Shown here: one piece after another, positions 1 through 64,000 of the stretch
Position numbering within the stretch: position 1 is the first letter of the stretch
How the letters are laid out: the number at the start of each line of letters is the position of its first letter
DNA from: a bacterium
Lineage (GTDB): Bacteria; Patescibacteriota; Saccharimonadia; CAILAD01; JADZBC01
Length of the DNA stretch: 64,000 nt
Reading direction: 5' to 3'
NCBI GenBank assembly: GCA_020852295.1
Contig: JADZBC010000009.1
Coordinates: 104,628-168,627 of the forward strand
Translations under genes and position numbers: made by a program
Notes under the pieces: model-generated
The model's input: the letters and a program-made list of their open reading frames with translations, nothing else
Databases searched by the model: none
What the model was told of the DNA's origin: nothing

Positions 1-663
1 GGTGCGGAGCAGGTTGTTATCACGGTGGCCAAGGGGGTATATAGGGATTTTGTTACGATGGATGACGTGCTGAAGCGGGTGGTCGGCAAGAAGTCAGGCT
101 ATGGTCTGCTTTATGGTCCAATGCTAGCTTCTGAGATTCGCAATGCGCAGCCGGGCTATGGCCTATTGGCGCTCCAGAAGACCAACTTATCTCACGAGAT
201 TGCCCGGGACCTGTCCTTGGGGCACATCTACGCGGAGTTGACTGACGATATTCATAGTGTTGCGTTGTGCGGCGCTCTTAAAAATATCTACGCCGTTGGC
301 TTTGGTATTCATGATGGTTTGGGTTTTGGGGCGAACACAAAGGGGGCGCTTCTCACCAGGTCCCTCATTGAGATGGAGCATATCGTCGATCAGCTGGAGG
401 GTGATCCGCTGGTAGTCTTGAGTGTGGCTGGTGCCGGTGATCTGCTTGCGACTGGCTGGGGTGATCAGTCATTTAATCATCGAGTCGGCCAGGCAATCGC
501 ACTCAGTGGTATGCGCGACGACTTGGTAAGCGAAGGAATTGTGAGCCTCCGTGAGGTTTCGAGCAAGCTGACGCTCACGCAATACCCAATTCTCAATGTT
601 TTGTATCGCATTGTGCAGGGGCATACTCAGCCAGAAACGTTTCGGGAAGTGATTGATGTCTAG
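1..663 (+). CDS. gpsA: NAD(P)H-dependent glycerol-3-phosphate dehydrogenase, C-terminal part (gene starts upstream of window; frame open from nt 1)
   Basis: Translation matches the GpsA C-terminal domain (ALKNIYAVGFGIHDGLGFGANTKGALLTRSL...). The listed ORF starts at a GTG at 25, but the frame is open to position 1. Confidence 0.75.
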   Translation, partial: GAEQVVITVAKGVYRDFVTMDDVLKRVVGKKSGYGLLYGPMLASEIRNAQPGYGLLALQKTNLSHEIARDLSLGHIYAELTDDIHSVALCGALKNIYAVGFGIHDGLGFGANTKGALLTRSLIEMEHIVDQLEGDPLVVLSVAGAGDLLATGWGDQSFNHRVGQAIALSGMRDDLVSEGIVSLREVSSKLTLTQYPILNVLYRIVQGHTQPETFREVIDV

Positions 664-1831
664 TGCGCTCGCCGTTGTGCTGGATGTTGGTACAACAAAA
701 ATAAAGGCCATGGCCTTCAATAGTCAGCTCACGATGCTGCACCACGTTGAGGCTGATGTCAAAAAGACCAAGCCACAATCAGGCTGGGTAGAGCAGGATG
801 CAGAAGAGATATGGCAAATCTCACAGCGGTTACTGGCGCAAATCATTGGTGAATATCCCGGTGAATACATTCAGCTTGGTATTACCAACCAACGCGAGAC
901 GGTTGTAGCTTGGGGCCGAGAATCCGGCAAAGCACTTCATAATGCACTTGTCTGGGAAGACCATCGTGGGGCCGAGCTCTGTCAAAAACTGATCGACAAG
1001 GGGCACGATTCATTCGTGCGGCATCGCACGGGGCTTCACATCAGTCCGTATAGTTCGGCAAGCAAGATTCGATGGCTGCTGGATCAGGAGCAAATCACGC
1101 AGCACAAGGATCTTGTGATCGGCACGCTTGATAGTTGGCTGGCCTATAAGCTGACCGGCCAAGCACTGACCGACTGCACTAATGCCTGTAGGACCCTACT
1201 GTATGATATTCGCCGCCATCATTGGGATGATACATTGCTTGAATTATTCAACATCCCCAAGGGGATACTGCCGGCACTATCCGTGCCCGGAGAAAAAATT
1301 GGCCCAGTTGATAAGAACATATTTAATCGTGAGTTTGATCTAGTTGTAACGATCGGCGACCAGCAGTCGAGTCTTTTCGCGGCCGGGAGTGATCCGGGCA
1401 CATGCAAAATCACGTATGGCACTGGAGTCTTTCCGATGCGTATAGTCGGTAGTCGCTTTATTCTGCATGATTCGCTCATGACTACACTTGCGATCGGCGG
1501 TAACCTTAAGCCGGTTTATGCATGGGAGGGCAAAATTGATAATGCTGCGGCTCGGGTCTCGCCGGTTCTGAATAAGCCCAAAGAGCTCTACGCCACGATG
1601 ATGGAAATTGCCCAAGAAACCCAAAAGGTTCTTGATTTGATCATCGATGATTCGGTGACAGAGATTGTTGTTGACGGGGGCATAAGCCAAAACAATGATA
1701 TATTGCATCGACAGGCAGAGCTGAGCCACAAAGAGATAATCCGTCAAAAATACTACGAAGGTACGGCGCTGGGGGTCGCAAAGTATATCTTTAGCCGCAC
1801 GAAGAAATCAGACGATATGAGCCTGGTGTGA
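653..1831 (+). CDS. glpK: FGGY-family carbohydrate kinase, glycerol-kinase-like (short, 392 aa)
   Basis: N-terminal VLDVGTTKIKAMAF and GITNQRETVVAWGRESGKALHNALVWEDHRG resemble the GlpK signature. It overlaps the gpsA stop. It is shorter than the canonical ~500 aa. Confidence 0.6.
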   Translation: MMSSALAVVLDVGTTKIKAMAFNSQLTMLHHVEADVKKTKPQSGWVEQDAEEIWQISQRLLAQIIGEYPGEYIQLGITNQRETVVAWGRESGKALHNALVWEDHRGAELCQKLIDKGHDSFVRHRTGLHISPYSSASKIRWLLDQEQITQHKDLVIGTLDSWLAYKLTGQALTDCTNACRTLLYDIRRHHWDDTLLELFNIPKGILPALSVPGEKIGPVDKNIFNREFDLVVTIGDQQSSLFAAGSDPGTCKITYGTGVFPMRIVGSRFILHDSLMTTLAIGGNLKPVYAWEGKIDNAAARVSPVLNKPKELYATMMEIAQETQKVLDLIIDDSVTEIVVDGGISQNNDILHRQAELSHKEIIRQKYYEGTALGVAKYIFSRTKKSDDMSLV

Positions 1832-1849
1832 TAGAGTAGAAGCATAAGC

Positions 1850-3043
1850 ATGACACGATATCGCAAAATAGTAATAGTTGGCGGCGGGTTTGGCGGTGTT
1901 AAGGCAGCGCTAAGACTTGCCAATAAAGAAGGCTTCTGGGTGCGACTCATCTCGCCAAAGTCGTATTTTGAGTATCATGCAGCACTGTATCGATCTGCGA
2001 CAGGACATTCCCCACTTGAGGTTGCTATACCGCTCGACGAGCTCTTTGCGAGATCGAACAATGTCGAAGTGGTTGAGGATGCGGTTGTCGGTATGGACGC
2101 CGAGAAGAAGACGCTTACTGGCAAATCAGGGGCTCACTATGAATACGATGAGGTGATTTTTGCGCTGGGCTCAGTCACGAACTACTTTGGTATTCCTGGG
2201 GTTGATCGCTTTGCCTACGGTATGAAAAGTGTGCAGGAGGCTCTTGAGCTCAAAACGCATCTTCATGAACAACTCACAAACCACGATCACGACCATACGT
2301 ATGTCGTAATCGGTGGTGGCGCATCGGGCATCGAGCTCGCCGGGGAACTGGTTGGTTACGAATCTCGCATCCGCCGGGCCCATCACGTGCAGAATAAGTT
2401 TCAGGTAGATTTGATGGAGGCAGCCCCTCGGTTGGTGGCATCACTTGGTGAACGATATTCAAAGAAGATCCGCCAGCGCCTCGGTGCCCTCGGCGTTCAT
2501 GTTATGACCGATTCGTGCGTTGTAAAAGAGACGCTTGATGAGCTCAAACTCAAGCATACATCGGTTCATTCACATACAGTGGTCTGGACAGCTGGTCAAA
2601 CAACACATCCATTTTTTGCACAGTATCCAGAGGTATTTTCATTCAGCAAAAAAGGCAAAGTGAAGGTCGATATGTATATGCGTGCCGCAAAACACATCTA
2701 CGTGATAGGTGATTGTGCCGACACGCAGTATTCGGGTATGGCGCAAACCGCGATCCATGACGCCAACTACGTTGCCGATCAGCTTATTCGTCGATATTGG
2801 GATTGGGACGTAACTCCGTATCGGCCGAAGCGACCAGTCTACGTAATCCCAGTCGGGCCAAAGTGGGCGGCTGTCCGATGGGGTAATTTTGAAGCTTACG
2901 GCTATCTTGGCTGGCTGATTCGCCGCATAGCTGATTTGCGATTATTCCTTATGCTACTCAGTATTTCGCAGGCCTTCGCGGTTTGGCACTACGGTGTTGT
3001 CCGCGAAGAGGCGTGTCCAATCTGTCGGGTCGATACTCACTAG
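1850..3043 (+). CDS. ndh: type II NADH dehydrogenase / FAD-dependent pyridine nucleotide-disulfide oxidoreductase
   Basis: N-terminal Rossmann motif KIVIVGGGFGGV. A second dinucleotide motif YVVIGGGASGIELAGEL. Length is about 400 aa. Confidence 0.65.
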   Translation: MTRYRKIVIVGGGFGGVKAALRLANKEGFWVRLISPKSYFEYHAALYRSATGHSPLEVAIPLDELFARSNNVEVVEDAVVGMDAEKKTLTGKSGAHYEYDEVIFALGSVTNYFGIPGVDRFAYGMKSVQEALELKTHLHEQLTNHDHDHTYVVIGGGASGIELAGELVGYESRIRRAHHVQNKFQVDLMEAAPRLVASLGERYSKKIRQRLGALGVHVMTDSCVVKETLDELKLKHTSVHSHTVVWTAGQTTHPFFAQYPEVFSFSKKGKVKVDMYMRAAKHIYVIGDCADTQYSGMAQTAIHDANYVADQLIRRYWDWDVTPYRPKRPVYVIPVGPKWAAVRWGNFEAYGYLGWLIRRIADLRLFLMLLSISQAFAVWHYGVVREEACPICRVDTH

Positions 3044-3081
3044 GTTCGTGTCTAGTCGCCCAAGTGGTGTAAAATGGTCAC

Positions 3082-4236
3082 ATGACTAAAAACCACTCTT
3101 TTGATGAACTGGCCCTTGAGGCCCATGAAAAACTTCGCGGCAAGATAGAAGTTGTCGCCAAAACGGCTGTGCGCACAGCGGAGGATTTGAGCTTGTATTA
3201 CACGCCCGGTGTTGGCGCGGTTTCACGGCTGCTCGGCGAGAAGCCAGAGCTCGCCAAAGCTTACACGATCAAAAGCAACACCGTTGCGGTCGTATCCGAT
3301 GGCTCAGCAGTGTTGGGCCTGGGCAATATCGGCCCTGAGGGTGCGTTGCCGGTCATGGAGGGTAAGGCCATGCTCTTTAAAGAGCTCGCTGGTGTCGATG
3401 CGTTTCCGATCGTGCTTGATACGCAAGACGAGCAGGAGATCATTGATACTGTTGCGCGGATTGCCCCAGCTTTTGGCGGAATAAACCTTGAGGATATCGC
3501 GGCTCCAAAATGCTTTGCGATCGAGCGAGCTTTACAGGCGCAACTCAGTATACCGGTGGTACATGATGATCAGCACGCCACCGCTATTGTAGTGTTGGCC
3601 GGCCTTATGAATGCGACTAAGGTCGTCAATAAAGAACCGTCTAAGCTAAGGGTGGTAATTTCTGGAGCGGGAGCAGCTGGTAGTGGTGTGGCGCGCCTGA
3701 TTCATGCTTGGGGCGTCGCCGATATTGTCGTAACAGATAGTAAGGGGATCGTGAGTGCTGCGCGCGAAGATCTCAATGATGAGAAGCGGCAACTGCTTGA
3801 AGTGACGAACCAACAGGGCTTGAGTGGCTCAGTTGGTGATGCCCTGGAGGGCGCAGATGTGTTTCTGGGCCTATCGCAGCCAAACGTGATTAGCACGGAA
3901 GATGTTGCTCGCATGGCACCGAACCCGATTGTCTTTGCCATGGCAAATCCTCAGCCAGAGATACTCCCAGAAGATGCACTTCGGGGCGGCGCAGCAGTGG
4001 TAGCTACTGGCCGGAGCGACTATCCTAATCAGATAAACAACGTACTGGTATTTCCGGGCTTGTTCAAAGGACTTATTCGGTCTGGGGTGACCCATGTGAG
4101 CGACGGGATGAAGTTGGCCGCCGCCGCGGCGTTGGCTGCTGTCATCGAGTCGCCTACGGCCGAGCAGATCATACCATCAGTTTTTGATAAAACCGTTGTA
4201 GATGCAATAGCTAGGGCGGTGGAGGAGGTTAAATGA
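3082..4236 (+). CDS. NAD(P)-dependent malic enzyme (short MaeA/SfcA-type)
   Basis: YYTPGVGAVSRLL..., VVSDGSAVLGLGNIGPEGALPVMEGKAMLFKELAGVDAFPI and a VISGAGAAGSG Rossmann motif are typical of malic enzyme. Confidence 0.8.
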   Translation: MTKNHSFDELALEAHEKLRGKIEVVAKTAVRTAEDLSLYYTPGVGAVSRLLGEKPELAKAYTIKSNTVAVVSDGSAVLGLGNIGPEGALPVMEGKAMLFKELAGVDAFPIVLDTQDEQEIIDTVARIAPAFGGINLEDIAAPKCFAIERALQAQLSIPVVHDDQHATAIVVLAGLMNATKVVNKEPSKLRVVISGAGAAGSGVARLIHAWGVADIVVTDSKGIVSAAREDLNDEKRQLLEVTNQQGLSGSVGDALEGADVFLGLSQPNVISTEDVARMAPNPIVFAMANPQPEILPEDALRGGAAVVATGRSDYPNQINNVLVFPGLFKGLIRSGVTHVSDGMKLAAAAALAAVIESPTAEQIIPSVFDKTVVDAIARAVEEVK

Positions 4237-4874
4237 TTGTAGTTGACGTCGAAGCAAGTGGCATCGACCCGAAGAAAAATTCTATTCTTAGCCTAGGGGC
4301 AGTTGATTTTTTCAATCCCACAAACCAATTTTATGAAGAGTGTCGTGTTTGGCACGGTGCCGAGATTGATCATAGCGCGCTTGAATATTGCGGCTTCACC
4401 CTTCAAGAGGCGACCGACCCTAAAAAACAGTCTGATGGTGAGTTGCTGGAGCACTTTTTCAAATGGGCACAGGGCTGCCGCGAAATCACTATGGCTGGAG
4501 AAAATGTCGTATGGCTTGATCTGGCAATTATTAGCGCAACCGCAGAGCGTACTGGCATAGATCATGAGTTTGCTTTTAAGTCGCAGTTTAGTTACCAGGG
4601 CCCTATGCCGTTTGGTTATCGAACCGTTGATCTGCACTCGCTGTCTTACGCTCATCATTTAAGTCGAGACATCCGGCCGCGTATGCAAAAAGGGCTTTCA
4701 AAGTTGAGCCTCGATGAAACACTCCAGTACGTTGGTCTCGAGCCCGAGCCCAAGCCACACAACGGACTCAATGGCGCCAAGCTGGAGGCAGAGGCTTTTA
4801 GCCGACTCATGTATGGCAGACCACTGCTTGATGAGTACAAAAGCTTACCGATTCCAGAATATCTGCGCCGTTAG
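4233..4874 (+). CDS. DEDD-family 3'-5' exonuclease (DnaQ/oligoribonuclease-like)
   Basis: N-terminal IVVDVEASGIDPKKNSILSLGAV (Exo I motif). C-terminal H-x4-D pattern. ATGA overlap with the upstream gene. Confidence 0.6.
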   Translation: MIVVDVEASGIDPKKNSILSLGAVDFFNPTNQFYEECRVWHGAEIDHSALEYCGFTLQEATDPKKQSDGELLEHFFKWAQGCREITMAGENVVWLDLAIISATAERTGIDHEFAFKSQFSYQGPMPFGYRTVDLHSLSYAHHLSRDIRPRMQKGLSKLSLDETLQYVGLEPEPKPHNGLNGAKLEAEAFSRLMYGRPLLDEYKSLPIPEYLRR

Positions 4875-4903
4875 CCTGAAGCTGCTTATGCTATAATTCG
4901 AGC

Positions 4904-5914
4904 ATGACTTATCTGATAGTCGTTGCATTATTGTTGCTTTCAGCGCTTTTTTCCGGCATGAATCTTGGGTTGATGAGCCTCGACCCTCATGAACTAGAGC
5001 GTAAGATTGCGTTAGGTGATGCTCGCGCTGCAAAAATATTTCCATTGCGGCGACGCGGCAATCTATTACTGGTTACCCTGTTGATTGGTAACGTCGCCGT
5101 CAACTCAACCCTTGCAATTTTTATGGGCTCCATCGCAGTTGGTGTAGTAGCGGTTCTCGTCTCTACAGCACTCATCACTATTCTTGGAGAAATAATACCC
5201 CAAGCACTGTTTTCACGATACGCCTTAAGTGTCGGTTCAAAATTAGCTGGAATTGTTCGATTTTTTGTAATAGTTTTGTGGCCGATTTGTGCACCGATTG
5301 CTTGGGTGCTGGACAAAATATTCGGTGATGAATTGCCGACAGTGTACTCAAAAACAGAACTATTAAAAATTGTTGAGGAGCATCGTCGGTCTGAACATAG
5401 TGACGTTGATACTGACGAGCAGCGCATTATAAAAGGTGCATTGTCGTTTTCGGAGAGACTCGTCAATGAGGTAATGACGCCCCGTTCAATGATGGTCGCG
5501 ATCGAGGAGCATACGCCACTAACAACTCAGAAGATTGAAGAGCTGCAGGCGAGTGGGCAATCCCGGATACCCGTCTATGATACGCGTATCGATACCGTTG
5601 TAGGTATGCTCTACATGCGCGACCTGGTAGGGGTCACGCGTACTCAAAAAACGGCCGGTGACTTATGTCGTGAGAAGGTTTTCTTTATTCATGAACACGA
5701 TAGTCTCGACGATGCCCTCAACCAATTCCTTAAAACCCATCACCATCTCTTCATTGTCGTAAACGACTTCGCCGAGGTTGAAGGAGTACTGAGTATAGAG
5801 GATGTGCTTGAGGCTATCATCCACAAGGAAATAGTTGATGAATTTGATAAATATCACGACATGCGGGCGGTTGCCAAAAAACGGGCCCATGAATCAAAGC
5901 CTAAGATTGGCTAG
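4904..5914 (+). CDS. CNNM/DUF21 transmembrane domain + CBS-pair protein (hemolysin/TlyC/CorC family)
   Basis: LLSALFSGMNLGLMSLDP motif of DUF21. Downstream CBS-like segments. Confidence 0.75.
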   Translation: MTYLIVVALLLLSALFSGMNLGLMSLDPHELERKIALGDARAAKIFPLRRRGNLLLVTLLIGNVAVNSTLAIFMGSIAVGVVAVLVSTALITILGEIIPQALFSRYALSVGSKLAGIVRFFVIVLWPICAPIAWVLDKIFGDELPTVYSKTELLKIVEEHRRSEHSDVDTDEQRIIKGALSFSERLVNEVMTPRSMMVAIEEHTPLTTQKIEELQASGQSRIPVYDTRIDTVVGMLYMRDLVGVTRTQKTAGDLCREKVFFIHEHDSLDDALNQFLKTHHHLFIVVNDFAEVEGVLSIEDVLEAIIHKEIVDEFDKYHDMRAVAKKRAHESKPKIG

Positions 5915-5978
5915 CTTGCAGCAGATAGGCGTAAGAGCTATAGTTGTAGGTATAGTAAATAACTAAGGAAAGAATATT

Positions 5979-6326
5979 ATGCCAGCTACAAAAAAGGCTG
6001 CCTCGAGTGCAAAAGAAAAAGATCAAAACATTAAGACGATTGCCGCTCTGGCATATATCATTTTCTTCTTGCCGCTTCTGACCAACCGCGACTCGAAATT
6101 CGCCATGTATCACGCTAATCAGGGCTTGCTCGTACTCTTAACCTCAGTTGTACTCAACGTTGCCTTTTCAGTATTGAGCATTGCTCTCATCTTTAGCGGC
6201 CTGTTCTTCCTGTTCTGGGTACCAGGCGCCGTTACGGTTGTACTCGCAATCCTCGGTATTCTTAATGCGCTCAATGGCGAGATGAAGCCACTACCAGTAA
6301 TCGGAAATATTACGCTGATTAAATAA
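5979..6326 (+). CDS. small membrane protein, DUF4870-like
   Basis: AYIIFFLPLL...RDS.FAMYHANQGL motif followed by 2 TM helices. Confidence 0.5.
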   Translation: MPATKKAASSAKEKDQNIKTIAALAYIIFFLPLLTNRDSKFAMYHANQGLLVLLTSVVLNVAFSVLSIALIFSGLFFLFWVPGAVTVVLAILGILNALNGEMKPLPVIGNITLIK

Positions 6327-6931
6327 TGGACATTAAACGACGACCAACAAGCACGAAACCAGCAGCACAGCCAACCAATACGGTGGCTGCCGCAAGCGAT
6401 GCGCCTGCCAAATCCGGCAATAAGCGACGCAAGATACTGATTGTCGTCTCGGCAATTGTTGTTTGTGGTGTGCTTGGCTATGGCATCTATCAGTTGGTTA
6501 TTGGTATGCTTTTTCAGCAGAAACTATCAGAGATTCCAAAACCAAATGTAAGTATTGAGACGAAGGACGGGCGACTGACCCTCAAAGGGCCAAATGGTAA
6601 ATCTGTCACCACCGGTAGTAAACTTCCTCAAAACTTTCCATCCGATGTACTGATCTATAACGGGGCAAATATTCGAACCGCTATACAGTCTGGCGATTCT
6701 ACCAATGTCATCATGTATGTTCCTACTGAGATTGCCAAAGTCACCGATGCCTACAAGAAAGAGTCTGTTGCTAAGGGCTGGAAGCTGACTGGTCAGGGGA
6801 GTTCGCTCGGTAAAGTTACGGTACTTTCTTTTGAGAAAGATGGTCGACGATTATCCGTACAACTAACGGCTTCGACGCAGAATGGAAGCAATGGAACGGG
6901 CGTTAACCTCACGGTTGGCCCTAAGAAATAG
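6326..6931 (+). CDS. hypothetical membrane-anchored protein
   Basis: Long ORF with ATGA overlap with the previous gene. Single N-terminal TM. No recognised domain. Confidence 0.4.
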   Translation: MDIKRRPTSTKPAAQPTNTVAAASDAPAKSGNKRRKILIVVSAIVVCGVLGYGIYQLVIGMLFQQKLSEIPKPNVSIETKDGRLTLKGPNGKSVTTGSKLPQNFPSDVLIYNGANIRTAIQSGDSTNVIMYVPTEIAKVTDAYKKESVAKGWKLTGQGSSLGKVTVLSFEKDGRRLSVQLTASTQNGSNGTGVNLTVGPKK

Positions 6932-6967
6932 CTCAAAGCATAGCTGTATTGTGCTACACTAAACTCA

Positions 6968-7540
6968 ATGTTTCGTCACCTGTTTCCTAAAATATTTCGC
7001 ATTAGCCTAGCTGGTGCACTACTCATTATAAGTTTGAGCTTGGCTGCACTTGTTATTTCTAATCGTGCCAACATTGCTTCAAAGTTTAGCAATGCTGTTT
7101 CGCCGGTTGCCCAACAGTCTTTTGCAACGCAGCTACAGGGCTTGAATGATAATAAAGTCTTAAACTTCGCAGTCATTGTCATTACATGGAGTGGCGTCGG
7201 ACTCGTTGCCTACACCATCATCTGGATTGGTATGCTGATTTTGACAGAGGCTCGTAACGACATCGTTGTTGAGACTGAGTATGTAAATCGTGGACCGCTT
7301 AAAGATCGCTTAAGGGTGCCTCTCATCCAGATAGCGTTACTAGTAACCACATTGCTTGTTTTGGGCTTGAGTTTTAACAACCTTTTTCCGATATGGTCTG
7401 TCTTTTTTGCAGAGTTTGTATGGCGAATTCCAACCGATCTATTGGGGAGCATACCTAACTTCTTGATATCTGTTGGCGGGCTTTCGCTCAACGCCTATGT
7501 GGTCAAGGTATTGTTTACCGCGCTTATATCAATCGAGTGA
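6968..7540 (+). CDS. hypothetical polytopic membrane protein
   Basis: Long ORF with several hydrophobic segments. Confidence 0.4.
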   Translation: MFRHLFPKIFRISLAGALLIISLSLAALVISNRANIASKFSNAVSPVAQQSFATQLQGLNDNKVLNFAVIVITWSGVGLVAYTIIWIGMLILTEARNDIVVETEYVNRGPLKDRLRVPLIQIALLVTTLLVLGLSFNNLFPIWSVFFAEFVWRIPTDLLGSIPNFLISVGGLSLNAYVVKVLFTALISIE

Positions 7541-7541
7541 T

Positions 7542-8168
7542 TTAATACTTTCGGATGAGGCCAATCACGACGCCCTGTATCTTCAGGGGCGTGCCGGGCT
7601 CTACATAGATAGGCTCCATTGAGGAGTTGGCGGGTTGCAAACGAATGCGACGAGCCTCCTTGTAGTAGCGTTTGAGTGTAGCTTCTGAGTTATTGACGAG
7701 CGCAACAACGACTTCACCGTTACTCGGTACTTCCTTCTCTTGCACGACCACATAGTCACCGTCGTGGATGCCGTCTTCGATCATGCTCTCACCCTTTACC
7801 TGCAATACATAGCTATGCTTGCGGCCAACCATAAATGGTGGTACTTCGAGTGTTTCGGTGTGTCCTTCGGTCGTTTCAATTGGTCGACCTGCAGCGATCA
7901 GTCCAAGAATTGGCAAAGCTACGCCATCGCCTTGAGTGATAGCCGCTTCCACTTCTTCGACGGGGAGGAGAGAGCGAGCGGAGTTATTGCCCTTGGTGAG
8001 TAAGCCTTTACCGACCAAAGCCTCGATGTGCTGCGCCACGGTGGCGACCGAGCTAAGCTTTAAGCCATTGGCGATCTCGCGGTAGCTTGGTGAATACCCG
8101 CGTTGCTCAATAAAGCTCGTGACGTAGTCTAGAGTACGACGCTGTTTTTTGGTCAAGGCACTTTTCAT
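7542..8168 (-). CDS. lexA: LexA repressor (SOS regulator, S24 peptidase)
   Basis: N-terminal wHTH (YSPSYREIANGLKLSSVATVAQHIEALVGKGLL). AG cleavage site (LIAAGRP). Ser/Lys peptidase motif (VKGESMIEDGIHDGDYVVV). Confidence 0.85.
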   Translation of the reverse strand: MKSALTKKQRRTLDYVTSFIEQRGYSPSYREIANGLKLSSVATVAQHIEALVGKGLLTKGNNSARSLLPVEEVEAAITQGDGVALPILGLIAAGRPIETTEGHTETLEVPPFMVGRKHSYVLQVKGESMIEDGIHDGDYVVVQEKEVPSNGEVVVALVNNSEATLKRYYKEARRIRLQPANSSMEPIYVEPGTPLKIQGVVIGLIRKY

Positions 8169-8199
8169 ATTCCCTCCTTACAAAAACTATATTGGCTAT

Positions 8200-8229
8200 A
8201 GTATAACGAACAGTAACCGAACTTGTCAA
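8200..8229 (-). promoter_or_regulatory. sigma70-type promoter for lexA: TTGACA-N18-TATACT on the minus strand, with GTTCGGTTACTGTTCG in the spacer as a candidate operator
   Basis: The minus-strand reading gives GCTTGACAAGTTCGGTTACTGTTCGTTATACTAT about 35 nt upstream of the lexA ATG. Confidence 0.45.
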
Positions 8230-8231
8230 GC

Positions 8232-8277
8232 AAACAAATGCGGGAGGCTTATAAGCTTTTCCCGCATCTGTTTGTTG
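8232..8277 (-). terminator. hairpin after the small upstream gene (acaaatgcggga...tcccgcatctgt)
   Basis: About 13 bp imperfect inverted repeat around a palindromic loop (gcttataagc), immediately 3' of the 8279..8479 gene on the minus strand. Confidence 0.45.
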
Positions 8278-8278
8278 T

Positions 8279-8479
8279 CTAATTTTCTTCAGGTACGTTG
8301 AGTTCGTTGTACTGAGCTTCGGTAACAAATCGAGTTAGATTGGTGCCGTTGTTCTGCGCACGAACTGCGTAACGAGTCTGAGTGCTGCCATTCTTGGTCT
8401 CGCGGACAAACTTCTTCTTGGTCAGTTTGCTGTCGTCAATCTCGACCTTGGCACGGGCCTTTACGTCGTAAAACTGCAT
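8279..8479 (-). CDS. small hypothetical protein (66 aa), basic, upstream of lexA
   Basis: ORF has an SD-like aggagg upstream and its own terminator hairpin. No domain recognised. Confidence 0.45.
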   Translation of the reverse strand: MQFYDVKARAKVEIDDSKLTKKKFVRETKNGSTQTRYAVRAQNNGTNLTRFVTEAQYNELNVPEEN

Positions 8480-8619
8480 TTTTCTTCACCTCCTCCCTTA
8501 GTATGAATTTAGCCTCAGGTTCGCACAGCTCGCCTCACAATGCAATCATGAGCGCTATTCTAAGCTTGCGAATTTTTGTATCTCGGCGTTTAATAAGGCT
8601 AGTAAATAAGGTGTAGAGT

Positions 8620-9762
8620 ATGAAAAAACTAATTTTAGCTATGCAAGTTGGGCTCGTCGCGCTTGTGTTGGCGGTCATGACATTTGGCGTGGCTCACGCG
8701 GCCGAGACGCAGAAGCTTGTGACACTCGGCAAAGATGAAGTCTTCGACGGCTTTTTTGTACGAGCCGGCTCCATAATTAAAGTTAACGGTACAGTCAATG
8801 GTGATGTCTTTTTGGCTGGGCAGGACATCACTCTGGCGGGGCGTATCAATGGAAATGTTTACGCCGCAGCCCAGACGATTACGATCAAGGGCGAGGTGAC
8901 CGGTAGCGTACATCTGGCCGCCGCTCGAGTGGATGTCTCAGCTCCAGTCGATGGCACCGGCCTGGTGGCTGCTTCTGACCTTGAGGTTGCCAAAGAGGGG
9001 AGCTTTGGCCGCGGTTTGGTCAGCGGTGTGTCCACCGCCGACATTGCCGGAAAAGTCGGTGGGCCAATGTATCTCGGTGCATCGACGGTCAATCTCGAAA
9101 ACGAGGTAACTGGCTCTGCCACGATCGGCGCCGAGCAGATTGTAGTCTCGGGTGACGGCAAGTTTGGTAATGACCTTAAGTACTACTCTGACACCAAAGA
9201 TCAGGTTGCCAAAGAAAAAGTCGCTGGTCAGCTTACCTATGTGAAGCCACAAGCTGAGACGAGGACAAACGCAGCCACTGTACTGGCCTCGGTCATCTAT
9301 GGTCTTCTTGCGAGCCTTGTGCTTGGACTCACGCTGCTTTACCTGGCACCACGTAGTACTGCAGCAGTAGCTGACTACATCCAGCGCAAACCGTTTGTGG
9401 CGGTTGCATCTGGATTTGGTTTTGTCATCCTTGTACCGCTGGCGGTGATCTTTACCTTTGTAACTGTTATCGGTATTCCGCTAGCAGTGGTTGTGGGCTT
9501 ACTCTATGGCGTAACGCTCTTTGTCGGTGAGCTCTTTGTGGCGCTCTGGGTAGGACGTACACTGCTCAAGACGACCGACTCCAAGGTAGGCGCGAATGCG
9601 CTCGCACTCCTCGCCGGACTCGTTGTATTGGCAGCTCTCAAGCTGATACCGGTGGGTGGAGTATTTGTGGCACTGCTGGCATTCTTTGCCGGAGTGGGTG
9701 CTCTCGTGGCGCGCTCGATCGAGCGTATCAGTGCAGTACACCGCTCTCAGAGTCGAGCGTAA
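8620..9762 (+). CDS. bactofilin-like beta-helical repeat protein with C-terminal polytopic membrane domain
   Basis: Signal/TM at the N-terminus. Repeated V-x-G-x-V/INGNV/VTGSV motifs typical of polymer-forming bactofilin (DUF583) beta-helix. Four or more C-terminal TM helices. Confidence 0.5.
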   Translation: MKKLILAMQVGLVALVLAVMTFGVAHAAETQKLVTLGKDEVFDGFFVRAGSIIKVNGTVNGDVFLAGQDITLAGRINGNVYAAAQTITIKGEVTGSVHLAAARVDVSAPVDGTGLVAASDLEVAKEGSFGRGLVSGVSTADIAGKVGGPMYLGASTVNLENEVTGSATIGAEQIVVSGDGKFGNDLKYYSDTKDQVAKEKVAGQLTYVKPQAETRTNAATVLASVIYGLLASLVLGLTLLYLAPRSTAAVADYIQRKPFVAVASGFGFVILVPLAVIFTFVTVIGIPLAVVVGLLYGVTLFVGELFVALWVGRTLLKTTDSKVGANALALLAGLVVLAALKLIPVGGVFVALLAFFAGVGALVARSIERISAVHRSQSRA

Positions 9763-9850
9763 TCTGTCCTAACCTATTGACAAGCATTACCAGGTTGCGT
9801 AATCTGTAAACCGTAAGCGTATTATTAAGTAAATAAGGAAGAAAAACCAT

Positions 9851-10048
9851 ATGGCATTTTCACACGTCAACTCAAAAGGGCAGACTTACTACCTGCACCA
9901 ACGCGAAGTAACACTTAAGGGTGGTCGTCTTCAGACCATTTACTTCTTCGCTCGCGAAGTAAAAGATGGTGCAATCGATGAACTACCAGCAGGTATGACC
10001 ATCGTAGAAAACACCCGAACCGGTCTCCCAATTCTCAAGAAGGCCTAG
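9851..10048 (+). CDS. small hypothetical protein (65 aa)
   Basis: Good SD (aaggaag) 8 nt upstream. No domain recognised. Confidence 0.4.
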   Translation: MAFSHVNSKGQTYYLHQREVTLKGGRLQTIYFFAREVKDGAIDELPAGMTIVENTRTGLPILKKA

Positions 10049-10078
10049 TAGCGACTAATTAACTCAAGGAGGATTCCT

Positions 10079-10306
10079 ATGAACCCAACTGATCCAGCAA
10101 CTCCAGCAGTAGATCCTGCTGCAACACCAGCACCAGCTGCTGACCCAGCAATGGCACCAATGCCTGCCGACCCAGCTCCAGCTGCTCCGGCAGAAGAGCC
10201 AGTAAACCCAGCAGGCGACATGCCAACCGCTCCAGCCGGTGATGCACCAGCTCCAGATGCCGCTGCACCTGCTAGCGATACTCCGCCAGCTGCCCCAGGA
10301 ATGTAG
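10079..10306 (+). CDS. Pro/Ala-rich acidic low-complexity protein (75 aa)
   Basis: Strong SD aaggagga. Native A/T-ending codon use. Followed by a terminator. Confidence 0.45.
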   Translation: MNPTDPATPAVDPAATPAPAADPAMAPMPADPAPAAPAEEPVNPAGDMPTAPAGDAPAPDAAAPASDTPPAAPGM

Positions 10307-10321
10307 CTAAAGGCCATTCTC

Positions 10322-10353
10322 AAAAAGCCCCCGTACGTTTTGCGGGGCTTTTT
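10322..10353 (+). terminator. rho-independent terminator (aaaaaGCCCC..GGGGCttttt)
   Basis: GC stem flanked by an A-run and a T-run. Could act in both directions. Confidence 0.65.
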
Positions 10354-10396
10354 GATTTGGCAGAAAACAGGTTTGACAGTAAAATAGTGAGACGTA

Positions 10397-10480
10397 GGGG
10401 CTCGTAGCTCAGTGGTTGTTGCATCGTCAGGCGTGCTTCAGATGATACTGATCTAACCACGACTATTGAGCTACGATCCC
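10397..10480 (+). other. tRNA-like 5' fragment / degenerate tRNA remnant (acceptor + D-arm-like start, then non-tRNA sequence closed by a 13-bp stem)
   Basis: Starts gggctcgtagctcagtggtt like a tRNA but lacks anticodon and T arms. Ends gagctacgatccc, complementary to its 5' end. Confidence 0.4.
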
Positions 10481-10502
10481 TCATTGTGATCGTAAATATT
10501 GG

Positions 10503-10578
10503 GGGCCTGTAGCTCAGTGGTTAGAGCAGGCGGCTCATAACCGCTTGGTCGTTGGTTCGATCCCAACCAGGCCCACCA
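10503..10578 (+). tRNA. tRNA with CAT anticodon, most similar to tRNA-Ile2 (lysidine, k2CAU)
   Basis: 76-nt cloverleaf with anticodon loop cuCAUaa. Acceptor C4-G69/C5-G68. Anticodon arm is near-identical to E. coli ileX. Confidence 0.75.
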
Positions 10579-10690
10579 AAGATAATATTTAAAAAAGGCT
10601 CACAGTAAGCCTTTTTTGTTTGCGACGGGCTAGAAGAGCCTTGAATCTCATCTAGCTGTCGTTGCTTGAAAGTCGGAGTATAATAAAAGC

Positions 10691-10957
10691 ATGACAAAGC
10701 ACACTGAAGAATTTCGAGTGAATGGCGAAGACCTACTCAAAAAGGTGAAGAGTTTGCTCAATGAGGGCAATATTCGCCGGATATCCATCTTGAGTAAGGA
10801 TGGTAAGCAAATTGTTGAATTGCCGCTCACGGTTGGGGTGGTTGGCGCAGTACTGGCGCCACCACTGGCCGCCGTGGGGGCTATTGCCGCACTCGTTACC
10901 GAGTGTACGATAGTTGTAGAAAGGGAGGAGAAACATGAAGGAAAGGCTAAAAAATAG
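10691..10957 (+). CDS. DUF4342-like protein
   Basis: EFRVNGEDLLKKVKSLLNEGNIRRISI...LPLTVGVVGAVLAPPLAAVGAIAALVTECTIVVER matches the DUF4342 pattern. Confidence 0.5.
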   Translation: MTKHTEEFRVNGEDLLKKVKSLLNEGNIRRISILSKDGKQIVELPLTVGVVGAVLAPPLAAVGAIAALVTECTIVVEREEKHEGKAKK

Positions 10958-11129
10958 CAGTATGAATCGTGGCGGTGGCGATGCAGTGTATGGACTGGGG
11001 TTCATCGGGGCGCTCATCTACTACTTCCAGAATGCCACTAACTTTTGGATGGTATTAGTCGGAATCTTCAAGGCATTTTTCTGGCCAGCATTTTTGGTGC
11101 ACGCCTTGCTCGGTTTTTTGAAGATGTAG
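10935..11129 (+). CDS. small membrane protein (64 aa)
   Basis: Two TM segments. Overlaps the previous gene by 23 nt. Start uncertain. Confidence 0.35.
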   Translation: MKERLKNSSMNRGGGDAVYGLGFIGALIYYFQNATNFWMVLVGIFKAFFWPAFLVHALLGFLKM

Positions 11130-11182
11130 AGCAACCTTTGGTTGGCTTGCTATAATGACCTCACAGTAACGCGAGGGCATAC

Positions 11183-12049
11183 ATGAAAGTACGAAAAGCA
11201 ATTATCCCGGCAGCCGGTCTTGGTACCCGCTTCCTCCCGATGACTAAGGCGATGCCAAAAGAGATGTTGCCGATCATCGATAAGCCAGTTATTCAGTATG
11301 TCGTAGAGGAGGCGGTCGCGGCCGGCATCACCGACATTATTATTGTTACTGGGCAGCACAAGCGACCGGTCGAGGATCACTTCGACCACCAGTATGAGCT
11401 TGAGGCAAGCTTACGCGAAAAAGGTAAAGATGAGGTGGCTGACGAGCTAGCCCGCATCGCCGATATGGCCAATTTTATTTATGTTCGTCAAAAGGGCCAT
11501 TATGGTAACGGTACGCCGATCCTCAATGCGGCCCATCTAATTGGCGATGAGCCATTTCTCGTACTTTGGGCCGATGACTTTGTGCGTTCTACCGTGCCGC
11601 GCGCCAAGCAGCTGGTTGATGCCTATGAGCAGCTTCAGGCGCCCGTTATCTCACTCATCCCGATCAAGCCGTCTGATGCGAGCAAGTACGGCGTGCCAGC
11701 GATTCGCAGCAAGCGCGAGGCTGACCTTTTTGAGATCGAAAAACTCGTCGAGAAGCCAGGCGTTGATGAAGCGCCAAGTAAGTTTGGGTCGGTTGGTGGC
11801 TACATCCTCACGCCCGACATAATTCCACTACTAGAGGCACAGCATCCCGACAAGACCGGTGAAGTCTATCTGAGTACCGCGATTGACCAATTGGCCGCTA
11901 AGCGTCCGGTTTTTGGAAAGGTTATCGAAGGCACTTGGCATGATACTGGCAGTAAGACGACTTACCTGCAGGCCATTGTTGACGTTGCGCTCGAAGACAA
12001 GAAGATTGGGCCAGCCTTTCGCAAATATCTCGAAAATAAACTTAAATAA
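11183..12049 (+). CDS. galU: UTP--glucose-1-phosphate uridylyltransferase
   Basis: KAIIPAAGLGTRFLPMTKAMPKEMLPIIDKPVIQYVVEEA is the GalU signature. Confidence 0.85.
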   Translation: MKVRKAIIPAAGLGTRFLPMTKAMPKEMLPIIDKPVIQYVVEEAVAAGITDIIIVTGQHKRPVEDHFDHQYELEASLREKGKDEVADELARIADMANFIYVRQKGHYGNGTPILNAAHLIGDEPFLVLWADDFVRSTVPRAKQLVDAYEQLQAPVISLIPIKPSDASKYGVPAIRSKREADLFEIEKLVEKPGVDEAPSKFGSVGGYILTPDIIPLLEAQHPDKTGEVYLSTAIDQLAAKRPVFGKVIEGTWHDTGSKTTYLQAIVDVALEDKKIGPAFRKYLENKLK

Positions 12050-12150
12050 TTAGCACAAAGGGAAGCGGCTCGGTTGAGCCCCGCGAGTACGTCGTTGTAC
12101 CGCAGGACTCTTCCGAGCCGCGTGTGCCCATTCGGGCGGTTCCCCAGAGA

Positions 12151-13188
12151 TCAGGCCTCGTCGGCCTGTTGCCGGCGCGGCTTGCGCGCCAGCAGGATGG
12201 ACGATCCCGCCGCAAAGAGCAGCAGGCCGCCCGCCACCAGCCACGGCGTGTAGCTGTTGGGGCCGGTGCAGGCGAGCCCACGGGGTGGGCAGTCGCTGCT
12301 CGGCCTGTTGCCGGCTGAGCTGGGGGTGGTCGTGGTCACCGCCGGGGCGGTGGTCGACGTCGTGCTCGTGCTGGTCGTCGTGGTGACGATGTCGCTCGTG
12401 CACTTGCCGTCCAGTCCTGGCGTGATCGCCCCCGAAAGGGTGATCGTGCGTCCGTCCTCGGCTTGCGCCACCAGCTGGTAGCTCGTCACCGTGGTGGCGC
12501 CGGGCAGCTGGTAGTTGTGGGCTTCAGCCGTACCCTCGCGGAGGGAGAGTCCGGCAAGGCCGGGAAAGGTCGGTGAACTCGTCACCGTCCAGTTCACGTC
12601 GCCGTTGTTGGACGCCTCCACCCGGAGGGAGTACACACCGACCGTCTCGCACTTGGCGTAGGCCTGGGTCGAACCCAGCAGCTCCGTCGGTGGCTTGACG
12701 GTCGTGGTGGTCGTCTTCATGGTGGTGGTCGTGACCGGTGGCTTGCAGCCGGTGGCCTCGTAGACGGCTTCGCGGCTGTCGCCGCCATCGCCGTCCGTCC
12801 ACTCCATGTCGAAGAAGATCAACCCTTGGCCGACTGAAGTCTTGGCGAGCTTGAGGCTCGCGGACGCGGTCTGGCCGGGCTTGACCTCGCCGAGGTTCGC
12901 GTACACCGAGGTGTCGCGATCAACGGCCGAGACGTACATCGACCGATGGTCGTTGTTGGTGAAGGAGACCTTCACCACGACCGACTGACTGCCCTCGGGG
13001 CAGCTGGCCGACGCGCTGGTTTCCACCGTCCACGCGCCAGCCACTTGGGCCGTCGCGATGGTGAACAGGCAGCCGATGAGGGCCGCCACGAGAATACGCA
13101 ATTGGCGCATTTGAAAACTCAACTTTCTCTGGGGATGTGGGGAACACCGTGGTGCGGCCAGCCGAAGCGGCGCAAACACGGAAGGCAT
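12151..13188 (-). CDS. secreted, Thr-rich cell-wall-anchored surface protein with LAxTG-type sorting signal (high-GC, foreign)
   Basis: Signal peptide. Thr-rich linkers. C-terminal LACTG + hydrophobic stretch + RKPRRQQ tail. Local GC about 68% by eye, against about 50% background. Confidence 0.7.
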   Translation of the reverse strand: MPSVFAPLRLAAPRCSPHPQRKLSFQMRQLRILVAALIGCLFTIATAQVAGAWTVETSASASCPEGSQSVVVKVSFTNNDHRSMYVSAVDRDTSVYANLGEVKPGQTASASLKLAKTSVGQGLIFFDMEWTDGDGGDSREAVYEATGCKPPVTTTTMKTTTTTVKPPTELLGSTQAYAKCETVGVYSLRVEASNNGDVNWTVTSSPTFPGLAGLSLREGTAEAHNYQLPGATTVTSYQLVAQAEDGRTITLSGAITPGLDGKCTSDIVTTTTSTSTTSTTAPAVTTTTPSSAGNRPSSDCPPRGLACTGPNSYTPWLVAGGLLLFAAGSSILLARKPRRQQADEA

Positions 13189-13302
13189 AAGATACCATAA
13201 AATACAAAAAAAGTCAATATATTTCGCATCTAATGCTTAAGCTTGATCTGGAGGGGGAATTATTGTACTATAGCAATCCCGTTCCCAACCTGTGAGGTTA
13301 TC

Positions 13303-13848
13303 ATGAAGCTTTACCAGCAATGGTGCCGATTGCGCACCCGCCTGAAGCTGGGTCGCCGCCATGGCTTCCCGCCCGGACTCCAGAATGTGTCCACATCTCA
13401 GCCCGGCGAGTCGTTTCGCGCCCGCCCCAACTTCTACTGGTATCGAGCGATCGGATGGCCGAGCTACATGCCGGTCTATCCTCAGCCAGCGCTCGTTCGT
13501 GGTACCGCCATCACCGAAGGGTGGCCGTGCGAGTTTCGCAGCACGCGCTGGCGCGCCCGTTGGGCCGGCCCGTACTGTGTTGACTGCGACGACCCAGCAG
13601 GTGATTGGGTGCTCGTAGTCGGCCAGGTGCATGGTGAGTTGGTGCGCAACGAGCACAAGCTGGCGGATGGCACACATGAGTCGTCCGACATCTGGAACCG
13701 CATCAAGGCTCCAATCGAGAAGCTTCGGCCCGGTATTGATCCGGCCACGCTCAGGATCGATGCGACGGGCATGTTCGTCTACGGCTACGTGCCGGACCTC
13801 TGGTTCGGCAACACCGGCTGGCACGACATCCCAGACGAGGAAGGGTGA
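13303..13848 (+). CDS. hypothetical Trp/Arg-rich protein on the high-GC island
   Basis: Very high third-position GC in this frame, about 80% counted by hand. ATG at 13303 chosen over the upstream in-frame start; start uncertain. Confidence 0.45.
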   Translation: MKLYQQWCRLRTRLKLGRRHGFPPGLQNVSTSQPGESFRARPNFYWYRAIGWPSYMPVYPQPALVRGTAITEGWPCEFRSTRWRARWAGPYCVDCDDPAGDWVLVVGQVHGELVRNEHKLADGTHESSDIWNRIKAPIEKLRPGIDPATLRIDATGMFVYGYVPDLWFGNTGWHDIPDEEG

Positions 13849-13852
13849 ATCG

Positions 13853-13886
13853 CCCCGACAGGCTCCGCTTGTCGGGGTTTGTCGTT
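13853..13886 (+). terminator. hairpin ccccgac...gtcgggg + T-rich tail
   Basis: 7-bp GC stem immediately after the TGA of the island gene. Confidence 0.5.
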
Positions 13887-13932
13887 ATTGATGATTGCAC
13901 AATTTTCTCGGTAGTCGTAGGATAGATATGGT

Positions 13933-14697
13933 ATGGCAAAGAACGAAGCACTCATCAAGGTAAAGGACATCAAGAAATACTACGGCGATTTTGCCGCGGT
14001 TAAAGGTGTTAGCTTTGAAGTAAAGCCGGGTGAAGTTTTTGGCATTCTGGGGCCAAATGGTGCCGGTAAAACCACGACGCTCGAGATGATCGAGGGCTTA
14101 AAATCGATTGATGACGGTAAAGCCACGATCAACGGTCTTGATGTCGTCCGCGACCCCTATGGCGTCAAAGAAATTATTGGCGTACAGCTCCAGGCATCGG
14201 CTTTTTTCGATCATCTTTCACTAGTAGAGATACTGCATTTATTTTCAAACCTGTACGCCCAAAACAAAGATCCGCAAGAGCTTCTACGCGAAGTCGACCT
14301 GACCGAGAAGGCCAAGGCCTACGTCAAGAGCCTGTCGGGCGGGCAAAAGCAACGCTTTAGTATCGCTGCCGCGCTGGTCAATGACCCCGTTGCCTTGTTT
14401 CTTGATGAGCCAACAACTGGACTCGATCCGCAGGCGCGGCGCAACTTGTGGGATCTAGTTCAGGACATTCAGAAGTCCGGCAAGACGATCGTCATCACCA
14501 CGCACTATATGGAAGAAGCAGAAGTGCTCTGTGATCGGGTGGCAATTATGGATCACGGCGAGATTATTGCTCTGGATACCCCAAGTAAGCTCATTGATAA
14601 CTTGCTCAAAAAAGGCTTTAAGCCGAAGACGGAAGTAAAAAAGGCGACTCTTGAGGATGTATTTATTGATTTAACTGGGCATGAGTTGAGGGACTAA
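13933..14697 (+). CDS. ABC transporter ATP-binding protein
   Basis: Walker A GPNGAGKTT. LSGGQKQR signature. Walker B LFLDEPTTGLD. Confidence 0.85.
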   Translation: MAKNEALIKVKDIKKYYGDFAAVKGVSFEVKPGEVFGILGPNGAGKTTTLEMIEGLKSIDDGKATINGLDVVRDPYGVKEIIGVQLQASAFFDHLSLVEILHLFSNLYAQNKDPQELLREVDLTEKAKAYVKSLSGGQKQRFSIAAALVNDPVALFLDEPTTGLDPQARRNLWDLVQDIQKSGKTIVITTHYMEEAEVLCDRVAIMDHGEIIALDTPSKLIDNLLKKGFKPKTEVKKATLEDVFIDLTGHELRD

Positions 14698-14699
14698 TT

Positions 14700-15827
14700 A
14701 TGGCGAAACGAAAAATTACAGAATCTACTCGCTGGCTAACTGCTTTTCGATCACTGACGGTTGCAAGCACCAAGATGTATATGCGCAACTATACTGCACT
14801 CTTCTTTACGCTGTTTTTCCCGATCTTGCTCATCATTGTTTTTGGTTACCTGTTCAAGAACAATAGTTTCTCTACCAAGATTGCCCTGACCAACTACAGT
14901 CAAAATCTGCTTGCAAAGCAGACGGTCGAAACGCTCAAGAAGGTTGAGGCCTTCAAGATTACTGAGATGAGTGAGTCGGAGGCCCGTGATCAGCTCGGCA
15001 AGGGCAAGATCGATTCACAGATTGTGATCCCTGAGGAGTTTGGCGCCTTTGATCCTGCTACCCAACAGCTCAAGCCCGCCAAGCTCAAGAGTTACTACAA
15101 CGAAGCGCGTCCGCAGCAGGGTACGACAAATAACCTGATCATTGGTCAGATTTTGGCTGGCATCAACAGTGGCATCACGAAGTCGCCAGTGCTTGTGTCG
15201 GTCGATTCGCAGGGCGTAAAAACCAATAACCTCGGCTCGATCGACTTCTTCCTGCCAGGCGTGATCGCACTCTCGATCATGCAGCTGGGTATTTTCTCGG
15301 TCGCCTTTGGCTTTATTCAGTATAAGAGCACAGGGGCGCTTCGACGCCTGCAGGCTACTCCGGTACATCCGTTTGCCTTCGTCCTGGGGCAGGGTGTTGC
15401 TCGTTTGGTGGTTGCTTTCGTGCAAATTGGCTTGCTGCTCGGACTCGGTATGTTGATATTTGGCGCCAAGCTGGTTGGTCCGATTTGGGACTTTATGCTG
15501 GTTGCTACGATTGGTGCGATCGTCTTTCTCGGTTTTGGTTTTGCGATTGCTGGTTGGGCCAAGGACGAGAATCAGGCGGCACCTGTTGCACAGTTGATTC
15601 AGTTACCGATGCTGTTTTTGTCAGGGGTATTCTTTACCCGCGAGGGCTTGCCAAGTTTCCTACAGAAAGTAACTGACTATCTGCCGCTCACATTCCTGTC
15701 CGACGCGCTGCGAAAGATTGCCAACGAAGGCGCTTCGCTGTGGTCGTTGCGCGGTGATATCCTCGGTCTCATCGTCTGGGGTGTGGTAGTGTACTTTATC
15801 GCTGTCCGCGTCTTCAAGTGGGAGTAG
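14700..15827 (+). CDS. ABC-2 type transporter permease
   Basis: Six TM helices. Immediately follows the ATPase. Confidence 0.8.
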   Translation: MAKRKITESTRWLTAFRSLTVASTKMYMRNYTALFFTLFFPILLIIVFGYLFKNNSFSTKIALTNYSQNLLAKQTVETLKKVEAFKITEMSESEARDQLGKGKIDSQIVIPEEFGAFDPATQQLKPAKLKSYYNEARPQQGTTNNLIIGQILAGINSGITKSPVLVSVDSQGVKTNNLGSIDFFLPGVIALSIMQLGIFSVAFGFIQYKSTGALRRLQATPVHPFAFVLGQGVARLVVAFVQIGLLLGLGMLIFGAKLVGPIWDFMLVATIGAIVFLGFGFAIAGWAKDENQAAPVAQLIQLPMLFLSGVFFTREGLPSFLQKVTDYLPLTFLSDALRKIANEGASLWSLRGDILGLIVWGVVVYFIAVRVFKWE

Positions 15828-15859
15828 TGCAGCTAGCATAAGCGTAGTACAATAGCGTC

Positions 15860-17698
15860 ATGAAAAAAGCACTCGTCGTCCTAACACTCGTCAGTGCTTT
15901 TTTGTTGGCGCCATTTGGCGCGCAAGCTCGCACCATAAAGTCAGATCCTACACGCGAAAGCCTCACTAAGTTCAATAGCCAGATTGTGGTGGGCGACGAT
16001 GGCATGGCTGATGTGGTGGAAGAAATCACTTACGACATGGGCGGTGTTCAGCATCACGGCCTTGAACGAATCATACCGATTGTCCAATACATCAAAGATC
16101 CCTCGACAGGTGTCAAAAAATACCTCAATTATGACTTTAAATTTTTAGAGGCCGCCGAAGATGGTAATGCGAATGCACCGTACACCGTCAGCGGAAAAGA
16201 GAATGGCCAGGTAATAGTTGTGCGAATAGGTGATGCCAATGTGACGAAGACAGGCATTCACACCTACCGACTACGCTATAGCTTTGGACCAATCACACGC
16301 CGCGACAATGTGGCGGACTATATCAGCTACAACATCGTCGGTTTTGATTGGCCAATTCCGGTGCGGGAAGTTACTGCCACGATGACACTCCAGAAGCCGC
16401 CGATTCTCAGCCAGACCTATTGCTACACCGGAACATCTGGATCAAAAGCTTCTGACTGTTCGGTGGATATTCTTGGCAATACTGTCCGCGTAGAGTCTCG
16501 CTCACCACTCGCCATCGGCGAAACTATCAGCATGGAAGTCGACTATCCGGTCGGAACATTTGCTAACGTATTGGGGCTCGCTGAACAACCGAGTGCAAAA
16601 TATGCCGACACCGATACCTCGGGTGGCGATTTAGGCAGTATGAAAACGGTACTTTGGTTTATGCTTATTTTCTTCATTATGCTCGTTATCGGCTTGATTC
16701 GATTCGTTGTGAGTAAGTTTCGGGAGTGGACCTACAAAAGAAAACAGACAGTGATCGCGCACTACGAATCACCCGACAAGCTGAAGCCTGCCGAGATTGG
16801 TTTACTGTCGGATAAAGCCGCCGGCAATAGGGAGCTGACGGCGACATTGGTTGATATCGCAATACGTGGCTATATTCGTATTCGTGAAATCAAGCCTAAG
16901 TCCTTCTGGTCTGGTGCTCAGTATGAATTTGAGATTCTCAAAGACCTGACCGGGCTAGAAAAATATGAGCTCAGCGTTTTGAGTCTTGTTTTCGTCAAAA
17001 CACCACTAGCCAATGGTTCAAAAGCAGTCCTGAAGCGTGAAGCGAACTATGCGCGCGAGGGAATTCTTAAGACCATCAATGAAGAGCTCAAAGACCGACT
17101 TGAGCAAAAAGGATATTTTTTACCACGTAAGTTCTGGAAGAAGCAACAAAAAGCTGCCGGAAAAATACATCCAAGAACTATGACGATCATTACGATAGTA
17201 GGCACCATTGGGCTATTTATTGGACTTATTATTTACCTCAATGGCAATTTTAGAATCGCCGAGATGTTGCTATATTTTGGCATTGCAGCTATGGCGCTGT
17301 TTTTCATGCGTCCAGCGCGCTACACCAAGCTCGGGTATGAACAATGGGCAAAGGTAAAAGGATTTGAACAGTTCATGACGGTCACTGAAAAGGATCGAAT
17401 GAAATTTGAAAATGCGCCTGAAAAAACCCCAGCGTTGTTTAATAAGCTATTGCCATATGCCATTGCCCTTGGTGTGGAGAAAAAGTGGGCCAATCAGTTT
17501 GCCGATATCTCGCTGACCGCAGCGCAGACTGGTTGGTACGTGGGATCGACACCATATCTCAACTCAACAATGCTCGCCAACGATCTCAATAGTAGCTTTG
17601 TGTCATCGATGTCTTCGACGATGGGTACCTCAGGCTCCTCGATGAGCGGTGGCGGTGGCGCCGGTGGTGCTGGCGGTGGTGGTGGCGGCGGCTGGTAG
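15860..17698 (+). CDS. DUF2207-family membrane protein with poly-Gly C-terminus
   Basis: Signal peptide. Extracellular domain. Central TM segments. C-terminal GGGGAGGAGGGGGGGW typical of DUF2207. Confidence 0.65.
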   Translation: MKKALVVLTLVSAFLLAPFGAQARTIKSDPTRESLTKFNSQIVVGDDGMADVVEEITYDMGGVQHHGLERIIPIVQYIKDPSTGVKKYLNYDFKFLEAAEDGNANAPYTVSGKENGQVIVVRIGDANVTKTGIHTYRLRYSFGPITRRDNVADYISYNIVGFDWPIPVREVTATMTLQKPPILSQTYCYTGTSGSKASDCSVDILGNTVRVESRSPLAIGETISMEVDYPVGTFANVLGLAEQPSAKYADTDTSGGDLGSMKTVLWFMLIFFIMLVIGLIRFVVSKFREWTYKRKQTVIAHYESPDKLKPAEIGLLSDKAAGNRELTATLVDIAIRGYIRIREIKPKSFWSGAQYEFEILKDLTGLEKYELSVLSLVFVKTPLANGSKAVLKREANYAREGILKTINEELKDRLEQKGYFLPRKFWKKQQKAAGKIHPRTMTIITIVGTIGLFIGLIIYLNGNFRIAEMLLYFGIAAMALFFMRPARYTKLGYEQWAKVKGFEQFMTVTEKDRMKFENAPEKTPALFNKLLPYAIALGVEKKWANQFADISLTAAQTGWYVGSTPYLNSTMLANDLNSSFVSSMSSTMGTSGSSMSGGGGAGGAGGGGGGGW

Positions 17699-17731
17699 TT
17701 GTCCAGCGCCGGTCAGTGATACAATAGGAAC

Positions 17732-18115
17732 GTGCGCAAAGCGTTTGATTTCACTCGAATAGCTTTTTGGATAGGTCTTCTTTTGGTGATCTATATCTTT
17801 GCTGTGCTCGTACACGAGAGTTCGCAGAACTATCAGTTGCGACAGCAGGCCGACAGTCTCGATGTTGACATCGCAAAGCTACAGAGTGAGATAGAGAATC
17901 TTGGTTATAAGGTAACCTACTACCAGACTGATCTCTATAAAGAAAAACTTGCTCGGGAAAAACTGGGTCTTCAGAAGTCGGGCGAGCAAGTCATCATTAT
18001 TCGCAACAATGATCAGGCGGCACAGCCAAGCACACCAGGTACGAAGGCTGGTGCCGGGAAAGACGGCGCCAAGACCAATCTTCAGCAGTGGATTGATTTC
18101 TTGTTCGGATCTTGA
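17732..18115 (+). CDS. septum formation initiator FtsB/DivIC-like protein
   Basis: N-terminal TM followed by a coiled coil (QLRQQADSLDVDIAKLQSEIENL). GTG start. Confidence 0.55.
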   Translation: MRKAFDFTRIAFWIGLLLVIYIFAVLVHESSQNYQLRQQADSLDVDIAKLQSEIENLGYKVTYYQTDLYKEKLAREKLGLQKSGEQVIIIRNNDQAAQPSTPGTKAGAGKDGAKTNLQQWIDFLFGS

Positions 18116-18158
18116 CCTGAGTACAAAAACAGGTTAGAATAGCAGGTGCATTTGTTAT

Positions 18159-18234
18159 CGCGGGGTAGAGCAATTGGCAGCTCGTCGGGCTCATAACCCG
18201 GAGGTTGCAGGTTCGAGTCCTGCCCCCGCCACCA
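18159..18234 (+). tRNA. initiator tRNA-fMet (CAT)
   Basis: C1-C72 mismatch. Three G-C pairs closing the anticodon stem (tcGGGcuCAUaaCCCgg). Near-identical to E. coli metZ. Confidence 0.9.
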
Positions 18235-18247
18235 AAATAATCCAATA

Positions 18248-18269
18248 ACTCCCATCGGGGAGTTTTTTT
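18248..18269 (+). terminator. rho-independent terminator after tRNA-fMet
   Basis: actccc-atcg-gggagt followed by T7. Confidence 0.75.
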
Positions 18270-18330
18270 GTTGATTTTTATGCTTTAGTCAATCTATACT
18301 GGAGCATAAGTACAATAAAAAGGGACTCCC

Positions 18331-19506
18331 ATGAAAATTTCTCGAGATAGTATTACGAAGTCGATAAGCATATTATCGGCTAGTTTATTGATTGGCGTTA
18401 CAAGCGTATCTGCACAAACGCCCGGTACGAATGGTCGGCTGATTTTTGCTAATATCGGTGGCACGTATAATGGCGGAACAGAAGTAGGGACCGGTATGTT
18501 CACCATAAAAAATGATGGTACTGGACCGCATCAATTCAGCATGCCGTTCGTGAATACAGGTGGCGACACAAGTGCCTCATACTCCCCTGACGGCACAAAG
18601 ATTGCCTACGCGGGCGAATATGTAGATGGTAATACTAACATTGATATCCTTGTTCGAAGCGCAGATGGGACTGGTACTGTAACGCGTGTTACTAGCTCCT
18701 CATCAGGCTTTGACGAGCATCCTCGCTGGAGCCCAGATGGAACCAAGATAGTATTCACTAGAAATGTATCTGGTGATCGTGAGGTAATCACTGTAAATTC
18801 TGATGGAACAGGTAGCGAGGAGGCTATCACCACGAATGGAGCCGGTGGGGGCGAAGATCCAACCTATACGCCAGATGGGAACTCAATTGTTTTCGTACGA
18901 GGCACGGGTGCGATCGTATCGCTAGATTCGACAGGAACAGAACAGAATGCCACCGCCATCACTTCAGGTAGCGCAACTCGACAGAACCCAGATGTATCGC
19001 CAGATGGTAGCACAGTTGTGTATTCGCTAAGCGATACCAGTACGTCACAATCGATTCGTACGGTAGCTATAGGGGGCGGCAGTGATGCCACTCTGGTTAC
19101 TGCTGCATCGGACAATATGTACAAAGGCTATCCATCATACTCTCCTGATGGCACAAAAATCGCCTTTATTCGCAGTAGTAGCAGTAGCTCACCTAATGCA
19201 GTGGATGACATCCGTGTGTACACAATTGCTGGTGGCGCGACGACATCAATTTTCTCTTTCGACGCCAACAGTGGTGCGCAGTCAAACGGAAATCTGTATT
19301 CGTTGACATGGGGGACCAATAACGCGACTCTAACGAATAACCTAGGCGGTGACGCATTCAACACTGGGCTACCTGACACTGGATCGAAAGCACCAAAGCC
19401 TTTTAATGGTCTACTGCCAGCAATTCTAGCAGCCGGTGCGGTACTGTTGCTCGGTGCATTTGGGTTCGTGTGGTACAAGCGCGAATTTGGACGCAAGAAT
19501 CGCTAG
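18331..19506 (+). CDS. LPXTG-anchored surface protein with PD40/TolB-like beta-propeller repeats
   Basis: Signal peptide. Repeated SPDGTKIAY/SPDGTKIVF/TPDGNSIVF/SPDGSTVVY motifs. C-terminal LPDTG + hydrophobic stretch + KREFGRKNR. Confidence 0.75.
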   Translation: MKISRDSITKSISILSASLLIGVTSVSAQTPGTNGRLIFANIGGTYNGGTEVGTGMFTIKNDGTGPHQFSMPFVNTGGDTSASYSPDGTKIAYAGEYVDGNTNIDILVRSADGTGTVTRVTSSSSGFDEHPRWSPDGTKIVFTRNVSGDREVITVNSDGTGSEEAITTNGAGGGEDPTYTPDGNSIVFVRGTGAIVSLDSTGTEQNATAITSGSATRQNPDVSPDGSTVVYSLSDTSTSQSIRTVAIGGGSDATLVTAASDNMYKGYPSYSPDGTKIAFIRSSSSSSPNAVDDIRVYTIAGGATTSIFSFDANSGAQSNGNLYSLTWGTNNATLTNNLGGDAFNTGLPDTGSKAPKPFNGLLPAILAAGAVLLLGAFGFVWYKREFGRKNR

Positions 19507-19515
19507 AGGTCTCTC

Positions 19516-20280
19516 ATGAGCTCACCTGAGCCTGTTCTTTGTGATCATTGTAAGAAAGAGATGGAGCAGGTTCAGGCAGATTTTTGGGGTAAGAAGCCAC
19601 CAAAAAAAAAGCAGCCACGATCGACTCAGGATAGATGGCTGCTTTGGGGATCACGCATCGCGCTTGTGATGATGTTTTTTATCGCTGAAGTGATGGGTAT
19701 GTATTGGTGGGCGAGCCATAATACGCCGCAGATTGACGGCTCGGTCGGAGATCTCAATATCATAGTTCCGGCCGCCACGCTCGAAAGGGCCGATGCCGCC
19801 CCATCTGCAGCACCAAGTGGCTACAATGGTACGGTCACGGGAGGCACGTATACCCTGGCGATCCAAAAACTTGGTTTGCGAGCACCAGTTGTACCTGTTG
19901 GTAAGACGGCCAGCGGCAATATGGACACGACGCCATCGCTGTATCAGGTAGCGTGGTATAAGCTCGGTGCGCGCCCGGGCGAGAAGGGTAATGTGGTACT
20001 GGCTGCCCACTATGGCGCCCCTGATCAAGAGGGGGTATTTCGTTCAATCGATCAGCTCAACCCAGGCGATCAGCTAACCATTGTAGTGAAAGACAATCCA
20101 AACCTGACGTATCAGGTTGTTCGGAAAGAGTACTACCCAGTCGATAACGCGCCACTAAATGCGATCTTTGGACCAAACAACAAAGCAGCTCTCAATCTGA
20201 TTACTTGCGCTGGCGACTGGGATGCAGGGTCGCGCTCGTACAACAAGCGCCTCGTTGTCTATACTGAGCTGGTGAAATGA
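19516..20280 (+). CDS. sortase (transpeptidase)
   Basis: N-terminal TM. Catalytic TLxTC-type motif LNLITCAGDW. Conserved His region. Sits directly downstream of the LPXTG substrate. Confidence 0.8.
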   Translation: MSSPEPVLCDHCKKEMEQVQADFWGKKPPKKKQPRSTQDRWLLWGSRIALVMMFFIAEVMGMYWWASHNTPQIDGSVGDLNIIVPAATLERADAAPSAAPSGYNGTVTGGTYTLAIQKLGLRAPVVPVGKTASGNMDTTPSLYQVAWYKLGARPGEKGNVVLAAHYGAPDQEGVFRSIDQLNPGDQLTIVVKDNPNLTYQVVRKEYYPVDNAPLNAIFGPNNKAALNLITCAGDWDAGSRSYNKRLVVYTELVK

Positions 20281-20344
20281 TTAGGACTGGAAAAAGAGGC
20301 CAAAAAATAGTAATATAGCGTGGTTCTTGTACCATATATTGTAT

Positions 20345-20421
20345 GGCTGCGTAGCTCAGTTGGTTAGAGCGCGGGACTCATAAGCCTGAGGTCGGAGGTT
20401 CAATTCCTCCCGCAGCCACCA
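20345..20421 (+). tRNA. elongator tRNA-Met (CAT)
   Basis: 77-nt cloverleaf. Acceptor and D-arm ggctgcgtagctcagttggttagagc resemble E. coli metT. Anticodon loop cuCAUaa. Confidence 0.8.
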
Positions 20422-20457
20422 AATACAGATCACAGAGGTGGTCTGCTTTTGTATCTA

Positions 20458-20493
20458 TTGACAATTAATAATACTTATGGTAATATTGTGCGG
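20458..20493 (+). promoter_or_regulatory. sigma70-like promoter TTGACA-N17-TAATAT upstream of the island gene
   Basis: Consensus -35 and near-consensus -10 in AT-rich native-looking sequence just before the GC jump. Confidence 0.5.
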
Positions 20494-20529
20494 TCATTTG
20501 ACAATCCCATCGACGGCTCAGGAGGCCGA

Positions 20530-20914
20530 CATGCTCACAGCAATGATTTCCACACAGGTCGCCTGGATGGCGACCGGCATCGGCCTGCTGGTGTACAGCT
20601 GGATCTTCGGCTCGCGCTACCTGCAGAGCCAGCCCCAGCCCATCGACAAGCTGATCGCGGCCTACTACCTCGGCGTCGCCGAGATCGGCCTGATCCTGAT
20701 CGCCGCGAACACGCCGTACGCGAGCTGGCCCTTCTGGGGGATCGTGCTCAACTGCGTCGGGTTCCCGATCATGATCTTCGGCTTCATCTGGGGCGTCCGC
20801 GTCCTCGAGGCCACGCCGATCATGGCGAAGATCCCGGTGCTGGCCTACAGCAAGACGCTTGGCGTCTTCGGTGTCGGTCTCGGCATCATGGCGACATCGT
20901 TCATGGTCAAGTGA
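20530..20914 (+). CDS. hypothetical 4-TM membrane protein on a high-GC island
   Basis: aggagg SD then ATG at 20530. GC about 65% by eye. Four hydrophobic helices. Confidence 0.5.
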
Positions 20915-21013
20915 TCAACTGCGCCGCTGGTCGCGTAATACCAGCAAACCCCATAGTTCACAATTTGGTTGTGGCCTGTGGGGTTTTTGTATAGCACCTC
21001 ACTGCGCGGTACA

Positions 21014-22354
21014 ATGGTGCTAATGCTACAAATTCTCAACGACCATCTTGTGAAGACCGATTTGCTGCCGCGTAATGCGAAGTTAGTGCTGGCAGTTTCT
21101 GGAGGCATTGATTCAGTCGTACTACTTGATGCCCTGAGCAAACTGCAGCCTGATTGGGGGTGGCAGATTGGGGTGGCGCATCTTGATCACAACGTCCGGG
21201 ACGATTCGGCCGATGATGCACAGTTTGTCTCTGGTTTAGCAGATAGCTATGGGTATAAGTTTTTCTTGGGCCAGCTCGACGGCACGAGCCAGGATGAAGG
21301 CTCCATGCGCCAGCTTCGTTATGATTTTCTCGATGAAATTGCTGATGGCTTCGGCGCCGATTATGTCGTGACCGCCCATCACCAAGATGATCTCATCGAG
21401 ACGACGATATTCAATACGATTCGCGGTTCGGATAGACGTGGCCTCAATGCCTTGCGCCAAAAGCGGGGTCGTCTGGTTCGACCACTGCTTGGTATCGAAA
21501 AAGGGCGGATTGTCGCATATGCGCACAGCCGAGGACTGGATTGGCGAGATGACCCTACGAACCAGGATGCAAGCTATAGTCGTAATGTGTTACGCCAGCA
21601 TGTACTAACTGACGTCCCGCTATCTGCGCCACATTTTCGGAATGACTACCTCGCGAGTCTTGGCCGACTGCAGGCGGCAGATGACCGGATCAACTCTGCA
21701 TTGTCGCAAACTTTTGAGCTCATGAGGCAACCAACGAACTTGCCGGGTGCGCTTGCCTTTTCGCGGAGTGGGTTTTTGAAATTAAGTCTGGATGTACAGA
21801 AAGCACTTTTGGTTTGGATGATCGAGCAGTTGCGTCCTGGTTTTGAACTGAGCCAGGCCAATCTCAAGGCGACGTTGCGCTATATGATTTCAGCTCCGAC
21901 CGGTAGCGTTGCTAACCTGATTTCCGGGTTGCACGTCGAGCGTAGCTATGATACATTTGTCCTTGCGTTGCAAGATAGTATTGCACAGTTGACGACAACC
22001 CCAGCCACACAGATATTGCGTCCCGACAATACGCTCACGCACCTTAATCGACGTTTTCGTCTCAGTGCCCAGCCACAAGCGACAGACCACATCGCGGTCT
22101 TTGTGGAGCCACAGGAAGTATATATCCGGACTTTTCAGGCCGGTGATCGACTCAGACCGGTTGGCATGCAGGGCAGCAAGAAGTTGTCAGACATTTTTAC
22201 CGATCAAAAAATTTCTCGCATCGAACGTAAACTATGGCCAGTTATAGTAAATCGGGCCAACAAGGTTATCTGGGTTCCTGGTCTCGCGGCAGATCGTGAA
22301 ATGACTAAGGACACACCGCAGGGCAATTATCAACTAATCTGTGAGGTGTTATGA
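21014..22354 (+). CDS. tilS: tRNA(Ile)-lysidine synthetase
   Basis: PP-loop LAVSGGIDSVVL. Length about 450 aa. The start could be the ORF-track start at 20969 or the ATG at 21014. Confidence 0.8.
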   Translation: MVLMLQILNDHLVKTDLLPRNAKLVLAVSGGIDSVVLLDALSKLQPDWGWQIGVAHLDHNVRDDSADDAQFVSGLADSYGYKFFLGQLDGTSQDEGSMRQLRYDFLDEIADGFGADYVVTAHHQDDLIETTIFNTIRGSDRRGLNALRQKRGRLVRPLLGIEKGRIVAYAHSRGLDWRDDPTNQDASYSRNVLRQHVLTDVPLSAPHFRNDYLASLGRLQAADDRINSALSQTFELMRQPTNLPGALAFSRSGFLKLSLDVQKALLVWMIEQLRPGFELSQANLKATLRYMISAPTGSVANLISGLHVERSYDTFVLALQDSIAQLTTTPATQILRPDNTLTHLNRRFRLSAQPQATDHIAVFVEPQEVYIRTFQAGDRLRPVGMQGSKKLSDIFTDQKISRIERKLWPVIVNRANKVIWVPGLAADREMTKDTPQGNYQLICEVL

Positions 22355-24198
22355 AAAAATCGAACCGAACTATTTTATATGTAATTGCTGGCCTTTTGCT
22401 GCTCGGTGCAGTTATTAGTTTTAGTGCTGCAGGCACCACCAAGGTGGCCGATGTCACTCTAAGTCAGGCAATCGAACAGATCAATAAGGGTGAAGTCGAT
22501 AACGTTGTTGTTGAGGGAGAAACCCTAACTCTTACACTCAAAGACGGCACCAAAGAACAAACTTTCAAAGAGCCAAGTGCCAACATCAAAGACTACGGCA
22601 TCGATCCAACCAAGGTGAAGGTTGAGACCAAGAATCCAAATGACGGTTCGGGTCGTTGGCTGGACATTGTTTTAGCGTTCTTGCCGATCATTATCATCAT
22701 TGGTTTCTTCTACTTTATGATGCGTCAGGCGCAGGGTAGTAACAACCAGGCGATGAGCTTTGGTAAGTCGCGAGCTCGAGTTTTTGGTCTAGAGAAGGGC
22801 AAAGTGACCTTTGCTGATGTAGCCGGAGCAATTGAGGCGAAGACTGAACTGCAGGAAATTGTTGAATTCTTGAAGTACCCTCAGAAATTCGAGGCGCTTG
22901 GTGCGAAGATTCCAAAGGGTGTTTTGCTGTTTGGGAGTCCAGGTACTGGAAAGACTTTGCTTGCTCGAGCGGTCGCCGGTGAGGCCAATGTGCCATTTTT
23001 CTCAATCTCCGGATCAGAGTTTGTCGAGATGTTTGTCGGTGTTGGTGCCTCGCGCGTACGTGATCTTTTTGGCAAGGCCAAGAAGAATGCGCCATGTATC
23101 ATTTTCATCGATGAGATTGATGCGGTTGGTCGTCAGCGTGGCACCGGACTCGGTGGTGGTCACGACGAACGCGAGCAGACACTCAATCAGATCTTGGTTG
23201 AGATGGACGGTTTTGAGCAGGGCACCAACGTGATCGTGATGGCGGCCACCAACCGTCCTGACGTACTTGATCCTGCGTTGCTACGACCGGGTCGATTTGA
23301 CCGACGTGTCACACTTGATCTACCTGATATGAAGGCGCGAGAAGAGATTCTCGGTGTTCACACGGCGAAGAAGCCACTCGCTAATGATATCGACCTTGCT
23401 GAGATAGCTCGCAAAACTCCAGGTGTGTCAGGTGCAGATTTGGCAAACATTGCCAACGAAGCAGCCATTTACGCTGCACGCCATGATCGCAAGAAAGTAT
23501 CGCAAGCTGATTTTCATGAAGCAGTAGAAAAAGTTGCCCTCGGTCCTGAGCGCAAAAGTCATGTGCTCAATGAAAAGGAGAAAAAGATCACAGCATTTCA
23601 CGAAGCAGGGCATGCAATACTTTCGCATTTGTTGCCAAACTGTAATCCAGTTCACAAGGTTTCGATTGTATCCCGCGGTATGGCTGGCGGTGTGACGTGG
23701 AGTCTGCCAATCGAAGACAAGCACATGCACTCAGTGTCGGACTTTATGGACGATATCGCGATGAGCCTTGGTGGTCGTACCGCAGAAAAAATTGTTTTTG
23801 GTGAGATAACAACTGGCGCCGAGAGTGATCTACGACACGCCAACGGATTGGCACGGCGCATGATCACCGAATACGGTATGGGTAAAGACCTGAACAATCA
23901 GGTGTTTGGTCACAGCGAGGGATCGGTCTTTCTCGGCCGTACTTTCTCAGAGGGCCGAAACTATTCTGAAGAAGTCGCAGCAAAAATTGACGAAGAAGTC
24001 GCCAAGATCATTAAAAAGGCCTCAGCGCACGCCGAAGATGTCATTAGCAAAAATCGCGCCAAACTTGATCTGATCGCCAACACCTTGCTGGAGAAGGAGA
24101 CGATCGAGGGTAAAGATTTTGAGAAGCTGATCGACGACGTCGATAAAAAAGCTCCCAAGAAAGACACCGAGACTGCCGTAGAGCCCGAAACAGCCTAG
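22351..24198 (+). CDS. ftsH: ATP-dependent zinc metalloprotease FtsH
   Basis: AAA Walker [12 protein letters not shown] region. HEAGHA zinc motif. Two N-terminal TM. Confidence 0.95.
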
Positions 24199-24243
24199 TC
24201 TATCGGCTAACTTCAGCCAGATTTACTGGTATAATAGCCACTA

Positions 24244-25824
24244 GTGAAGGACATCATCAGAAAAATAAATAAGTCACACACGCTTGGTGTGGCGGCGTTC
24301 TTAATATCGCTGTCATTTTTGTTCAGTCGTGTGCTTGGGTTGTTCCGCGATCGCCTGCTCGCCACCAATTTTGGCGTTGGTCCAGCCGCCGACGCCTATA
24401 CTGCCGCCTTTCGAATACCGGATCTTCTGTTTACGCTGCTCATATCAGGCGCTTTTGCAGTTTCGTTTATTCCCGTTTTTGTTGGCTACATCGAAAAGAA
24501 GAAAACCGAAGAGGCCTGGGAGATTGCCAATATCGTTCTCAATACGATCAGTGTACTGACGATTGGACTGGCAGTTTTAAGCTTTATCTTTACCGAGCCG
24601 TTGGTAAAAATAATTGTTCCTGGCTTTGATAAAGAACGATTTGATCTGACGGTAAACCTGACTCGCATTATGCTCGTGACGCCATTTCTATTTGGGCTTT
24701 CGTCGGTCTTCGCGGCGATCCAGCAGTCGTTCAATCGGTTTACGCTGTTTGCTCTATCCAGTGCGTTTTATAATGTCGGCATCATTGCGGGTATATTATT
24801 CTTTAGTAATTACACGGCGCAACCTATCTACGGCGTTGCCTTTGGTGTAGTCTTTGGTACTCTTATTCAGGTTTTGGCTCAGCTGATTGGCATGGTGGGT
24901 CTTGGGTTCAAATACCAGTTCAAATTGCGTTTTTGGCATCCGGCAGTCTTAAAGATCATAGGTTTGATGGTGCCACGCTCGCTAGATCTTGGCATTGATC
25001 AACTCCACACGATCATAGAAACGGCCATTGGATCGCGCCTAGCAACAGGGAGCTTAGCGTCATACTACTACGCAAACAATCTTAAAAATGTTCCGGTCGG
25101 TCTTTTCGGTGGCGCTATCGCGACGGCAATATTCCCAAGCCTCATACGCGCCGCCAAGTCGGCGGATCCGTCGAAGCTCATTCGTAGCATTGTCAACAAC
25201 CTTCGGCTTGTAAGTTTCTTGGTTATTCCGGCAACAGCTGTGGCGATTATCTTGCGTGGCTATATCGTACGTTTGTTATTTGGCTTTGGTGACCAGGCGA
25301 CGGCCGATACGCTAGGATGGTTGGCGCCAACTATTGCTGCCCAGAGTATTTTCTTTGTGGTGGCACGAATATTTTACTCGCTCGAGGACACAAAAACACC
25401 CCTCCTTACCAGCCTTGCATCCGTGGTGGTCAATATTATCTTTAGCTTTGCCTTGTCGGCTCAATATGGTGTTTCTGGATTAGCTATGGCTATGTCGATC
25501 GCGATGGCGCTTGAGCTCGTCATACTTATGGTTCTGTTGCGTCGTAAAATTGGACCATTTGGATTTCGTGGAATTGCAATTCATGCCATAAAGGTTGCTG
25601 CAGCGAGCCTGGCAATGTCGGTTGCAATGTATCTGATGACCTATGACGTCTTTCCGATTCTCAAAAATGACGTCGGCTTCTCGCTAGTTGCACCAAAGTT
25701 TGCTGCGATTTGCCTTGTTGGGCTTGCAGTTTTCGGAGTGTTCTCGTATGCTCTACGGATTGGCGAGACGAAGATAGTCCTTAATTGGACCAGGCATAAT
25801 ATTCGTCGATTACGTTTTTGGTAG
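24244..25824 (+). CDS. murJ: lipid II flippase MurJ
   Basis: 14-TM protein with the MurJ/MviN N-terminal motif (FSRVLGLFRDRLLATNFGVG...AYTAAFRIPD). Confidence 0.85.
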   Translation: MKDIIRKINKSHTLGVAAFLISLSFLFSRVLGLFRDRLLATNFGVGPAADAYTAAFRIPDLLFTLLISGAFAVSFIPVFVGYIEKKKTEEAWEIANIVLNTISVLTIGLAVLSFIFTEPLVKIIVPGFDKERFDLTVNLTRIMLVTPFLFGLSSVFAAIQQSFNRFTLFALSSAFYNVGIIAGILFFSNYTAQPIYGVAFGVVFGTLIQVLAQLIGMVGLGFKYQFKLRFWHPAVLKIIGLMVPRSLDLGIDQLHTIIETAIGSRLATGSLASYYYANNLKNVPVGLFGGAIATAIFPSLIRAAKSADPSKLIRSIVNNLRLVSFLVIPATAVAIILRGYIVRLLFGFGDQATADTLGWLAPTIAAQSIFFVVARIFYSLEDTKTPLLTSLASVVVNIIFSFALSAQYGVSGLAMAMSIAMALELVILMVLLRRKIGPFGFRGIAIHAIKVAAASLAMSVAMYLMTYDVFPILKNDVGFSLVAPKFAAICLVGLAVFGVFSYALRIGETKIVLNWTRHNIRRLRFW

Positions 25825-25833
25825 GAAAGTAGA

Positions 25834-27609
25834 ATGGATTCAATTAGAAACTTTTGTATTATTGCCCATATTGATCATGGTAAAAGCACGCTAGCTGATC
25901 GGCTTATCGAGCTGACTGGTACCGTGGAGAAGCGTGCTATGCAGGCTCAGCTACTCGACAGTATGGAGCTTGAGCGCGAGAAGGGGATCACGATCAAGCT
26001 GCAGCCGGTTCGGATGCAGTGGCGCGAACATACGCTCAACCTGATCGATACACCGGGACATGTAGATTTTAGCTATGAAGTATCTCGTTCGCTTGCAGCC
26101 TGTGAAGGCGCACTCTTGGTGGTTGACGCTGCTCAGGGTATCCAGGCGCAGACCCTGGCCAATGTCTATCTCGCTATTGAGGCAGACCTGACAATCATCC
26201 CGGTTTTAAATAAGATCGATCTCCCCGCCGCCGAGCCAGAACGTGTCAGCGCCGAAATTGTGAAGCTGCTTGGTTGCGATCCGGAGGATATTATCCAGGT
26301 TTCCGCCAAAGAGGGTACCAATGTTGATCGTGTGCTCGATGCTGTCGTTGAAAAGGTGCCATCGCCGCGTGGCGACAAAGACAAGCCAACTCGGGCGCTT
26401 ATTTTTGACTCAGTCTATGATGAATATCGCGGTGTCATACTGTATGTTCGTCTGGTTGATGGACAGCTCAAGACCGGTGGCCAGATATTTCTACTTGGTT
26501 CCGGTAAAAAAGCGCTGGCCGTTGAAGTTGGTCACTTTAGCCCCGACAAACGTCCGGACCAAGTACTTGAGTGTGGTCAGATTGGCTATATTGTGACGAA
26601 CCTCAAGACCATCGAAGACGCGCGGGTCGGTGATACCGTCACGACGGCAGCGGGTGGCTCGACTGATGCCTTGCCAGGTTATGCGCGAGTCAAGCCGTAT
26701 GTCTACGCCGGTTTCTTTCCGACCACCGGAGAAGACTATCCGCAACTACGTGACGCACTCGAAAAACTAAAGCTCAACGATGCGGCACTCGAATTTACTC
26801 CTGAAAACTCAAGCGTACTCGGCTTTGGTTTCCGACTTGGCTTCTTAGGACTATTACACCTTGAGATCATCAAAGAACGCTTGGAGCGCGAGTATGATCT
26901 GAGTCTTGTCGTGACAAATCCTTCGGTTGACTACCAAGTAACAACTACGGGCGGTGGTGACATCGTGATACGTAACGCCGCTGAGCTGCCTGATGTGAGT
27001 CGCATTATCGAAATCCGTGAGCCATGGATCAAGGGTGAGATTGTGGTGCCGAGTCGGTACGTTGGGGCGGTCATGCAGCTGGTGACGAACTCGCGCGGCC
27101 ATCAAACCAATCTCAATTATCTAGACGAAACACTCTGTCTGTTTCACTTTGAGGCGCCATTGAGCAATATCCTGACCGACTTTTACGACAGCCTAAAGAG
27201 TGTCACTGCTGGCTACGGGTCTTTCAACTATGAACTAACAGGCTATCGCGCGGAGAATCTCGTACGTCTCGACATCCTAGTGGGTGGCGAGATGGTGGAC
27301 AGTTTGAGTCTCATGACACACCGCACTGAGGCAGAACGCCTTGGCCGTCAGATTGTGGAGAAGCTCAAAGAAGTCATACCACGGCAGCTCTTTGAGGTGA
27401 GCTTGCAAGCGGCGATTGGTGGCAAGGTCATTGCCCGTGAAGATGTCCGCGCGATGGGCAAAAATGTAACCGCCAAACTCTATGGTGGAGATGTGACACG
27501 CAAAAACAAGCTACTCGACAAGCAGAAAAAGGGTAAGGCGCGCATGAAAAAGATCGGCAAAGTTGATATTCCGCCAGAAGCATTCATGGTGCTTGTGAAG
27601 CGCGACTAA
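25834..27609 (+). CDS. lepA: elongation factor 4
   Basis: IRNFCIIAHIDHGKSTLADRL... and a LepA-specific C-terminal domain. Confidence 0.95.
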   Translation: MDSIRNFCIIAHIDHGKSTLADRLIELTGTVEKRAMQAQLLDSMELEREKGITIKLQPVRMQWREHTLNLIDTPGHVDFSYEVSRSLAACEGALLVVDAAQGIQAQTLANVYLAIEADLTIIPVLNKIDLPAAEPERVSAEIVKLLGCDPEDIIQVSAKEGTNVDRVLDAVVEKVPSPRGDKDKPTRALIFDSVYDEYRGVILYVRLVDGQLKTGGQIFLLGSGKKALAVEVGHFSPDKRPDQVLECGQIGYIVTNLKTIEDARVGDTVTTAAGGSTDALPGYARVKPYVYAGFFPTTGEDYPQLRDALEKLKLNDAALEFTPENSSVLGFGFRLGFLGLLHLEIIKERLEREYDLSLVVTNPSVDYQVTTTGGGDIVIRNAAELPDVSRIIEIREPWIKGEIVVPSRYVGAVMQLVTNSRGHQTNLNYLDETLCLFHFEAPLSNILTDFYDSLKSVTAGYGSFNYELTGYRAENLVRLDILVGGEMVDSLSLMTHRTEAERLGRQIVEKLKEVIPRQLFEVSLQAAIGGKVIAREDVRAMGKNVTAKLYGGDVTRKNKLLDKQKKGKARMKKIGKVDIPPEAFMVLVKRD

Positions 27610-27632
27610 AGCGCTCATGCTACTATAGCTAT

Positions 27633-27953
27633 ATGCGTAAAGTAAGCTGCAAAAAAACGGAAGAGCGAAATATCCTGATCGATGCCCTCATGATTGTGCC
27701 GGGGCTTGTATTGACCGGATTGGTGGCAGTGAAAATATTGCCAGCTAGTATTTTTTATTATCTTTTTGCGCTCCAGTGCGGGGCAATTATTTACCTTGGG
27801 TTTATTGCTGAGTATTTACCTGGATACAACAAAAAACAGGGCTTGGCGTATGCTTATCGCGGTAAGATTGCTGAACATCGAGCCACCGGACTACTGCTTT
27901 TCACTGTCGCGAACTTTTTATTCAACTTGTTGGTACTACCAAGCCTATTCTAG
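27633..27953 (+). CDS. small hypothetical membrane protein
   Basis: ORF with 3 TM segments. Confidence 0.4.
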   Translation: MRKVSCKKTEERNILIDALMIVPGLVLTGLVAVKILPASIFYYLFALQCGAIIYLGFIAEYLPGYNKKQGLAYAYRGKIAEHRATGLLLFTVANFLFNLLVLPSLF

Positions 27954-28651
27954 TAGATGTATTGAAAACTACTCGCGGCGGCCCAGCGACTGCTACGTAC
28001 ATTCCAGCCGACATAGTTCATCTCTGAGACACGAACTTTATCACCAACCACTTCCTCGACGTAGGCAACATGGCCCCAGGTGCCGCTCGGTGTCCAGGCT
28101 ATTGCCCCGACCGTTGGGTGTGGGCCGGTCAGCCAGCCCATGGCTTTGGCGCGGGGTAGCCAGTCTCGGGCGTTGCCCCAGTTGCCAGGTACTGGTCGAC
28201 GTGACGCAACATAGGCGGTACAGTGACCGTACGAGTAGCCGGCAGTGTTGTATTGCTGGGCAGTTGATGGTCCGCTGCCACTATTACCCGTGTCGGCCGG
28301 GAGTGCCATAAGGCTCTGTGATGGTTTTGGCGCGGTCGGCGATGCGGCAGTCTTGGTGTTGACCTTGGGTGCCTGCTTGGTGTTGAGCTTGATCGTTGCT
28401 TGGTCGGGGGCCTCGGCTTTTTGAGCCATAAAAGCACTGGCCGTCTGACCAAGGATTGCATCGGACTGGTTGCCGAAGAGCCAATTACCAAATCCAAGTA
28501 GCATTAAAATCGCCAGGACGGTAACGCGCGTGCGTGGTAACTTCTCTATAGCAACACGCTTGGAGACCCGCGCTTCAATCTTGTGTGGGTCCGCTACGCG
28601 TTTAAGATATTTTTGTATGAGGCGAAAATCAGCCTCACTCATGAGTGCCAT
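27950..28651 (-). CDS. membrane-anchored CHAP-domain peptidoglycan hydrolase
   Basis: N-terminal TM. C-terminal CHAP with the Cys of YGHCTAYVA and the His of GHVAYVEEV. Confidence 0.7.
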   Translation of the reverse strand: MALMSEADFRLIQKYLKRVADPHKIEARVSKRVAIEKLPRTRVTVLAILMLLGFGNWLFGNQSDAILGQTASAFMAQKAEAPDQATIKLNTKQAPKVNTKTAASPTAPKPSQSLMALPADTGNSGSGPSTAQQYNTAGYSYGHCTAYVASRRPVPGNWGNARDWLPRAKAMGWLTGPHPTVGAIAWTPSGTWGHVAYVEEVVGDKVRVSEMNYVGWNVRSSRWAAASSFQYIY

Positions 28652-28760
28652 ATGGCAATTTCCTTACAAACAATCGACTATTGTATAACAAAAAAACATA
28701 TTATGCAAGCACTTATTCAGATTGTAAATAGCAAAAGAGTTTTGTGAAAAATGCTACAAT

Positions 28761-29756
28761 ATGCTTATGAATGGGATACCTGGATTTGAAGCGGCTCCAC
28801 CTGAGGGGATGCATAGCCCTGCCTCTGAGGCGGAACAAGATATGCGCTCAGCGTATGAAGTTGGCCGTGCTGAATTTAGTGAAACACCAAGCGATGAGGA
28901 GCTGGCGAGAAGACTTGGTGAGGCAGAATCTACGGCTGCATTGTCTCTAGAGAAAATCGCGGCTCTTGAGCGCAGAGTGCAGGAGCTCGAAGAGGAGAAC
29001 AGGACACTTAAAGCCCAGCGCCGTGATTCACACATGGCTGATGCAGCCACAACTGCTGATCTGGAGGCCCACTCGCAGCGAGTTCACGAGCTAGAACACG
29101 AAAATCGCCGGCTCAATGAGGAGCGTTTTACCGATCAGATGACCGGACTCAAGAATAAAGCTGCGCTCGATGCCGCACTTGATCATCTCGCGACCCAGCA
29201 AAAAGCGTACCGTAGCTATGAAGAGAACCCTGATCAGTATGATCCGAGTCAGTTTGGCCAATCCGCCGAAGTGCCAGCCAAGCCCAAGAAGATAGTGTTT
29301 TTTGATGCCAATAACTTCGGCAAGATCAATAAGCATGGTCGGTTTGGGCAAAAATATGGCGATACTGCCATTGTGAATGTCGGCAATGCCATCAAGGCTG
29401 CCGGAGAAGAGTTTGGTATCGAGATTCGTGATATGTTCCGGGTAGGCGGCGACGAGTTTGTGGTACTGGTTGACGAAGGCAAGGCCGAGGACTTCATACA
29501 AAGCGTTCAGAAAAATTTTGGCATTCATATCTATAATCGTGCGGGATACCATCGGGTCAGCTTCGATGAAGAGCGCAATACCGGTGCACTCTATGATCTG
29601 GATGATGAGGCGAGTGCAATCGTGACAGTTTCTGGCAAGGCCGGCGATGAATACAATGAGGCAAGCCATTTGACCGCCGAGAAAACAATGACCAAAGGCT
29701 TGGCGCGGCGAAAAGTAGGAGAGCTCTTTCATCAATACCACAGCGGCGAAAAATAG
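28761..29756 (+). CDS. GGDEF-domain diguanylate cyclase with N-terminal coiled coil
   Basis: MTGLKNKAAL..., FFDANNFGKINKHGR..GD and an intact RVGGDEFVVL motif. Confidence 0.7.
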   Translation: MLMNGIPGFEAAPPEGMHSPASEAEQDMRSAYEVGRAEFSETPSDEELARRLGEAESTAALSLEKIAALERRVQELEEENRTLKAQRRDSHMADAATTADLEAHSQRVHELEHENRRLNEERFTDQMTGLKNKAALDAALDHLATQQKAYRSYEENPDQYDPSQFGQSAEVPAKPKKIVFFDANNFGKINKHGRFGQKYGDTAIVNVGNAIKAAGEEFGIEIRDMFRVGGDEFVVLVDEGKAEDFIQSVQKNFGIHIYNRAGYHRVSFDEERNTGALYDLDDEASAIVTVSGKAGDEYNEASHLTAEKTMTKGLARRKVGELFHQYHSGEK

Positions 29757-29758
29757 AC

Positions 29759-29785
29759 TTAGCACTCTTGACAGCCGAGTGCCAA
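29759..29785 (+). promoter_or_regulatory. CIRCE operator 1 (TTAGCACTC-N9-GAGTGCCAA) embedding a TTGACA -35
   Basis: Matches the HrcA-binding CIRCE consensus TTAGCACTC-N9-GAGTGCTAA with one mismatch. Confidence 0.8.
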
Positions 29786-29803
29786 TTTTCTAAACTATTC
29801 TTG

Positions 29804-29830
29804 TTAGCACTTAACCGACTTCAGTGCTAA
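29804..29830 (+). promoter_or_regulatory. CIRCE operator 2 (TTAGCACTT-N9-CAGTGCTAA), followed by TATGAT
   Basis: Second near-consensus CIRCE inverted repeat 45 nt downstream of the first. Confidence 0.8.
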
Positions 29831-29908
29831 TATGATATGCAAGGACGACAGTCCGGTGGCGCGCAGTTTGGTGTAAATCGGCTGCGCTACACCTAATAAT
29901 AATCCAAT

Positions 29909-30600
29909 ATGACACCACGCCAACACGATATATTGCAAGCAGTTGTTCGCCACTATGCCGACACGGCTGAGCCGGTAGGGTCACTGGCGCTTTCTGAGGC
30001 ATTTGGTGTCAGCCCAGCTACAATTCGTGCCGAAATGGCGACCCTTGAGCGTCTCGGCTACATTTACCAGCCACACACATCGGCCGGTCGTGTGCCGACG
30101 GACAAAGGCTATCGCTACTACGTCAACAGCATATCCCCAGACCAGCCCAAGGCTCGCACGGTTCAGACAATCGAAAAGCGAGTCAGCTCATTAAAAGACC
30201 AAACCGACCAAGCTATCAAGATCGCGGCCGAAACTCTATCTGAACTGACCGGCAACACCGCCTTTGCGACGTTGAGCGACAGTCTCTATTACTATGGACT
30301 CAATCAGCTTTTCTCACAGCCGGAGTTTGTTGATCAGATTCGCGCCAGTATGGCCGCTCGATTTTTGGACGCTATGCAAGACTGGCTATTCACGAGTCCA
30401 TTTGATGAGCCGATCGAAGTTTATATCGGTCGAGAAAACCCTGTTGTCGAGACCTCGGGCCTCACGACAGTGATCTCTCGTTTTGAGTCGCCATACTCAC
30501 GCAATAGCTACATCGGCATAGTTGGTCCAACCCGACAAAGTTACGGTAAAGTCATTAGCCTGGTCGATGCCGTCGGCCGCCAATTGGAGGAGGTATTAAA

Positions 30601-30604
<4 letters not shown>
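29909..30604 (+). CDS. hrcA: heat-inducible transcription repressor HrcA (short form)
   Basis: N-terminal wHTH (RQHDILQAVVRHYADTAEPVGS). First gene behind the CIRCE elements. Confidence 0.8.
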
Positions 30605-33005
<2,401 letters not shown>

Positions 33006-33368
33006 ATGGCTATCGCCACCGGACAGGAATTTCTAGGGAAGACGATCGAAGTTATCTTTGATCGTCCCCTGGGCTCCATCCATCCCAAGTACGACGACAT
33101 GATCTACCCAGTAAACTATGGGTATGTACCTGGTACGAAAGCCGGCGACGGCGATGAGATAGATGTATACTACCTCACTGGCGATAAGCCGCTAGAAAAG
33201 GTCACCGCCAAGTGTATTGGCTACGTTAGGCGACTTGATGACAATGACGATAAGCTCATTGCTACCGCGGGTGAGCTGTACACAGTGGAAGAGATCGAGA
33301 AAAAACTTGAATTTCAGGAAAAATGGTTCAAGCATGAGATAATTTTAGAGAGTAAGAGAAAAGATTAA
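33006..33368 (+). CDS. short family-I inorganic pyrophosphatase-like protein (120 aa)
   Basis: FDRP...YPVNYGYVPGT..GDGDEIDV aligns to the PPase core (FVDR, YP-NYGY, DGDPxDV). It lacks about 55 aa of the canonical enzyme. Confidence 0.55.
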   Translation: MAIATGQEFLGKTIEVIFDRPLGSIHPKYDDMIYPVNYGYVPGTKAGDGDEIDVYYLTGDKPLEKVTAKCIGYVRRLDDNDDKLIATAGELYTVEEIEKKLEFQEKWFKHEIILESKRKD

Positions 33369-34114
33369 TGAAAACAATTGTATTTATAGATGGTGAAAAC
33401 TTCGTTTACCAGATGCGTGACAGTCTCGCCAAACGGCGACTAATCAAGTACCGTGACGAGTTGGCGCGAGTTGATATTCGCAAGTTACTGAGTGATCTAC
33501 TGCAAGATCCAACCATGAAACAAAGCAAGATTTTATACTACGCAGCGAAAGTGCGGGTGGTTGATAATACGCCAGAACTCAAAGAGCGCACCGAGCGCTA
33601 TGCCACCGAAGCGGAAAAATGGAAGGCAGTGCTGGCCAGTCAGAACGTCGAATATATTGAGGCTGGCCATCTGTTGGTGCGTGATGGTAAGCCGTGTCAG
33701 CAGTGTGGCCACAAAGAGCCAGTTCTTACCGAAAAGGGTGTCGATGTACAGCTGGCTACCGATCTTATTCGGAGCTCGGGTGAAAATGTCCGACTTGTAC
33801 TGCTAAGCTCAGACGGCGACCTCATTCCGGCGGTTGAAGAATCCAAGCGTCGTGGAGCTGAGATCGTGTATGTTGGTTTTTATGGGGTGAGCAACAATAC
33901 ACTGGCCAATGCTGCGAGCCGTAAGCTCATCATCAATGGCAAGATTGCCGCTGCAGCACTCGGTCCTAAGCCAAAAGAAGAGGCGCCGCGCAGCCAAAAA
34001 GAAGGTACGTCGCGCAAACCACGTAAGTCACAGGGCCGTCCTAATTTTGCTGAAGACTCACTGATGGCCGCGATTGAACAGCAGCATACTCAGCATGATC
34101 ATGGTGATAACTAA
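33368..34114 (+). CDS. NYN-domain (LabA-like) protein with basic C-terminal tail
   Basis: VFIDGENF...GVDVQLATDLI...LLSSDGDLIPAV are the acidic residues of a NYN/PIN-like RNase fold. Confidence 0.65.
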   Translation: MKTIVFIDGENFVYQMRDSLAKRRLIKYRDELARVDIRKLLSDLLQDPTMKQSKILYYAAKVRVVDNTPELKERTERYATEAEKWKAVLASQNVEYIEAGHLLVRDGKPCQQCGHKEPVLTEKGVDVQLATDLIRSSGENVRLVLLSSDGDLIPAVEESKRRGAEIVYVGFYGVSNNTLANAASRKLIINGKIAAAALGPKPKEEAPRSQKEGTSRKPRKSQGRPNFAEDSLMAAIEQQHTQHDHGDN

Positions 34115-34123
34115 GAGGAAACA

Positions 34124-34462
34124 GTGGTAAAGCGAATTCATCATCGACTTTCGTATATTCTTCTCGCGATTAGCGCGCTGTATATACTTTTCGGGTTTAG
34201 TGCTATTGCCGCCAAGCGAGGACTGAATTACCGGCCAAACCCCACTGCCGCAGTTGACTTGGCCGACAGCGTAAAGCTCGATCGTGCGCGCTATGTGAAT
34301 GCCGTTGACTGGTTGCTCGATACGTCGAAAAATTCCCTTCCATTGACCGCTAATCATGTCGCAAGCTATGACCCGATCGATCTTAAGTTGGCCGGTGTAA
34401 TCTTTGTGGTGTCACTTGCTTCGCTTTTTGTACATAAGAAGATGGAGGTGCGCAGTGAGTAA
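34124..34462 (+). CDS. small hypothetical membrane protein
   Basis: ORF with 2 TM segments between the NYN gene and dnaJ. Confidence 0.4.
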
Positions 34463-35363
34463 GCGTGATTACTATGAAGTGCTTGGCGTCAGCAAGGGTG
34501 CAAGTAAGGATGAGATAAAGAAAGCCTTTCGCAAGAAAGCGATCGAGCATCATCCTGACAAAGGTGGTGACGAAGCGAAGTTTAAAGAGGTCAATGAGGC
34601 CTACGAAGTACTCAGTGACGACCAGAAAAAAGCTGCCTATGATCAATTTGGCCATGCGGCAGGAGCTGCAAATGCTGGAGGTCCTGGGGGAGGTAATCCG
34701 TTTGAGGGCTTCGACGGGCAGGGCTTTGGTGGTTTTGATTTCTCTGGTTTTCAGGGCGGTGCCGGCGGTGGTCTGAACGATATTTTTGATATGTTCTTTA
34801 CCGGTATGCGCAACCGAGCACGGGATGTAGAGGTGGCGCTGACCATTGATTTTGAAGAGGCTGTCCGTGGTACCACCAAAGAATTGAGCCTGCGCATTGT
34901 CAATAATCAAAAGCAGGAACGCGAGAATAAGACGGTCAAAGTTAAGATTCCAGCTGGTATCGACGACGGTCAATCGATCAAGCTCGCTGGTCACGGTGAG
35001 GTGAGTCCGAACGGCACTAAGGGCGATCTGTATGTCCATATTCGGGTGCGTCCAAGTAAGGAGTTTGAGCGAGAAGGTCCCCACATAATCTCGCGGCTGC
35101 ATATCGATATGATAGATGCAGCACTCGGTACGACGGCTGAGATCAATACCCTCGATGGTAAGGTGAAGATTAAGATTCCGGCAGGCAGTCAGCACGGCAA
35201 AGTCATCAAGCTGTCTGGCAAAGGCATGCCAGTTGTGCAGTCTGACCGACATGGCGATCACCTCATTGAATTGCTCGTCGATATTCCAACCAAGCTTAGC
35301 TCCAAACAAAAAAAGCTGCTTGAAGAGTACCGCAACGCTGGCAAAGGTCGCCATTTCTGGTAA
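34455..35363 (+). CDS. dnaJ: J-domain chaperone DnaJ lacking the Cys-rich zinc-finger domain
   Basis: GTG start with GGAGG 6 nt upstream. J domain DYYEVLGV...HPDK. G/F-rich region. C-terminal substrate-binding domains. No CxxCxGxG repeats. Confidence 0.85.
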
Positions 35364-35398
35364 TCGCTAAGCATAAGGACTGATGATATACTAGCGGT

Positions 35399-35905
35399 AT
35401 GGTCCACATGGCCGCACTACCCAATATTAATTTCAATGCTAAGGCGCTGATCGTCGTCGGTATCATCTTGGTGCTTGGTATTGTGCTGGGTGAACACCGC
35501 GCCAAGCGGATTGCTATGGGCTCTTTTGTGGGTTTTATCGTCGCTGACAAGCTTGGACAGGGCGCATTTAACTACCTGCAGAAACAAACCTGGGGACAGG
35601 GCGTGAGCCTCTCGACCGTTCAGATTGTGCTCTTCGCAGCCTTTGTTTTGCTACTCACCGCCGGCCATAGCGAGGAGCTCGGTCGCGGCCACATCAACCT
35701 CAAACTGATCATTCTATCCTTGCTTACCTCGGTGTTTATCATCGCTTCGCTCATTGGATTTTTGCCGCCCGGTAGCCGCGAACAGCTCGTGACCGACTAC
35801 AACATTGCGGCCCTGATCTACAATTGGCAGTATGGCTGGCTGCTTGCTACCGCACTTTGGATGGCACTTCTCAACTATTTACCCAAGCCAGACAAGAAAA
35901 AATAA
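35399..35905 (+). CDS. hypothetical membrane protein (4-5 TM)
   Basis: ORF with hydrophobic helices. Confidence 0.4.
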   Translation: MVHMAALPNINFNAKALIVVGIILVLGIVLGEHRAKRIAMGSFVGFIVADKLGQGAFNYLQKQTWGQGVSLSTVQIVLFAAFVLLLTAGHSEELGRGHINLKLIILSLLTSVFIIASLIGFLPPGSREQLVTDYNIAALIYNWQYGWLLATALWMALLNYLPKPDKKK

Positions 35906-36009
35906 TATTGACAAGAGTGCTCCGCATCTCTAGTATTGACCCGTACTTATAACTAAACAAAAAACAACGAAAATTAATTGATTGCCAGCCTCAAGCGCAA
36001 TGAGGTAAA

Positions 36010-36927
36010 GTGGAGTTGACTATGAAAATTTACATACTTGCTCGACCAAATAGAAAGAACGGTGCCGAACGCCTTTTGCAGGCGGCGCTAGAGCGTGGTC
36101 ACGATGCGAAGCTCGTCGACTACACCAAGTGTTATTGTAATATCGAGAAGAGCAATCCTGAGATTCACTACGACGGTAAGGTGCTCGAGAAGCCAGATGC
36201 TATCATTCCGCGTATTTCGATCGCGTCGCAGAGCTATGGTTCTGCTATCATCCGTCAGTTTGAGATGATGAATGTCTTTAACACCACTGGCTCTTTGGCG
36301 TTTCTTCGCGCTCGTGACAAACTACGTAGCATGCAGCTACTCGCGCGTCACAGTATTGATTTTCCAAAAACAGCTTTTGCGATGGAGACCCAGCACATCG
36401 ATAACCTTATCGCCATGGTTGGCGGTGCACCACTCATAATCAAGGTTACACGTGGTAGTCAGGGCGTCGGCGTCATGCTTGCAGAGTCCAAAAATGCTGC
36501 CAAGTCAATCATCCAGACGCTCTACTCCCAGAACGTGAATATTATGGTGCAAGAGTACATCGCTGAATCGGCCGGTGCCGATGTACGCGTCTTTATTGTT
36601 GGAAGCAAGATTGTCGGGGCATTCAAACGTCAAGCTGTCGAAGGAGAGTTTCGTAGCAACATTCACACCGGTGGTGAAGGCAAGCCTATCCGCCTCACGA
36701 AGGAAGAGCGCAAGATGGCTCTGGCTGTCGCCAAGAACCACAACCTCTCCATCGCCGGAGTGGATCTGCTTCAATCCGATCGCGGTCCGCTCGCCATGGA
36801 GGTCAACGCGTTTCCAATGATGAACGCGATTGAGCAGGTGACTGGCAAAGACATCGCTGGCAGCATCATCAAATACGTCGAAGAGCAGGTGCCAAAGAAG
36901 CCAAAGCGCGACAAGGTTGGTGTCTAG
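36010..36927 (+). CDS. rimK: RimK-family ATP-grasp alpha-L-glutamate ligase
   Basis: ATP-grasp fold with RimK-like motifs (IIKVTRGSQGVGVML, VQEYIAE, GVDLL). Confidence 0.75.
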   Translation: MELTMKIYILARPNRKNGAERLLQAALERGHDAKLVDYTKCYCNIEKSNPEIHYDGKVLEKPDAIIPRISIASQSYGSAIIRQFEMMNVFNTTGSLAFLRARDKLRSMQLLARHSIDFPKTAFAMETQHIDNLIAMVGGAPLIIKVTRGSQGVGVMLAESKNAAKSIIQTLYSQNVNIMVQEYIAESAGADVRVFIVGSKIVGAFKRQAVEGEFRSNIHTGGEGKPIRLTKEERKMALAVAKNHNLSIAGVDLLQSDRGPLAMEVNAFPMMNAIEQVTGKDIAGSIIKYVEEQVPKKPKRDKVGV

Positions 36928-36936
36928 CCGAGGGCT

Positions 36937-37542
36937 TTGTTTATGAAAAAGCTCAATGTCCTGCTGATCGACAACGACACTCATTACAAGCAAAAGCTTC
37001 GCAATTTGTTGGCCGCTCATGATCTCACGGTTATTGATTACACCCAAATCGGCGAGATTGAGCAGACTGACTATGATGTCATCGTACTCTCGGGCGGAGG
37101 TATTAAGACCGAGGATGGCCGCCGCCGTTCCCTCAAACGTTTCTCGCATCTGTATGAAGATCAGATCAAGCTTGTCAAAGAAGCTAAAGTACCAATTGTT
37201 GGTATCTGCCTTGGCTGTCAGATTATCGGTCATGCTTATGGCGCAAAGCTTTCGCGTCAGTTCAAGATCCGCCGCAAGGGCCTGAGCGATATTGTTACCA
37301 TTCGCCACAGTGCGGTCATGGGTGATCTGCAAGAAGCAACAGTATTCCAGTCAAACCGCTGGATTATTACCGACCTACCAGATGATCTTATTTGTATCGC
37401 TGCTTCTGACGAAGGGGCAGAGGTGATTCGTCACCGTAGCAAGCCGCTCTATGGCGTGCAATTCCACCCCGAGCGTCGGGTTGGCAAAAACGACGGCGCC
37501 AAGATTTTTAATAACATCCTCAAAGTTATTTTTTCGAAGTAG
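36937..37542 (+). CDS. class-I glutamine amidotransferase / peptidase C26-like protein
   Basis: Nucleophile elbow GICLGCQ. C-terminal GVQFHPE. Confidence 0.7.
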   Translation: MFMKKLNVLLIDNDTHYKQKLRNLLAAHDLTVIDYTQIGEIEQTDYDVIVLSGGGIKTEDGRRRSLKRFSHLYEDQIKLVKEAKVPIVGICLGCQIIGHAYGAKLSRQFKIRRKGLSDIVTIRHSAVMGDLQEATVFQSNRWIITDLPDDLICIAASDEGAEVIRHRSKPLYGVQFHPERRVGKNDGAKIFNNILKVIFSK

Positions 37543-38236
37543 CTTTTTTCTTGGGTCGCTCGGTGGCGTAGAAGTTTTCGAAAATCACCTCGCCAATGTG
37601 GCGCGAAAACGGCATGCGACCGCGCTCGTGTCGACCAAGCCAGTTGCTTGGGAGGTGACGGGTAATGTGCTGGGTGATGATTGTTTTGGCGGTACGCTTA
37701 CTGATCTCCGGATGAAACTGTACGCCGTAGATATTGAGTAACTTATGCTCATAGGCCTCTATCTTGCAGCGCGCCGAGCTCGCGGTGATGATGAAGCCTT
37801 TCGGCAGACTCACGACGTCATCGTGATGGTGTTCAAACGCATAGAAGTTGTGTGGCAACCCGGCCAGCAGACGGCTCTCGCCATGACGGGTCATGCGAAA
37901 CCAGCCAGTTTCGGGGTTGACGTAGCTTTCAATGGCATCGCTACCCTCAAGGGCGGCCGCAATCATTTGGTGGCCAAAGCAAACCCCGAGGATCGGTATC
38001 TCTTCGCGGACTGCTTGGCGAATCAGCTTTTGCAAGTGGGGTAGGGTTGGGTCGTCCATCGAGACACGCCCGCCACCACCGGTGAGTACGACGTGACTAT
38101 AGTCATCGAGTTTTTTGGGTAGATCGTCATGAGCACGTACGGCGACGTCGTATTTGGCGCGGACGTCTTCGCGAAATACCGAGCACTTGTTGCAGAACTT
38201 CTGGAGGTGATTATCGATGATCAGTATATTGCGCAT
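37526..38236 (-). CDS. class-I glutamine amidotransferase / peptidase C26-like protein (second copy, convergent)
   Basis: GVCFGHQ and GVQFHPE catalytic motifs. Confidence 0.7.
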   Translation of the reverse strand: MRNILIIDNHLQKFCNKCSVFREDVRAKYDVAVRAHDDLPKKLDDYSHVVLTGGGGRVSMDDPTLPHLQKLIRQAVREEIPILGVCFGHQMIAAALEGSDAIESYVNPETGWFRMTRHGESRLLAGLPHNFYAFEHHHDDVVSLPKGFIITASSARCKIEAYEHKLLNIYGVQFHPEISKRTAKTIITQHITRHLPSNWLGRHERGRMPFSRHIGEVIFENFYATERPKKKATSKK

Positions 38237-38404
38237 TGTTTTATTGTATCAAAGCACAAGCACTTCAGAATACTTGCCAAATTATAACTTTTATGCTATA
38301 ATTTGCCACTGACGTCCCAGGTGTAATAACCTGGGCGCGTTCATCTACATCCACCACCACTTCAAGACCTCCTGAAGAAGGAGGCATGCCAAGGAAGTAT
38401 CACC

Positions 38405-38959
38405 ATGACCGAATTGCGCGATTACTTCGCGTACGGCTCCAACAACGACGCGCAGATGCTGGAGCGCCTCGGTCGACTGCCGTCCAAGGCGGTTGGCTTC
38501 GCCGAGCTGCATGGCTTTCGACCCGCCTTCATGGGTCGGAGCGTCAAGCGGTTCTGTGCCACGCTCACCGCCGTTCACACCGGCGACTTCGCCGATCGCG
38601 TGTTCGGCACGCTGTACCTCGACCTGACGGAAGAGGAGTTCGCCATCCTCGACCGCAAGGAAGGGGTGAAGTACGACGATCAGGGCAAGCCGACGGGCCG
38701 CTACATGCGGATCAGCCGACCGGTGACGATCAACGAAGGCGAGACCGCCGATCGTCAGGCTGAGCTCTACGTGATGACCGGCAACCTGCAGGTCGATCGC
38801 GAGGAGCGTGCGCCCAGCACGGACTACCTCTACAACGTCCTACAGGCCGCCTTCACGGCGGGCATGCCCGACTGGTACATCAAGAAGTACCTCATGGTGC
38901 CCACCGAGAACGTCGTGCGCCACGAGCGCATGCCGATCGACGACTGGCAGCCCGCCTGA
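38405..38959 (+). CDS. gamma-glutamylcyclotransferase (AIG2/GGCT-like), high-GC foreign gene
   Basis: N-terminal YFAYGSN motif. GC about 65% by eye with strong GC3 bias. Confidence 0.65.
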   Translation: MTELRDYFAYGSNNDAQMLERLGRLPSKAVGFAELHGFRPAFMGRSVKRFCATLTAVHTGDFADRVFGTLYLDLTEEEFAILDRKEGVKYDDQGKPTGRYMRISRPVTINEGETADRQAELYVMTGNLQVDREERAPSTDYLYNVLQAAFTAGMPDWYIKKYLMVPTENVVRHERMPIDDWQPA

Positions 38960-38967
38960 TCTTCGGG

Positions 38968-39012
38968 ATGGTGGTGGAAGTACGGGTGGGGCTTCGGCCC
39001 CACCCACCACCT
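38968..39012 (+). terminator. long GC hairpin (ggtggtgg..gggtggggc-ttcg-gccccaccc..ccaccacc)
   Basis: Perfect 9-bp core stem extended by ggtggtgg/ccaccacc, right after the GGCT stop. No clear T-tract. Confidence 0.45.
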
Positions 39013-39082
39013 CTATACTTTGCCGACAGATTGACTATTTTACTATTTTGAGCTTAAATATATGAGTTCATTGCCCCGTTGA

Positions 39083-39184
39083 GGCCCTTAGCTCAGTTGG
39101 TTGTCTCGCTTTGCGAGCTTCAAAATATGTGCTCGGACATTAACAGATTAAATACTTCGCTCCACGAACATTAATTTAATTCGT
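39083..39184 (+). other. tRNA-like 5' fragment (first about 20 nt identical to tRNA-Lys 5' end) followed by hairpin-rich spacer
   Basis: ggcccttagctcagttggtt is identical to the start of the adjacent tRNA-Lys, then diverges. No anticodon or T arm. Confidence 0.4.
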
Positions 39185-39261
39185 GGGCCCTTAGCTCAGT
39201 TGGTTAGAGCACCTGCCTTTTAAGCAGGGTGTCGTGGGTTCGAGCCCCACAGGGCCCTCCA
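39185..39261 (+). tRNA. tRNA-Lys (TTT)
   Basis: Cloverleaf with anticodon loop cuUUUaa. T-arm gtgggttcgagccccac. CCA encoded. Confidence 0.9.
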
Positions 39262-39265
39262 TTTT

Positions 39266-39290
39266 TTATAAAGACCTCATGGTCTTTTTT
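39266..39290 (+). terminator. rho-independent terminator after tRNA-Lys (agacc-tcat-ggtct + T7)
   Basis: Hairpin plus T-run. Confidence 0.7.
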
Positions 39291-39360
39291 TGTTGTCTAT
39301 TGACGGCCTATTACTAATGTATTATTGTTAGGCCAACTATAAGCATAATGAAAATAAAAA

Positions 39361-39981
39361 ATGCCTGCCAAAAAACAAAAAAGCTTCGTACCTTCAATAA
39401 AATCAGTTAAATCACCTTCAAAGCGCCGCATAATTGTTGGACTATTATTAATTGCCGTCCTCGGCGGTGTAGCATTAGTATTGCGAAGTCTTGCCGCCGG
39501 ACCATATACGCTTGTTCGAACTATGGGCAGGTCGGCGGGTTTCAGCTATAACGACGGGATATATATGGGAGTTAATGCTGGATCTCCGCCGACATGTTCT
39601 AGAACCTCAGTATATGATGATCGCTGGAAGTTTAATGTGGCAGTACTTGGGTGCCAGCAGCGCGGCAACTACGCAGATCATGTATGGGCACACGCAAGGT
39701 GGGATAACCCTGGAGCAGGAAATTGGAAATTGTGCGCATGGGTAATTGGTGTCTCAAAGGGGCTGCTGTTCGAGGTTTTTCTCGGTTCGAAGGAAGGTGG
39801 AACAAAAATACTTAATGAAAGGATTCCTATCTTCAATAACTCTCAATATCAGTACCTATGTACGCAGAATAGTATATGGGCTGATTATGGTAAAACCTAC
39901 GGCGCTCAGATAGCTGTATATCCCTATGCTGATTCGGGGACCATAGTTCGTGTGGCATCAATCAATCTCGTTCGACAGTAG
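39361..39981 (+). CDS. hypothetical membrane-anchored secreted protein
   Basis: Basic N-terminus with a single TM. Cys-containing extracellular domain. No recognised domain. Confidence 0.45.
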   Translation: MPAKKQKSFVPSIKSVKSPSKRRIIVGLLLIAVLGGVALVLRSLAAGPYTLVRTMGRSAGFSYNDGIYMGVNAGSPPTCSRTSVYDDRWKFNVAVLGCQQRGNYADHVWAHARWDNPGAGNWKLCAWVIGVSKGLLFEVFLGSKEGGTKILNERIPIFNNSQYQYLCTQNSIWADYGKTYGAQIAVYPYADSGTIVRVASINLVRQ

Positions 39982-40030
39982 GCTCTACTAACTAGAATAT
40001 TGAGGCAAGTGCCTGTTATCATAGCCACAA

Positions 40031-40585
40031 ATGGAACAAAATAGTTTAGCTCTTAGCTACCTCCTCGGCGCCTTTTTGGTCGTCAATTTGTTGCACCTCT
40101 ACTTGATCATCTCGCAGCGCGACGCACGTAAGGGGGCAATTAGCTACTACGCACTCAAAAGCCGACAGACCTACTGGCTATTTTTGACTGGGCACATAGT
40201 GGGCGCCTGGTTTTTCTATCGTTTCGCAGAGCTTTTCTTCCTGCAGACCTATGGTCTTAAGGTGGCTTATTGGTTTGCTGTCATCGGGGTCACGGCTGAG
40301 ATCGTGCAAGCCATCATTCCCGCGCAAGGTGCCGCGGAGAAATATCACCGCCTTGTGGCATACATAGTAGCCTGGACGACGGTGGGTATGGGGTTTGTCT
40401 GTTCGCTCGGTCTTCCGCTCACGACATCCGTACGTGTGGCGGGCTATACGTTGGTCGCAATCGTGGTGCTGCTCATGGCATCGGCAAATGTATTCGTGAA
40501 GCCAAAACACTTTTGGATTCTGCAGATGGTCGCTATCCTGGTTTTTTATGCTCAAATGTTTTTGATGGTCTACACCGCTCGCTAG
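40031..40585 (+). CDS. hypothetical polytopic membrane protein
   Basis: Five hydrophobic segments. Confidence 0.45.
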   Translation: MEQNSLALSYLLGAFLVVNLLHLYLIISQRDARKGAISYYALKSRQTYWLFLTGHIVGAWFFYRFAELFFLQTYGLKVAYWFAVIGVTAEIVQAIIPAQGAAEKYHRLVAYIVAWTTVGMGFVCSLGLPLTTSVRVAGYTLVAIVVLLMASANVFVKPKHFWILQMVAILVFYAQMFLMVYTAR

Positions 40586-40597
40586 CACCGCTCATGC

Positions 40598-42046
40598 TTG
40601 CGACGGGTCACTTTTTGGCGCAACAATACGTACATGAAGCGATCACAACAGATAGTAGTGGCTGCACTCGGGTTTCTTATGGGTATTGCGCTGGCGCAGT
40701 TCTATCTCTTTAGTATCAATGCGGCGTGGCTTGGTGTGTTTGCCTTTGGATGTGTCGCACTGCTTGTAGTTCGGTCTCGTATTGGGCTGATTATACTTGT
40801 TGGCTTAGGGATCATGGTGGGGGTTGGTCGGTACGAGCTGTTTGTGGCGCGGCAACCCGCTCAGAGCATAGATCGTTTTTACTATGAGAAAGTAGTGGTG
40901 ACCGGCGTGGTGGACGGCGAGCCCAGCTGGGACGATAGACGACAATACATCTTTTACCTAAAAGATCTGAGGATCGATGGTGTAGCTGTGCCGGGGAGTT
41001 TGCGAATACATTCGTTGGTCGGCAGCGCCAGAGAGGGGTATCGTATCGAAACGAAAGGTAAACTCTATCCAAGTCTCGGCAAGGCTGGCGGACAACTCTA
41101 CTATGCACCGACTCTGATCGTTGATGTGCAAGTGCCTTGGTACATCACCCTCAAGCAGTCGTTTTATAGCGGCCTTCAGATTGCGCTCGGTGAAAAATTG
41201 GCAGGATTTATGATGGGGCTTTTGATTGGAGCGCGTAGCCTGATCGGTAAGGATTTGGGTGATGCCCTCAGTACGGTAGGCCTGTCGCATATGGTGGCAG
41301 TGTCGGGTTATAACCTAACCATTATTGTCGCATTGTTATATCGCATCATCGGCAGGAGGTGGCGCTGGGCTGGCTTTGTGGTGGCTAGCTGGTTTTGTGC
41401 GTTCTTCGTCATTATCAGTGGGGCGTCGGCCTCTATCGTGCGCGCGGCCGTGATGCTGTTTGTGCTGCTTCTGTGCCGACACTTTGGTCGACGACTATCA
41501 ATGCCTGCCGCGTTAGGGATCGGGGCAATCGTGACGGTTGGCTTCAACCCTGCTTACTTGCTTGGTGATCTGGGTTGGCAACTATCATTCCTGTCGCTAC
41601 TTGGCATTATTCTTTTTGCTCCGGTCATCCAAGGACTACTCCCAAAGCGATTTGGGATTATTACCGAGATAGTAGCAGTAACGCTGGCTGCTCAGCTAAC
41701 CACCGCTCCGCTCATTGCCTATCACTTTGGGGTACTCTCACTCATTGGTCCGTTGGCTAATGTGCTCATCATGCCAATCGTACCAATCTTGATGCTCGCC
41801 GGCTTTGTCGCCGGCACAGTTGGAGTAGTGTTGCCTGGCGTGGCCTTTGCGCTACTCACACCGATTCGCTTTGTGGGCGAGCAGATCATCGACCTCATCT
41901 ACTACTTGGCATCATTACGCTGGTCGCAGATTGGTGAATCCGCCTTGCCACAGCTCACCATGCTCACTGCATATAGCATACTGTTGGTATTTGCGCTCAT
42001 CGGGGCACGTCGTCGGCGTATCCAATCAGCTTCAAATCTGATCTGA
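40598..42046 (+). CDS. comEC: ComEC/Rec2-family DNA internalisation channel (no C-terminal metallo-beta-lactamase domain)
   Basis: Competence-domain motif GLSHMVAVSGYNLTIIV plus multiple TM segments. Confidence 0.8.
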   Translation: MRRVTFWRNNTYMKRSQQIVVAALGFLMGIALAQFYLFSINAAWLGVFAFGCVALLVVRSRIGLIILVGLGIMVGVGRYELFVARQPAQSIDRFYYEKVVVTGVVDGEPSWDDRRQYIFYLKDLRIDGVAVPGSLRIHSLVGSAREGYRIETKGKLYPSLGKAGGQLYYAPTLIVDVQVPWYITLKQSFYSGLQIALGEKLAGFMMGLLIGARSLIGKDLGDALSTVGLSHMVAVSGYNLTIIVALLYRIIGRRWRWAGFVVASWFCAFFVIISGASASIVRAAVMLFVLLLCRHFGRRLSMPAALGIGAIVTVGFNPAYLLGDLGWQLSFLSLLGIILFAPVIQGLLPKRFGIITEIVAVTLAAQLTTAPLIAYHFGVLSLIGPLANVLIMPIVPILMLAGFVAGTVGVVLPGVAFALLTPIRFVGEQIIDLIYYLASLRWSQIGESALPQLTMLTAYSILLVFALIGARRRRIQSASNLI

Positions 42047-42085
42047 AAAATGATAAAATTGGGCTGAAATTACGGGAGTACAAAC

Positions 42086-42823
42086 ATGTCTGGACACTCA
42101 AAGTGGCACTCAATCAAACATCAAAAAGCCATTACCGATGCGAAGCGTGGCAAGGCGTTTACCAAGGTCGCTTCAGAGATCGCGGTAGCGGCTCGCGATG
42201 GTGCTGATCCCGAGATGAATTATCGTTTGCGACTCGCTATCGCCAAGGCCAAGCAAGTAAATATGCCAGCGGCGAATATCGAGCGAGCAATTGCTCGTGG
42301 CGCTGGCACGGCGGGTGGCGCTGCACTCGAGGAGCTGGTCTATGAGGGTTATGGCTCAAATGGGGTGGCGGTAATGGTCAAGGCCCTGACAGACAATCGC
42401 AATCGAACCGGAGCTGATGTGAAGTCCGCCTTTTCGAAGTATGGTGGCAATCTTGGTTCGCCAGGATCGGTCAGCTATCTGTTTGAAACCAAAGGAATTA
42501 TTTTGTGCAAAGAGGGCGTTGATAAGGATGAGGTCGGTTTGCAGGCCATAGAAGCTGGCGCGGCGGATATTGATGATAGTGGTGAACAGCTAGTGATATA
42601 TACAGCGCCAACCGATCTTGAAAAAGTTCGCGATGCACTCGGGGCCGATGTGGTTGAGTCGGCCGAGATTGAACAGACTGCCACGCAGACGGTAGTAGTC
42701 GATGACGAGAAGAAGGCGAGCAGTCTCATGAAGATGATTGATATGCTTGATGATCTTGATGATGTCGTGAGTGTTAGCGCCAATTTTGATATACCTGAAG
42801 ACATTCTACAGAAGCTTGGTTGA
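42086..42823 (+). CDS. yebC: YebC/PmpR-family transcriptional regulator
   Basis: MSGHSKWHSIKHQKA...KRGK N-terminus diagnostic of YebC. Confidence 0.9.
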   Translation: MSGHSKWHSIKHQKAITDAKRGKAFTKVASEIAVAARDGADPEMNYRLRLAIAKAKQVNMPAANIERAIARGAGTAGGAALEELVYEGYGSNGVAVMVKALTDNRNRTGADVKSAFSKYGGNLGSPGSVSYLFETKGIILCKEGVDKDEVGLQAIEAGAADIDDSGEQLVIYTAPTDLEKVRDALGADVVESAEIEQTATQTVVVDDEKKASSLMKMIDMLDDLDDVVSVSANFDIPEDILQKLG

Positions 42824-42826
42824 TCA

Positions 42827-43309
42827 ATGATTATCTTTGGTATTGATCCCGGCACAGCAACGACTGGCTTTGGCGTTATTGAACTTGCTGCGGATCGTAC
42901 CATCAAGACACTTGATTACGGGATAATTAGCACCCCGAAAGAAGAGCACATGCCAGCCCGTCTTGATATGCTCTATGGTGATTTGCGGCAATTGCTCAAT
43001 CAATACCAGCCAGCAGCCGTCGCGATCGAGCAATTGTTTTTTGCACGCAATGTCACGACTGCCATATCGGTCGGACAAGCGCGCGGAGTCGCGATCTTGG
43101 CCTGTGAGCAGCAGCATATACCGATTGCGGAGTACACACCGTTGCAGGTCAAGCAGGCGGTCACGGGTTTTGGTAAGGCCGAGAAGAAGCAAGTTCAGAA
43201 GATGGTTCAGACGATATTGACGCTCAAGTCGGTACCAAAACCAGATGATGCAGCTGATGCTCTTGCTATCGCCATTGCACACTCCGCCACGCTGAAACTG
43301 AAAAATTGA
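42827..43309 (+). CDS. ruvC: Holliday junction resolvase RuvC
   Basis: IIFGIDPGTATTGFGVIE and the catalytic acidic residues. Confidence 0.9.
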   Translation: MIIFGIDPGTATTGFGVIELAADRTIKTLDYGIISTPKEEHMPARLDMLYGDLRQLLNQYQPAAVAIEQLFFARNVTTAISVGQARGVAILACEQQHIPIAEYTPLQVKQAVTGFGKAEKKQVQKMVQTILTLKSVPKPDDAADALAIAIAHSATLKLKN

Positions 43310-43340
43310 CACCTTTTTTAATAGCGCCTATGCTAATGTC

Positions 43341-43832
43341 ATGGTAGGTCTCTACTTTTTCTTTGTGATGTTGCTCGTCTATGTAGGTATTCCGGCGGGC
43401 ATTGTGTATTTGATTGTGAAACTTACTTCTCACAATAAGCATCAAGGGGAGCCTGGTGTTACCCATACTACCAGCATTACCCGAGATGTGAGTCTGGCCT
43501 TTCTCATGTTGGCTGGGCTCTTTATTGGTATCGTTACCGCCATCAATGTTCCGACCCAGCTTTTCGGCTTTCAGAGCAATGCCGCGATTTTTGTGACCCA
43601 GGTTATCCTAGGGATTGCACTCTTGCTGGGAGGCTTGGCGGCTAGTGGTGTGCTGCGCAATTTTCTTTTGGTCGTAAGTATCCTGACACTTCTGATTGCG
43701 AGCCCATTTGTATTCGATAGCTTCGGATCAGCCGCCGCCCTTGTGGCCCTGTTCTTGGCGATGGTGGTTCTTGTCGTGGTAACGATTCGACTCAGTAGAC
43801 ACGGAAGTATACGAGGTAAAAAGCATGAATAG
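43341..43832 (+). CDS. hypothetical membrane protein
   Basis: Four TM segments. Confidence 0.4.
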   Translation: MVGLYFFFVMLLVYVGIPAGIVYLIVKLTSHNKHQGEPGVTHTTSITRDVSLAFLMLAGLFIGIVTAINVPTQLFGFQSNAAIFVTQVILGIALLLGGLAASGVLRNFLLVVSILTLLIASPFVFDSFGSAAALVALFLAMVVLVVVTIRLSRHGSIRGKKHE

Positions 43833-44442
43833 AGTAGTTAAGGCATTTTTGGCGATCGCGGTTGCAATCATTTATCCAAGCTTTGTGTTCTTGGCGGTCG
43901 TCACTTTTCTACCCGACAAAGCTGCTGATATGCCAAAGGCTCCAGACTATCCAAGGTCGCCAAGCTGTTCACGATACAACTATGATTACAACGGCAACAG
44001 CTCGTCCAAGTCAAATTACTCCAGGGACTGCCAGCAAGAGTGGGCAGATTATGACCGAGCCCAAATTGATTATCGCGAGCAGTCTAATGCCTACAATCGT
44101 GAGATGGCAGCTTACAACAACCTTCGTGATTCTCGCAGCAAACAGCGTGCAGAACTAGCGATTGGCTTCGGTATCTTTGGTTTGGTGCTCATCTACTTCA
44201 TCCGTGACATTACGGCACTGGTCATTGGCTTTACGGTTTCGAGCACGAGCATCCTGGTGGTTGCCACCGCAACCCTTGCTAACATTGGCGAAAAAGTGAA
44301 GGCGCCTCTGGCGAGTGGCTTGTCGCTTCTCAGCTTTATCATCATTGTCTGTATGATTTGGCTCGTTGATCGAGTACTCTATCCGCGTCCCGCTGGTGCC
44401 TCTCAGGCTCCTGCGCAGTCAGACACCAAAAAAACAGACTAG
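43825..44442 (+). CDS. hypothetical membrane protein with Tyr/Asn/Arg-rich extracellular segment
   Basis: ORF with N- and C-terminal TM segments. Confidence 0.4.
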   Translation: MNRVVKAFLAIAVAIIYPSFVFLAVVTFLPDKAADMPKAPDYPRSPSCSRYNYDYNGNSSSKSNYSRDCQQEWADYDRAQIDYREQSNAYNREMAAYNNLRDSRSKQRAELAIGFGIFGLVLIYFIRDITALVIGFTVSSTSILVVATATLANIGEKVKAPLASGLSLLSFIIIVCMIWLVDRVLYPRPAGASQAPAQSDTKKTD

Positions 44443-44466
44443 CGTCCAATCTGTTAGAATAAAACC

Positions 44467-45024
44467 ATGATTGCTTCGCTACACGGCATTGTGCGAGAAA
44501 AGTTCGATACTAGCTATATCCTAGAGGTCGGCGGTATTGGCTACGAGATATTTCCGACCGCCCAAGAGTACTTCACTCTAGAGGCTGGTCAAACGGTCAC
44601 AGTTTATATTGCCGAAAGTATCAAAGAGGACAGCTATACACTTTTTGGTTTTTCGCAATTGCCCGCTCGCCAAGCTTATTTTCGACTAACATCGGTCAGC
44701 GGGGTTGGTCCGAAAGCAGCTATGTCTATTCTTTCAAAACACAGCGTAGAGGAAGTTGATACTGCGATTGCACAGGGCAACATCACGCTTTTTAGTGACG
44801 TCTCGGGCATCGGTAAAAAAACTGCTCAGCGCATTATCCTCGAGCTGAAGGGCAAGCTCGTGTCGGCGCCTAACAAGAAAGACCTGAGTGCCGATCCCGC
44901 CTATCAAGCACTGCTGAGCCTTGGCTTCTCGGCCGCTCAAGCAGGCACTGTGATAAAAGATCTGCCCGCAGAGCTAGGGCTTGATGAAAAGGTTCGGCGC
45001 GCTCTTAAGGAAATCGGTCGATGA
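44467..45024 (+). CDS. ruvA: Holliday junction branch migration protein RuvA
   Basis: MIASLHGIV... OB-fold N-terminus and HhH motifs ([17 protein letters not shown]). Confidence 0.85.
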
Positions 45025-46067
45025 TTGAGCGACCACAAGACCAGGCTGAAGAAGAGGTGGTGGTGCCGTCGGTCGAAAAAGACGAGCAGCGCTTCGAGGA
45101 TACTTTACGACCGCGACGATTTGATGACTACATTGGTCAGGAAGAGATCAAAACGAATTTACTCCTTGCGATACAGGCAGCTCAAAAGCGACTTGAAAGC
45201 CTGGATCATGTTTTGCTCTATGGCCCACCAGGGCTCGGTAAGACCACATTGGCAGGAGTTATTGGCAACGAGATGAGTTCAAATGTGAAGATAACGAGCG
45301 GCCCTGCAGTTGAGCGTGCGGGTGATTTGGCATCGATGCTGACAAATCTACAAGACGGCGACATACTTTTTATCGACGAGGTTCATCGTTTGCCACGGAC
45401 TGTCGAAGAAATTCTTTATCCGGCCATGGAGGATTATGTGATCGATATTATGCTTGGGAAGGGTCCAACTGCTCAAAGCCTCCGCTTGGATCTGCCGCGC
45501 TTTACTATTATCGCGGCGACCACGCGGTTTGGTGCACTGTCGAGTCCGTTTCGCGATCGCTTCGGGCACATCCATCGACTTGACTACTACAACGAGCCTG
45601 AGATCGAGAAGATCATCAACCGGTCGGCTAGGCTCATGGGTCTTACGATCGACAAATCGGCTGCCGCCGAGTTGGCACACCGCGCTCGCCTGACTCCACG
45701 TATCGCTAATCGATTACTCAAACGCGTACGCGACTATGCACAGGTGCATGCTGACGGCATCGTTACGAAAGACTTAGTACACAAGGCACTTGATCTACTG
45801 CAAGTAGACTCACTTGGGCTAGATCCAAACGATCGTCGGGTGCTCATGGCAATCATTGAAAATTTCTCTGGCGGCCCGGCGGGTGTCGATGCTATTGCTG
45901 CGGCCACAAGCGAGGAGCGACAGACCATCGAGGACGTGTACGAGCCCTATCTCATCCAACTTGGCTTGCTCGAGCGAACGACGCGCGGCCGTAAAGTGAC
46001 GCCAAAAGCCTACCTACATCTTGGCGTTGAGCCGCCAGCTGACAATGCGAGCTTAAAACTGGTATAA
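45021..46067 (+). CDS. ruvB: Holliday junction helicase RuvB
   Basis: [12 protein letters not shown], Walker [10 protein letters not shown] and DEVHRL. Confidence 0.95.
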
Positions 46068-46090
46068 TACGCCCAGTTAACAGATGGGAG

Positions 46091-46687
46091 GTGGTAGTGG
46101 AAAATATTGATCGCTATCCTGGCCAACCAAAAGATGAAATCACGCAGCACGTATTCTTCAAGAGTGTGTTTGCTATTACGCCTTTTCTTTTCGCTAGTCT
46201 TATCTTGGGGCTCGTGAGTCTCTATGGTATATACTACGGTGCACGCTATCAGCCAAAAGTGTCCCAGCAGGTTGCGGGCTTGCCGCTGAATGTTGCGTTT
46301 TTAAGCTTGATCATGCTCATCGTAACGGTGCTTCTGACATGGGGTGTGGTTTGGGTGTGGCGTCGCAACCGAATTGTCGTGACCAATGAGCACATTGTGG
46401 ATATTGATCAGCGGGGGATTTTTAATAAAAAAGTTTCGACACTTTCGTTGGTAAAGATTCAGGACGTGACGGCAAAGGTTAGGGGGCCATGGCAGACACT
46501 CTTTCAATATGGCACGGTTATCATCCAGACTGCTGGTGAAAAAGAGAACTTTTCTATGGATTATATTTCCTACCCGTATCAGACTGAACAGTATATCCTG
46601 GAAGTTCATCGTCAGTTTGTTCACAAAGTAAACCAAAAGCACCTCGAGCACGAGGAAGGTCACGCTCCGTCAGCGGACGATCTTTAG
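46091..46687 (+). CDS. hypothetical membrane protein (2 TM + cytoplasmic domain)
   Basis: Long ORF. Possibly a bacterial PH-domain protein; not certain. Confidence 0.4.
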   Translation: MVVENIDRYPGQPKDEITQHVFFKSVFAITPFLFASLILGLVSLYGIYYGARYQPKVSQQVAGLPLNVAFLSLIMLIVTVLLTWGVVWVWRRNRIVVTNEHIVDIDQRGIFNKKVSTLSLVKIQDVTAKVRGPWQTLFQYGTVIIQTAGEKENFSMDYISYPYQTEQYILEVHRQFVHKVNQKHLEHEEGHAPSADDL

Positions 46688-46692
46688 CCTCG

Positions 46693-47121
46693 CTACTTCT
46701 CGACTTTGACTTCGTATAGGCCGCCAGAGTCTGGCTTGGCTTGTTTGTCGTGAATATTCTCTAGCTGAGCATCAAGAACAAAGCCGGTTGCAGGATTGCC
46801 AATTGGTGTGTAGCGATAAGGGTTTTTGGTGCGTGGATCAGTCGGCAATGTCCGCAGATAGGGGGTTGCTCCCTTAGTCAGCTCATCAAGATTTTGTGGG
46901 AAATTGCCATTTTCTGCATAAAAACTCTCGAGTGCTCCTCGCAGGGTGTTTGACAGAGCAGCTTTACGCTGGGAGTCACGGGCACTAGCCGGCCCCGCAA
47001 TAATGTTTGGAATAATTAGCCCTGCCAAGATGACAGTAAAAAGACCGACAAAGACGATTTCAATCAGGGTGAAGCCTTTTTGCTGAGGAGTTGGTTTAAC
47101 AAGTGTAAATTTCATACGCAT
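46693..47121 (-). CDS. type IV pilin (prepilin with class III leader)
   Basis: KG|FTLIEIVFV cleavage and N-methylation motif followed by a hydrophobic helix. Confidence 0.75.
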   Translation of the reverse strand: MRMKFTLVKPTPQQKGFTLIEIVFVGLFTVILAGLIIPNIIAGPASARDSQRKAALSNTLRGALESFYAENGNFPQNLDELTKGATPYLRTLPTDPRTKNPYRYTPIGNPATGFVLDAQLENIHDKQAKPDSGGLYEVKVEK

Positions 47122-47145
47122 AGTGATTGTATAGCCGCCCTATTT

Positions 47146-48822
47146 TTAGGTCAATATTCCAACGCCCTGGCTGAGCAGCGACAAAATCCGACTAACCTCT
47201 TCGACGCTGGTGTCACCAAGTAGTATTTTTTTAATCGCAGCCATACGCAGACTGGTCATTCCACTGCTCTCCTCGGCATGCTGAATCTTCAAACTGTCAC
47301 CACCCCCAAGGATTGCCTCGCCGATTTTCTCGTTCATCTGCATGACTTCAAAAATTGCGCTGACTCCTATGTAGCCAGTGTTTTGGCAGTGTTCGCAGCC
47401 TGTAGCTCGATATAATTTGAGGTGGTTGATGATGTAGTTGATCGGCGGAATTTTCACGACTGGCTCGCCAGGCTGAGAGACTACTACTTGCGGTGTCGGT
47501 GTTTGGCTCAGCTGCTCTTCGGGTAACGGTTGCGGCTCTGGTGCCGGTGGTGCAGTTGGTTCATTGATGCTGCGGTTGAGTACAGCTGGATCCTCGCTGA
47601 TACGCTCGAGTATCGAGTGTCCTACGAGTGAGGACGCAGGTGGCGCAGGTATAACCAAACGGTCGAGGGCATGTGCGCGATTTGGATCAGTCGGCTGGGC
47701 GGACGGGTAGCTTTGTGGTGGCGGTTCATCTGCTGGTGCGGGTGCGGGAGCTTGTTGGGCAACTGGTTGCGGTGCCGGCGGTGGAGTTTGTTCGGGGTTC
47801 GCCGGCTCGTATGTCTTGAAGGCATCTATCTGTGGTGAGTTTTTGACGGCAGTATCAAGGTCAAAGTTTTGTCGTAAGAAGCCGATTTCTTCAGCATTGG
47901 GTGTGTATGGTTGTTTGCAAAATGGACAAAGTAGGCGCAACAATCGCTGGTTCACGACGACTAGTAAGTTGGAAGCTATCTGAAAGGGCTGAGCCTTGAA
48001 GCCGCGCATAAAACCAACTGTCTCTCCGATCGACGAAGTGAACATGCCAGCTAAGATCTGATGATCGGATGTGGTAGCATCAAGGGCTGTCGTGACGGTG
48101 GTACCATCAGTGATTTGGCTGAGCATGATAGTCTGCTTGCCTTGCGCGACAAGCACTTTGAGGCCTTCACCTATGCTGCTACCCTTATCGACATTGACCT
48201 TGTTTTGGCTAACACCAATAAGCTTTGATTTTACATCGAGCTCAAGCGTGGTGACGGGGGTCTGCTTCGTATCAATTGTCGAAATGATGCTATACAGGGT
48301 CGTGGTCTTACCGGACTTCGGTGGTCCAATCACTACAAGGAGTCCACGTCCTCGTGACAGAAAATCACTAACAATATCTTGCTCCTGTTGGCTCATACCA
48401 AGTCGCGCCAAAGGAGAATTGATTTGTCCCTCGGTCTGCAGTTGGAGCAATATACTATCGCCGTTGACAGTTGGCATTACCGAGACATTGACACCGATCT
48501 TCTTATCTCCAACCACGAGTTCAAAGTGGCCCTCGACCTGTTGATTGCTCAGGATGCTGATCCCGGCATATTGTCGGGTAGCGCGATCAATCGTGGTGAA
48601 CTGGCTGCTCGAGAGTACGCCCATATCACGTAGCTCGAGTCCGATGCGAAAGCGCAGCATGACTTCGCCAGCGCTCGGGGTAAAGTGAACATCGCTCGCG
48701 CCAAGCACGACTGCTTGCTGCAAAATTGCTGGCAGGGAAGTGATAGCAATACGAGAGTTGGCGGTGGTACTGAGCGGGGATGGTGCAGCACTATTTCCAG
48801 ATGGGCTTTGTGCCTGATTCAT
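47146..48822 (-). CDS. pilB: type IV pilus assembly ATPase PilB/GspE family with about 150-aa Pro-rich insertion
   Basis: Walker A GPPKSGKTT. Asp/His boxes. Tetracysteine motif (CPFC...CEHC) split by a PAPQP-rich low-complexity segment. Confidence 0.85.
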   Translation of the reverse strand: MNQAQSPSGNSAAPSPLSTTANSRIAITSLPAILQQAVVLGASDVHFTPSAGEVMLRFRIGLELRDMGVLSSSQFTTIDRATRQYAGISILSNQQVEGHFELVVGDKKIGVNVSVMPTVNGDSILLQLQTEGQINSPLARLGMSQQEQDIVSDFLSRGRGLLVVIGPPKSGKTTTLYSIISTIDTKQTPVTTLELDVKSKLIGVSQNKVNVDKGSSIGEGLKVLVAQGKQTIMLSQITDGTTVTTALDATTSDHQILAGMFTSSIGETVGFMRGFKAQPFQIASNLLVVVNQRLLRLLCPFCKQPYTPNAEEIGFLRQNFDLDTAVKNSPQIDAFKTYEPANPEQTPPPAPQPVAQQAPAPAPADEPPPQSYPSAQPTDPNRAHALDRLVIPAPPASSLVGHSILERISEDPAVLNRSINEPTAPPAPEPQPLPEEQLSQTPTPQVVVSQPGEPVVKIPPINYIINHLKLYRATGCEHCQNTGYIGVSAIFEVMQMNEKIGEAILGGGDSLKIQHAEESSGMTSLRMAAIKKILLGDTSVEEVSRILSLLSQGVGILT

Positions 48823-48884
48823 AGCTTCAATTATACCATAAGCACATTTATACGACTTGAAGAACTTACGCTTTACTTTCGGTA

Positions 48885-50207
48885 ATGAGTGGTATTAATA
48901 TTTTGTTTATGAACAAGGGGGTTCAACTACTCATCATCTTCATTGTGGCACTAGTTGCTACAGTCATTGCACCAGTTGCTGCATGGGCCAATGATGCGCC
49001 ACGGCTACTCATTACAGAGATATCGCCAGGCAGTAAGGATAGCGCAACCGACGAATTTGTAGAAATCTACAATCCATCCAGTGTGACAATTGATTTGTCA
49101 GCGGATAAGATTCAATACAAGTCAGCTTCTGGCAAAACCTGGACTACCAAAGCCAAGATTGACGATGGCACCGAACTGGCGCCAGGTCAGTACATGGTGC
49201 TTTCTACTAAAGATAATTTTACTGCGCATTTACAGAGTGGAATGGCCCAAGCAGCTGGAAATATTCGTCTGGTTGATGCGGAGGATACGGTGCTCGATCA
49301 GGTCGGCTGGGGTACGGCTGATGCGGCGCTTGTAGCGCCAGCAGAGCCTGTCGTAGTGGGACAAACAATATCTCGTAAATTGATCGACAGTAAATATGCT
49401 CAGAGTCAGAATAACCTTGGTGATTTTGTGGCTGGCGAGCCAACGCCGGGGAATCCAACCAAGGTTGCTGCTCAATCTGAGCTTGCGTCTGTGGCAAGCG
49501 ATTTCTCGCTTGATATCATCATCAATGAGCTGTTACCCGATCCAACCAGTCCTCTGACAGACAGCGAAGATGAATTTATTGAGCTCTTTAACGATGGCTC
49601 AGGGGCGCAGGACCTGACCGGCTATAGTCTGATGGATGCGTCGGGGCATAGCTTTAAGCTTGATGGCCGCACTATTGGCGCGGCTGGCTATTTGGTAATT
49701 CGCTCGGCGGAGTCAAAAATCAGCCTCAATAACGATGGCGATACGGTGAAGCTTCTTGCGCCAAACGGTGAGACTATAGATATAACTGAAGATTACGGCA
49801 AAGCAAAGTCAAATCTGAGCTGGGGCCGTACAGGAGATGGTTGGTCTTGGACAAATGCACCAACGCCTGGTTCGGCTAATGCTTCTGTGCTGATTGAGCA
49901 AGCTGATTCGGCAAATGCAGCAAAAACTACCACTAGCAAGAAGTTGGCGACCAAGAAGACAACTGCGAGAACCAATACAGCGCGCGCAAAAGCCGCAGCA
50001 AAGCCGGCCAATACTTCACAAATAGGAACGGTCAGCAATGAGCAGGGCCCCAATGTACCTGCCTCCAATTGGTCGTGGTTGCTGATTACTCTGGGAGTCG
50101 CTACCATAGGGTATGGAATATATGAATACAGACCAGAAATTACAATTTTCTTCCACAAGCTCCGAGCAAAGCTTGGCCTGGGGCAAAAAGCTCGGCCAAA
50201 ATCTTAA
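48885..50207 (+). CDS. lamin-tail-domain (LTD) protein, two LTD repeats, C-terminal TM
   Basis: LLITEISPGS...EFVEIYNP and IIINELLPDP...EFIELFNDG are LTD signatures. Basic Ala/Lys-rich linker. C-terminal TM helix. Confidence 0.7.
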   Translation: MSGINILFMNKGVQLLIIFIVALVATVIAPVAAWANDAPRLLITEISPGSKDSATDEFVEIYNPSSVTIDLSADKIQYKSASGKTWTTKAKIDDGTELAPGQYMVLSTKDNFTAHLQSGMAQAAGNIRLVDAEDTVLDQVGWGTADAALVAPAEPVVVGQTISRKLIDSKYAQSQNNLGDFVAGEPTPGNPTKVAAQSELASVASDFSLDIIINELLPDPTSPLTDSEDEFIELFNDGSGAQDLTGYSLMDASGHSFKLDGRTIGAAGYLVIRSAESKISLNNDGDTVKLLAPNGETIDITEDYGKAKSNLSWGRTGDGWSWTNAPTPGSANASVLIEQADSANAAKTTTSKKLATKKTTARTNTARAKAAAKPANTSQIGTVSNEQGPNVPASNWSWLLITLGVATIGYGIYEYRPEITIFFHKLRAKLGLGQKARPKS

Positions 50208-50595
50208 GCTCGGCCAGCTCATTGAGTTTGTCGGTGATCTTGGTGGTGGCAAGACCACGATCATCAAGGGCATTGCGCAAGGTTTAGGTATCGAAAAAAC
50301 CGTGACCAGCCCGACGTTCAATGTGATGCGTAGCTATGAGCTTAAATCCGGCGGTAGTTTAGGCCATTATGATCTGTATCGGATTGGCGATGATGATGTC
50401 GTTGCGCGTGAGCTGCGCGAACTTGTAGAAGCCGGGCAGTCGATTGTGGTAGTTGAGTGGTCGCGACCGTTTGTCGAGAGCATCAAGTCAGACTATTTGC
50501 GCATTGGCATTGAGGTGAAGCCGGATGATGAGCGGATCGTCACTCTTACCGCTCATGGCCCGCAGAGTTTTCGGGTGCTGGAGGCTATACGATGA
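50125..50595 (+). CDS. tsaE: tRNA threonylcarbamoyladenosine biosynthesis protein TsaE
   Basis: P-loop GDLGGGKTT. The start lies inside the 3' end of the LTD gene (different frame); exact start uncertain. Confidence 0.75.
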   Translation, partial: NTDQKLQFSSTSSEQSLAWGKKLGQNLKLGQLIEFVGDLGGGKTTIIKGIAQGLGIEKTVTSPTFNVMRSYELKSGGSLGHYDLYRIGDDDVVARELRELVEAGQSIVVVEWSRPFVESIKSDYLRIGIEVKPDDERIVTLTAHGPQSFRVLEAIR

Positions 50596-50984
50596 TACTC
50601 GCCATTCGCACTGACAAGCCAATTGCGGAGCTGCATCTGGTGGACATGGATGGCAGGACAGTGCATACACATGAGTGGCAGGCAGATAGGCAACTGGCCG
50701 ACACGCTTCTCAAGACAATGCTCGATTTTCTCAAGCGTCATGATGTCTCACCAGAGCAGCTGGATGGCATCGCCGTCTTTACCGGCAAAGGCTCATTTAC
50801 CGGATTGCGAATTGGCACAACGGTTGCAAACGCATTCGCCTATAGCTTGAACAAAAAAGTTGTCGCGGTTCAGGGCGAAGACTGGCTATCGCACTGTGCA
50901 AAAAAAATACAGACAGCGACGATCGGCGAGTATGCTATGCCAAAATATGACGGCGAGCCGAACATCACTAAGCCAAAGGCCTGA
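50592..50984 (+). CDS. tsaB: TsaB (YeaZ)-like N-terminal domain protein
   Basis: MILAIRTD...GKGSFTGLRIGTTVANAFAYSL is typical of TsaB. Only 130 aa. Confidence 0.65.
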   Translation: MILAIRTDKPIAELHLVDMDGRTVHTHEWQADRQLADTLLKTMLDFLKRHDVSPEQLDGIAVFTGKGSFTGLRIGTTVANAFAYSLNKKVVAVQGEDWLSHCAKKIQTATIGEYAMPKYDGEPNITKPKA

Positions 50985-51161
50985 TTGACTATACTCTCCA
51001 AAAAGCGTTTAATGATAGCAGTAAAGTAACTAATTCAAACTCAGTAGTTTTTGCATAAAGTTCAGATCCGATACTCGTTTAGTTTTATTCAACACATCCA
51101 AATCATCCGATACTCAACCCGTAGTGAACTCGCAGAAGCTGCCTGATAGAAAAGGTGGAAG

Positions 51162-52679
51162 ATGGATATCGTTTTTATTATCGTCGCACTGGCTGGTGGG
51201 GCAGGTGCCGGCTATGGCACGAAGCACGTTTTGTCTAAGAAGAAATCGCAAAACGCTGAGGCCAAGGCAAGTAAGCTCGTCGAAGAGGCCAAGGCAAAAG
51301 CCAAAGAAGTTGAGCTAGCTGCGAAAGAGGCCGCCATCAAAATGGCGGATGAAGCTAAGAAAGAAGATAAGGAGCGCCGGGAGCGCTTAGAGGCTCAGGA
51401 AAAACGATTAGCAGAACGCGAAAAAATGCTCGACAACAAACTCGACTCGCTTGAGCGCAAGACCGAATCGCTTCATGAGAACGAGAAAGAGATCGACGCT
51501 ATAAAAGAAGAGCTCAAAAGTATTCGAGTTCGTCAGCAAGAGAACTTGGAAAAGATTGCCAAACTCAAAAAAGAAGAAGCTCAAGAAAAATTGATGCAGA
51601 TGACCGAAAAAGACATCAAGGCAGATCTCGTCAGTCTCATCGCCAAGCGCAAAGACGAAGCCAAAGAGAAGGCTGACGAGTACGCACGAGAACTGCTCGC
51701 TGATGCGATGGCTCGTATGGCTACTGAAGCTTCCGGTGAGCGCACCATCACGACGGTGAAGATTCCTGACGACGAGATGAAGGGTCGGATCATCGGTAAA
51801 GAGGGTCGCAATATTCAGACAATTGAGCGAATGACTGGTGTCGATGTTTTGATCGACGAAACACCGGGCGTTATCACACTGAGTAGCTTTGATCCGATTC
51901 GCCGGCAGGTTGCTCGCGTTGCGATCGAGACGCTGGTAAAAGATGGGCGGGTGCATCCAGCGCGTATTGAGGAAGTTGTGAAGAAGGCCGAAAAAGAAAT
52001 CGATGCCGAGATCAAAAAAGCCGGAGAAGACGCCGCTCGTGAGGCTAAAGTATTAGGCTTACCAGCTGAGATTAACAAGACAATGGGTATGCTGAAGTTT
52101 CGTACGAGCTACTCGCAAAATGTCTTGCACCACAGTATTGAGATGGCGCATCTTGGCGCTATGCTGGCCGCTGAGATTGGTGCCAATGTACAGGTGACCC
52201 GTGCTGCTTCCTATCTCCATGATCTTGGTAAGGCTGTTAGTCATGAAGTCGATGGTAATCATCATCACATTACTGGCGAGATGCTCCGTAAGTATGGTAT
52301 TGATGAAGCCATTGCCCATGCTGCCGAAGCGCACCATGACGACATTGAAGCCACGACACCAGAAGCTATGATCGTGCGAGCAGTCGACGGTCTGAGTGGC
52401 GGACGACCTGGGGCACGTGGTGATACACTCGAGCGATTTGCTGATCGTATGAAAGACCTTGAGAATCTCGTGAACTCATTCGATGGCATCGAGAAGACTT
52501 TCGCAATGAGCGCTGGTCGCGAGATTCGCGTCTTTGTTAGGCCACAGCACGTCGATGATCTTTCGGCTATCAAGATGGCTCGCGATATTGCAAATAAGAT
52601 AGAAGCCACACTCAAATATCCTGGTACTATCAAAGTGAATGTTATCCGCGAGACCCGCGCAGAGGAATACGCAAAGTAG
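51162..52679 (+). CDS. rny: ribonuclease Y
   Basis: N-terminal TM. Long coiled coil. KH domain (GRIIGKEGRNIQ). HD domain (LHDLGKA...H). Confidence 0.9.
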   Translation: MDIVFIIVALAGGAGAGYGTKHVLSKKKSQNAEAKASKLVEEAKAKAKEVELAAKEAAIKMADEAKKEDKERRERLEAQEKRLAEREKMLDNKLDSLERKTESLHENEKEIDAIKEELKSIRVRQQENLEKIAKLKKEEAQEKLMQMTEKDIKADLVSLIAKRKDEAKEKADEYARELLADAMARMATEASGERTITTVKIPDDEMKGRIIGKEGRNIQTIERMTGVDVLIDETPGVITLSSFDPIRRQVARVAIETLVKDGRVHPARIEEVVKKAEKEIDAEIKKAGEDAAREAKVLGLPAEINKTMGMLKFRTSYSQNVLHHSIEMAHLGAMLAAEIGANVQVTRAASYLHDLGKAVSHEVDGNHHHITGEMLRKYGIDEAIAHAAEAHHDDIEATTPEAMIVRAVDGLSGGRPGARGDTLERFADRMKDLENLVNSFDGIEKTFAMSAGREIRVFVRPQHVDDLSAIKMARDIANKIEATLKYPGTIKVNVIRETRAEEYAK

Positions 52680-52685
52680 CACTCG

Positions 52686-52967
52686 ATGAAAAAGATCGAC
52701 AGTGTTTATCGCGTGGCTCAACAATATGGCTTAACCAAGCGCACCGCCCTGGGTGTTGTCAACGATGTTCTTAGCCAGATTGAGGATGAGGTCGCAAAGG
52801 GTGAGAAAGTGGTAATTAGCGGCTTTGGTGTATTTAGTCGAACTATGCGGAAGAAGCGCACCGGCATCAATCCAAATACAAAGGAGAAGCTTACGATTCC
52901 CGCTATGCCGACAGTGAAGTTTTCGGCTGGTACGAAATTTACCAAAAAAGTCCGACAAAAGAAATAG
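52686..52967 (+). CDS. hup: HU/IHF-family DNA-binding protein
   Basis: GFGVFSRTMRKKRTGINPNTKEKLTIPAMPTVKF is the HU arm signature. Confidence 0.85.
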   Translation: MKKIDSVYRVAQQYGLTKRTALGVVNDVLSQIEDEVAKGEKVVISGFGVFSRTMRKKRTGINPNTKEKLTIPAMPTVKFSAGTKFTKKVRQKK

Positions 52968-53012
52968 CATAACTGTATTTCACTATAAACTTGGGCGAGA
53001 TATAATAGCAGC

Positions 53013-54287
53013 ATGGAAGAGCTTAATAGCTGGCAGAAGAAAGCAAGACGATTTCTTAGACGACTTGGTCCTGGTCTCGTAACCGGTGCAGCCGACGACG
53101 ATCCGTCGGGTATAGGTACTTATTCGCAGACCGGTGCGCAATATGGTTTTAAGCTCAACTGGAGCATGCTCTTTATGCTGCCCCTTATGGTATCTGTCCA
53201 GGAGATGGCTGGACGAGTTGGGCTTGTCACCGGCAAGGGCTTGGCTCGAATCATCAAAGACCACTACAACATCTGGATTCTTTATCTGATGGTGTTCTTT
53301 TTGGTCTTCGCAAACGTGGTCAATATCGGTGCTGATATTGGGGCAATGGCGGCTTCAGCTCAGCTTCTCATACCCTTGCCGTTTGTTTTTTGGACACTAT
53401 TCTTCACGATAGGCATTGTGATCCTAGAGATAGTTATTCCGTATAAGCAGTATGCCAAGATACTCAAGTGGCTGACACTATCACTGTTTGCATACATCAT
53501 CACCGCTGCAATTGTGCAGATGCCGTGGGGCGAAGTGTTGCATAATATGGTGGTGCCACACATTCAGCTGACTCCCGAGTATATTGTTCTGTTTGTTGCG
53601 TTGCTTGGTACAACTATCTCGCCATATCTCTTCTTCTGGGAGCCAAGCCAGGAGGTTGAGGAGGAGATCGAGCATCGTTGGCTCAAAAAGTCTGGTGGCG
53701 AACCTCAGGTAACTGCTCATCGTCTGGCACGCTTCCGACAAGACAACGCGATTGGTATGGTTTTTTCGCAAATCGTTGCTTTTTTCATCATGATTGTCGC
53801 TGCAGCCACTCTCAATAAAAATGGTATTGTCGATATCGCTTCGGCCGATCAAGCGGCCAAAGCACTTGAGCCGTTGGCGGGTGAGTTTGCGAAGGTGATT
53901 TTTGCGGTTGGAGTAATTGGAACAGGGCTACTTGCCATTCCGGTTTTAGCTGGGTCGGCCGCCTATGCATTGAGTGAGGCGCTTGATATCAAGGAGGGTC
54001 TTTATCAGAAAGTACACCGAGCGAGAGGTTTTTACGCCATCATCGCTGGCGCAACGATATCTGGACTTCTCATCAACTTCGTCGGAATTGACCCAATCAA
54101 GGCACTGGTCTATGCGGCGGTCATCAATGGTGTTCTGGCAGTTCCGCTGATCTTTATGATTATTCGTATTAGCAACAACCCCGATGTAATGGGCGACTAC
54201 AAGAGCGGTCGACTGGTGAACTTCTTTGGGGTAATCGCTCTTATTACAATGGCACTCGCCAGTCTGGCGATGATTTTTATTCGCTAG
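53013..54287 (+). CDS. mntH: NRAMP-family divalent metal (Mn2+/Fe2+) transporter
   Basis: GPGLVTGAADDDPSGIGTYSQTGAQYGF motif and 11 TM segments. Confidence 0.85.
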   Translation: MEELNSWQKKARRFLRRLGPGLVTGAADDDPSGIGTYSQTGAQYGFKLNWSMLFMLPLMVSVQEMAGRVGLVTGKGLARIIKDHYNIWILYLMVFFLVFANVVNIGADIGAMAASAQLLIPLPFVFWTLFFTIGIVILEIVIPYKQYAKILKWLTLSLFAYIITAAIVQMPWGEVLHNMVVPHIQLTPEYIVLFVALLGTTISPYLFFWEPSQEVEEEIEHRWLKKSGGEPQVTAHRLARFRQDNAIGMVFSQIVAFFIMIVAAATLNKNGIVDIASADQAAKALEPLAGEFAKVIFAVGVIGTGLLAIPVLAGSAAYALSEALDIKEGLYQKVHRARGFYAIIAGATISGLLINFVGIDPIKALVYAAVINGVLAVPLIFMIIRISNNPDVMGDYKSGRLVNFFGVIALITMALASLAMIFIR

Positions 54288-54747
54288 TGATAGCTAGAAT
54301 AGTAAGCTGACGCTCCCGGTCCGCAATATTTGCCGTAACGGTGTCGCCGGTCTTTTTGTCCAGTAATGCGTCTGCAATCGGCGAGACGTAGGAGACGACC
54401 ATAGGGTCTGTATTATAGCTCCGGTAGCTACCGATCGTGATCGTAATCGGCGATCCGCCATCTATCTCGTAAGTAACACGCGAGCCAATCTGCACCTTGT
54501 TTGATTTCTGCTTGGGGGTAACTATCTTCGCGTGTCTGAGGATCTGCTCTTTGTCTCGCAGGTGGGTCATATACAGATCGTGACGGCGCATCAGCTCTTC
54601 ATGCTCGATGTTGTCATGCCATGTTTCAGATCCTTGTGAAGTGCTGGCGCCAACCTGGGCCTTGATGTCGCGGATCTGGCCTTTGAGCTTAGTAATCTCC
54701 GCGAGCGATGCGTCATAGTCTGACTGTAGAAAAAAATATATGATCAT
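54277..54747 (-). CDS. greA: transcription elongation factor GreA-like
   Basis: N-terminal coiled coil and C-terminal FKBP-like domain. Start trimmed so it does not read through tRNA-His. Confidence 0.65.
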   Translation of the reverse strand: MIIYFFLQSDYDASLAEITKLKGQIRDIKAQVGASTSQGSETWHDNIEHEELMRRHDLYMTHLRDKEQILRHAKIVTPKQKSNKVQIGSRVTYEIDGGSPITITIGSYRSYNTDPMVVSYVSPIADALLDKKTGDTVTANIADRERQLTILAITSE

Positions 54748-54750
54748 CAA

Positions 54751-54828
54751 ATAGTAAATGGGGCGAATGATGGGGCTCGAACCCACGGCCTACGGGACCA
54801 CAACCCGTCGCTCTAACCAACTGAGCTA
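54751..54828 (-). tRNA. tRNA-His (GTG) with encoded G-1
   Basis: Anticodon loop uuGUGgu. Extra 5' G. CCA encoded. Confidence 0.9.
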
Positions 54829-54887
54829 CATCCGCCATGTCGTCACAGGAAAAAATTATATCATCAAAGTACCAATCTGAACAGATA

Positions 54888-54964
54888 TGGTGCCCCCGGT
54901 AGGATTCGAACCTACGACCTTGAGCTTAGAAGTCTCCTGCTCTATCCAACTGAGCTACAGGGGC
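54888..54964 (-). tRNA. tRNA-Arg (TCT)
   Basis: Good acceptor, D and T arms. Anticodon loop cuUCUaa. The anticodon stem has two terminal mismatches in my fold. Confidence 0.7.
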
Positions 54965-54970
54965 ACGATG

Positions 54971-55495
54971 CTAATTACTATATAGAATTTTGCGTAAAAA
55001 CTCGAGCAGAGCGCTATTGTAGTGACTAAAGCGTATTACATCTGTAGCGCGGCTACGGCGGTACTCACACGTTGAGTAGCTACCACTATATCTCCCGGTA
55101 TGTATTGCGTAGTCTGTATCAATACCATCGACTTCACTTTTGCAATTCTGTAGTTTTTCATTGGTGTCGGCCGGTTGGACTGTTAGCTCTTTGAGCTTTG
55201 AGAGGTCGGTGGCATCAAGCTGGCTAGCTTTGGTGGTTTTTTGGTTGATGAGCAAATAGTCACCGTTGGTGTAGATGGTGAGTTGAGAGCATTTTTTCTC
55301 GGCGCCATCAGCGCAGCCACCGACGTCTTTTGTGGTGATCAACTTGTCTTGTGAAGTGATCTTGGTTGCAGCCTTGTTGACCACGTTGAAGATGAGGCTA
55401 TAAACGGCAAACGCTCCAGCAGCCAGTGAGGCAATCGCCAAGATTACAAATATGATTGCGGTATTGCGATGGTGGTGTGGAGACGAATTTGTCAT
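54971..55495 (-). CDS. hypothetical membrane-anchored protein
   Basis: His-rich N-terminus, one TM, Cys-containing extracellular domain. Lies between tRNA genes. Confidence 0.4.
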   Translation of the reverse strand: MTNSSPHHHRNTAIIFVILAIASLAAGAFAVYSLIFNVVNKAATKITSQDKLITTKDVGGCADGAEKKCSQLTIYTNGDYLLINQKTTKASQLDATDLSKLKELTVQPADTNEKLQNCKSEVDGIDTDYAIHTGRYSGSYSTCEYRRSRATDVIRFSHYNSALLEFLRKILYSN

Positions 55496-55500
55496 ATTTC

Positions 55501-55575
55501 TTGGAGCGGGTAGCGGGAATCAAACCCGCATCGCCTGCTTGGAAGGCAGGAATAATAATCTTTATACCATACCCG
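55501..55575 (-). tRNA. tRNA-Gly (TCC)
   Basis: 75 nt. Anticodon loop cuUCCaa at standard positions. GC-rich T-arm. A/U-rich D-arm without G18G19. Confidence 0.8.
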
Positions 55576-55678
55576 CATGGTTTTGTAGGTACTATTATAA
55601 ACCATTGAAAATACTACCATATTATTATATAATCAGCAAATCGCTATACACTCGACAACCCCCGGAAGGGAGCACGCG

Positions 55679-56341
55679 ATGGCGAAGAACCGTGACAAGA
55701 AGAAGGGCAGCAAGAAGCCCCAGATGAAGGCCGCCACGCCGGTCAAGTCGGGCAAGAAGAAGCCAGGGAAGGGCAAGCACGCCCACAAGAAGGTTGCTGC
55801 GATCATCGACTCGCACGACCAGAGCAAGATGGTGGTGGCTCGAGATGAGCTCAACGTTGCGATCGCGGCGTTGTCGCTCAGCAAGCCGCTGGCGGTGCTG
55901 GGTCTGAAGCCGCGCATCATGGCCATCTTCTCGAAGCTGGGTGTGGAGACGATCGGTCAGCTACTCGCCTTCCCGGACGAGACCTGGCGCCATCGCGGCA
56001 TCGGCTACGTGTCGCTGCGCGAGATCGATCGGGCATTGCGCCCGTTGGGCCTCGAGCTTGATCATCAGCCGGCGTCCGGCTACCACCTCACCACATCGAG
56101 ACTTACGCTCGAAGACCTCAGTGTCGTCGTTCCGCGAGTGGTTCGGGGTGGTGACAGTTCCGTGATCTGCTGCATCGAGCTGCAGAAGCGGTTCGGCGTG
56201 GTGACGGTCGCCGATCTGCTGGCGCTCGATGATCAGACCATCAGAGCCAGCCTGCCAGACAACGAGGAGTTGCCCATCTTCATGGAGGCAGTCGGTGAGC
56301 TGAGGGAGGCTCAGCGCCGCCTCGAAGCGTCGGCGGACTGA
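55679..56341 (+). CDS. high-GC foreign gene: Lys-rich N-terminal tail + two RpoA-alphaCTD-like helix-hairpin-helix modules
   Basis: GC about 65% by eye. LGLKPRIMAIFSKLGVETIGQLL and IELQKRFGVVTVADLL resemble alpha-CTD HhH motifs. Confidence 0.45.
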   Translation: MAKNRDKKKGSKKPQMKAATPVKSGKKKPGKGKHAHKKVAAIIDSHDQSKMVVARDELNVAIAALSLSKPLAVLGLKPRIMAIFSKLGVETIGQLLAFPDETWRHRGIGYVSLREIDRALRPLGLELDHQPASGYHLTTSRLTLEDLSVVVPRVVRGGDSSVICCIELQKRFGVVTVADLLALDDQTIRASLPDNEELPIFMEAVGELREAQRRLEASAD

Positions 56342-56362
56342 CCAGCTCACAGTCACGGTCGA

Positions 56363-56400
56363 AGGCAGGGTGGGTGTTCAACGAAGAACACTCACCCTGC
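56363..56400. terminator. bidirectional terminator hairpin between convergent genes
   Basis: 15-bp stem ggcagggtgggtgtt/aacactcaccctgcc. Followed by T-run on +. Confidence 0.6.
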
Positions 56401-56406
56401 CGCAGG

Positions 56407-56901
56407 CTACTTTATTTTTCGAGACTTCTCGCTCAAGAAAGTGTCGAGCACGCAGAGCACAAAGAAGTAAACTCCCGAGGCCAAGATGGCGTGGTCGAGG
56501 TCAAATAGATACAGACTGAGCCCAGCTATTACATAGAGACTCGCTACCGAAAGGTAGTATTTTTTTTGCTCAAGCCAGCCGGTCAGAACATAGCCGCCGG
56601 CACACATGTAGAACCAGCCATGCAGCATACCAGTGAGCAGTCGGAATATTCCGGAGTATTCGAGATAGGTTAAGATACTGCCCCCAACGACAATGCTGAT
56701 CCATAGCCACTGGATCCAGCGATCCGTTTTTGTGCGCGTGCCGCCGAGTAGATATTGGACCATGATGCCGACCAGGCCGACACTGAGCCAGCTTGCGAGT
56801 AGCCAACCGGGGCTATCGAGATAATAAAAGCTGGTAAGGTAACCAGCCAAAATCAATACGCCCCATACGATCATGATCTTTTGATAGAGGCGCTTTTGCA
56901 T
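56407..56901 (-). CDS. hypothetical polytopic membrane protein
   Basis: Five TM segments. Confidence 0.4.
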   Translation of the reverse strand: MQKRLYQKIMIVWGVLILAGYLTSFYYLDSPGWLLASWLSVGLVGIMVQYLLGGTRTKTDRWIQWLWISIVVGGSILTYLEYSGIFRLLTGMLHGWFYMCAGGYVLTGWLEQKKYYLSVASLYVIAGLSLYLFDLDHAILASGVYFFVLCVLDTFLSEKSRKIK

Positions 56902-56984
56902 GCCGACATTATAGCATAAGTATTATTTTTCACCTGTTGTGATCTGTGCTAGTATTATGGCAATAATAACTGTTAGGAGACATC

Positions 56985-57362
56985 ATGAAGTTAAATATCA
57001 AATCTAACCTTGCCCGCACCGGGATGGTGGCATCTATGGCAGCCCTACCAGCGGCTCGTGCTTTAGCAGCATATGACGACTACTCAAGTTCAAATGCAGC
57101 ATCGGGCGCTGCGGCCGCAGGCTTTCTTGGTCTCTTTGGTGCGTTCTTCTTCGTGATTATTGCTGTGGCGATTGCATCTTTTGTATTTTGGCTACTGATG
57201 CTCATTGACGCAATCAATCGAACGAACTGGGAAGACGATAATCAGAAAAACACCTGGCTGATTATTTTAGTCGTTTCATTTTTCTTCGGCGCTTCACTGA
57301 TTGCAGCTGCTGTGTACTACTTCACCGTCAAAAAGAAACTCGGTACGCCTAAGAAGAAATAG
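56985..57362 (+). CDS. hypothetical membrane protein
   Basis: Ala-rich N-terminus, 2 TM, basic tail. Confidence 0.4.
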   Translation: MKLNIKSNLARTGMVASMAALPAARALAAYDDYSSSNAASGAAAAGFLGLFGAFFFVIIAVAIASFVFWLLMLIDAINRTNWEDDNQKNTWLIILVVSFFFGASLIAAAVYYFTVKKKLGTPKKK

Positions 57363-57409
57363 TCATTGCCTGATCAAATACAAAAGGCCGGGTTTGACCC
57401 GGTCTTTTG

Positions 57410-58786
57410 TTATCGCCAGCTCGGTAGCCAGAAATGCATATTGTAGTAGTCGAGGCTGACTGGGTAGCCGTAGGTGAGTGGTGAGAAAAAGAGATAAGAA
57501 GCGCAAGCGAGTCCAAGTAGGACATTGAAGTAGGTGTTGCGCTTTTGTCGCGGTAATTTGTCGATCAAATACATCAAGATAAGGATTGAAAAGACAAGTG
57601 CTGTCAGATAGTGATAGAGGAACATGACTCGTTTTATCTGTATGAATGGCAAGAGGTTGATGATGTAGGCAAAGTAAAGAATCTCAAGCTGCCCAGTAAT
57701 TTTGACGCGCTTCGTTAGGAGGCCAATAACGCCTAGCACCACTGCAGCCAGGGCCGCATACCAGATGACAGGGTTGCCGAGGAGATAGATATTCTCAACC
57801 CGCGGATCTGACTTATCCGTGCCTTCCCAGTAGTAGACACCTCGCTGCATGAGCGGCCAACTGTACCACTTGCTGCCATAGGGGTGGGAGTCGCCGCCGA
57901 TACCAGTGTTTGACTGGTACATAACACGGTTAAGCTCAATGAACTTTTCGAACTGGCTGGCGGTTTTGAGGTCTGCCACACTTCCATATTTGTTGCCCTC
58001 AAGTGTGCGTTGAAATTCCTGTGACATATAGTCGTCGCCCGGGCCAGATTTTGTGAGCAATGAGAAATGCACCATAAAGACCGAAACGTAGAGTAGGATC
58101 GGTGGAATCATATAGAGAAAGATGCGCAAGATAGTTTTGCCTTGAGGCCACCACTTGCGCTTACCCCAGTGTGCAATCAGCTCATAAACGAGCGGAATCA
58201 TTAGGAAGGTGAGTCCGGTCCATTTTATCGAGGCGGCCGCACCGCCCAGCAGTCCCGATGCGACAAAGAAGAGGATATTTTTATTGCGCCGATACAGTAG
58301 ATAGAGCAGTAGTGAGAGAAATCCAAATAGCAGCAAAAAGCTATCGAGCAAAATGAATCGGGATTGTACGATCAAGGCGTTTTCTAGAGAGACAAGTAGA
58401 CCAGTAGCGGTGGCGGCCCGGAGGCTAAAGCCAAGCTCGATTGCCAAGAAGAAGAGTACGAGGGGGAGCAGTGTGCCGGCCAAGGAGGGCAAAAACCGGA
58501 GTATCATGTAGCCGTTGTCGGCGTATTGCGCACCAATTTTTTCAAACTCGGAGGTTGGTACGTAGCCAGCAGCTTTTGCAAAACCGGTGATGAGCAGCTT
58601 GCCGAGTGGCGGATGGATATCGAAATAGTATTGATTATTGTAGTAGCTTGATACGAACTTACCGAAGTAAACCTCATCGAAAACTGCTTCTTTTGGAGTA
58701 CCAAAAAACGCAAAGTGCGTAACGAGGCTAACAATCAAAACTGCTAGAGCAGCAAATACCTTAGGTCGTTTCTTTACGAATTCCAT
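57410..58786 (-). CDS. GT39/PMT-family protein O-mannosyltransferase-like glycosyltransferase
   Basis: N-terminal DE-containing loop (AVFDEVYFGKF) and HPPLGK motif. Multiple TM segments. Confidence 0.7.
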   Translation of the reverse strand: MEFVKKRPKVFAALAVLIVSLVTHFAFFGTPKEAVFDEVYFGKFVSSYYNNQYYFDIHPPLGKLLITGFAKAAGYVPTSEFEKIGAQYADNGYMILRFLPSLAGTLLPLVLFFLAIELGFSLRAATATGLLVSLENALIVQSRFILLDSFLLLFGFLSLLLYLLYRRNKNILFFVASGLLGGAAASIKWTGLTFLMIPLVYELIAHWGKRKWWPQGKTILRIFLYMIPPILLYVSVFMVHFSLLTKSGPGDDYMSQEFQRTLEGNKYGSVADLKTASQFEKFIELNRVMYQSNTGIGGDSHPYGSKWYSWPLMQRGVYYWEGTDKSDPRVENIYLLGNPVIWYAALAAVVLGVIGLLTKRVKITGQLEILYFAYIINLLPFIQIKRVMFLYHYLTALVFSILILMYLIDKLPRQKRNTYFNVLLGLACASYLFFSPLTYGYPVSLDYYNMHFWLPSWR

Positions 58787-58809
58787 TATTGCTCATCATA
58801 CCATAGCTT

Positions 58810-60178
58810 GTGGTATGGGTGCTGCAGGGGATACAATTGTACATAAGTACTATGAACGTATCTCCGTACATCCAGAAAAAACTCGGCTGGCCAATGATTA
58901 TTGGTGCTGCCTTTGTGGTGCCCACAATACTGTGGCTAACCATACACCCGGTCGGTGACGTGGTGAGTTCATGGACGAGCTTAGCCTATGGGCTCGGCAG
59001 GTTATTTGGCATATGGGGTGTTTGTCTGTATGCCATCAATCTAGTAATGTCTGCTCGTTGGCGTTGGCTTGAGCCATGGTTTGGAGGGCTCAATCGTGTC
59101 TACATTGCCCATCACACGACCGGTGGCATAGCGCTGGTCTTGCTGCTCTTTCATCCTGTTTTTCTGGCATTACAAAAACTAGCTATCTCCGCCTTCACTG
59201 CGGCCCGCTTCTTGTTGCCTGGCTATAGTTTTGCGACTGATCTTGGTTTAATCGCATTGTTTGGGATGGTCTTCTTGCTCTTTCTTACTTTTTACACCAA
59301 GCTCCCATATGAGATTTGGAAATTCAGCCACAAATTCCTAGGAGTTTTCTTTGGTGTGAGCGGGCTTCACATCCTACTGATTGAATCAGGTGACATGGAG
59401 AGCTCAATCTTACTCAAAGCCTACGTACTTGCCATTATGGCAGCAGGGGCATTTGCCTATACTTATCGAACATTGCTACCAAAAATATTTTGTTCGAACC
59501 TACGAGTATGAGGTGGAGGGGGTCCGCCAGCCATGGAAAGAGGTGATTGAGATGACACTCAAGCCCAAGAATCAGCTCATGAACTTCCAGCCTGGTCAGT
59601 TCGTGTTTGTGTCGTTTACTGATTCGCAATTGGTAGCGCGGGAATCACATCCATTTTCGATTGTGTCTGCTCCAAAGGATGGGCGGCTCATTTTGACAGC
59701 CAAGACGCTCGGCGACTACACGGCCAGCCTGATCAAACTTAAGTCGGGTACAACTGCCAAGATCGAGGGTGCTTTTGGTAAGTTCTCCTACATCAATTTT
59801 AAAAACAATGACCAGATATAGATCGCGGGTGGTATCGGAATCACGCCATTTGTCTCAATGGCGCGCTCACTCGAGATGACGCCAGACTGCAAGGTCGATA
59901 TGTTTTATAGCTGCAAAACAGAGCCAGAGCTGATCTACCTCGATGTCATACGTCAAACTGTCGAAACACACAACAAAAACTTCCGGATTTTCCCCTGGAC
60001 AGCCGATAAGATGGGCATGATTACCGCTGACAAGATCAAGCAAAAAGTTGGCGATGTTAAGGGTAAAGACATCTTTTTGTGTGGACCACCACCAATGATG
60101 AAGGCACTCCGTGAGCAGTTTATCAAGCTGGGTGTGCCAAATGACCATATTCATAGTGAGGAGTTTTCAACCAAATGA
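58810..60178 (+). pseudogene. ferric-reductase-like flavocytochrome (TM heme domain + FAD-binding + NAD-binding) disrupted by a frameshift near 59490 and an in-frame TAG at 59819
   Basis: Three consecutive ORFs encode the TM His domain, the FAD domain (HPFSIVSAP) and the NAD domain (IAGGIGITP). Frame 1 to frame 2 switch at an AAAAATATTTT run. TAG directly before GGIGITP. Confidence 0.6.
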
Positions 60179-60918
60179 AAATCAAGCTCAACACCAGGTT
60201 CTTTACTACGGTCGGCTTTGTACTTGCTCTCGTCATCGCGCTTCTCGTCATCGCGATAGGCTTACTTGGCTCCACGCGAGGGGTGCCCAATTGGCAAATC
60301 TTGCTCAACAAATGGAAGGGCGTCGCCACAACTTACCGTACCGGACCAACCGGTAGCGAGAGCTCAGATGCGACTACTTCGCTGGATACAACCGACCCGA
60401 CGATAGATGGCAGTAACGGCGACACAAGCCCAGACCAATCTACACCAAACAACGGCGGTGGCGGTACCGATACCAATACGCCCGGTAGTGGTGGCTCTGG
60501 AGGTAGAGGATCGGCCACCCCAAAGCCGAGTAGCTCTACAACTACTCCACCGTCATCGGGTGGGGGTGCGAGTACGCCAAAGCCAACGGGCAACTCGACT
60601 CCACAACCAACGCCTGCGCCAACTCCAACGCCGACCCCTGCACCAGCTTGCTCGGCCGGAGGATCGTGTACGGCAGCGCAGGTTGCTACCCACAACACTC
60701 AGGGCAATTGCTGGGTGATCTATGGATCGAAAGTTTATAATGTGACTGGTTACGTTGGGCAACACCCCCCTGGACCAAGCTATTTCAACTCATCTGTTTG
60801 CGGTAAAGACGTATCAAGTTTTCTCGGCGGCAGCTCATCGGTCAATGGCAACCGACATCGTCACTCCAACAGTGCTTATTCGATTCTCAATAGCTATTGG
60901 TATGCAAATCTCATATAA
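60175..60918 (+). CDS. membrane-anchored Ser/Thr/Pro-rich protein with C-terminal cytochrome b5-like heme-binding domain
   Basis: N-terminal TM. Low-complexity linker. HNTQGNCWVIYGSKVYNVTGYVGQHPPGPS resembles the cyt b5 motif (HxxxxDCWxxIxGxVYDVTxFxxxHPGG). Confidence 0.55.
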   Translation: MKIKLNTRFFTTVGFVLALVIALLVIAIGLLGSTRGVPNWQILLNKWKGVATTYRTGPTGSESSDATTSLDTTDPTIDGSNGDTSPDQSTPNNGGGGTDTNTPGSGGSGGRGSATPKPSSSTTTPPSSGGGASTPKPTGNSTPQPTPAPTPTPTPAPACSAGGSCTAAQVATHNTQGNCWVIYGSKVYNVTGYVGQHPPGPSYFNSSVCGKDVSSFLGGSSSVNGNRHRHSNSAYSILNSYWYANLI

Positions 60919-60938
60919 TTTGTAAAAGGAATTTCACA

Positions 60939-61505
60939 ATGCCCGCCACTCCACTACAACCACAAAAACAACATAGCTCTCAAAAGCTTCAGCTCTTTGT
61001 TATGATGGCGCTTTTTGCAGGTATTGGCGTAGGAGCAGTCGGTATGGGGTTGGCTGGTAATTCTCGTCAGCCTGTTGGCGTGAGTCCAAGTATGCAGCCG
61101 CGCCGCGACGCTGTCTCTGAAGTAAAAAAGGTCGGTGAGATGATCGAAGTCGACAATGTTAGTTTTGGAGTTGATGCAGTCAATCTCAATCAGGCGGCCG
61201 ATGCTGTTTACAAACCAAACCCGGGGAATCGTTTCGTAGTGGTCAGTGTCACGATAGCTAATAAAACTACCCAACAGCGACCGGTCGTTCCGGTAACTCA
61301 GGTGTATTTGAAGGATCAGGACGGTAATACATATTTTATGTCGCCGGCACCCATGAAAAATCCGATTGCTGCTGGCAACTTGCTTGCCGGAGACAATCTC
61401 AAAGGGCAGCTTTCATTTGAGGTGCCAGACTCGGTCAAGCAGCTAAAACTGTATTTTGATCCCGGCTGGAACAACGTCTCGCCATTCGTGGTTGGACTGA
61501 ATTAG
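60939..61505 (+). CDS. DUF4352-like secreted/membrane-anchored protein
   Basis: TM, then Ig-like domain with the GNRFVVVSVTIANKT pattern. Start uncertain. Confidence 0.5.
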   Translation: MPATPLQPQKQHSSQKLQLFVMMALFAGIGVGAVGMGLAGNSRQPVGVSPSMQPRRDAVSEVKKVGEMIEVDNVSFGVDAVNLNQAADAVYKPNPGNRFVVVSVTIANKTTQQRPVVPVTQVYLKDQDGNTYFMSPAPMKNPIAAGNLLAGDNLKGQLSFEVPDSVKQLKLYFDPGWNNVSPFVVGLN

Positions 61506-62635
61506 ATACTAATGGTGCGCTCGAGGATTGCATCAACCTCGACGTGCTTATTCTTGAGTAATTGACGAGCTTGATCCTGTTTTTCGGTAATTGCGCGTTC
61601 GAGATTTTGTAGCCCATCGGCTCTCGCCGCTCCATTACCATGAACTACTTCGCGCAGATTACTAATGCCGAACTTGCGTGCGTAAGACTCGGCAAAGATC
61701 ACGCTTAGGTGGTCAACAATTGTGTCTCGGTCGCGGTTAGGAAAATCCTCAAGCGTTACTTCAATTGAGCTCTCAATTTTTTTTAGTAGGCGCGGCAGGG
61801 TGGCGATCGCAAGCTCTGTTGGGTTTTCAAATTTTTGTAATTCCGGCTTGACAACATACCGGTCAATTAGCTGGTGAATATGTTCACGATCAAGCTGGTA
61901 TGTACGTGCAAGTAGCTCGTGATCAGTTGCGGCACGGAGATTTGTTTCGACTGTTGCATTGTGCTTCTCAAATTTATCGACAAACTGTACTTCGAGCTGT
62001 GGAACCAAAAAGCTGATGCCACCATAGTTAACTGATTCTGCAGTATCATGCAGAAGGGTCTCTGGTAGTCCGTGCAGCCCTTTTGTGGCGGTTACGGGAT
62101 AGATTTCCTGCGAACCAAATACTGCACGAAACCTTTCGGAATGTGGAATAGCCATGTAGTCGTCTGTACTCACCGCGTAAATTTCAAAGTCGCTGTGCGT
62201 CCGGTAGTCTGGGCTCTCTTGAGTTTTGGTTCGCCCGACTACTTCGCCCTGGAGTGCTAGCTCGGCGCCAACACCTTTGCCAAACAGATAGTAAGTTGTG
62301 CCATCCTCGCCCTGTTGAGGCATAAGCGCTCGAGCCAAAATGACCTTTGTTGTAAAGGTATCAATGTCGTTCATCTCAATACCATCAGTAAAGGTTTCTT
62401 CTCGCCAGCGGTGTAGAGCATTGAGCTGGGTGGGTGTTGGTTCTTGAGTAAAGTTGCCAGATTCATCAAGCTGCAGTTCAAACTGATTGCGCAGAAAGTC
62501 GAGCGAGCGCTTCACGCGGCGCTCTACTTCGCTGTTCTGCGCAAGTGCTTCACGAGCATCGTCGTTCTCTACCGGACTCGTGAATGTGTCTTTGCTGTCG
62601 TCTTGTGGATTAAGCTGGTCCGATGGTTGATCCAA
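61502..62635 (-). CDS. hypothetical protein (about 375 aa), start uncertain
   Basis: Long ORF. The listed N-terminus reads through tRNA-Pro, so the start is trimmed to a possible TTG at 62635. No domain recognised. Confidence 0.4.
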   Translation of the reverse strand: MDQPSDQLNPQDDSKDTFTSPVENDDAREALAQNSEVERRVKRSLDFLRNQFELQLDESGNFTQEPTPTQLNALHRWREETFTDGIEMNDIDTFTTKVILARALMPQQGEDGTTYYLFGKGVGAELALQGEVVGRTKTQESPDYRTHSDFEIYAVSTDDYMAIPHSERFRAVFGSQEIYPVTATKGLHGLPETLLHDTAESVNYGGISFLVPQLEVQFVDKFEKHNATVETNLRAATDHELLARTYQLDREHIHQLIDRYVVKPELQKFENPTELAIATLPRLLKKIESSIEVTLEDFPNRDRDTIVDHLSVIFAESYARKFGISNLREVVHGNGAARADGLQNLERAITEKQDQARQLLKNKHVEVDAILERTISI

Positions 62636-62647
62636 GTTATTACCTTT

Positions 62648-62724
62648 CTGGTCGGGGTGGCCGGACTTGAACCGACGACCTCGTCGTCCCGAACGACGCG
62701 CGCTAGCCAGCTGCGCCACACCCC
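62648..62724 (-). tRNA. tRNA-Pro (CGG)
   Basis: Anticodon loop uuCGGga, G37, CCA encoded. Confidence 0.9.
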
Positions 62725-62737
62725 GGCGATCAATTCG

Positions 62738-62992
62738 CTATTCTTTCTCTTTGCTGGCCTTGCTGCCAAATTGCTTCTTGCTGAAGTAGAAAAAGTACAA
62801 GATTTCGAGAATCCCAATTGTATTGACTACGAGAAGCAAAATATACCAGACTTTGTCGCCTTTACGGGCTGCCTTCCAGAGAGCGAGGCCCTTCCAGGCA
62901 ACAGACCACACCAGTAGTATCGTAAATATCCAGGCATTTTGCGCCAGCCAGGCACCGATGGTTTGGTTGAAAACTACATCATTGCTATTCAT
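62738..62992 (-). CDS. small membrane protein (84 aa) between the two tRNA-Pro genes
   Basis: Two TM segments, Trp-rich. Confidence 0.45.
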   Translation of the reverse strand: MNSNDVVFNQTIGAWLAQNAWIFTILLVWSVAWKGLALWKAARKGDKVWYILLLVVNTIGILEILYFFYFSKKQFGSKASKEKE

Positions 62993-63015
62993 ACACTTAT
63001 TTTACTCCTTTCTAT

Positions 63016-63054
63016 CCAAGAAAAAAGCCCGAGACAGTACTCGGACACTTTTCT
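63016..63054 (-). terminator. rho-independent terminator after tRNA-Pro(TGG)
   Basis: ccgag...ctcgg hairpin followed by T-run on the minus strand. Confidence 0.6.
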
Positions 63055-63131
63055 TGGTCGGGGTGAAAGGACTCGAACCTTCGACCTCGCGGTCCCAAAC
63101 CGCGCGCGCTAGCCAGCTGCGCCACACCCCG
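63055..63131 (-). tRNA. tRNA-Pro (TGG)
   Basis: Anticodon loop uuUGGga. Acceptor and D-arm identical to the CGG isoacceptor. Confidence 0.9.
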
Positions 63132-63194
63132 CTATTTGTGTGTAAATAACGACTATTACCATAGCAATTTATACCTGAAAAAGCAATATTCAGA

Positions 63195-63521
63195 CTAGAT
63201 CTTGAGGTGCTTGGCACGGCGATAGAGAAACCACGGGAAAACGACACAGGCACCAACCGTAAACATGCCGATAAGCGGCAGCGCCCAGCGCTTGAGGCCG
63301 ATGCGCTTACTCTCGAAATACATAAAGGGTATAAAGGCACTGACGGCCAGCGACAGGTCAATTCCGATGAAGCGTGCTGAATTATTGACCGTTGCATCGC
63401 GCACAAAGCGAGCGACATCAAACCCGCCCGGTTCTTGCAGGAGAGGGATAGTGGCAATTAGGGCAATTGCAATCGTTGCGATTAGCAGCCAAAGATAGAA
63501 AGTACTTTGCTTGAATTTCAT
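63195..63521 (-). CDS. hypothetical membrane protein (108 aa)
   Basis: Three TM segments. Confidence 0.4.
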   Translation of the reverse strand: MKFKQSTFYLWLLIATIAIALIATIPLLQEPGGFDVARFVRDATVNNSARFIGIDLSLAVSAFIPFMYFESKRIGLKRWALPLIGMFTVGACVVFPWFLYRRAKHLKI

Positions 63522-63524
63522 CGA

Positions 63525-63989
63525 TTACGACTTACCTGTAGTCATGGGCCGGACAAAACGGTGGTAGCCAAGATAGAGCACGACAACAAGGCCGACGCTG
63601 ACGCCAACAAACACATACTTACTGTTTTGCGAAGCGAAGCCGCGCGCCAGACCATACACGAGCGAGAAGAGCCCACCAAGCATGACGCCATCGGACATGA
63701 TGCGAATCTTTTTCTCAAACGCCAGACTAACAACCAAAAACACCACCGATGCGATGAGCATCACGATCGATACATTGCGGTTGTATGGCTTCATCTTTTC
63801 GTCGTAGACGGCTATCTTGGTGTCAAATTCGCGCTGCATCTCGACTTGTTGAGGCGTGAGTTCTTTGCCGTATGAGTTGAGCTCTATCGGCATCTTGGGC
63901 GATTCGGGGCCTGGGTAAAATGTGTCCACTCCGACGCCAACAAAGATGGCGAACAGGAGCCCCAAGAAGAATGTGTAAATGAGACGCAA
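63525..63989 (-). CDS. hypothetical membrane protein (154 aa)
   Basis: Four TM segments. Start near the window end. Confidence 0.4.
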   Translation of the reverse strand: MRLIYTFFLGLLFAIFVGVGVDTFYPGPESPKMPIELNSYGKELTPQQVEMQREFDTKIAVYDEKMKPYNRNVSIVMLIASVVFLVVSLAFEKKIRIMSDGVMLGGLFSLVYGLARGFASQNSKYVFVGVSVGLVVVLYLGYHRFVRPMTTGKS

Positions 63990-64000
63990 GATTTTGTTTT

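Follow-up and report, generated by a model that had tools for sequence, protein, structure and literature searches.

A predicted PilB/GspE-family pseudo-ATPase and a GspG-like pilin at a putatively reduced second type IV pilus locus of a Saccharibacteria-like genome

The locus and its genes

The window analyzed here (the whole 64 kb stretch of DNA) contains, on its minus strand, a prepilin gene directly adjacent to a gene for a PilB/GspE-family protein (hereafter, the window PilB), which is separated by a short spacer from a divergent gene for a protein with two lamin-tail domains (LTD). The original prediction had placed all of these genes correctly, together with a ComEC gene about 5 kb away (Table 1).

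Table 1. Features of the locus (positions in the window)
Feature	Position	Strand	Basis
ComEC, 482 aa, only DUF4131 and Competence domains	40598..42046	+	Competence 3.6e-45
bPH_2 membrane protein, convergent with pilin	46091..46687	+	Pfam bPH_2 6e-9
Prepilin, 142 aa	46693..47121	-	class III signal ...QQKG/FTLIEIVF, Glu at +5
Window PilB, PilB/GspE-family predicted pseudo-ATPase, 558 aa	47146..48822	-	Pfam T2SSE, PDB alignments, motif table
Second zinc dicysteine CEHC (C476, C479)	47386..47397	-	motif table
CM-loop insertion, residues 303-475	47398..47916	-	motif table, AF2
Conserved short motif LDRLVIPAPPASSLVGHSILERISEDPAVLNRSIN, residues 386-420	47563..47667	-	common to relatives, low pN/pS
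First zinc dicysteine CPFC (C299, C302)	47917..47928	-	motif table
Degenerate Walker B/catalytic site, residues 232-239	48106..48129	-	IMLSQITD vs. consensus VMVGEIRD
Walker A GPPKSGKT, residues 166-173	48304..48327	-	matches GxxGxGK[ST]
Divergent intergenic spacer, 62 bp, window PilB/LTD gene	48823..48884	.	ORF coordinates
LTD protein, 440 aa, two lamin-tail domains	48885..50207	+	Pfam LTD 6e-36, two stretches

The prepilin carries a class III signal peptide (KG/FTLIEIVFVGLFTVILAGLIIP), in which G-1, F+1, E+5 and the hydrophobic alpha1N helix are all present, and its G/FTLIE-type motif occurs only once in a six-frame search of the entire 64 kb window. NCBIfam comparison yielded weak GspG/ComGC-type matches (GspG at 3e-10, under cut-off; TIGR01710 score 40 vs. 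a cut-off of 89), while a profile of its orthologues matched the structures of PulG (5WDA, 4e-14) and of soluble EpsG/GspG domains (5e-5 to 1e-3), and its alignment with pilins from syntenic loci revealed the common elements RD.QRK, LE.YY..N..YP and DP...Y.Y. By these similarities, it is predicted to be a GspG-like (T2SS-pseudopilin-like) pilin and the positional orthologue of the pilin of type IV pilus (T4P) locus two (TM7x PilJ-type). Purifying selection maintains this gene (dN/dS = 0.02–0.04), as it does the window PilB (see below). Genes for PilC, PilM, PilN, PilO, PilT, PilD and a second prepilin are absent from the 64 kb window, where ComEA, ComFC and DprA were not seen either, the Com system being represented only by ComEC and one pilin.

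The LTD protein has the layout of a surface protein: a signal/TM segment at the N-terminus, a linker rich in K/T/A and a TM anchor at the C-terminus. Among the compared loci, its gene (dN/dS = 0.12–0.32) adjoins TsaE in L001, L002, L021, L022 and L030, and is absent in L029, L015 and L019. In fuller loci, RecA/RecX or TspO/VTT genes intervene between LTD and PilB; thus, their adjacency in the window is a by-product of deletions, and the LTD protein is a syntenic neighbor, not demonstrably part of the system. On its right-hand side, the locus has the bPH_2 gene as a conserved border (same place in L001, L002, L015, L022, L026 and L027). The 5 kb between ComEC and the pilin/PilB pair are occupied by YebC, RuvC, RuvA, RuvB and membrane genes, and this gene order is a conserved housekeeping synteny, found with complete and incomplete sets of pilus genes.

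The original prediction had united these genes in a DNA-uptake ensemble. Such an ensemble would comprise a competence pseudopilus powered by the window PilB, an LTD protein that binds extracellular DNA and ComEC as the importer. This interpretation is in line with the ComGC/GspG-like character of the pilin, the proximity of ComEC, the position among recombination genes (RuvABC in the window; RecA/RecX in L015, L019 and L030) and the ComEC-dependent natural competence of Saccharibacteria (PMC10633639), and PilJ, the TM7x counterpart of the window pilin, could not be deleted (PMC11623550) and may still have a part in uptake. Nevertheless, TM7x mutants of the second pilus system (T4P-2), pilB2 included, transform at wild-type rates (PMC11623550), the window is devoid of ComGB/PilC, the window PilB lacks the residues needed as a power source (see below), and the adjacency of ComEC and of the not always present LTD gene is generic synteny. 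Moreover, in S. epibionticum ComEC is dispensable but T4P genes are essential (PMC10633639), so that the two functions separate. Taken together, a DNA-uptake role appears very improbable to us.

Catalytic site and zinc loop of the window PilB

The assignment of the window PilB to the PilB/GspE family, already made in the original prediction, is supported by matches to Pfam T2SSE (PF00437; 3e-55, two stretches) and to the PDB structures of EpsE, PilB and PilF (1e-38 to 1e-47), in which residues 25–312 and 468–546 align with nothing between them. The protein comprises N2D and CTD, which form the T2SSE fold (AF2 pLDDT > 90 in the core), and a predicted zinc CM domain. No match to the N1D/MshEN domain (PF05157) was found in Pfam; indeed, the ORF begins 19 residues ahead of N2D, with only 62 bp upstream. 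Scores against NCBIfam equivalog models fall far under the cut-offs for PilB (TIGR02538, 211 vs. 676) and GspE (TIGR02533, 217 vs. 630), and the ComGA score (NF041000) is 106 vs. 300. The name TadA/CpaF, given by PGAP to MCC7289071.1, was rejected, as the CM tetracysteine missing from the TadA type is present here; the NCBIfam matches at E<=0.01 include no TadA model, and no tad genes are located near the window PilB within the 64 kb window. For the window clade, the PGAP name “TadA” is misleading, and so is an unqualified “PilB ATPase”. The degenerate catalytic site, the loss of the N-terminal domain and the lack of platform/alignment genes beside the window PilB had gone unnoticed in the original prediction.

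Catalytic positions were compared in a motif table built over 394 homologues (numbering of G. metallireducens PilB), with the roles of residues in PilT-like ATPases taken from the literature (PMC5424180; PMC5061722). Five of the six residues invariant across these ATPases are replaced. Both Arg fingers are lost (R271 to N112, R286 to Q127); the Mg-binding E357 of the Asp box is K198 (ELDVKS vs. EDPVEY), with the first Glu (E194) retained; the catalytic E395, which follows the atypical Walker B, is Gln236 throughout the window clade; and the gamma-phosphate His of the His box, H420, is F261 (Y in P0002), with H254 (= H413) retained. The catalytic Glu is kept in 373 of the 394 homologues, with exceptions mainly in the clades of the window and of L015. 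Walker A preserves Lys172 and Thr173, with an additional Lys169 where canonical proteins have Gly. In the Pfam and PDB alignments, IMLSQITD is paired with VMVGEIRD and SDHQILAGMFTS with TGHLVMSTLHTN. The adenine/ribose-contacting R441 of EpsE (PMC5061722) corresponds to V487, which makes nucleotide binding doubtful. The replacement residues are themselves conserved within the window clade (SQIT/SD, ELDVK, GMF/Y), and the two degenerate clades share conserved P-loop Lys/Thr, loss of the hydrolysis residues and a G-to-K change at P-loop position 4. [quoted passage not shown]

Given the replacement of five of six invariant catalytic residues, the window PilB is very probably unable to hydrolyze ATP. 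That it still drives a minimal pilus of its own, as an assembly ATPase of unconventional chemistry, would agree with the intact Walker A and zinc motifs and the confidently predicted fold; however, mutation of the residues that are here replaced together abolishes the activity of PilB/PilT/EpsE (PMC5424180), and the locus is without a platform protein, which leaves this explanation exceedingly unlikely.

The four predicted zinc-ligand Cys of the CM domain are all present and invariant, yet the two dicysteines are 173 residues apart, vs. 27–41 in GspE-type references, 64–74 in canonical Saccharibacteria PilB and a median of 35 among homologues (n = 394), with CXXC-X21-40-CXXC as the published range (PMC5061722). 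Within this insertion, residues 303–339 are helical and equivalent to the normal loop, residues 340–457 are disordered and Pro-rich, and residues 458–475 form a strand returning to the second dicysteine. Pro accounts for 21% of the 173-residue stretch and for 26% of residues 340–457, and the insertion is not a DNA tandem repeat. AF2 pLDDT values of 38–52 across residues 340–460 predict disorder. The Pro-rich arms vary in length (pN/pS of 0.17–0.6) around a constrained 35-residue core (pN/pS of 0.04–0.15), whose consensus, SILxRIxxDPxhhxR, is also present in P0276 (from a related lineage, where this intact PilB2 is encoded inside a full operon), P0277 (two copies), P0281 and P0282, and is restricted to these PilB genes in a six-frame search of ~510 kb of sequence. 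A possible mimicry of the PilN N-terminus by this motif was tested with a negative outcome. Taken together, the insertion is predicted to be a Pro-rich tether around a conserved motif. The corresponding part of the original prediction, a Pro-rich insertion between CPFC and CEHC that is atypical for PilB/GspE and may act as a flexible tether or interaction region, is borne out by the reference alignment that delimits it, the predicted disorder and its presence in relatives; overall, the original observation is confirmed and its interpretation is partly supported.

Reduction and selection across relatives

Full PilB2-PilC2-pilin-PilM2-PilN2-PilO2 operons are present in L030, L021 and L019/L020 at the same position as the window pair, between TsaE(/LTD) and bPH-RuvB-RuvA, and match locus two of TM7x (PilB2, PilC2, PilM2/N2/O2, RecAX and a single pilin, PilJ; PMC11623550). 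This points to the window as a reduced locus two and, judging by gene order, to the pair as a remnant of the second T4P operon in a Saccharibacteria-like genome. Other reduced PilB and pilin pairs occur in L001, L002, L026–L029, L022/23, L024, L025 and L014/15; PilC2, PilM2, PilN2 and PilO2 are absent from all reduced loci compared, and the pilin gene immediately follows PilB in every one of them, in two independent lineages. The window locus and T4P-2 of TM7x have in common the position between TsaE-TsaB-RNaseY and bPH-RuvB-RuvA, a homologous GspG-like pilin and a same-family ATPase with an enlarged CM loop (173 aa in the window vs. 64–74 aa); they differ in that the former is without PilC2, PilM2, PilN2 and PilO2, has no adjacent RecA/RecX, and encodes a PilB that lost N1D and the catalytic residues.

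In reduced loci, PilB has evolved much faster than housekeeping genes. The window and L022 share 68% identity in RNase Y but only 31% in PilB; between L015, with a reduced locus, and L030, with a full one, identity is 80% in RNase Y and 82% in RuvB, but only 35% in PilB; two intact PilB2 proteins (L021 vs. L019) are 58% identical. The window RNase Y is 57% identical to that of L015 and of L030 alike. Single-gene NJ trees, together with identity matrices, suggest that the locus was reduced at least twice independently, each time with decay of the catalytic site and faster evolution. P0281 (in L022) belongs to the same reduced locus yet retains the catalytic Glu, Arg fingers and Asp box; a pilin can thus be paired with a PilB that is possibly still active, and ATPase activity may have been lost later, as a step specific to certain lineages.

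The window PilB is under purifying selection with dN/dS of 0.05–0.09 (0.085 for L001-L026, 0.054 for L002-L001; 0.07–0.10 for RuvB), with pN/pS of 0–0.10 in its core and an intact ORF in all >10 contigs, which span 31–99% identity; the dN/dS of PilB in the second degenerate clade (L015-type) is 0.16. Acceleration seems to have come first and stabilization after. Small CPR genomes quickly purge dead genes. The possibility that the window PilB is a non-functional relic awaiting deletion, with only the pilin being of importance, would fit the accelerated evolution, the already deleted partner genes and the stepwise catalytic decay from intact P0276 via P0281 and P0282 to P0277 and the window clade. 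Nevertheless, it is hard to reconcile with such purging, the intact ORFs, the dN/dS of 0.05–0.16, the constraint on both degenerate core and motif, and the clade-wide conservation of the replacement residues, and we find it very doubtful.

The strong purifying selection and the conservation of P-loop Lys/Thr in both degenerate clades, despite the lost hydrolysis residues and with the shared G-to-K change, could also reflect recruitment to another process, as a pilus-independent nucleotide-binding signaling or scaffold protein, for which the exopolysaccharide signaling of M. xanthus PilB provides a precedent (PMC5544727). That protein has a role beyond powering assembly, but takes on this additional task while being a fully active motor, whereas the window PilB appears to be non-motor only. 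The pilin gene invariably next to PilB in reduced loci argues for a pilin-linked role, and the lost EpsE R441 contact speaks against nucleotide binding; hence, this alternative is considered unlikely.

A possible role in pilin assembly

With moderate confidence, our best reading is that of a reduced T4P locus two whose PilB is kept by selection as a pseudo-ATPase partner of the GspG-like pilin. The pilin would be processed and polymerized by the other pilus machine of the cell (T4P-1, encoded elsewhere), the presence of T4P-1, PilD or relocated PilC/PilM copies being assumed from other Saccharibacteria (PMC11623550); the authors of the TM7x study have suggested that the T4P-1 machinery may let T4P-2 pilins leak through (PMC11623550). 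The window PilB could serve as a non-catalytic partner, either occupying the platform/stator as an adaptor or placeholder, or acting as a switch that binds nucleotide. Its zinc CM domain would be situated on the ring exterior, with the ~118-residue disordered Pro-rich tether projecting from it and presenting the SILxRIxxDPxhhxR peptide for docking to a partner. FtsZ features a long variable disordered C-terminal linker with a short conserved terminal peptide docking onto partners; its D-I-P-x-F-L-R is loosely similar to the D-P-x-h-h-x-R core of our motif, an analogy only, as there is no homology and the latter is internal, within a zinc-finger loop. A more specific and rather speculative version envisions an ATPase-dead adaptor ring, whose tether motif docks the stator/platform (e.g., FtsA-like PilM1) and which hands in the pilin or gates its polymerization; Saccharibacteria would have arrived at this solution at least twice, while fusing their two pilus systems.

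To our knowledge, PilB/GspE ATPases are regarded as obligate motors, and a limited literature survey yielded no natural member without the catalytic Glu, Arg fingers, Mg Glu and His-box His that is yet under purifying selection beside a pilin. The closest parallel is V. cholerae PilT, which remains functional in retraction when ATPase-dead by cooperating with PilU (PMC11656802), i.e., a hydrolysis-incompetent ATPase of the same family as a structural adaptor. In that case, the Walker mutants were engineered and the ATPase serves retraction, whereas the loss reported here is natural, fixed and recurrent, in an extension-type (CM-domain) ATPase.

If confirmed, these findings would mean that selection can maintain the PilB scaffold for a function other than ATP hydrolysis, and would illustrate the way in which ultra-small episymbionts reduce two pilus systems to a single one. 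The insertion identifies the zinc CM loop, which faces outward, as a place to which long tethers and docking peptides can be added, and this may be useful for understanding the recruitment of PilB cofactors.

Catalytic residues of the window PilB

The elements of the original prediction taken as facts (a type IV pilin, a PilB, a protein with two lamin-tail domains (LTD) and a ComEC) were all confirmed by ORFs and Pfam, and their positions are collected below together with other features of interest. By sequence comparison, the match of the PilB-family protein (hereafter, the window PilB) to solved PilB/EpsE structures is unambiguous, with EpsE, PilB and PilF aligning to its residues 25-312 and 468-546 and no alignment between. 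The PGAP name of this protein, "Flp pilus assembly complex ATPase component TadA", was rejected as it possesses the CM domain, the zinc domain of PilB/GspE with two dicysteines.

Features of the window and of related loci (window positions unless a locus handle is given)
Feature	Position	Strand	Remarks
High-GC island	12151-13188	-	61.5% GC vs ~50% background; encodes a 345-aa secreted Thr-rich protein
tRNA (CAT)	10503
tRNA (CAT)	18159
Sortase gene	19516-20280
tRNA (CAT)	20345-20421	+	candidate tRNA-Ile2
tilS	20969-22354	+
Partial GGDEF match	28761-29756	+	profile positions 30-95/161, 1e-9
ComEC	40598-42046	+	DUF4131 + Competence domain
Prepilin, 142 aa	46693-47121	-	class III signal QQKG|FTLIEIVF
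Promoter-like site	47126-47154	-	TTGACC-17-TACAAT, 10/12 matches
Window PilB, 558 aa (MCC7289071.1)	47146-48822	-	Pfam T2SSE 3e-55, two stretches
P-loop of window PilB	48304-48327	-	GPPKSGKT
LTD protein	48885-50207		two LTD domains, 6e-36; divergent from PilB
PilB of second degenerate clade	L015:9479-11239		P-loop GPGKSGKT
PilB P0277	L025:1529-3511		P-loop GPISSGVT
Divergent PilB tract	L026:2193-3377		compared with L001

As judged from these alignments, the ATPase of the window PilB is CATALYTICALLY degenerate, a feature overlooked by the original prediction. Relative to the family consensus (PDB and multiple alignments), it carries IMLSQITD vs. VMVGEIRD, SDHQILAGMFTS vs. TGHLVxSTLHTN, TLELDVKS vs. 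TxEDPxEY, GVNVS vs. DxRVS and GDSILLQLQ vs. GExVVxRIL. Conservation in the family is complete for the Walker motifs, E395 (catalytic Glu), the Arg fingers R271/R286 and an Asp-box Glu and high for the His-box His, E357 being the Mg-coordinating Asp-box Glu and H420 the His contacting the gamma-phosphate (PMC5424180; G. metallireducens PilB numbering). R271, R286, E357, E395 and H420 correspond in the window PilB to N112, Q127, K198, Q236 and F261, respectively, and EpsE R441, the Arg contacting adenine/ribose (PMC5061722), corresponds to V487. Residues assigned to hydrolysis by homology have been lost from this protein, while Walker A K172/T173, E194, H254 and all four Cys are kept. Neither Pfam nor alignment revealed an N-terminal MshEN/N1 domain in it, only 62 bp being present upstream of the start, and its NCBIfam equivalog scores all amount to about one third of the cut-offs.

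In both fully degenerate clades, the Gly at P-loop position 4 (canonical GPTGSGKT) is replaced by Lys, possibly offsetting the absence of the Arg fingers and of the Mg site. A partial GGDEF match is also present in the window, in the same genome as this PilB devoid of the c-di-GMP-binding MshEN domain.

Insertion, relatives and selection

The insertion placed by the original prediction between CPFC (C299/C302) and CEHC (C476/C479) was recovered, the two dicysteines being 173 residues apart, with Pro accounting for 21% of the stretch between them. This spacing has a median of 35 in 394 homologues (27-41 in GspE-type proteins, 64-74 in canonical Saccharibacteria PilB) and a published range of X21-40 (PMC5061722), so that the insertion lies outside the reference range and is not a common linker of reference PilBs. 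In an AF2 model based on a 66-sequence alignment, the core has pLDDT > 90, the helical residues 303-339 correspond to the normal CM loop, and residues 340-460 have pLDDT of 38-52. This low-pLDDT region contains a motif, V[IV]P.P...SIL[ED][RK]I..DP..[LIV].R, which is conserved among window-clade proteins and present in the homologous PilB proteins P0276, P0281 and P0282, as well as in two copies (SILxRIxxDP, in the CM loop) in P0277; six frames of ~510 kb of sequence contained no instance of it outside these PilB genes. Together, these results present the insertion as a predicted disordered tether with a conserved motif, supporting the suggested flexible tether or interaction region. The CM domain occupies the outer side of the hexamer, and residues of its loop can be exchanged for one another (PMC5061722), which accounts for the tolerance of long insertions in this loop. 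Moreover, the tether and motif are older than the catalytic decay, as both are carried by P0276, a PilB2 that is itself intact and belongs to a full operon.

Two other explanations were rejected: a recent DNA repeat expansion as the origin of the insertion, with TRF giving only a 22-nt trace, and mimicry by the motif of the PilM-binding N-terminus of PilN, which in locus L021 begins with a canonical MINLLP unrelated to the motif.

Not unique, the insertion is a lineage-specific feature: it is common, together with every degenerate position, to all five close relatives (P0001-P0005, 60-99% identical to the window PilB), after which identity drops to 32%. Clade-specific peptides, searched against a single genome for each GTDB species, gave no close relatives, only canonical PilB/GspE of 26-34% identity along with the syntenic Saccharimonas loci L014/L015. 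In an HMM search with a clade profile, the window clade formed a single cluster among 1.84 billion cluster representatives, followed by ~1000-aa tandem double-PilB fusions and then by the motif-bearing P0276, P0277, P0281 and P0282; when the motif-bearing proteins themselves served as the profile in a third word-index search for homologues, the matches were fusions and generic PilBs, none of them a new carrier of the motif. The fusions (P0150-P0152, P0166, P0261-P0274, P0410-P0417) contain two complete T2SSE modules in tandem, score above single-domain PilBs in profile searches and, where source names are available, come from Moranbacteria-type Patescibacteria.

The estimated dN/dS of the window PilB (0.085 for L001-L026, 0.054 for L002-L001, these being related contigs) is similar to that of RuvB (0.07-0.10). 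Regionally, pN/pS is 0-0.10 in the degenerate core, 0.03-0.04 in the C-terminal part and 0.04-0.15 in the 35-residue centre of the insertion, compared with 0.17-0.6, with indels, in its Pro-rich arms. These codon-based estimates indicate purifying selection and argue against a decaying pseudogene. The second degenerate clade is also constrained (dN/dS 0.16).

Between the near-identical strains of L026 and L001, the greater part of the 3' half of PilB (end of the CTD, insertion and C-terminus) shows 11-35 differences per 200 nt, falling to 8 in the last interval and to 0 over the downstream ~1,600 nt (pilin, bPH, start of RuvB); dS is 0.25 for PilB and 0-0.04 for flanking genes. Such a pattern suggests either a tract of recombination or a hypervariable hotspot with the insertion at its centre.

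Locus architecture and history

The PilB ORF is located 24 bases upstream of the pilin ORF, and a promoter-like site within the last PilB codons, just upstream of the pilin start, suggests that the pilin may also be transcribed alone. Its NCBI annotation, "hypothetical protein", is misleading. Six frames of the 64-kb window contain no second class III signal motif, and no other prepilins or T4P genes are present there, including PilC, PilM, PilN, PilO, PilT and PilD.

A full version of the locus is found in L030 (Ca. Saccharimonadales), where RNaseY-TsaB-TsaE-LTD-x-RecX-RecA is followed by PilB2-PilC2-pilin-PilM2-N2-O2-x, after which come a 240-aa gene occupying the place of bPH, then RuvB and RuvA and, at a greater distance, RuvC and YebC; gene order in L021 is very similar. 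The "T4P locus two" (T4P-2) of TM7x, to which the oral-type L019/L020 corresponds, comprises PilC2, PilB2, PilM2/N2/O2, RecAX and a single pilin, PilJ (PMC11623550). Only PilB and pilin occupy the same position in the window and in L001, L002, L026-L029, L022/23, L024, L025 and L014/15, and the pilins of full and reduced loci are homologous by alignment and GspG-like (NCBIfam, orthologue profile vs. structures). Therefore, the window locus is very probably a reduced T4P-2 operon. An unannotated 238-aa secreted protein is encoded between PilB and pilin in L025.

L015 (reduced, with a degenerate PilB having Arg at the catalytic position) and L030 (full, with intact PilB2) share 80% identity in RNase Y and 82% in RuvB vs. 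only 35% in PilB; the window RNase Y is 57% identical to both and 57-68% identical to those of Saccharimonas and Saccharimonadales contigs. These identities, along with the synteny, were used to assign the source organism to Saccharibacteria. The divergence of intact PilB2 proteins is comparable to that of housekeeping genes (58% for PilB vs. 63% for RNase Y in L021-L019) and degenerate PilBs fall to ~31-35% identity. Taken together, the housekeeping closeness of L015 and L030 and the equal distance of the window from both suggest two or more separate occurrences of reduction with catalytic decay and accelerated evolution, with independence judged from single-gene trees. The decay is graded, from the intact P0276 through P0281 (GELSD, Tyr at H420), P0282 (both His-box histidines missing, Thr at R271) and P0277 (without even the Walker A Lys) to the window clade with its N112/Q127/K198/Q236/F261-type losses.

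DNA uptake and possible function

The grouping of these genes as a DNA-uptake ensemble is unsupported. ComEC, YebC, RuvC, RuvA and RuvB form a conserved housekeeping synteny around the locus, full or reduced, and the LTD gene is variable: it adjoins TsaE in several lineages, has other genes between it and PilB in fuller loci and was not found in L029, L015 and L019. In TM7x, T4P-2 mutants including pilB2 show wild-type transformation frequency, pilJ not being deletable (PMC11623550), and in S. epibionticum ComEC is needed for transformation and not for growth, T4P genes being essential (PMC10633639). The window ComEC has only 482 aa (470 in relatives), without a C-terminal metallo-beta-lactamase nuclease domain, and the TTG start of its ORF differs from the deposited protein.

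Elsewhere in the window, the 345-aa Thr-rich protein has no Pfam match and ends with LACTG, a hydrophobic helix and a basic tail, by which it is likely a sortase substrate. The third of three CAT-anticodon tRNA genes within 10 kb precedes tilS by ~550 nt, a distance that includes a single short ORF, and so probably encodes tRNA-Ile2 (lysidine) and not tRNA-Met.

Overall, the pilin might be assembled by the other pilus machine of the cell, with the window PilB in a non-catalytic role, be it adaptor, placeholder or nucleotide-binding switch, in which its tethered motif would dock a partner; as a complete account of how the locus works, this mechanism is tentative and rather doubtful. Precedents are provided by an ATPase-dead PilT, which still supports PilU-driven retraction (PMC11656802), and by PilB of M. 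xanthus, reported to act in signalling (PMC5544727).

Follow-up and report, generated by a model that had tools for sequence, protein, structure and literature searches.

Lysine-rich tails are a feature of mycobacterial HupB/Hlp, chlamydial Hc1/Hc2, Pseudomonas AlgP, and eukaryotic histone H1. The RNA polymerase (RNAP) alpha-CTD has a helix-hairpin-helix fold, (HhH)2, and is represented by PF03118 and by Protein Data Bank (PDB) IDs 1doq, 1lb2, and 5tw1. Phages also encode small proteins of this type. Microbacterium phage Mazun gp26, annotated as a DNA binding protein, is 141 aa long and has a PF03118 score of 50.5 bits. Mycobacterium phage Mithril and Rhodococcus phage Finch likewise have small free-standing alpha-CTD-domain proteins, as BFVD entries show. 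Metagenomic proteins with tandem alpha-CTD repeats (P0003-P0053) are often fused to sigma-70 region 4 or to TPR. The PglW protein of BREX type-2 carries a NERD nuclease, tandem kinase modules, a wHTH triad, and iSTAND, together with a region described as alpha-CTD-like (PMC12839542). Apart from this PglW description, literature searches on free-standing alpha-CTD proteins, PF03118, Saccharibacteria nucleoid proteins, and Saccharibacteria GC-rich islands gave nothing directly relevant, and a search for the function of the small phage alpha-CTD proteins found no paper.

The gene of interest here is encoded on the + strand at 55679..56341 of a 64,000-nucleotide window, which is the whole stretch of DNA that was analyzed. 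It is a complete coding sequence of 220 aa plus stop with a product of ~24 kDa, identical to NCBI MCC7289080.1 ("hypothetical protein IT414_01665"). The preliminary description had placed a 220-aa gene beside the 5' end of a tRNA-Gly, and the open reading frame and the ARAGORN tRNA call agree with that, the 5' end of the tRNA pointing at the gene from 102 bp away. Our preferred reading, held with moderate confidence, is that this is a clade-restricted, acquired, fast-evolving accessory gene, not a core gene, for a predicted DNA-binding protein. That protein would consist of a disordered polylysine N-terminal tail, one intact alpha-CTD-type (HhH)2 domain, and a degenerate second HhH module. The coordinates are collected in Table 1.

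Table 1. Features of the tRNA-Gly locus, in window coordinates
Feature	Coordinates	Strand	Remarks
tRNA-Gly(TCC)	55502..55576	-	ARAGORN; Rfam 60.2 bits; marks the variable slot
Predicted sigma-70-type promoter, TTGAAA-17-TATAAT	55605..55633	+	Matches 11/12; in AT-rich native-like DNA
Shine-Dalgarno-like GGAAGGGAG	55664..55672	+	6 nt upstream of ATG; by direct reading
Residues 1-38, polycationic tail, predicted disordered	55679..55792	+	15 K, 1 R, net +15; pLDDT < 50
Residues 39-66, long predicted helix, low confidence	55793..55876	+	H33-66, pLDDT ~50-57
Residues ~65-130, domain 1, RNAP alpha-CTD-type (HhH)2	55877..56068 (residues 67-130)	+	
Residues 131-164, variable linker, predicted disordered	56069..56170	+	Fastest-evolving part, dN 0.29
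Residues 165-220, domain 2, acidic (net -6), predicted four-helical	56171..56338	+	pLDDT 59-78
GC-rich hairpin then T-run, likely intrinsic terminator	56364..56401	+	Arms 56364-56379 / 56386-56401
164-aa membrane protein gene, ordinary GC	56407..56901	-	Occupies the same clade-specific slot as the 220-aa gene

The frame is intact in orthologues at 99%, 84%, and 29% identity. Against the 84% orthologue, dN/dS is 0.37 over the whole protein, 0.22 across residues 1-130 and 0.51 across 131-220, staying below 1 everywhere. The promoter is identical in the related locus L001 and reads TTGCTA-17-TATAGT in L065, whose tRNA-Gly has 97% identity to the window copy; the Shine-Dalgarno-like sequence is unchanged in both. 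The terminator and the 5' leader are strongly conserved, as are the first 14 codons, over which even the 29%-identical orthologue retains 93% nucleotide identity. A leader hairpin is predicted in which TCGCTA pairs with the start-codon region, but it is invariant, hence gives no covariation signal either way.

The downstream hairpin has a stem of 16 bp (one G.U) and a loop of 6 nt, and its 91-nt context folds at -42.6 kcal/mol (z = -6.4). Convergent stop codons flank it, that of the 220-aa gene at 56339-56341 and that of the membrane-protein gene at 56407-56409. L001 and L065 keep the hairpin; 2 of its pairs have changed in a compensatory way, and 4 further changes are compatible with wobble pairing. 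Where a 15-bp bidirectional hairpin had been proposed, the hairpin itself stands with 1 bp more, and its position would allow a bidirectional role, but the evidence favors a + strand terminator because the T-run lies 3' of the hairpin on that strand only and the relatives' substitutions preserve pairing, through G.U wobble, only in the + strand RNA. Given the intact frame, the dN/dS values, the promoter, the Shine-Dalgarno-like sequence, and the covarying terminator, 55679..56341 is, as judged from sequence, a real gene, and it is predicted to be expressed in its Saccharibacteria lineage. Misassembly was considered and rejected, since the identical context recurs in several independent assemblies (ENA contigs and a 383,787-bp NCBI MAG contig).

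That domain 1 is an RNAP alpha-CTD-type (HhH)2 domain is well supported by profile matches, transitive homology, and fold search. On PF03118 itself, the window protein scores 17.1 bits and the distant orthologue 22.3 bits, both below the gathering cut-off of 23.8, and the 84% orthologue gives no match. A profile of three orthologues run against PDB finds RpoA CTDs at E = 5.9e-5 to 1.3e-3, the top matches being actinobacterial. Every match from the exhaustive protein search carries PF03118, and among 1.84 G proteins the relatives of domain 1 reach E = 4e-11. NCBIfam rpoA models match over their last ~90 positions only, far under cut-off. A first structure model drew on 3 near-identical sequences and reached only a poor pLDDT of 55.5; fold searches used the second alone, which is of moderate confidence (mean pLDDT 58.7) and had an input alignment enriched in alpha-CTD proteins; in this predicted structure domain 1 has the alpha-CTD (HhH)2 helical fold, the outcome that the preliminary description had put forward for comparison with RpoA and HhH families.

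The best sequence relatives of domain 1 are the metagenomic tandem-repeat proteins and the PglW domain. None of P0003-P0053 has the full architecture of the window protein; their richest 38-residue window holds 14 K+R versus 16 here, and in none of them is it N-terminal. The PglW match (E = 4e-6) spans model positions 784-869 of 1403, and the other PglW modules are absent from our protein. A role in defense was ruled out because the match is confined to the alpha-CTD-like region of PglW; no BREX or other defense genes were found among the neighbors. The small "DNA binding proteins" of actinobacteriophages are the closest annotated analogues. They resemble the window protein in being small, in having one alpha-CTD-like domain, of which that of Mazun gp26 is 36% identical to domain 1, and in GC-rich codon usage of the same type. 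They differ in having neither lysine tail nor second module, the similarity extending over ~75 residues only, and the gene here is chromosomal with no prophage around it.

Compared with RNAP alpha itself, the window protein is free-standing. The RpoA N-terminal dimerization/assembly domain and linker were not found, residues 1-66 being the lysine tail and one helix, and a degenerate half-copy follows domain 1. Both modules had been described as alpha-CTD-like; this is well supported for module 1, and domain 2 keeps only the first HhH (RFGVVTVADLLALDDQTIR), the second Gly hairpin being missing. The 2 modules are detected as an internal repeat at E = 2e-4, and hhalign of domain 2 against the alpha-CTD profile gives 26.6% probability, or 61% over 25 columns when the distant orthologue is added. 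Domain 2 has no match in Pfam. The tail reads exactly as it had been quoted, and its counterpart in the distant orthologue is still Lys-rich. It had been likened to histone H1, which describes its lysine-rich composition and no more: Pfam and NCBIfam find no linker-histone globular domain, and in the tail-coding DNA the repeat finder gave no regular array, just a 20-nt direct repeat in two copies (D6, 80% identical). With HupB/Hlp, Hc1/Hc2, AlgP, and H1, the protein shares a cationic, low-complexity, disordered segment attached to a folded domain that in our case is a predicted DNA binder. The resemblance is one of composition, as our tail is N-terminal and comes without PAKKA/KPAA-type repeats and without an HU or winged-helix domain, and no homology to these lysine-rich nucleoid proteins was detected.

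What the protein may contact can be approached through the residues that alpha-CTD uses. R79, G109, and S112 of domain 1 align with R265, G296, and S299 in the verified E. coli sequence, whereas A82, I83, and V111 stand in place of N268, C269, and K298 of the 265 determinant. In the distant orthologue R79 is replaced by Thr, with basic residues shifted nearby. This partial retention, together with an acidic folded part (the protein minus its tail has pI 5.3), counts against DNA binding and in favor of a protein- or RNA-binding adaptor, in which the domains would contact proteins as other members of the SAM-like fold class do, with the lysine tail attaching to RNA, to ribosomes, or to some acidic partner; the net negative charge of domain 2 suits this as well. 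We regard such an adaptor as unlikely, as the best sequence and fold matches are consistently to alpha-CTD and not to SAM, and the closest relatives either have a fusion to sigma-70 region 4 or carry a DNA-binding annotation.

The same residues bear on whether a free domain might reprogram transcription by competing with the alpha-CTD of the polymerase for UP elements, sigma region 4, or activators, which the preliminary description had raised as an anti-alpha factor. The fold, the retained equivalents of R265, G296, and S299, and the precedent of phages, which encode small free-standing alpha-CTD proteins and often redirect host RNAP, speak for it. The sigma-contact 261 determinant (D259, E261) has become V73/G75, and the stretch aligned with T285-L289 of the activator-contact 287 determinant, AFPDET-WR, has no evident conservation (residues 315-318 lie outside the mapping), so the anti-alpha proposal finds no support. 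The distant orthologue lacks the key Arg, and because the alpha N-terminal domain and linker are absent, the protein could not join polymerase in the manner of alpha. Competition for UP elements would be a special case of the DNA-binding reading that cannot be separated from it here. We therefore find an RNAP-directed decoy quite improbable.

The gene is restricted to a narrow Saccharibacteria (TM7) clade. Whole-protein homologues amount to only two clusters in a set of 5.8 G proteins, and 1.84 G representatives yield a single 50% cluster. With the whole protein, tblastn had no match at E <= 0.01 in phages or plasmids, IMG/VR gave no match, and JGI metagenome contigs gave none beyond two weak domain-level matches; a PHROGs search had no meaningful match. 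In the sister genera (L004, L006, L010) the order is GreA, tRNA-His, tRNA-Arg, tRNA-Gly, ~150 bp, and then a homologue of p125, with neither the 220-aa gene nor the membrane-protein gene beside the tRNA-Gly. Homologues of the 220-aa gene do not belong to the core of this lineage. Locus L011 has a different GC-rich gene in the same slot. Aligning the intergenic DNA with that of the sister genera did not recover the boundaries of an insertion. Within the clade, synteny identifies a positional orthologue with 29% identity by BLASTP where flanking genes have 48-73%, and the protein has thus diverged much faster than its neighbors.

Atypical composition together with the empty site in the three sister-genus loci gives the gene the profile of a horizontally acquired compositional island. 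Its GC is 62.4% against a window mean of 50.2% (z = 3.5), peaking at 64% in 300-bp windows, and GC3 is 0.82 where native genes have ~0.45-0.60; Lys is AAG in 20/20 codons and Ile ATC in 12/12. The foreign look that had been remarked on is borne out by this GC3 and by the sister-genus loci, and the GC profile confirms a rise, though to less than the reported ~65% and not in a single gene, as 12151..13848 and 38405..38959 of the window share the GC-rich codon usage. The further step to a mobile cassette is not sustained. No integrase or transposase families were found within about -6.7/+10 kb in the syntenic contig and no att-like repeats near the tRNA-Gly, the gene sits on the 5' side of the tRNA where tRNA-associated integrative elements are expected at the 3' side, and the whole protein matches nothing in phages, plasmids, or IMG/VR. 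No donor homologue turned up, so composition and weak similarity are all that point to a high-GC source. The composition is un-ameliorated in deeply diverged lineages.

Nor is the gene a recent arrival, since its synteny extends to lineages in which synonymous sites of the flanks are saturated. GC3 is 0.82 in the 29%-identical positional orthologue as well, and since the flanks are saturated between the two lineages, we infer that the GC-rich codon usage is actively maintained and is no relic of a fresh transfer. Ordinary translational selection was ruled out as the cause by DnaK and HU, which have GC3 of 0.51-0.57. In this clade there is a small cohort of GC-rich orphan genes, the present one included, with GC3 0.74-0.87, AAG at 100%, and ATC at 83-100%; two of them, tracked across lineages, have GC3 0.82-0.87. 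The codon usage of the cohort has been held longer than neutral synonymous sites take to saturate.

As the codon usage is actinobacteria-like and the top PDB profile matches are to actinobacterial RpoA CTDs, the protein might be imagined as an effector delivered to a high-GC actinobacterial host, there to bind host DNA or mimic host alpha-CTD, with an arms race accounting for its fast evolution relative to the flanking genes. It has no signal peptide and no secretion-system neighbor, codon usage counts where the gene is translated, which is the epibiont, and the preference for actinobacterial RpoA is worth few bits; we find this very unlikely. A wider version is a long shot: the whole cohort would have to do with the interface between parasite and host, the lysine-tailed alpha-CTD mimic being a fast-evolving effector that redirects host transcription by binding promoter DNA of the high-GC host or imitating its alpha-CTD, and the leader with the first 14 codons would act as a signal for regulation or export. 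That the gene is a functionless, decaying remnant of horizontal transfer, as its orphan distribution, foreign composition, and relaxed C-terminal half might suggest, is scarcely credible and already largely refuted by the intact frame, dN/dS below 1 in each region, syntenic retention despite saturated synonymous divergence, conservation of the promoter, of the leader, and of a terminator that shows compensatory changes, and un-ameliorated composition.

Under the preferred DNA-binding reading, the gene would have come from a source of high GC and inserted between the tRNA-Gly and the downstream gene in the clade ancestor. The cationic tail would attract DNA electrostatically and without specificity, the alpha-CTD-like domain would touch the minor groove and backbone, probably preferring AT-rich, UP-element-like DNA, and the acidic domain 2 may serve partner contact or self-regulation. 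Overall, the protein would act in association with the nucleoid or as a promoter-proximal modulator of transcription.

Synteny retrieved an orthologue of 29% identity that had escaped sequence searches covering billions of proteins. Of broader interest than this gene alone are syntenic orphan genes with persistent extreme GC3 across saturated lineages, which suggest that synonymous sites are subject to gene-specific selection or to a mechanism of some kind, and which contradict the usual view of a GC island as a recent transfer destined to ameliorate. If DNA binding is true, the polylysine tail, alpha-CTD, and degenerate HhH would together make up an architecture new among bacterial accessory factors of chromatin or transcription, with an alpha-CTD domain at work outside RNA polymerase in an ultra-small epibiotic bacterium that has few regulators.

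The 220-aa open reading frame beside tRNA-Gly(TCC) is, as the preliminary description had it, a GC-rich gene, and since the tRNA is on the minus strand, its 5' end faces the gene across a gap of 102 bp. The GC content had been put at about 65%; the enrichment stands, but the actual value is 62.4% against a window mean of 50.2% (z = 3.5 among 663-bp windows), with a peak of 64% in 300-bp windows. The codon positions have GC1 0.64, GC2 0.41 and GC3 0.82, so the surplus is mainly in third positions, and native genes have a GC3 of about 0.45-0.60. All 20 lysine codons are AAG and all 12 isoleucine codons ATC; in native genes AAA makes up 47% of lysine codons, and ATT plus ATA 52% of isoleucine codons. 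The promoter-like site and the Shine-Dalgarno sequence GGAAGGGAG lie in AT-rich DNA 5' of the gene. The identical product is recorded at NCBI as MCC7289080.1, "hypothetical protein IT414_01665 [bacterium]". Positions are collected in the table.

Features of the tRNA-Gly locus and of other genes mentioned in the text (window positions unless a contig is named)
Feature	Position	Strand	Remark
GC-richest island	11581..14100		up to 69% GC
Island ORF	12151..13188	-	GC3 0.85
Island ORF	13243..13848	+	GC3 0.74
CAT-anticodon tRNAs	10503, 18159, 20345	+	within 10 kb
AIG2-like (PF13772) gene	38405..38959	+	184 aa, GC3 0.87
tRNA-Lys	39185		
AIG2-like orthologue	L068 2771..3328		GC3 0.83
GreA, longest ORF	54277..54786	-	GTG start, 169 aa
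tRNA-His	54759..54835	-	
Membrane-anchored protein gene	54971..55495	-	174 aa, ordinary GC
tRNA-Gly(TCC)	55502..55576	-	ARAGORN and Rfam
Promoter-like site TTGAAA-17-TATAAT	55605..55633	+	11/12 matches
Leader and first 14 codons	55638..55720; L065 1348..1461 (-)		82-93% nucleotide identity; CDS bodies about 40-56%
Target ORF	55679..56341	+	220 aa
Hairpin	56364-56379 and 56386-56401		16 bp including one G.U, 6-nt loop
Membrane-protein gene	56407..56901	-	164 aa
Cytochrome-b5-domain gene	60175..60918	+	GC2 0.62
Slot genes in L011	16010..16825 and 16920..17636	-	271 and 238 aa

The protein begins with the lysine-rich tail that had been described, residues 1-38 containing 15 Lys and 1 Arg (net +15), and is acidic outside it (pI 5.3). 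Pfam matches RNA_pol_A_CTD alone, at residues 66-120 and below cut-off (17.1 versus 23.8 bits); in NCBIfam the matching parts are the last portions of rpoA models and a central portion of the BREX kinase PglW, and in the PDB there is a sequence match to the Thermus alpha-CTD at E = 0.0065. An exhaustive phmmer search with residues 39-220 against 1.84 billion representatives gave one full-length relative and 51 domain-level matches, all of the latter at query positions ~26-92 (target residues ~64-130). Each of the 16 matches scanned with Pfam has bona fide PF03118 domains, in most cases as tandem copies, several fused to sigma-70 region 4 and one to TPR. A profile built from the three orthologues only, A10, finds the RpoA CTDs of M. 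smegmatis (5.9e-5), M. tuberculosis (1.3e-4), Streptomyces (5.3e-4) and Thermus (1.3e-3) in the PDB, and PF03118 gives 22.3 bits for the distant orthologue on contig L065 by itself. An AlphaFold2 model built on an alignment of 17 sequences reaches a mean pLDDT of 58.7, with tail and linker below 50, domain 1 at 70-89 and domain 2 at 59-78. Together, the Pfam and PDB matches, the exhaustive search, the A10 profile and the model establish domain 1 as an alpha-CTD-type domain by both fold and homology. In alignment with the E. coli alpha subunit (sequence verified against the PDB), R265, G296 and S299 are kept as R79, G109 and S112, and N268, C269, K298, D259 and E261 are changed to A82, I83, V111, V73 and G75.

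Two alpha-CTD-like helix-hairpin-helix (HhH) modules had been proposed, and for the second only the first HhH holds. An internal 19-residue repeat pairs KLGVETIGQLLAFPDETWR with RFGVVTVADLLALDDQTIR at E = 2e-4. Pfam has no match in domain 2 (165-220), a custom alpha-CTD HMM gives 3.8 bits, and hhalign against an alpha-CTD profile assigns a probability of 26.6%, which increases to 61% (E = 7.9e-5) when the L065 orthologue is added, over only 25 columns that correspond to the first HhH. The second Gly hairpin is absent, and domain 2 is best described as a degenerate half-copy of an alpha-CTD.

The distribution is narrow. A GTDB search with the flanking RNase Y places Saccharibacteria MAGs nearest, yet at only 80% identity. 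Among 5.8 billion clustered proteins no more than two clusters contain relatives of the target, one 99% and the other 84% identical, and each has the order GreA, tRNA-His, tRNA-Arg, 174-aa gene, tRNA-Gly, target, 164-aa gene, 125-aa gene and PMT. Compared with the 84% lineage, the target has dS = 0.21, close to its flanks, and dN/dS = 0.37 (0.22 over residues 1-130, 0.51 over residues 131-220); it is a genuine gene under constraint. In three sister-genus contigs (L004, L006 and L010) neither the target nor the 164-aa gene is present beside tRNA-Gly, and about 150 bp lead from it to the homologue of the 125-aa gene, followed in L010 by PMT. In L011, a 38%-GC Saccharibacteria relative, the position is filled by an unrelated gene for 271 aa, with 52-60% GC, and by one for a membrane protein of 238 aa. 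Being empty in the sisters and differently occupied in L011, the locus is a variable slot and a hotspot of gene gain. The reading as a mobile cassette finds no footing, as neither integrase nor transposase occurs in the target neighbourhood, no att-like repeat was found around the gene, and the tRNA has the gene on its 5' side. The 174-aa gene between tRNA-Arg and tRNA-Gly is a second clade-specific gain at this tRNA cluster, since in the sister genera a gene-free stretch of 23-316 bp separates the two tRNAs. The longest GreA frame overlaps tRNA-His by 28 nt, and in one assembly the annotated product has 156 aa instead, so the true start probably lies more downstream.

Contig L065 was reached by following proteins homologous to the 164-aa neighbour at 73-74% identity, and there a 232-aa gene occupies the slot between that neighbour's homologue and tRNA-Gly. 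Its N-terminus, MAKNRDKKKGGKKP, matches the target in all but one of the first 14 residues, and it has a Lys-rich tail, an alpha-CTD-like motif and a second HhH motif. Overall it is 29% identical to the target (BLASTP E = 2e-10), versus 73% and 48% for the flanking genes, whose synonymous sites are saturated (pS 0.84-0.87). Its GC is 61% with GC3 0.82, AAG 23/23 and ATC 13/13, in flanks of 43% GC. Nucleotide identity is 97% in tRNA-Gly, 82% from promoter to Shine-Dalgarno, 93% over codons 1-14, 56% in the next 80 nt, 40% at the end of the coding sequence, and 71% in the 3' UTR with the hairpin. From this comparison the target is old within the clade and retained, its protein diverges far faster than the neighbouring proteins, and its GC-rich codon usage appears to be maintained rather than decaying.

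A hairpin had been described with 15 bp; it is present, flanked by the stop codons of the convergent target and 164-aa genes, but its stem has 16 bp. For the hairpin in a context of 91 nt the folding energy is -42.6 kcal/mol (z = -6.4). Sixteen pairs are retained in L065; two of the changes there are compensatory, and four others stay paired only as G.U in the plus-strand RNA. In the leader, a predicted hairpin pairs TCGCTA with TGGCGA of the start-codon region, and its sequence is invariant between the window and L065.

The window has other GC-rich genes. The AIG2-like gene, ~225 bp upstream of tRNA-Lys, is an orphan with homologues only at 99% and 77% identity; the latter is syntenic on contig L068, with a pS of 0.44 for the gene itself and flanks of GC3 0.39-0.52 that are saturated at synonymous sites. 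Ordinary translational selection is excluded as the source of the high GC3, because the native and presumably highly expressed DnaK and HU have a GC3 of only 0.51-0.57. Both ORFs of the GC-richest island share the AAG/ATC-only codon usage and have no Pfam match, and the 201-aa one is annotated hypothetical protein IT414_01400. The cytochrome-b5-domain gene has an unusually high GC2 in a local GC rise to 0.60, and adjoins ferric-reductase-like genes, a gene set uncommon in Saccharibacteria. The three CAT-anticodon tRNAs are presumably initiator, elongator Met and lysidine-modified Ile tRNAs.

Alpha-CTD-like domains outside RpoA are already known, with tandem repeats in many metagenomic proteins. 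Phages also have small proteins with an alpha-CTD annotation, and the BFVD matches include some from Mycobacterium phage Mithril and from Rhodococcus phage Finch. Among annotated proteins, the best sequence analogue is gp26 of Microbacterium phage Mazun; it has 141 aa, is named "DNA binding protein", scores 50.5 bits on PF03118, is 36% identical to domain 1 and has GC3 0.77; an actinobacterial or actinophage-like source would fit this likeness, though it is not proven by it. The lysine tail and the second module of the target are both absent from all of these phage and metagenomic alpha-CTD proteins. The target is thus a free-standing alpha-CTD-like protein of novel architecture, found in a narrow Saccharibacteria clade only, and the preliminary description was largely right.

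The target is probably a DNA-binding protein. Its polycationic tail would provide non-specific DNA affinity, and domain 1, whose fold-search matches include PDB 9zum and 1lb2, would touch the backbone and the minor groove in the way of the alpha-CTD at AT-rich UP elements. Domain 2 would be a partner-contact or regulatory module. A non-DNA role is possible, as the fold class is common to SAM domains. The specific anti-alpha mechanism that had been suggested is unsupported, because the sigma region 4 contact surface of the alpha-CTD is not kept, the activator-contact surface (aligned stretch T285-L289) has no evident conservation, and the R265-equivalent Arg of domain 1 is absent from the L065 orthologue. 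For the probable DNA-binding protein, the most interesting aspects are its fast divergence together with GC-rich codons kept for so long, and the conservation of its leader, its N-terminus and the hairpin as its likely terminator.

Follow-up and report, generated by a model that had tools for sequence, protein, structure and literature searches.

The stretch of DNA analyzed here (64,000 nucleotides [nts] from a metagenome-assembled genome of a member of the Saccharimonadia; referred to below as the window) carries at positions 58852 to 60178, on the forward strand, a gene for a flavocytochrome of the Streptococcus pneumoniae NOX (SpNOX) or putative ferric reductase (pFre) type. The gene has 441 codons once repaired; in the window it is a pseudogene in three pieces. 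The original prediction, made from the letters alone, held that three abutting open reading frames (ORFs) rebuild a single oxidoreductase, and this was borne out by the ORF coordinates and by an intact 441-amino-acid (aa) orthologue, P0001, which is 83% identical to the repaired protein over its full length. The first ORF runs from an ATG at 58852 (alternative start, GTG at 58810) to 59511 in frame 1, the second occupies 59381 to 59821 in frame 2, and the third, at 59858 to 60178, shares the frame of the second. The frame 1 piece (219 aa; NCBI MCC7289084.1) contains the whole heme-b membrane domain and ends in a tail of six out-of-frame residues. The frame 2 piece provides the FAD-binding subdomain (59489 to 59818), and the remainder of the gene (59822 to 60178) the NAD(P)H-binding subdomain; the 106-aa ORF called there (NCBI MCC7289086.1) begins at 59858, which is 3′ of the GGIGITP motif (59828 to 59848). 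The Pfam matches of the repaired protein follow the predicted order of a transmembrane heme domain, a FAD domain, and a NAD(P) domain: Ferric_reduct (PF01794; 6.8e-10), FAD_binding_8 (PF08022; 2.3e-12; residues 229 to 297), and NAD_binding_1 (PF00175; 2.9e-15; residues 323 to 420). The alignment with SpNOX gave the same order.

The closest characterized relative of the repaired protein is SpNOX rather than YedZ. SpNOX is also the closest solved relative (8qq7/8qta; E, ∼2e-33, with both domains matched). Like the repaired protein, it is a single chain in which a six-helix heme-b membrane domain precedes the FAD and NAD(P)H subdomains, and it aligns over residues 52 to 431, with HPFS, QxWIAGGIGITPF, and the His pairs in common; the sequence similarity is, however, remote, and the window copy is broken. 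A simple hydropathy scan of the reductase found five clear hydrophobic segments. The filters used to recognize bacterial NOX proteins include the FAD motif H[PSA]F[TS][LIMV], two His-x12/14-His pairs in transmembrane helices, and a total of 3 to 7 helices (PMC5676040). The gene in the window has HPFSI at residues 266 to 270 (59648 to 59662), of which H266, P267, and F268 are invariant across the family. It also has the pairs H87-x13-H101 (or H88-x12-H101) and H160-x12-H173; these His residues (codons at 59110 to 59112, 59113 to 59115, 59152 to 59154, 59329 to 59331, and 59368 to 59370 for H87, H88, H101, H160, and H173, respectively) are invariant or nearly so among 120 sequences. A further motif of the bacterial NOX filters, GIGITP, is found at residues 327 to 332 (59831 to 59848), but it lies 3′ of an in-frame TAG, which here cuts it off from the translated enzyme. 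Thus, the gene is a member of the NOX/ferric reductase family by descent, but because of a frameshift and the TAG its membrane and dehydrogenase domains are not joined in one polypeptide, and the window copy is a pseudogene.

The frameshift is due to a run of four T's at 59485 to 59488, a 1-base insertion relative to an ancestral run of three. The extra T accounts for the predicted switch from frame 1 to frame 2 near 59490 and falls at codon 213/214, where the membrane domain meets the dehydrogenase domain; the alignment of the dehydrogenase-only construct of SpNOX (8qq5) starts at about query residue 211, near this codon. Frame 1 ends in LLPKIFCSNLRV followed by a stop, and frame 2 reads YFVRTYEYEVEG; deleting one T from the run (CCAAAAATATTTTGTTCG) yields LLPKIFVRTYEYEVEG, which agrees with every orthologue. 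The TAG, at 59819 to 59821 and 331 nts from the T run, has replaced the codon for Trp323 (ancestral TGG; QIWIAGGIGITP), a residue shared without exception by 119 of 119 homologues and by SpNOX as well. As had been claimed, the TAG is in the frame of the downstream ORF and just before GGIGITP, which starts two codons farther 3′. Because the outgroup contig L005 has three T's at the frameshift site (CCAAAAATATTTGTA) and TGG at the codon for Trp323, T3 and Trp were taken as the ancestral state.

A homopolymer miscall and a base error might together have split one intact ORF, and the frameshift does fall in a short homopolymer. We compared the window with 11 contigs from other assemblies (SPAdes, MEGAHIT, and Logan) that are 99.7 to 99.96% identical to it. 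The contigs came from SRR6837555, SRR6837569, SRR6837583, and SRR26835473 and from the runs behind ERZ17987222, ERZ17987696, ERZ17988280, ERZ27282915, ERZ27283013, ERZ27296359, and ERZ3756521; searching the literature for the accessions of runs, assemblies, and proteins gave no matches. Six of these (L001 to L004, L007, and L008) carry the in-frame TTT, as an artifact would predict, yet most in-frame contigs have the TAG. The other five (L009 to L013) share TTTT with the window, and the codon for Trp323 is TAG in seven contigs, CGG (Arg) in three, and TGG in only one. Since the same TTTT and TAG alleles occur in other samples' assemblies, produced by all three routes, the lesions are real, as the original prediction had argued, and not sequencing errors. 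In addition, over 10.6 kb no more than 2 substitutions and 2 indels of a single base separate the window from L001, so the assembly is not error-prone, and at one of these indels it is the window that holds the intact version. An artifact is already largely refuted and, in our estimate, highly improbable. Several of the comparison contigs are of low coverage (2 to 6×, to judge by their names), and because a single project may have supplied some of them from related samples, they are not fully independent; the exact combination in the window (TTTT, TAG, and a T at 59793) might be a consensus over strains that occur together. More generally, comparison with near-identical contigs from other public assemblies offers a way of telling real lesions and assembly errors apart without recourse to the reads.

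Beyond what the original prediction contained, the comparison revealed that the lesions are polymorphic and that there is a third allele at the same codon, Trp323 to Arg (P0128), which is probably inactive. Five combinations of TTT or TTTT with TAG, CGG, or TGG were seen, and all four gametes were present for the pairs tested. An unimpaired allele (in-frame TTT with TGG) was found in none of the 11 contigs, and none of the 11 distinct sequences in the 90%-identity protein cluster is full length with the Trp. That the lesions occur in varying combinations, and never beside an undamaged copy, argues for gene loss in progress rather than sequencing error. The polymorphisms in the reductase gene, one synonymous and two ordinary missense changes, and the mostly missense changes in the flanks are far too few for a dN/dS analysis to give a statistical signal of relaxed selection. 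Because two adjacent bases of the codon vary and there is no adenine-templated tract, a diversity-generating retroelement as the source of the codon variation was rejected by reasoning alone.

Programmed recoding could in principle restore the full-length enzyme: ribosomes would slip into the +1 frame on UUU_U and would then have to decode UAG as sense, by read-through or through reassignment of the codon. The UUU U would let tRNA-Phe re-pair in the +1 frame, and a distant relative, L018, likewise has an in-frame TAG. However, the lesions are not conserved: orthologues that are 83% (P0001), 58%, and 55% identical are undivided ORFs, as is the gene at 79 of 81 distant loci, and within the species both sites are polymorphic. 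Recoding is unlikely also because TAG is the commonest ordinary stop codon in the window, ending 29 of 69 long ORFs, dnaK among them; no suppressor or CUA-anticodon tRNA is present among the window's nine tRNAs. Overall, we consider recoding so improbable as to be nearly negligible, and reassignment of TAG was rejected on the basis of stop codon usage and tRNA content. The TAG in L018 was checked as a possible match to the lesion at Trp323, but it occupies the codon for Met336 and is unrelated.

The neighboring gene, at 60175 to 60918 on the forward strand, was predicted to encode an intact protein with a transmembrane anchor, a Ser/Thr/Pro-rich linker, and a domain like that of cytochrome b5, and all of this held up. 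The protein has one hydrophobic segment (residues 13 to 31), a linker rich in Ser, Thr, Pro, and Gly, and a C-terminal b5 domain (approximately 60664 to 60915) that matches Cyt-b5 (PF00173; 1e-11) over residues 166 to 221, and the gene is undamaged, with no differences among the contigs that include it. Its ATG overlaps the stop codon of the reductase by 4 nts (ATGA) both in the window and in the outgroup, and GAGGAG is found 12 nts 5′ of the start. The motifs HPPG and HRHSNSAY in the b5 domain align with HPGG and HEHSDSAY of Scs7 (4zr0), and the positions of both axial His residues are conserved across the partner family, in keeping with a b5 fold whose second His follows the HPGG-type loop by some 24 to 30 residues. 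The b5 domains of the family also carry a conserved pair of Cys residues that is not known from canonical cytochrome b5. The pairing with the reductase is conserved, though only at 31 of 68 metagenome loci does the b5 gene directly follow the reductase gene.

A 2021 preprint described the pairing of a PF01794 reductase with a cytochrome b5 as specific to the Candidate Phyla Radiation (CPR): 185 of 1427 CPR genomes had PF01794 plus a b5 gene within 10 kb, and the authors saw none of these pairs outside the CPR and left their function open (bioRxiv 10.1101/2021.11.17.468889). The locus in the window belongs to this class of cluster, in which a PF01794 reductase adjoins a PF00173 membrane protein; here the two genes are adjacent and so are well within the 10 kb. 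The affiliation with the Saccharibacteria is based on DnaK, for which the best named matches (83 to 85% identical) are from Candidatus Saccharibacteria. There are also differences. The preprint centered on b5 proteins that are Tyr ligated and resemble MAPR (cytb5MY) and on an adjacent two-component system, whereas the b5 in the window, judged by its alignment with bis-His cytochromes and its retention of both His residues (HPPG...HS), appears not to be of the Tyr type; no two-component system was found among the genes scanned (56407 to 62719); and the reductase in the window is a pseudogene.

In the intact relatives, cytoplasmic NAD(P)H would give electrons to FAD, from which they would cross the membrane via two bis-His hemes. 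The most likely acceptor would be the cytochrome b5 protein encoded directly 3′, which would be cotranscribed, tethered to the membrane, and extracytoplasmic; both the electron path to cytochrome b5 and the location of the b5 domain on the outside are our inference. In cryo-electron microscopy structures of SpNOX, the outer heme is exposed; cytochrome c is reduced directly, and a protein acceptor was suggested, with MsrQ-MsrP drawn on as a comparison (PMC11564096). By analogy with that exposed heme and with the reduction of cytochrome c, a protein acceptor for the reductase is plausible. The dedicated downstream b5 gene of the CPR family sets it apart from SpNOX (PDB 8QQ7, 8QTA, and 8QT6), for which no such gene is described in PMC5676040, PMC11564096, and PMC11031084.

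Two other systems resemble parts of this scheme. In MsrQ (YedZ), too, a heme-b membrane protein consisting of a ferric reductase domain passes electrons to an extracytoplasmic protein partner, and its stand-alone membrane domain resembles the 219-aa product of the frameshift in the window. In Escherichia coli, MsrQ is partnered by Fre in a system of two components. In contrast, the gene here descends from a long form in which all three domains are fused, its partner is a cytochrome b5, and a periplasmic molybdopterin protein gene like msrP was not found among the neighbors scanned (56407 to 62719). The eukaryotic NADH-cytochrome b5 reductase and cytochrome b5 likewise pair an FNR-type flavoprotein with a bis-His cytochrome b5, and the dehydrogenase domain of the reductase matches b5 reductases (E, 3e-9 to 1e-3). 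That pair works on one side of the membrane, whereas here two transmembrane hemes would first move the electron across. A scan of a collection of species-representative genomes returned a single match, an unrelated cyanobacterial protein of the FNR type.

Both genes are part of a variable cassette (58800 to 62648) that also contains a DUF4352 gene and, on the minus strand, a 405-aa unknown gene. The cassette is bounded on the left by the start of a divergent gene for a protein O-mannosyltransferase-like (PMT) protein (57410 to 58786, minus strand; PF02366, 1.7e-44; PF16192, 5e-39) and on the right by a tRNA-Pro (CGG) gene (62649 to 62725, minus strand). In comparison with L094, a contig of a sister lineage, a nucleotide identity of about 97% gives way to one of about 60% near 58800 and is back at 96.5% from 62648; the PMT protein is 98.7% identical in amino acids to that of L094, and the flanking proteins of the sister lineage are about 98% identical. 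In that lineage the reductase is an intact allele, 55% identical, and the cytochrome b5 is a 46-aa stub from which the domain is gone. The third gene of the cluster, at 60939 to 61505 on the forward strand, encodes a DUF4352 protein (PF11611; 6e-17) with an N-terminal hydrophobic segment and is intact in the window; its G run at 61402 to 61404 is GG in other contigs, and the C terminus is frameshifted there. The protein has 188 aa in the window, 187 aa in the outgroup, and 168 aa in L001, L010, and L011, and the 168-aa form was recorded on 11 contigs. In a promoter and terminator scan of 58600 to 61800, sites were fewer or no more numerous than in shuffled sequence and did not define an operon, and a PHROGs scan of the cassette genes was uninformative.

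The idea in the original prediction that the two genes form a decaying module is reinforced by the frameshift in the DUF4352 gene in most of the other contigs and by the loss of the b5 domain in the sister lineage. The ORF is broken relative to intact orthologues, the lesions are reproduced in other data, and there is no signal of recoding. Very probably, then, positions 58852 to 60178 are a recently inactivated flavocytochrome b of the SpNOX type, a real and still-segregating pseudogene in a dispensable variable cassette, where gene loss is in progress. The dehydrogenase arm is destroyed by two genuine mutations, T3 to T4 at the domain junction and TGG to TAG at the invariant Trp, which precedes the glycine-rich NAD(P)H loop by two residues. 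Finding a pseudogene in a metagenome-assembled genome is nothing remarkable, and the event itself is of an ordinary kind; what is unusual is how clearly the population data show it.

The 219-aa product of the membrane domain is undamaged and might retain a function. It keeps all four or five of the heme His residues and all the membrane segments, the frameshift is exactly at the domain junction, all three independent lesions spare the membrane domain, and the b5 gene, which does not vary among the contigs, is served by a ribosome-binding site of its own (GAGGAG). These features would fit a functional fission, in which a heme-b protein like MsrQ/YedZ still feeds the b5 from another cytoplasmic donor. 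For the allele with TTTT and TGG, the donor could be the separately translated dehydrogenase domain, comparable to MsrQ and Fre of E. coli; L009 does encode a complete 241-aa dehydrogenase ORF (P0129). Short, stand-alone proteins with the ferric reductase domain are a known bacterial class (PMC3591440), and by itself the dehydrogenase domain of SpNOX behaves as a flavin reductase (PMC11031084). However, in the window the dehydrogenase piece is additionally interrupted by the TAG, and a separate dehydrogenase ORF has no convincing start or ribosome-binding site, as the TTG that is called has AGGGG just 3 to 4 nts upstream. With only three lesions, chance alone would leave the N-terminal half untouched with a probability of about 0.14, which is not significant, and plain decay fits the DUF4352 frameshifts and the loss of b5 in relatives. 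We regard such a fission as quite unlikely.

The spread of alleles also bears on whether the decay is neutral or whether selection has driven a recurrent, contingency-like or adaptive switching-off. If the NAD(P)H-driven arm carried a cost, such as the production of reactive oxygen, in certain hosts or conditions, knockouts would recur and be kept beside other alleles. Three different disabling or probably disabling changes have occurred within about 1.3 kb, whereas elsewhere these genomes differ at about 1 site per kb, and two of them are in adjacent bases of one invariant Trp codon. The five allele combinations with their four gametes, the recurrence of the alleles across several sequencing projects, the absence of the wild-type allele from the record, and the 55%-identical reductase of the sister lineage despite flanking proteins that are about 98% identical point the same way. 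On the other hand, the T3/T4 tract is far shorter than classical phase variation tracts, contigs that are consensuses of strain mixtures can mimic recombinants, the sample is 12 contigs, and two changes in one codon have a post hoc probability of only about 0.03. Selection for loss is possible, but we hold it only tentatively and consider it somewhat unlikely.

More specifically, the locus might be an on/off or modular switch and not a dying gene, with the 219-aa protein and the b5 forming an MsrQ-like extracytoplasmic redox relay; this seems to us rather unlikely. If it were true, the NAD(P)H-to-outside route would be repeatedly selected against or rewired in this episymbiont, and cytochrome b5 would be indicated as the long-sought protein acceptor of the bacterial NOX homologues. 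The b5 gene, which is conserved and overlaps the reductase gene in translation, is a concrete and testable candidate for the acceptor. The contigs described here hold natural knockout and missense alleles of a CPR-specific reductase/b5 module, which could be correlated with habitat or host.

We read the region from 57600 to 61800, listed its ORFs, and translated them. Three ORFs on the forward strand cover the reductase gene. The first runs from 58852 (ATG; a GTG lies upstream at 58810) to 59511; the second, one frame over, from 59381 to 59821; and the third, which shares the frame of the second, from 59858 to 60178. In the NCBI annotation they are the separate proteins MCC7289084, MCC7289085, and MCC7289086 (locus tags IT414_, on a 383,787-bp contig). 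Around the frameshift the first frame reads ...TYRTLLPKIFCSNLRV* and the second reads ...YFVRTYEYEVEGVRQ..., the latter continuing to ...FKNNDQI*IAGGIGITPF..., where the stop is the TAG at 59819-59821. The frame switch in a T run and the in-frame TAG just before GGIGITP, both in the original prediction, were thus confirmed by translation. Deleting one T from the run at 59485-59488 and taking the TAG as a sense codon gave a protein of 441 residues with matches, in this order, to Pfam Ferric_reduct (residues 52 to 168, 6.8e-10), FAD_binding_8 (residues 229 to 297, 2.3e-12), and NAD_binding_1 (residues 323 to 420, 2.9e-15). Because a gene split into three ORFs is repaired to a protein with ordered domains, the observation is real, far beyond chance, and the three abutting ORFs do rebuild the proposed heme, FAD, and NAD(P) oxidoreductase. 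The host is one of the Saccharibacteria; the best named matches of its DnaK are to Candidatus Saccharibacteria (83 to 85% identity).

A search of public proteins returned an intact 441-amino-acid (aa) orthologue, P0001, with 83% identity to the repaired protein, and hundreds of relatives of 420 to 470 aa with the same three domains (43 to 58% identity), the named ones from Saccharimonadales and other CPR bacteria. These proteins are uninterrupted across both lesion sites: PKIFVRTYEY spans the frameshift site in all intact relatives, and Trp stands at the TAG position in all relatives (QIWIAGGIGITP), with no exception in 119 aligned homologues. Among solved structures, the closest is that of Streptococcus pneumoniae NOX (SpNOX; 8qq7, 8qta, and 8qt6), which aligns to residues 52 to 431 with an E value of about 2e-33 and also carries QVWIAGGIGITPF. 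The repaired protein also passes the sequence filters that were published for bacterial NOX (PMC5676040), namely HPFSI, GIGITP, H87-x13-H101, and H160-x12-H173, all of which are conserved across the reductase family.

The second-best protein match, P0002 (308 aa, ∼100% identical), stays in frame through the frameshift site and stops at the same stop as the window. Clustering at 90% identity places the window's pieces in a group of eleven distinct sequences, none of them a full-length sequence with the Trp. We retrieved the contigs behind this cluster, from other public assemblies, and aligned eleven of them to the window for a base-level comparison (99.7 to 99.96% identity; coverage of some only 2 to 6×). 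The T run is TTTT in the window and in L009 to L013 (five contigs) and TTT in L001 to L004, L007, and L008. The codon at 59819-59821 is TAG in the window, L001 to L004, L010, L011, and L013; CGG (Arg) in L007, L008, and L012; and TGG (Trp) in L009. The window and the eleven contigs show five combinations (TTT/TAG, TTTT/TAG, TTT/CGG, TTTT/CGG, and TTTT/TGG), with the caveat that a consensus contig built from mixed strains may be a mosaic. The undamaged TTT/TGG combination, which is ancestral and present in the outgroup L005, was not found among them. Separately, a change of ACC to ATC at 59793 (Thr314 to Ile) is private to the window among these twelve sequences; at position 314, about half of the family have Thr.

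Sequencing or assembly error as the source of the lesions is nearly excluded. The alleles recur in contigs assembled with SPAdes, with MEGAHIT, and by Logan from at least five accession series, a single one of which can hold several alleles together. The window sequence is not prone to errors: a 10.6-kb comparison with L001 shows two substitutions and two single-base indels, and it is the window that has the intact version at the second indel. It is therefore very unlikely that the lesions are errors, and the original prediction of a real pseudogene stands, since near-identical contigs of other assemblies share both TTTT and TAG. Programmed recoding, which would yield a full-length enzyme despite the lesions, is likewise nearly excluded. 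TAG ends 29 of the 69 long ORFs in the window, dnaK among them, there is no suppressor among the window's nine tRNAs, orthologues have neither lesion, and only 2 of 81 distant loci are broken, each elsewhere. Locus L018 (1-1944) has a tandem paralogue pair, the second interrupted in frame by TAG at codon Met336 (FLS*ARS), and L037 (283-1595) is frameshifted near residue 130.

The window's own frameshift maps to codon 213/214. The dehydrogenase-only construct of SpNOX (8qq5) aligns from about residue 211, so the break lies at the junction of the membrane and dehydrogenase parts. The heme membrane domain is complete in the 219-aa product, which ends in six foreign residues. The TAG deprives the NAD(P)H subdomain of its first strand and its glycine-rich loop; the next ORF (106 aa) begins 3' of GGIGITP and cannot form this site. 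Judged by conservation, Arg at the invariant Trp is probably also damaging. Thus, all three changes fall on the dehydrogenase arm and leave the membrane domain untouched, a pattern that with three events is not statistically significant. We conclude that the gene is very probably a genuine, recent, and still-segregating pseudogene at the head of a dispensable CPR reductase/cytochrome b5 cassette. The three hits, of which two lie within one codon, and the lack of a wild-type allele on record hint that the loss was selected rather than neutral; the sample is a small one, however, and consensus mosaics could account for the pattern. By analogy with MsrQ, the membrane domain of 219 aa, itself undamaged, may still work with cytochrome b5. 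We assign modest odds to the more interesting readings, an on/off switch under selection or functional fission. The gene family and pseudogenes as such are already known; what is new is this broken member and the population-level picture, in which several lesions stand as alternatives, one allele has Arg in place of Trp, and the cassette contents turn over.

The neighboring gene (60175-60918) overlaps the reductase stop (ATGA), with GAGGAG 12 nt upstream. As predicted, its product combines a membrane anchor (one hydrophobic segment, residues 13 to 31), a Ser/Thr/Pro/Gly-rich stretch of roughly 130 residues, and a C-terminal Cyt-b5 domain (PF00173, 1e-11). The two axial His positions are retained; in the alignment to the Scs7 heme domain, HPPG and HRHSNSAY pair with HPGG and HEHSDSAY. 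We surveyed 80 metagenome loci encoding reductase relatives. Among the 68 whose downstream sequence extends for 600 nt or more, a b5-domain ORF follows immediately on the same strand in 31; in four further loci it lies at another place within the locus. The partners have one to three b5 domains with conserved HPGG and HS positions, and nearly all of these domains share a conserved Cys pair (xCW ... CG) that, to our knowledge, is not found in canonical cytochrome b5. The Cys pair and the N-terminal anchor suggest that the partner is extracytoplasmic. Tandem arrays of two or three domains occur in reductase-adjoining ORFs of L038, L067/L069, L044, L045, and L019.

This pairing was already known from a 2021 preprint: putative ferric reductase genes colocalize with cytochrome b5-domain genes in CPR genomes (185 of 1,427 genomes with PF01794) and the pairing was not seen outside CPR, its function being left unassigned (10.1101/2021.11.17.468889). 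According to the SpNOX cryo-EM paper (PMC11564096), the physiological acceptor may be something other than O2, the outer heme is highly exposed, cytochrome c is reduced directly, and a protein acceptor may exist. From the domain content, the b5 pairing, and these SpNOX data, we propose that in intact relatives electrons most likely pass from NAD(P)H to FAD, and would then move to the inner heme, the outer heme, the tethered cytochrome b5, and a further acceptor. The b5 partner is a concrete, testable candidate acceptor for bacterial NOX homologues.

The third cassette gene, encoding a DUF4352 protein (60939-61505), is intact in the window (188 aa, with a C terminus that matches the outgroup). 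The G run at 61402-61404 is GGG in the window and GG in L001, L010, and L011, giving a frameshifted C terminus and a 168-aa form recorded on 11 contigs. In the sister lineage L094, amino acid identity to the window is 98.6% for Nramp, 98.7% for PMT, and 97.6% for DUF5652, versus 54.7% for its intact reductase; its b5 gene has shrunk to a 46-aa membrane-anchor ORF, and the DUF4352 and 405-aa genes are absent. Nucleotide identity drops from ∼97% to ∼60% at roughly 58800, where the PMT gene starts, and recovers at 62648, at tRNA-Pro(CGG) (window 58800-62648 versus L094 6000-7461). In contrast, the more distant L005 (PMT, 72.7%) keeps the reductase (83.4%), b5, and DUF4352 genes in the window's order. 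The replacement and losses in L094, together with the DUF4352 frameshifts, mark the cassette as a hotspot where genes of this genus are replaced, deleted, and inactivated; the frameshifted DUF4352 gene and the reduced b5 gene bear out the predicted decaying module.

The 405-aa ORF (61502-62719, reverse strand) has no Pfam or PHROGs match and is also missing from L005 and L098. Read at its longest, it overlaps tRNA-Pro(CGG); the NCBI call is shorter (377 aa). The protein O-mannosyltransferase-like PMT gene (57410-58786, reverse strand) lies divergently beside the cassette, an adjacency retained in L005 and L094 and not in distant loci; given this neighbor and the long Ser/Thr/Pro-rich b5 linker, the linker may be O-glycosylated. 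A gene for an Nramp-type divalent-metal transporter (53013-54287, forward strand; Pfam call taken from the annotation of its equivalents in L010 and L094) is situated some 4.5 kb upstream of the reductase gene, and the two might be connected through Fe(II) uptake. Two tRNA-Pro genes (62649-62725 and 63055-63131) flank the DUF5652 gene at the cassette's right edge. Three tRNA-Met (CAT) genes lie within 10 kb, at 10503-10578, 18159-18234, and 20345-20421.
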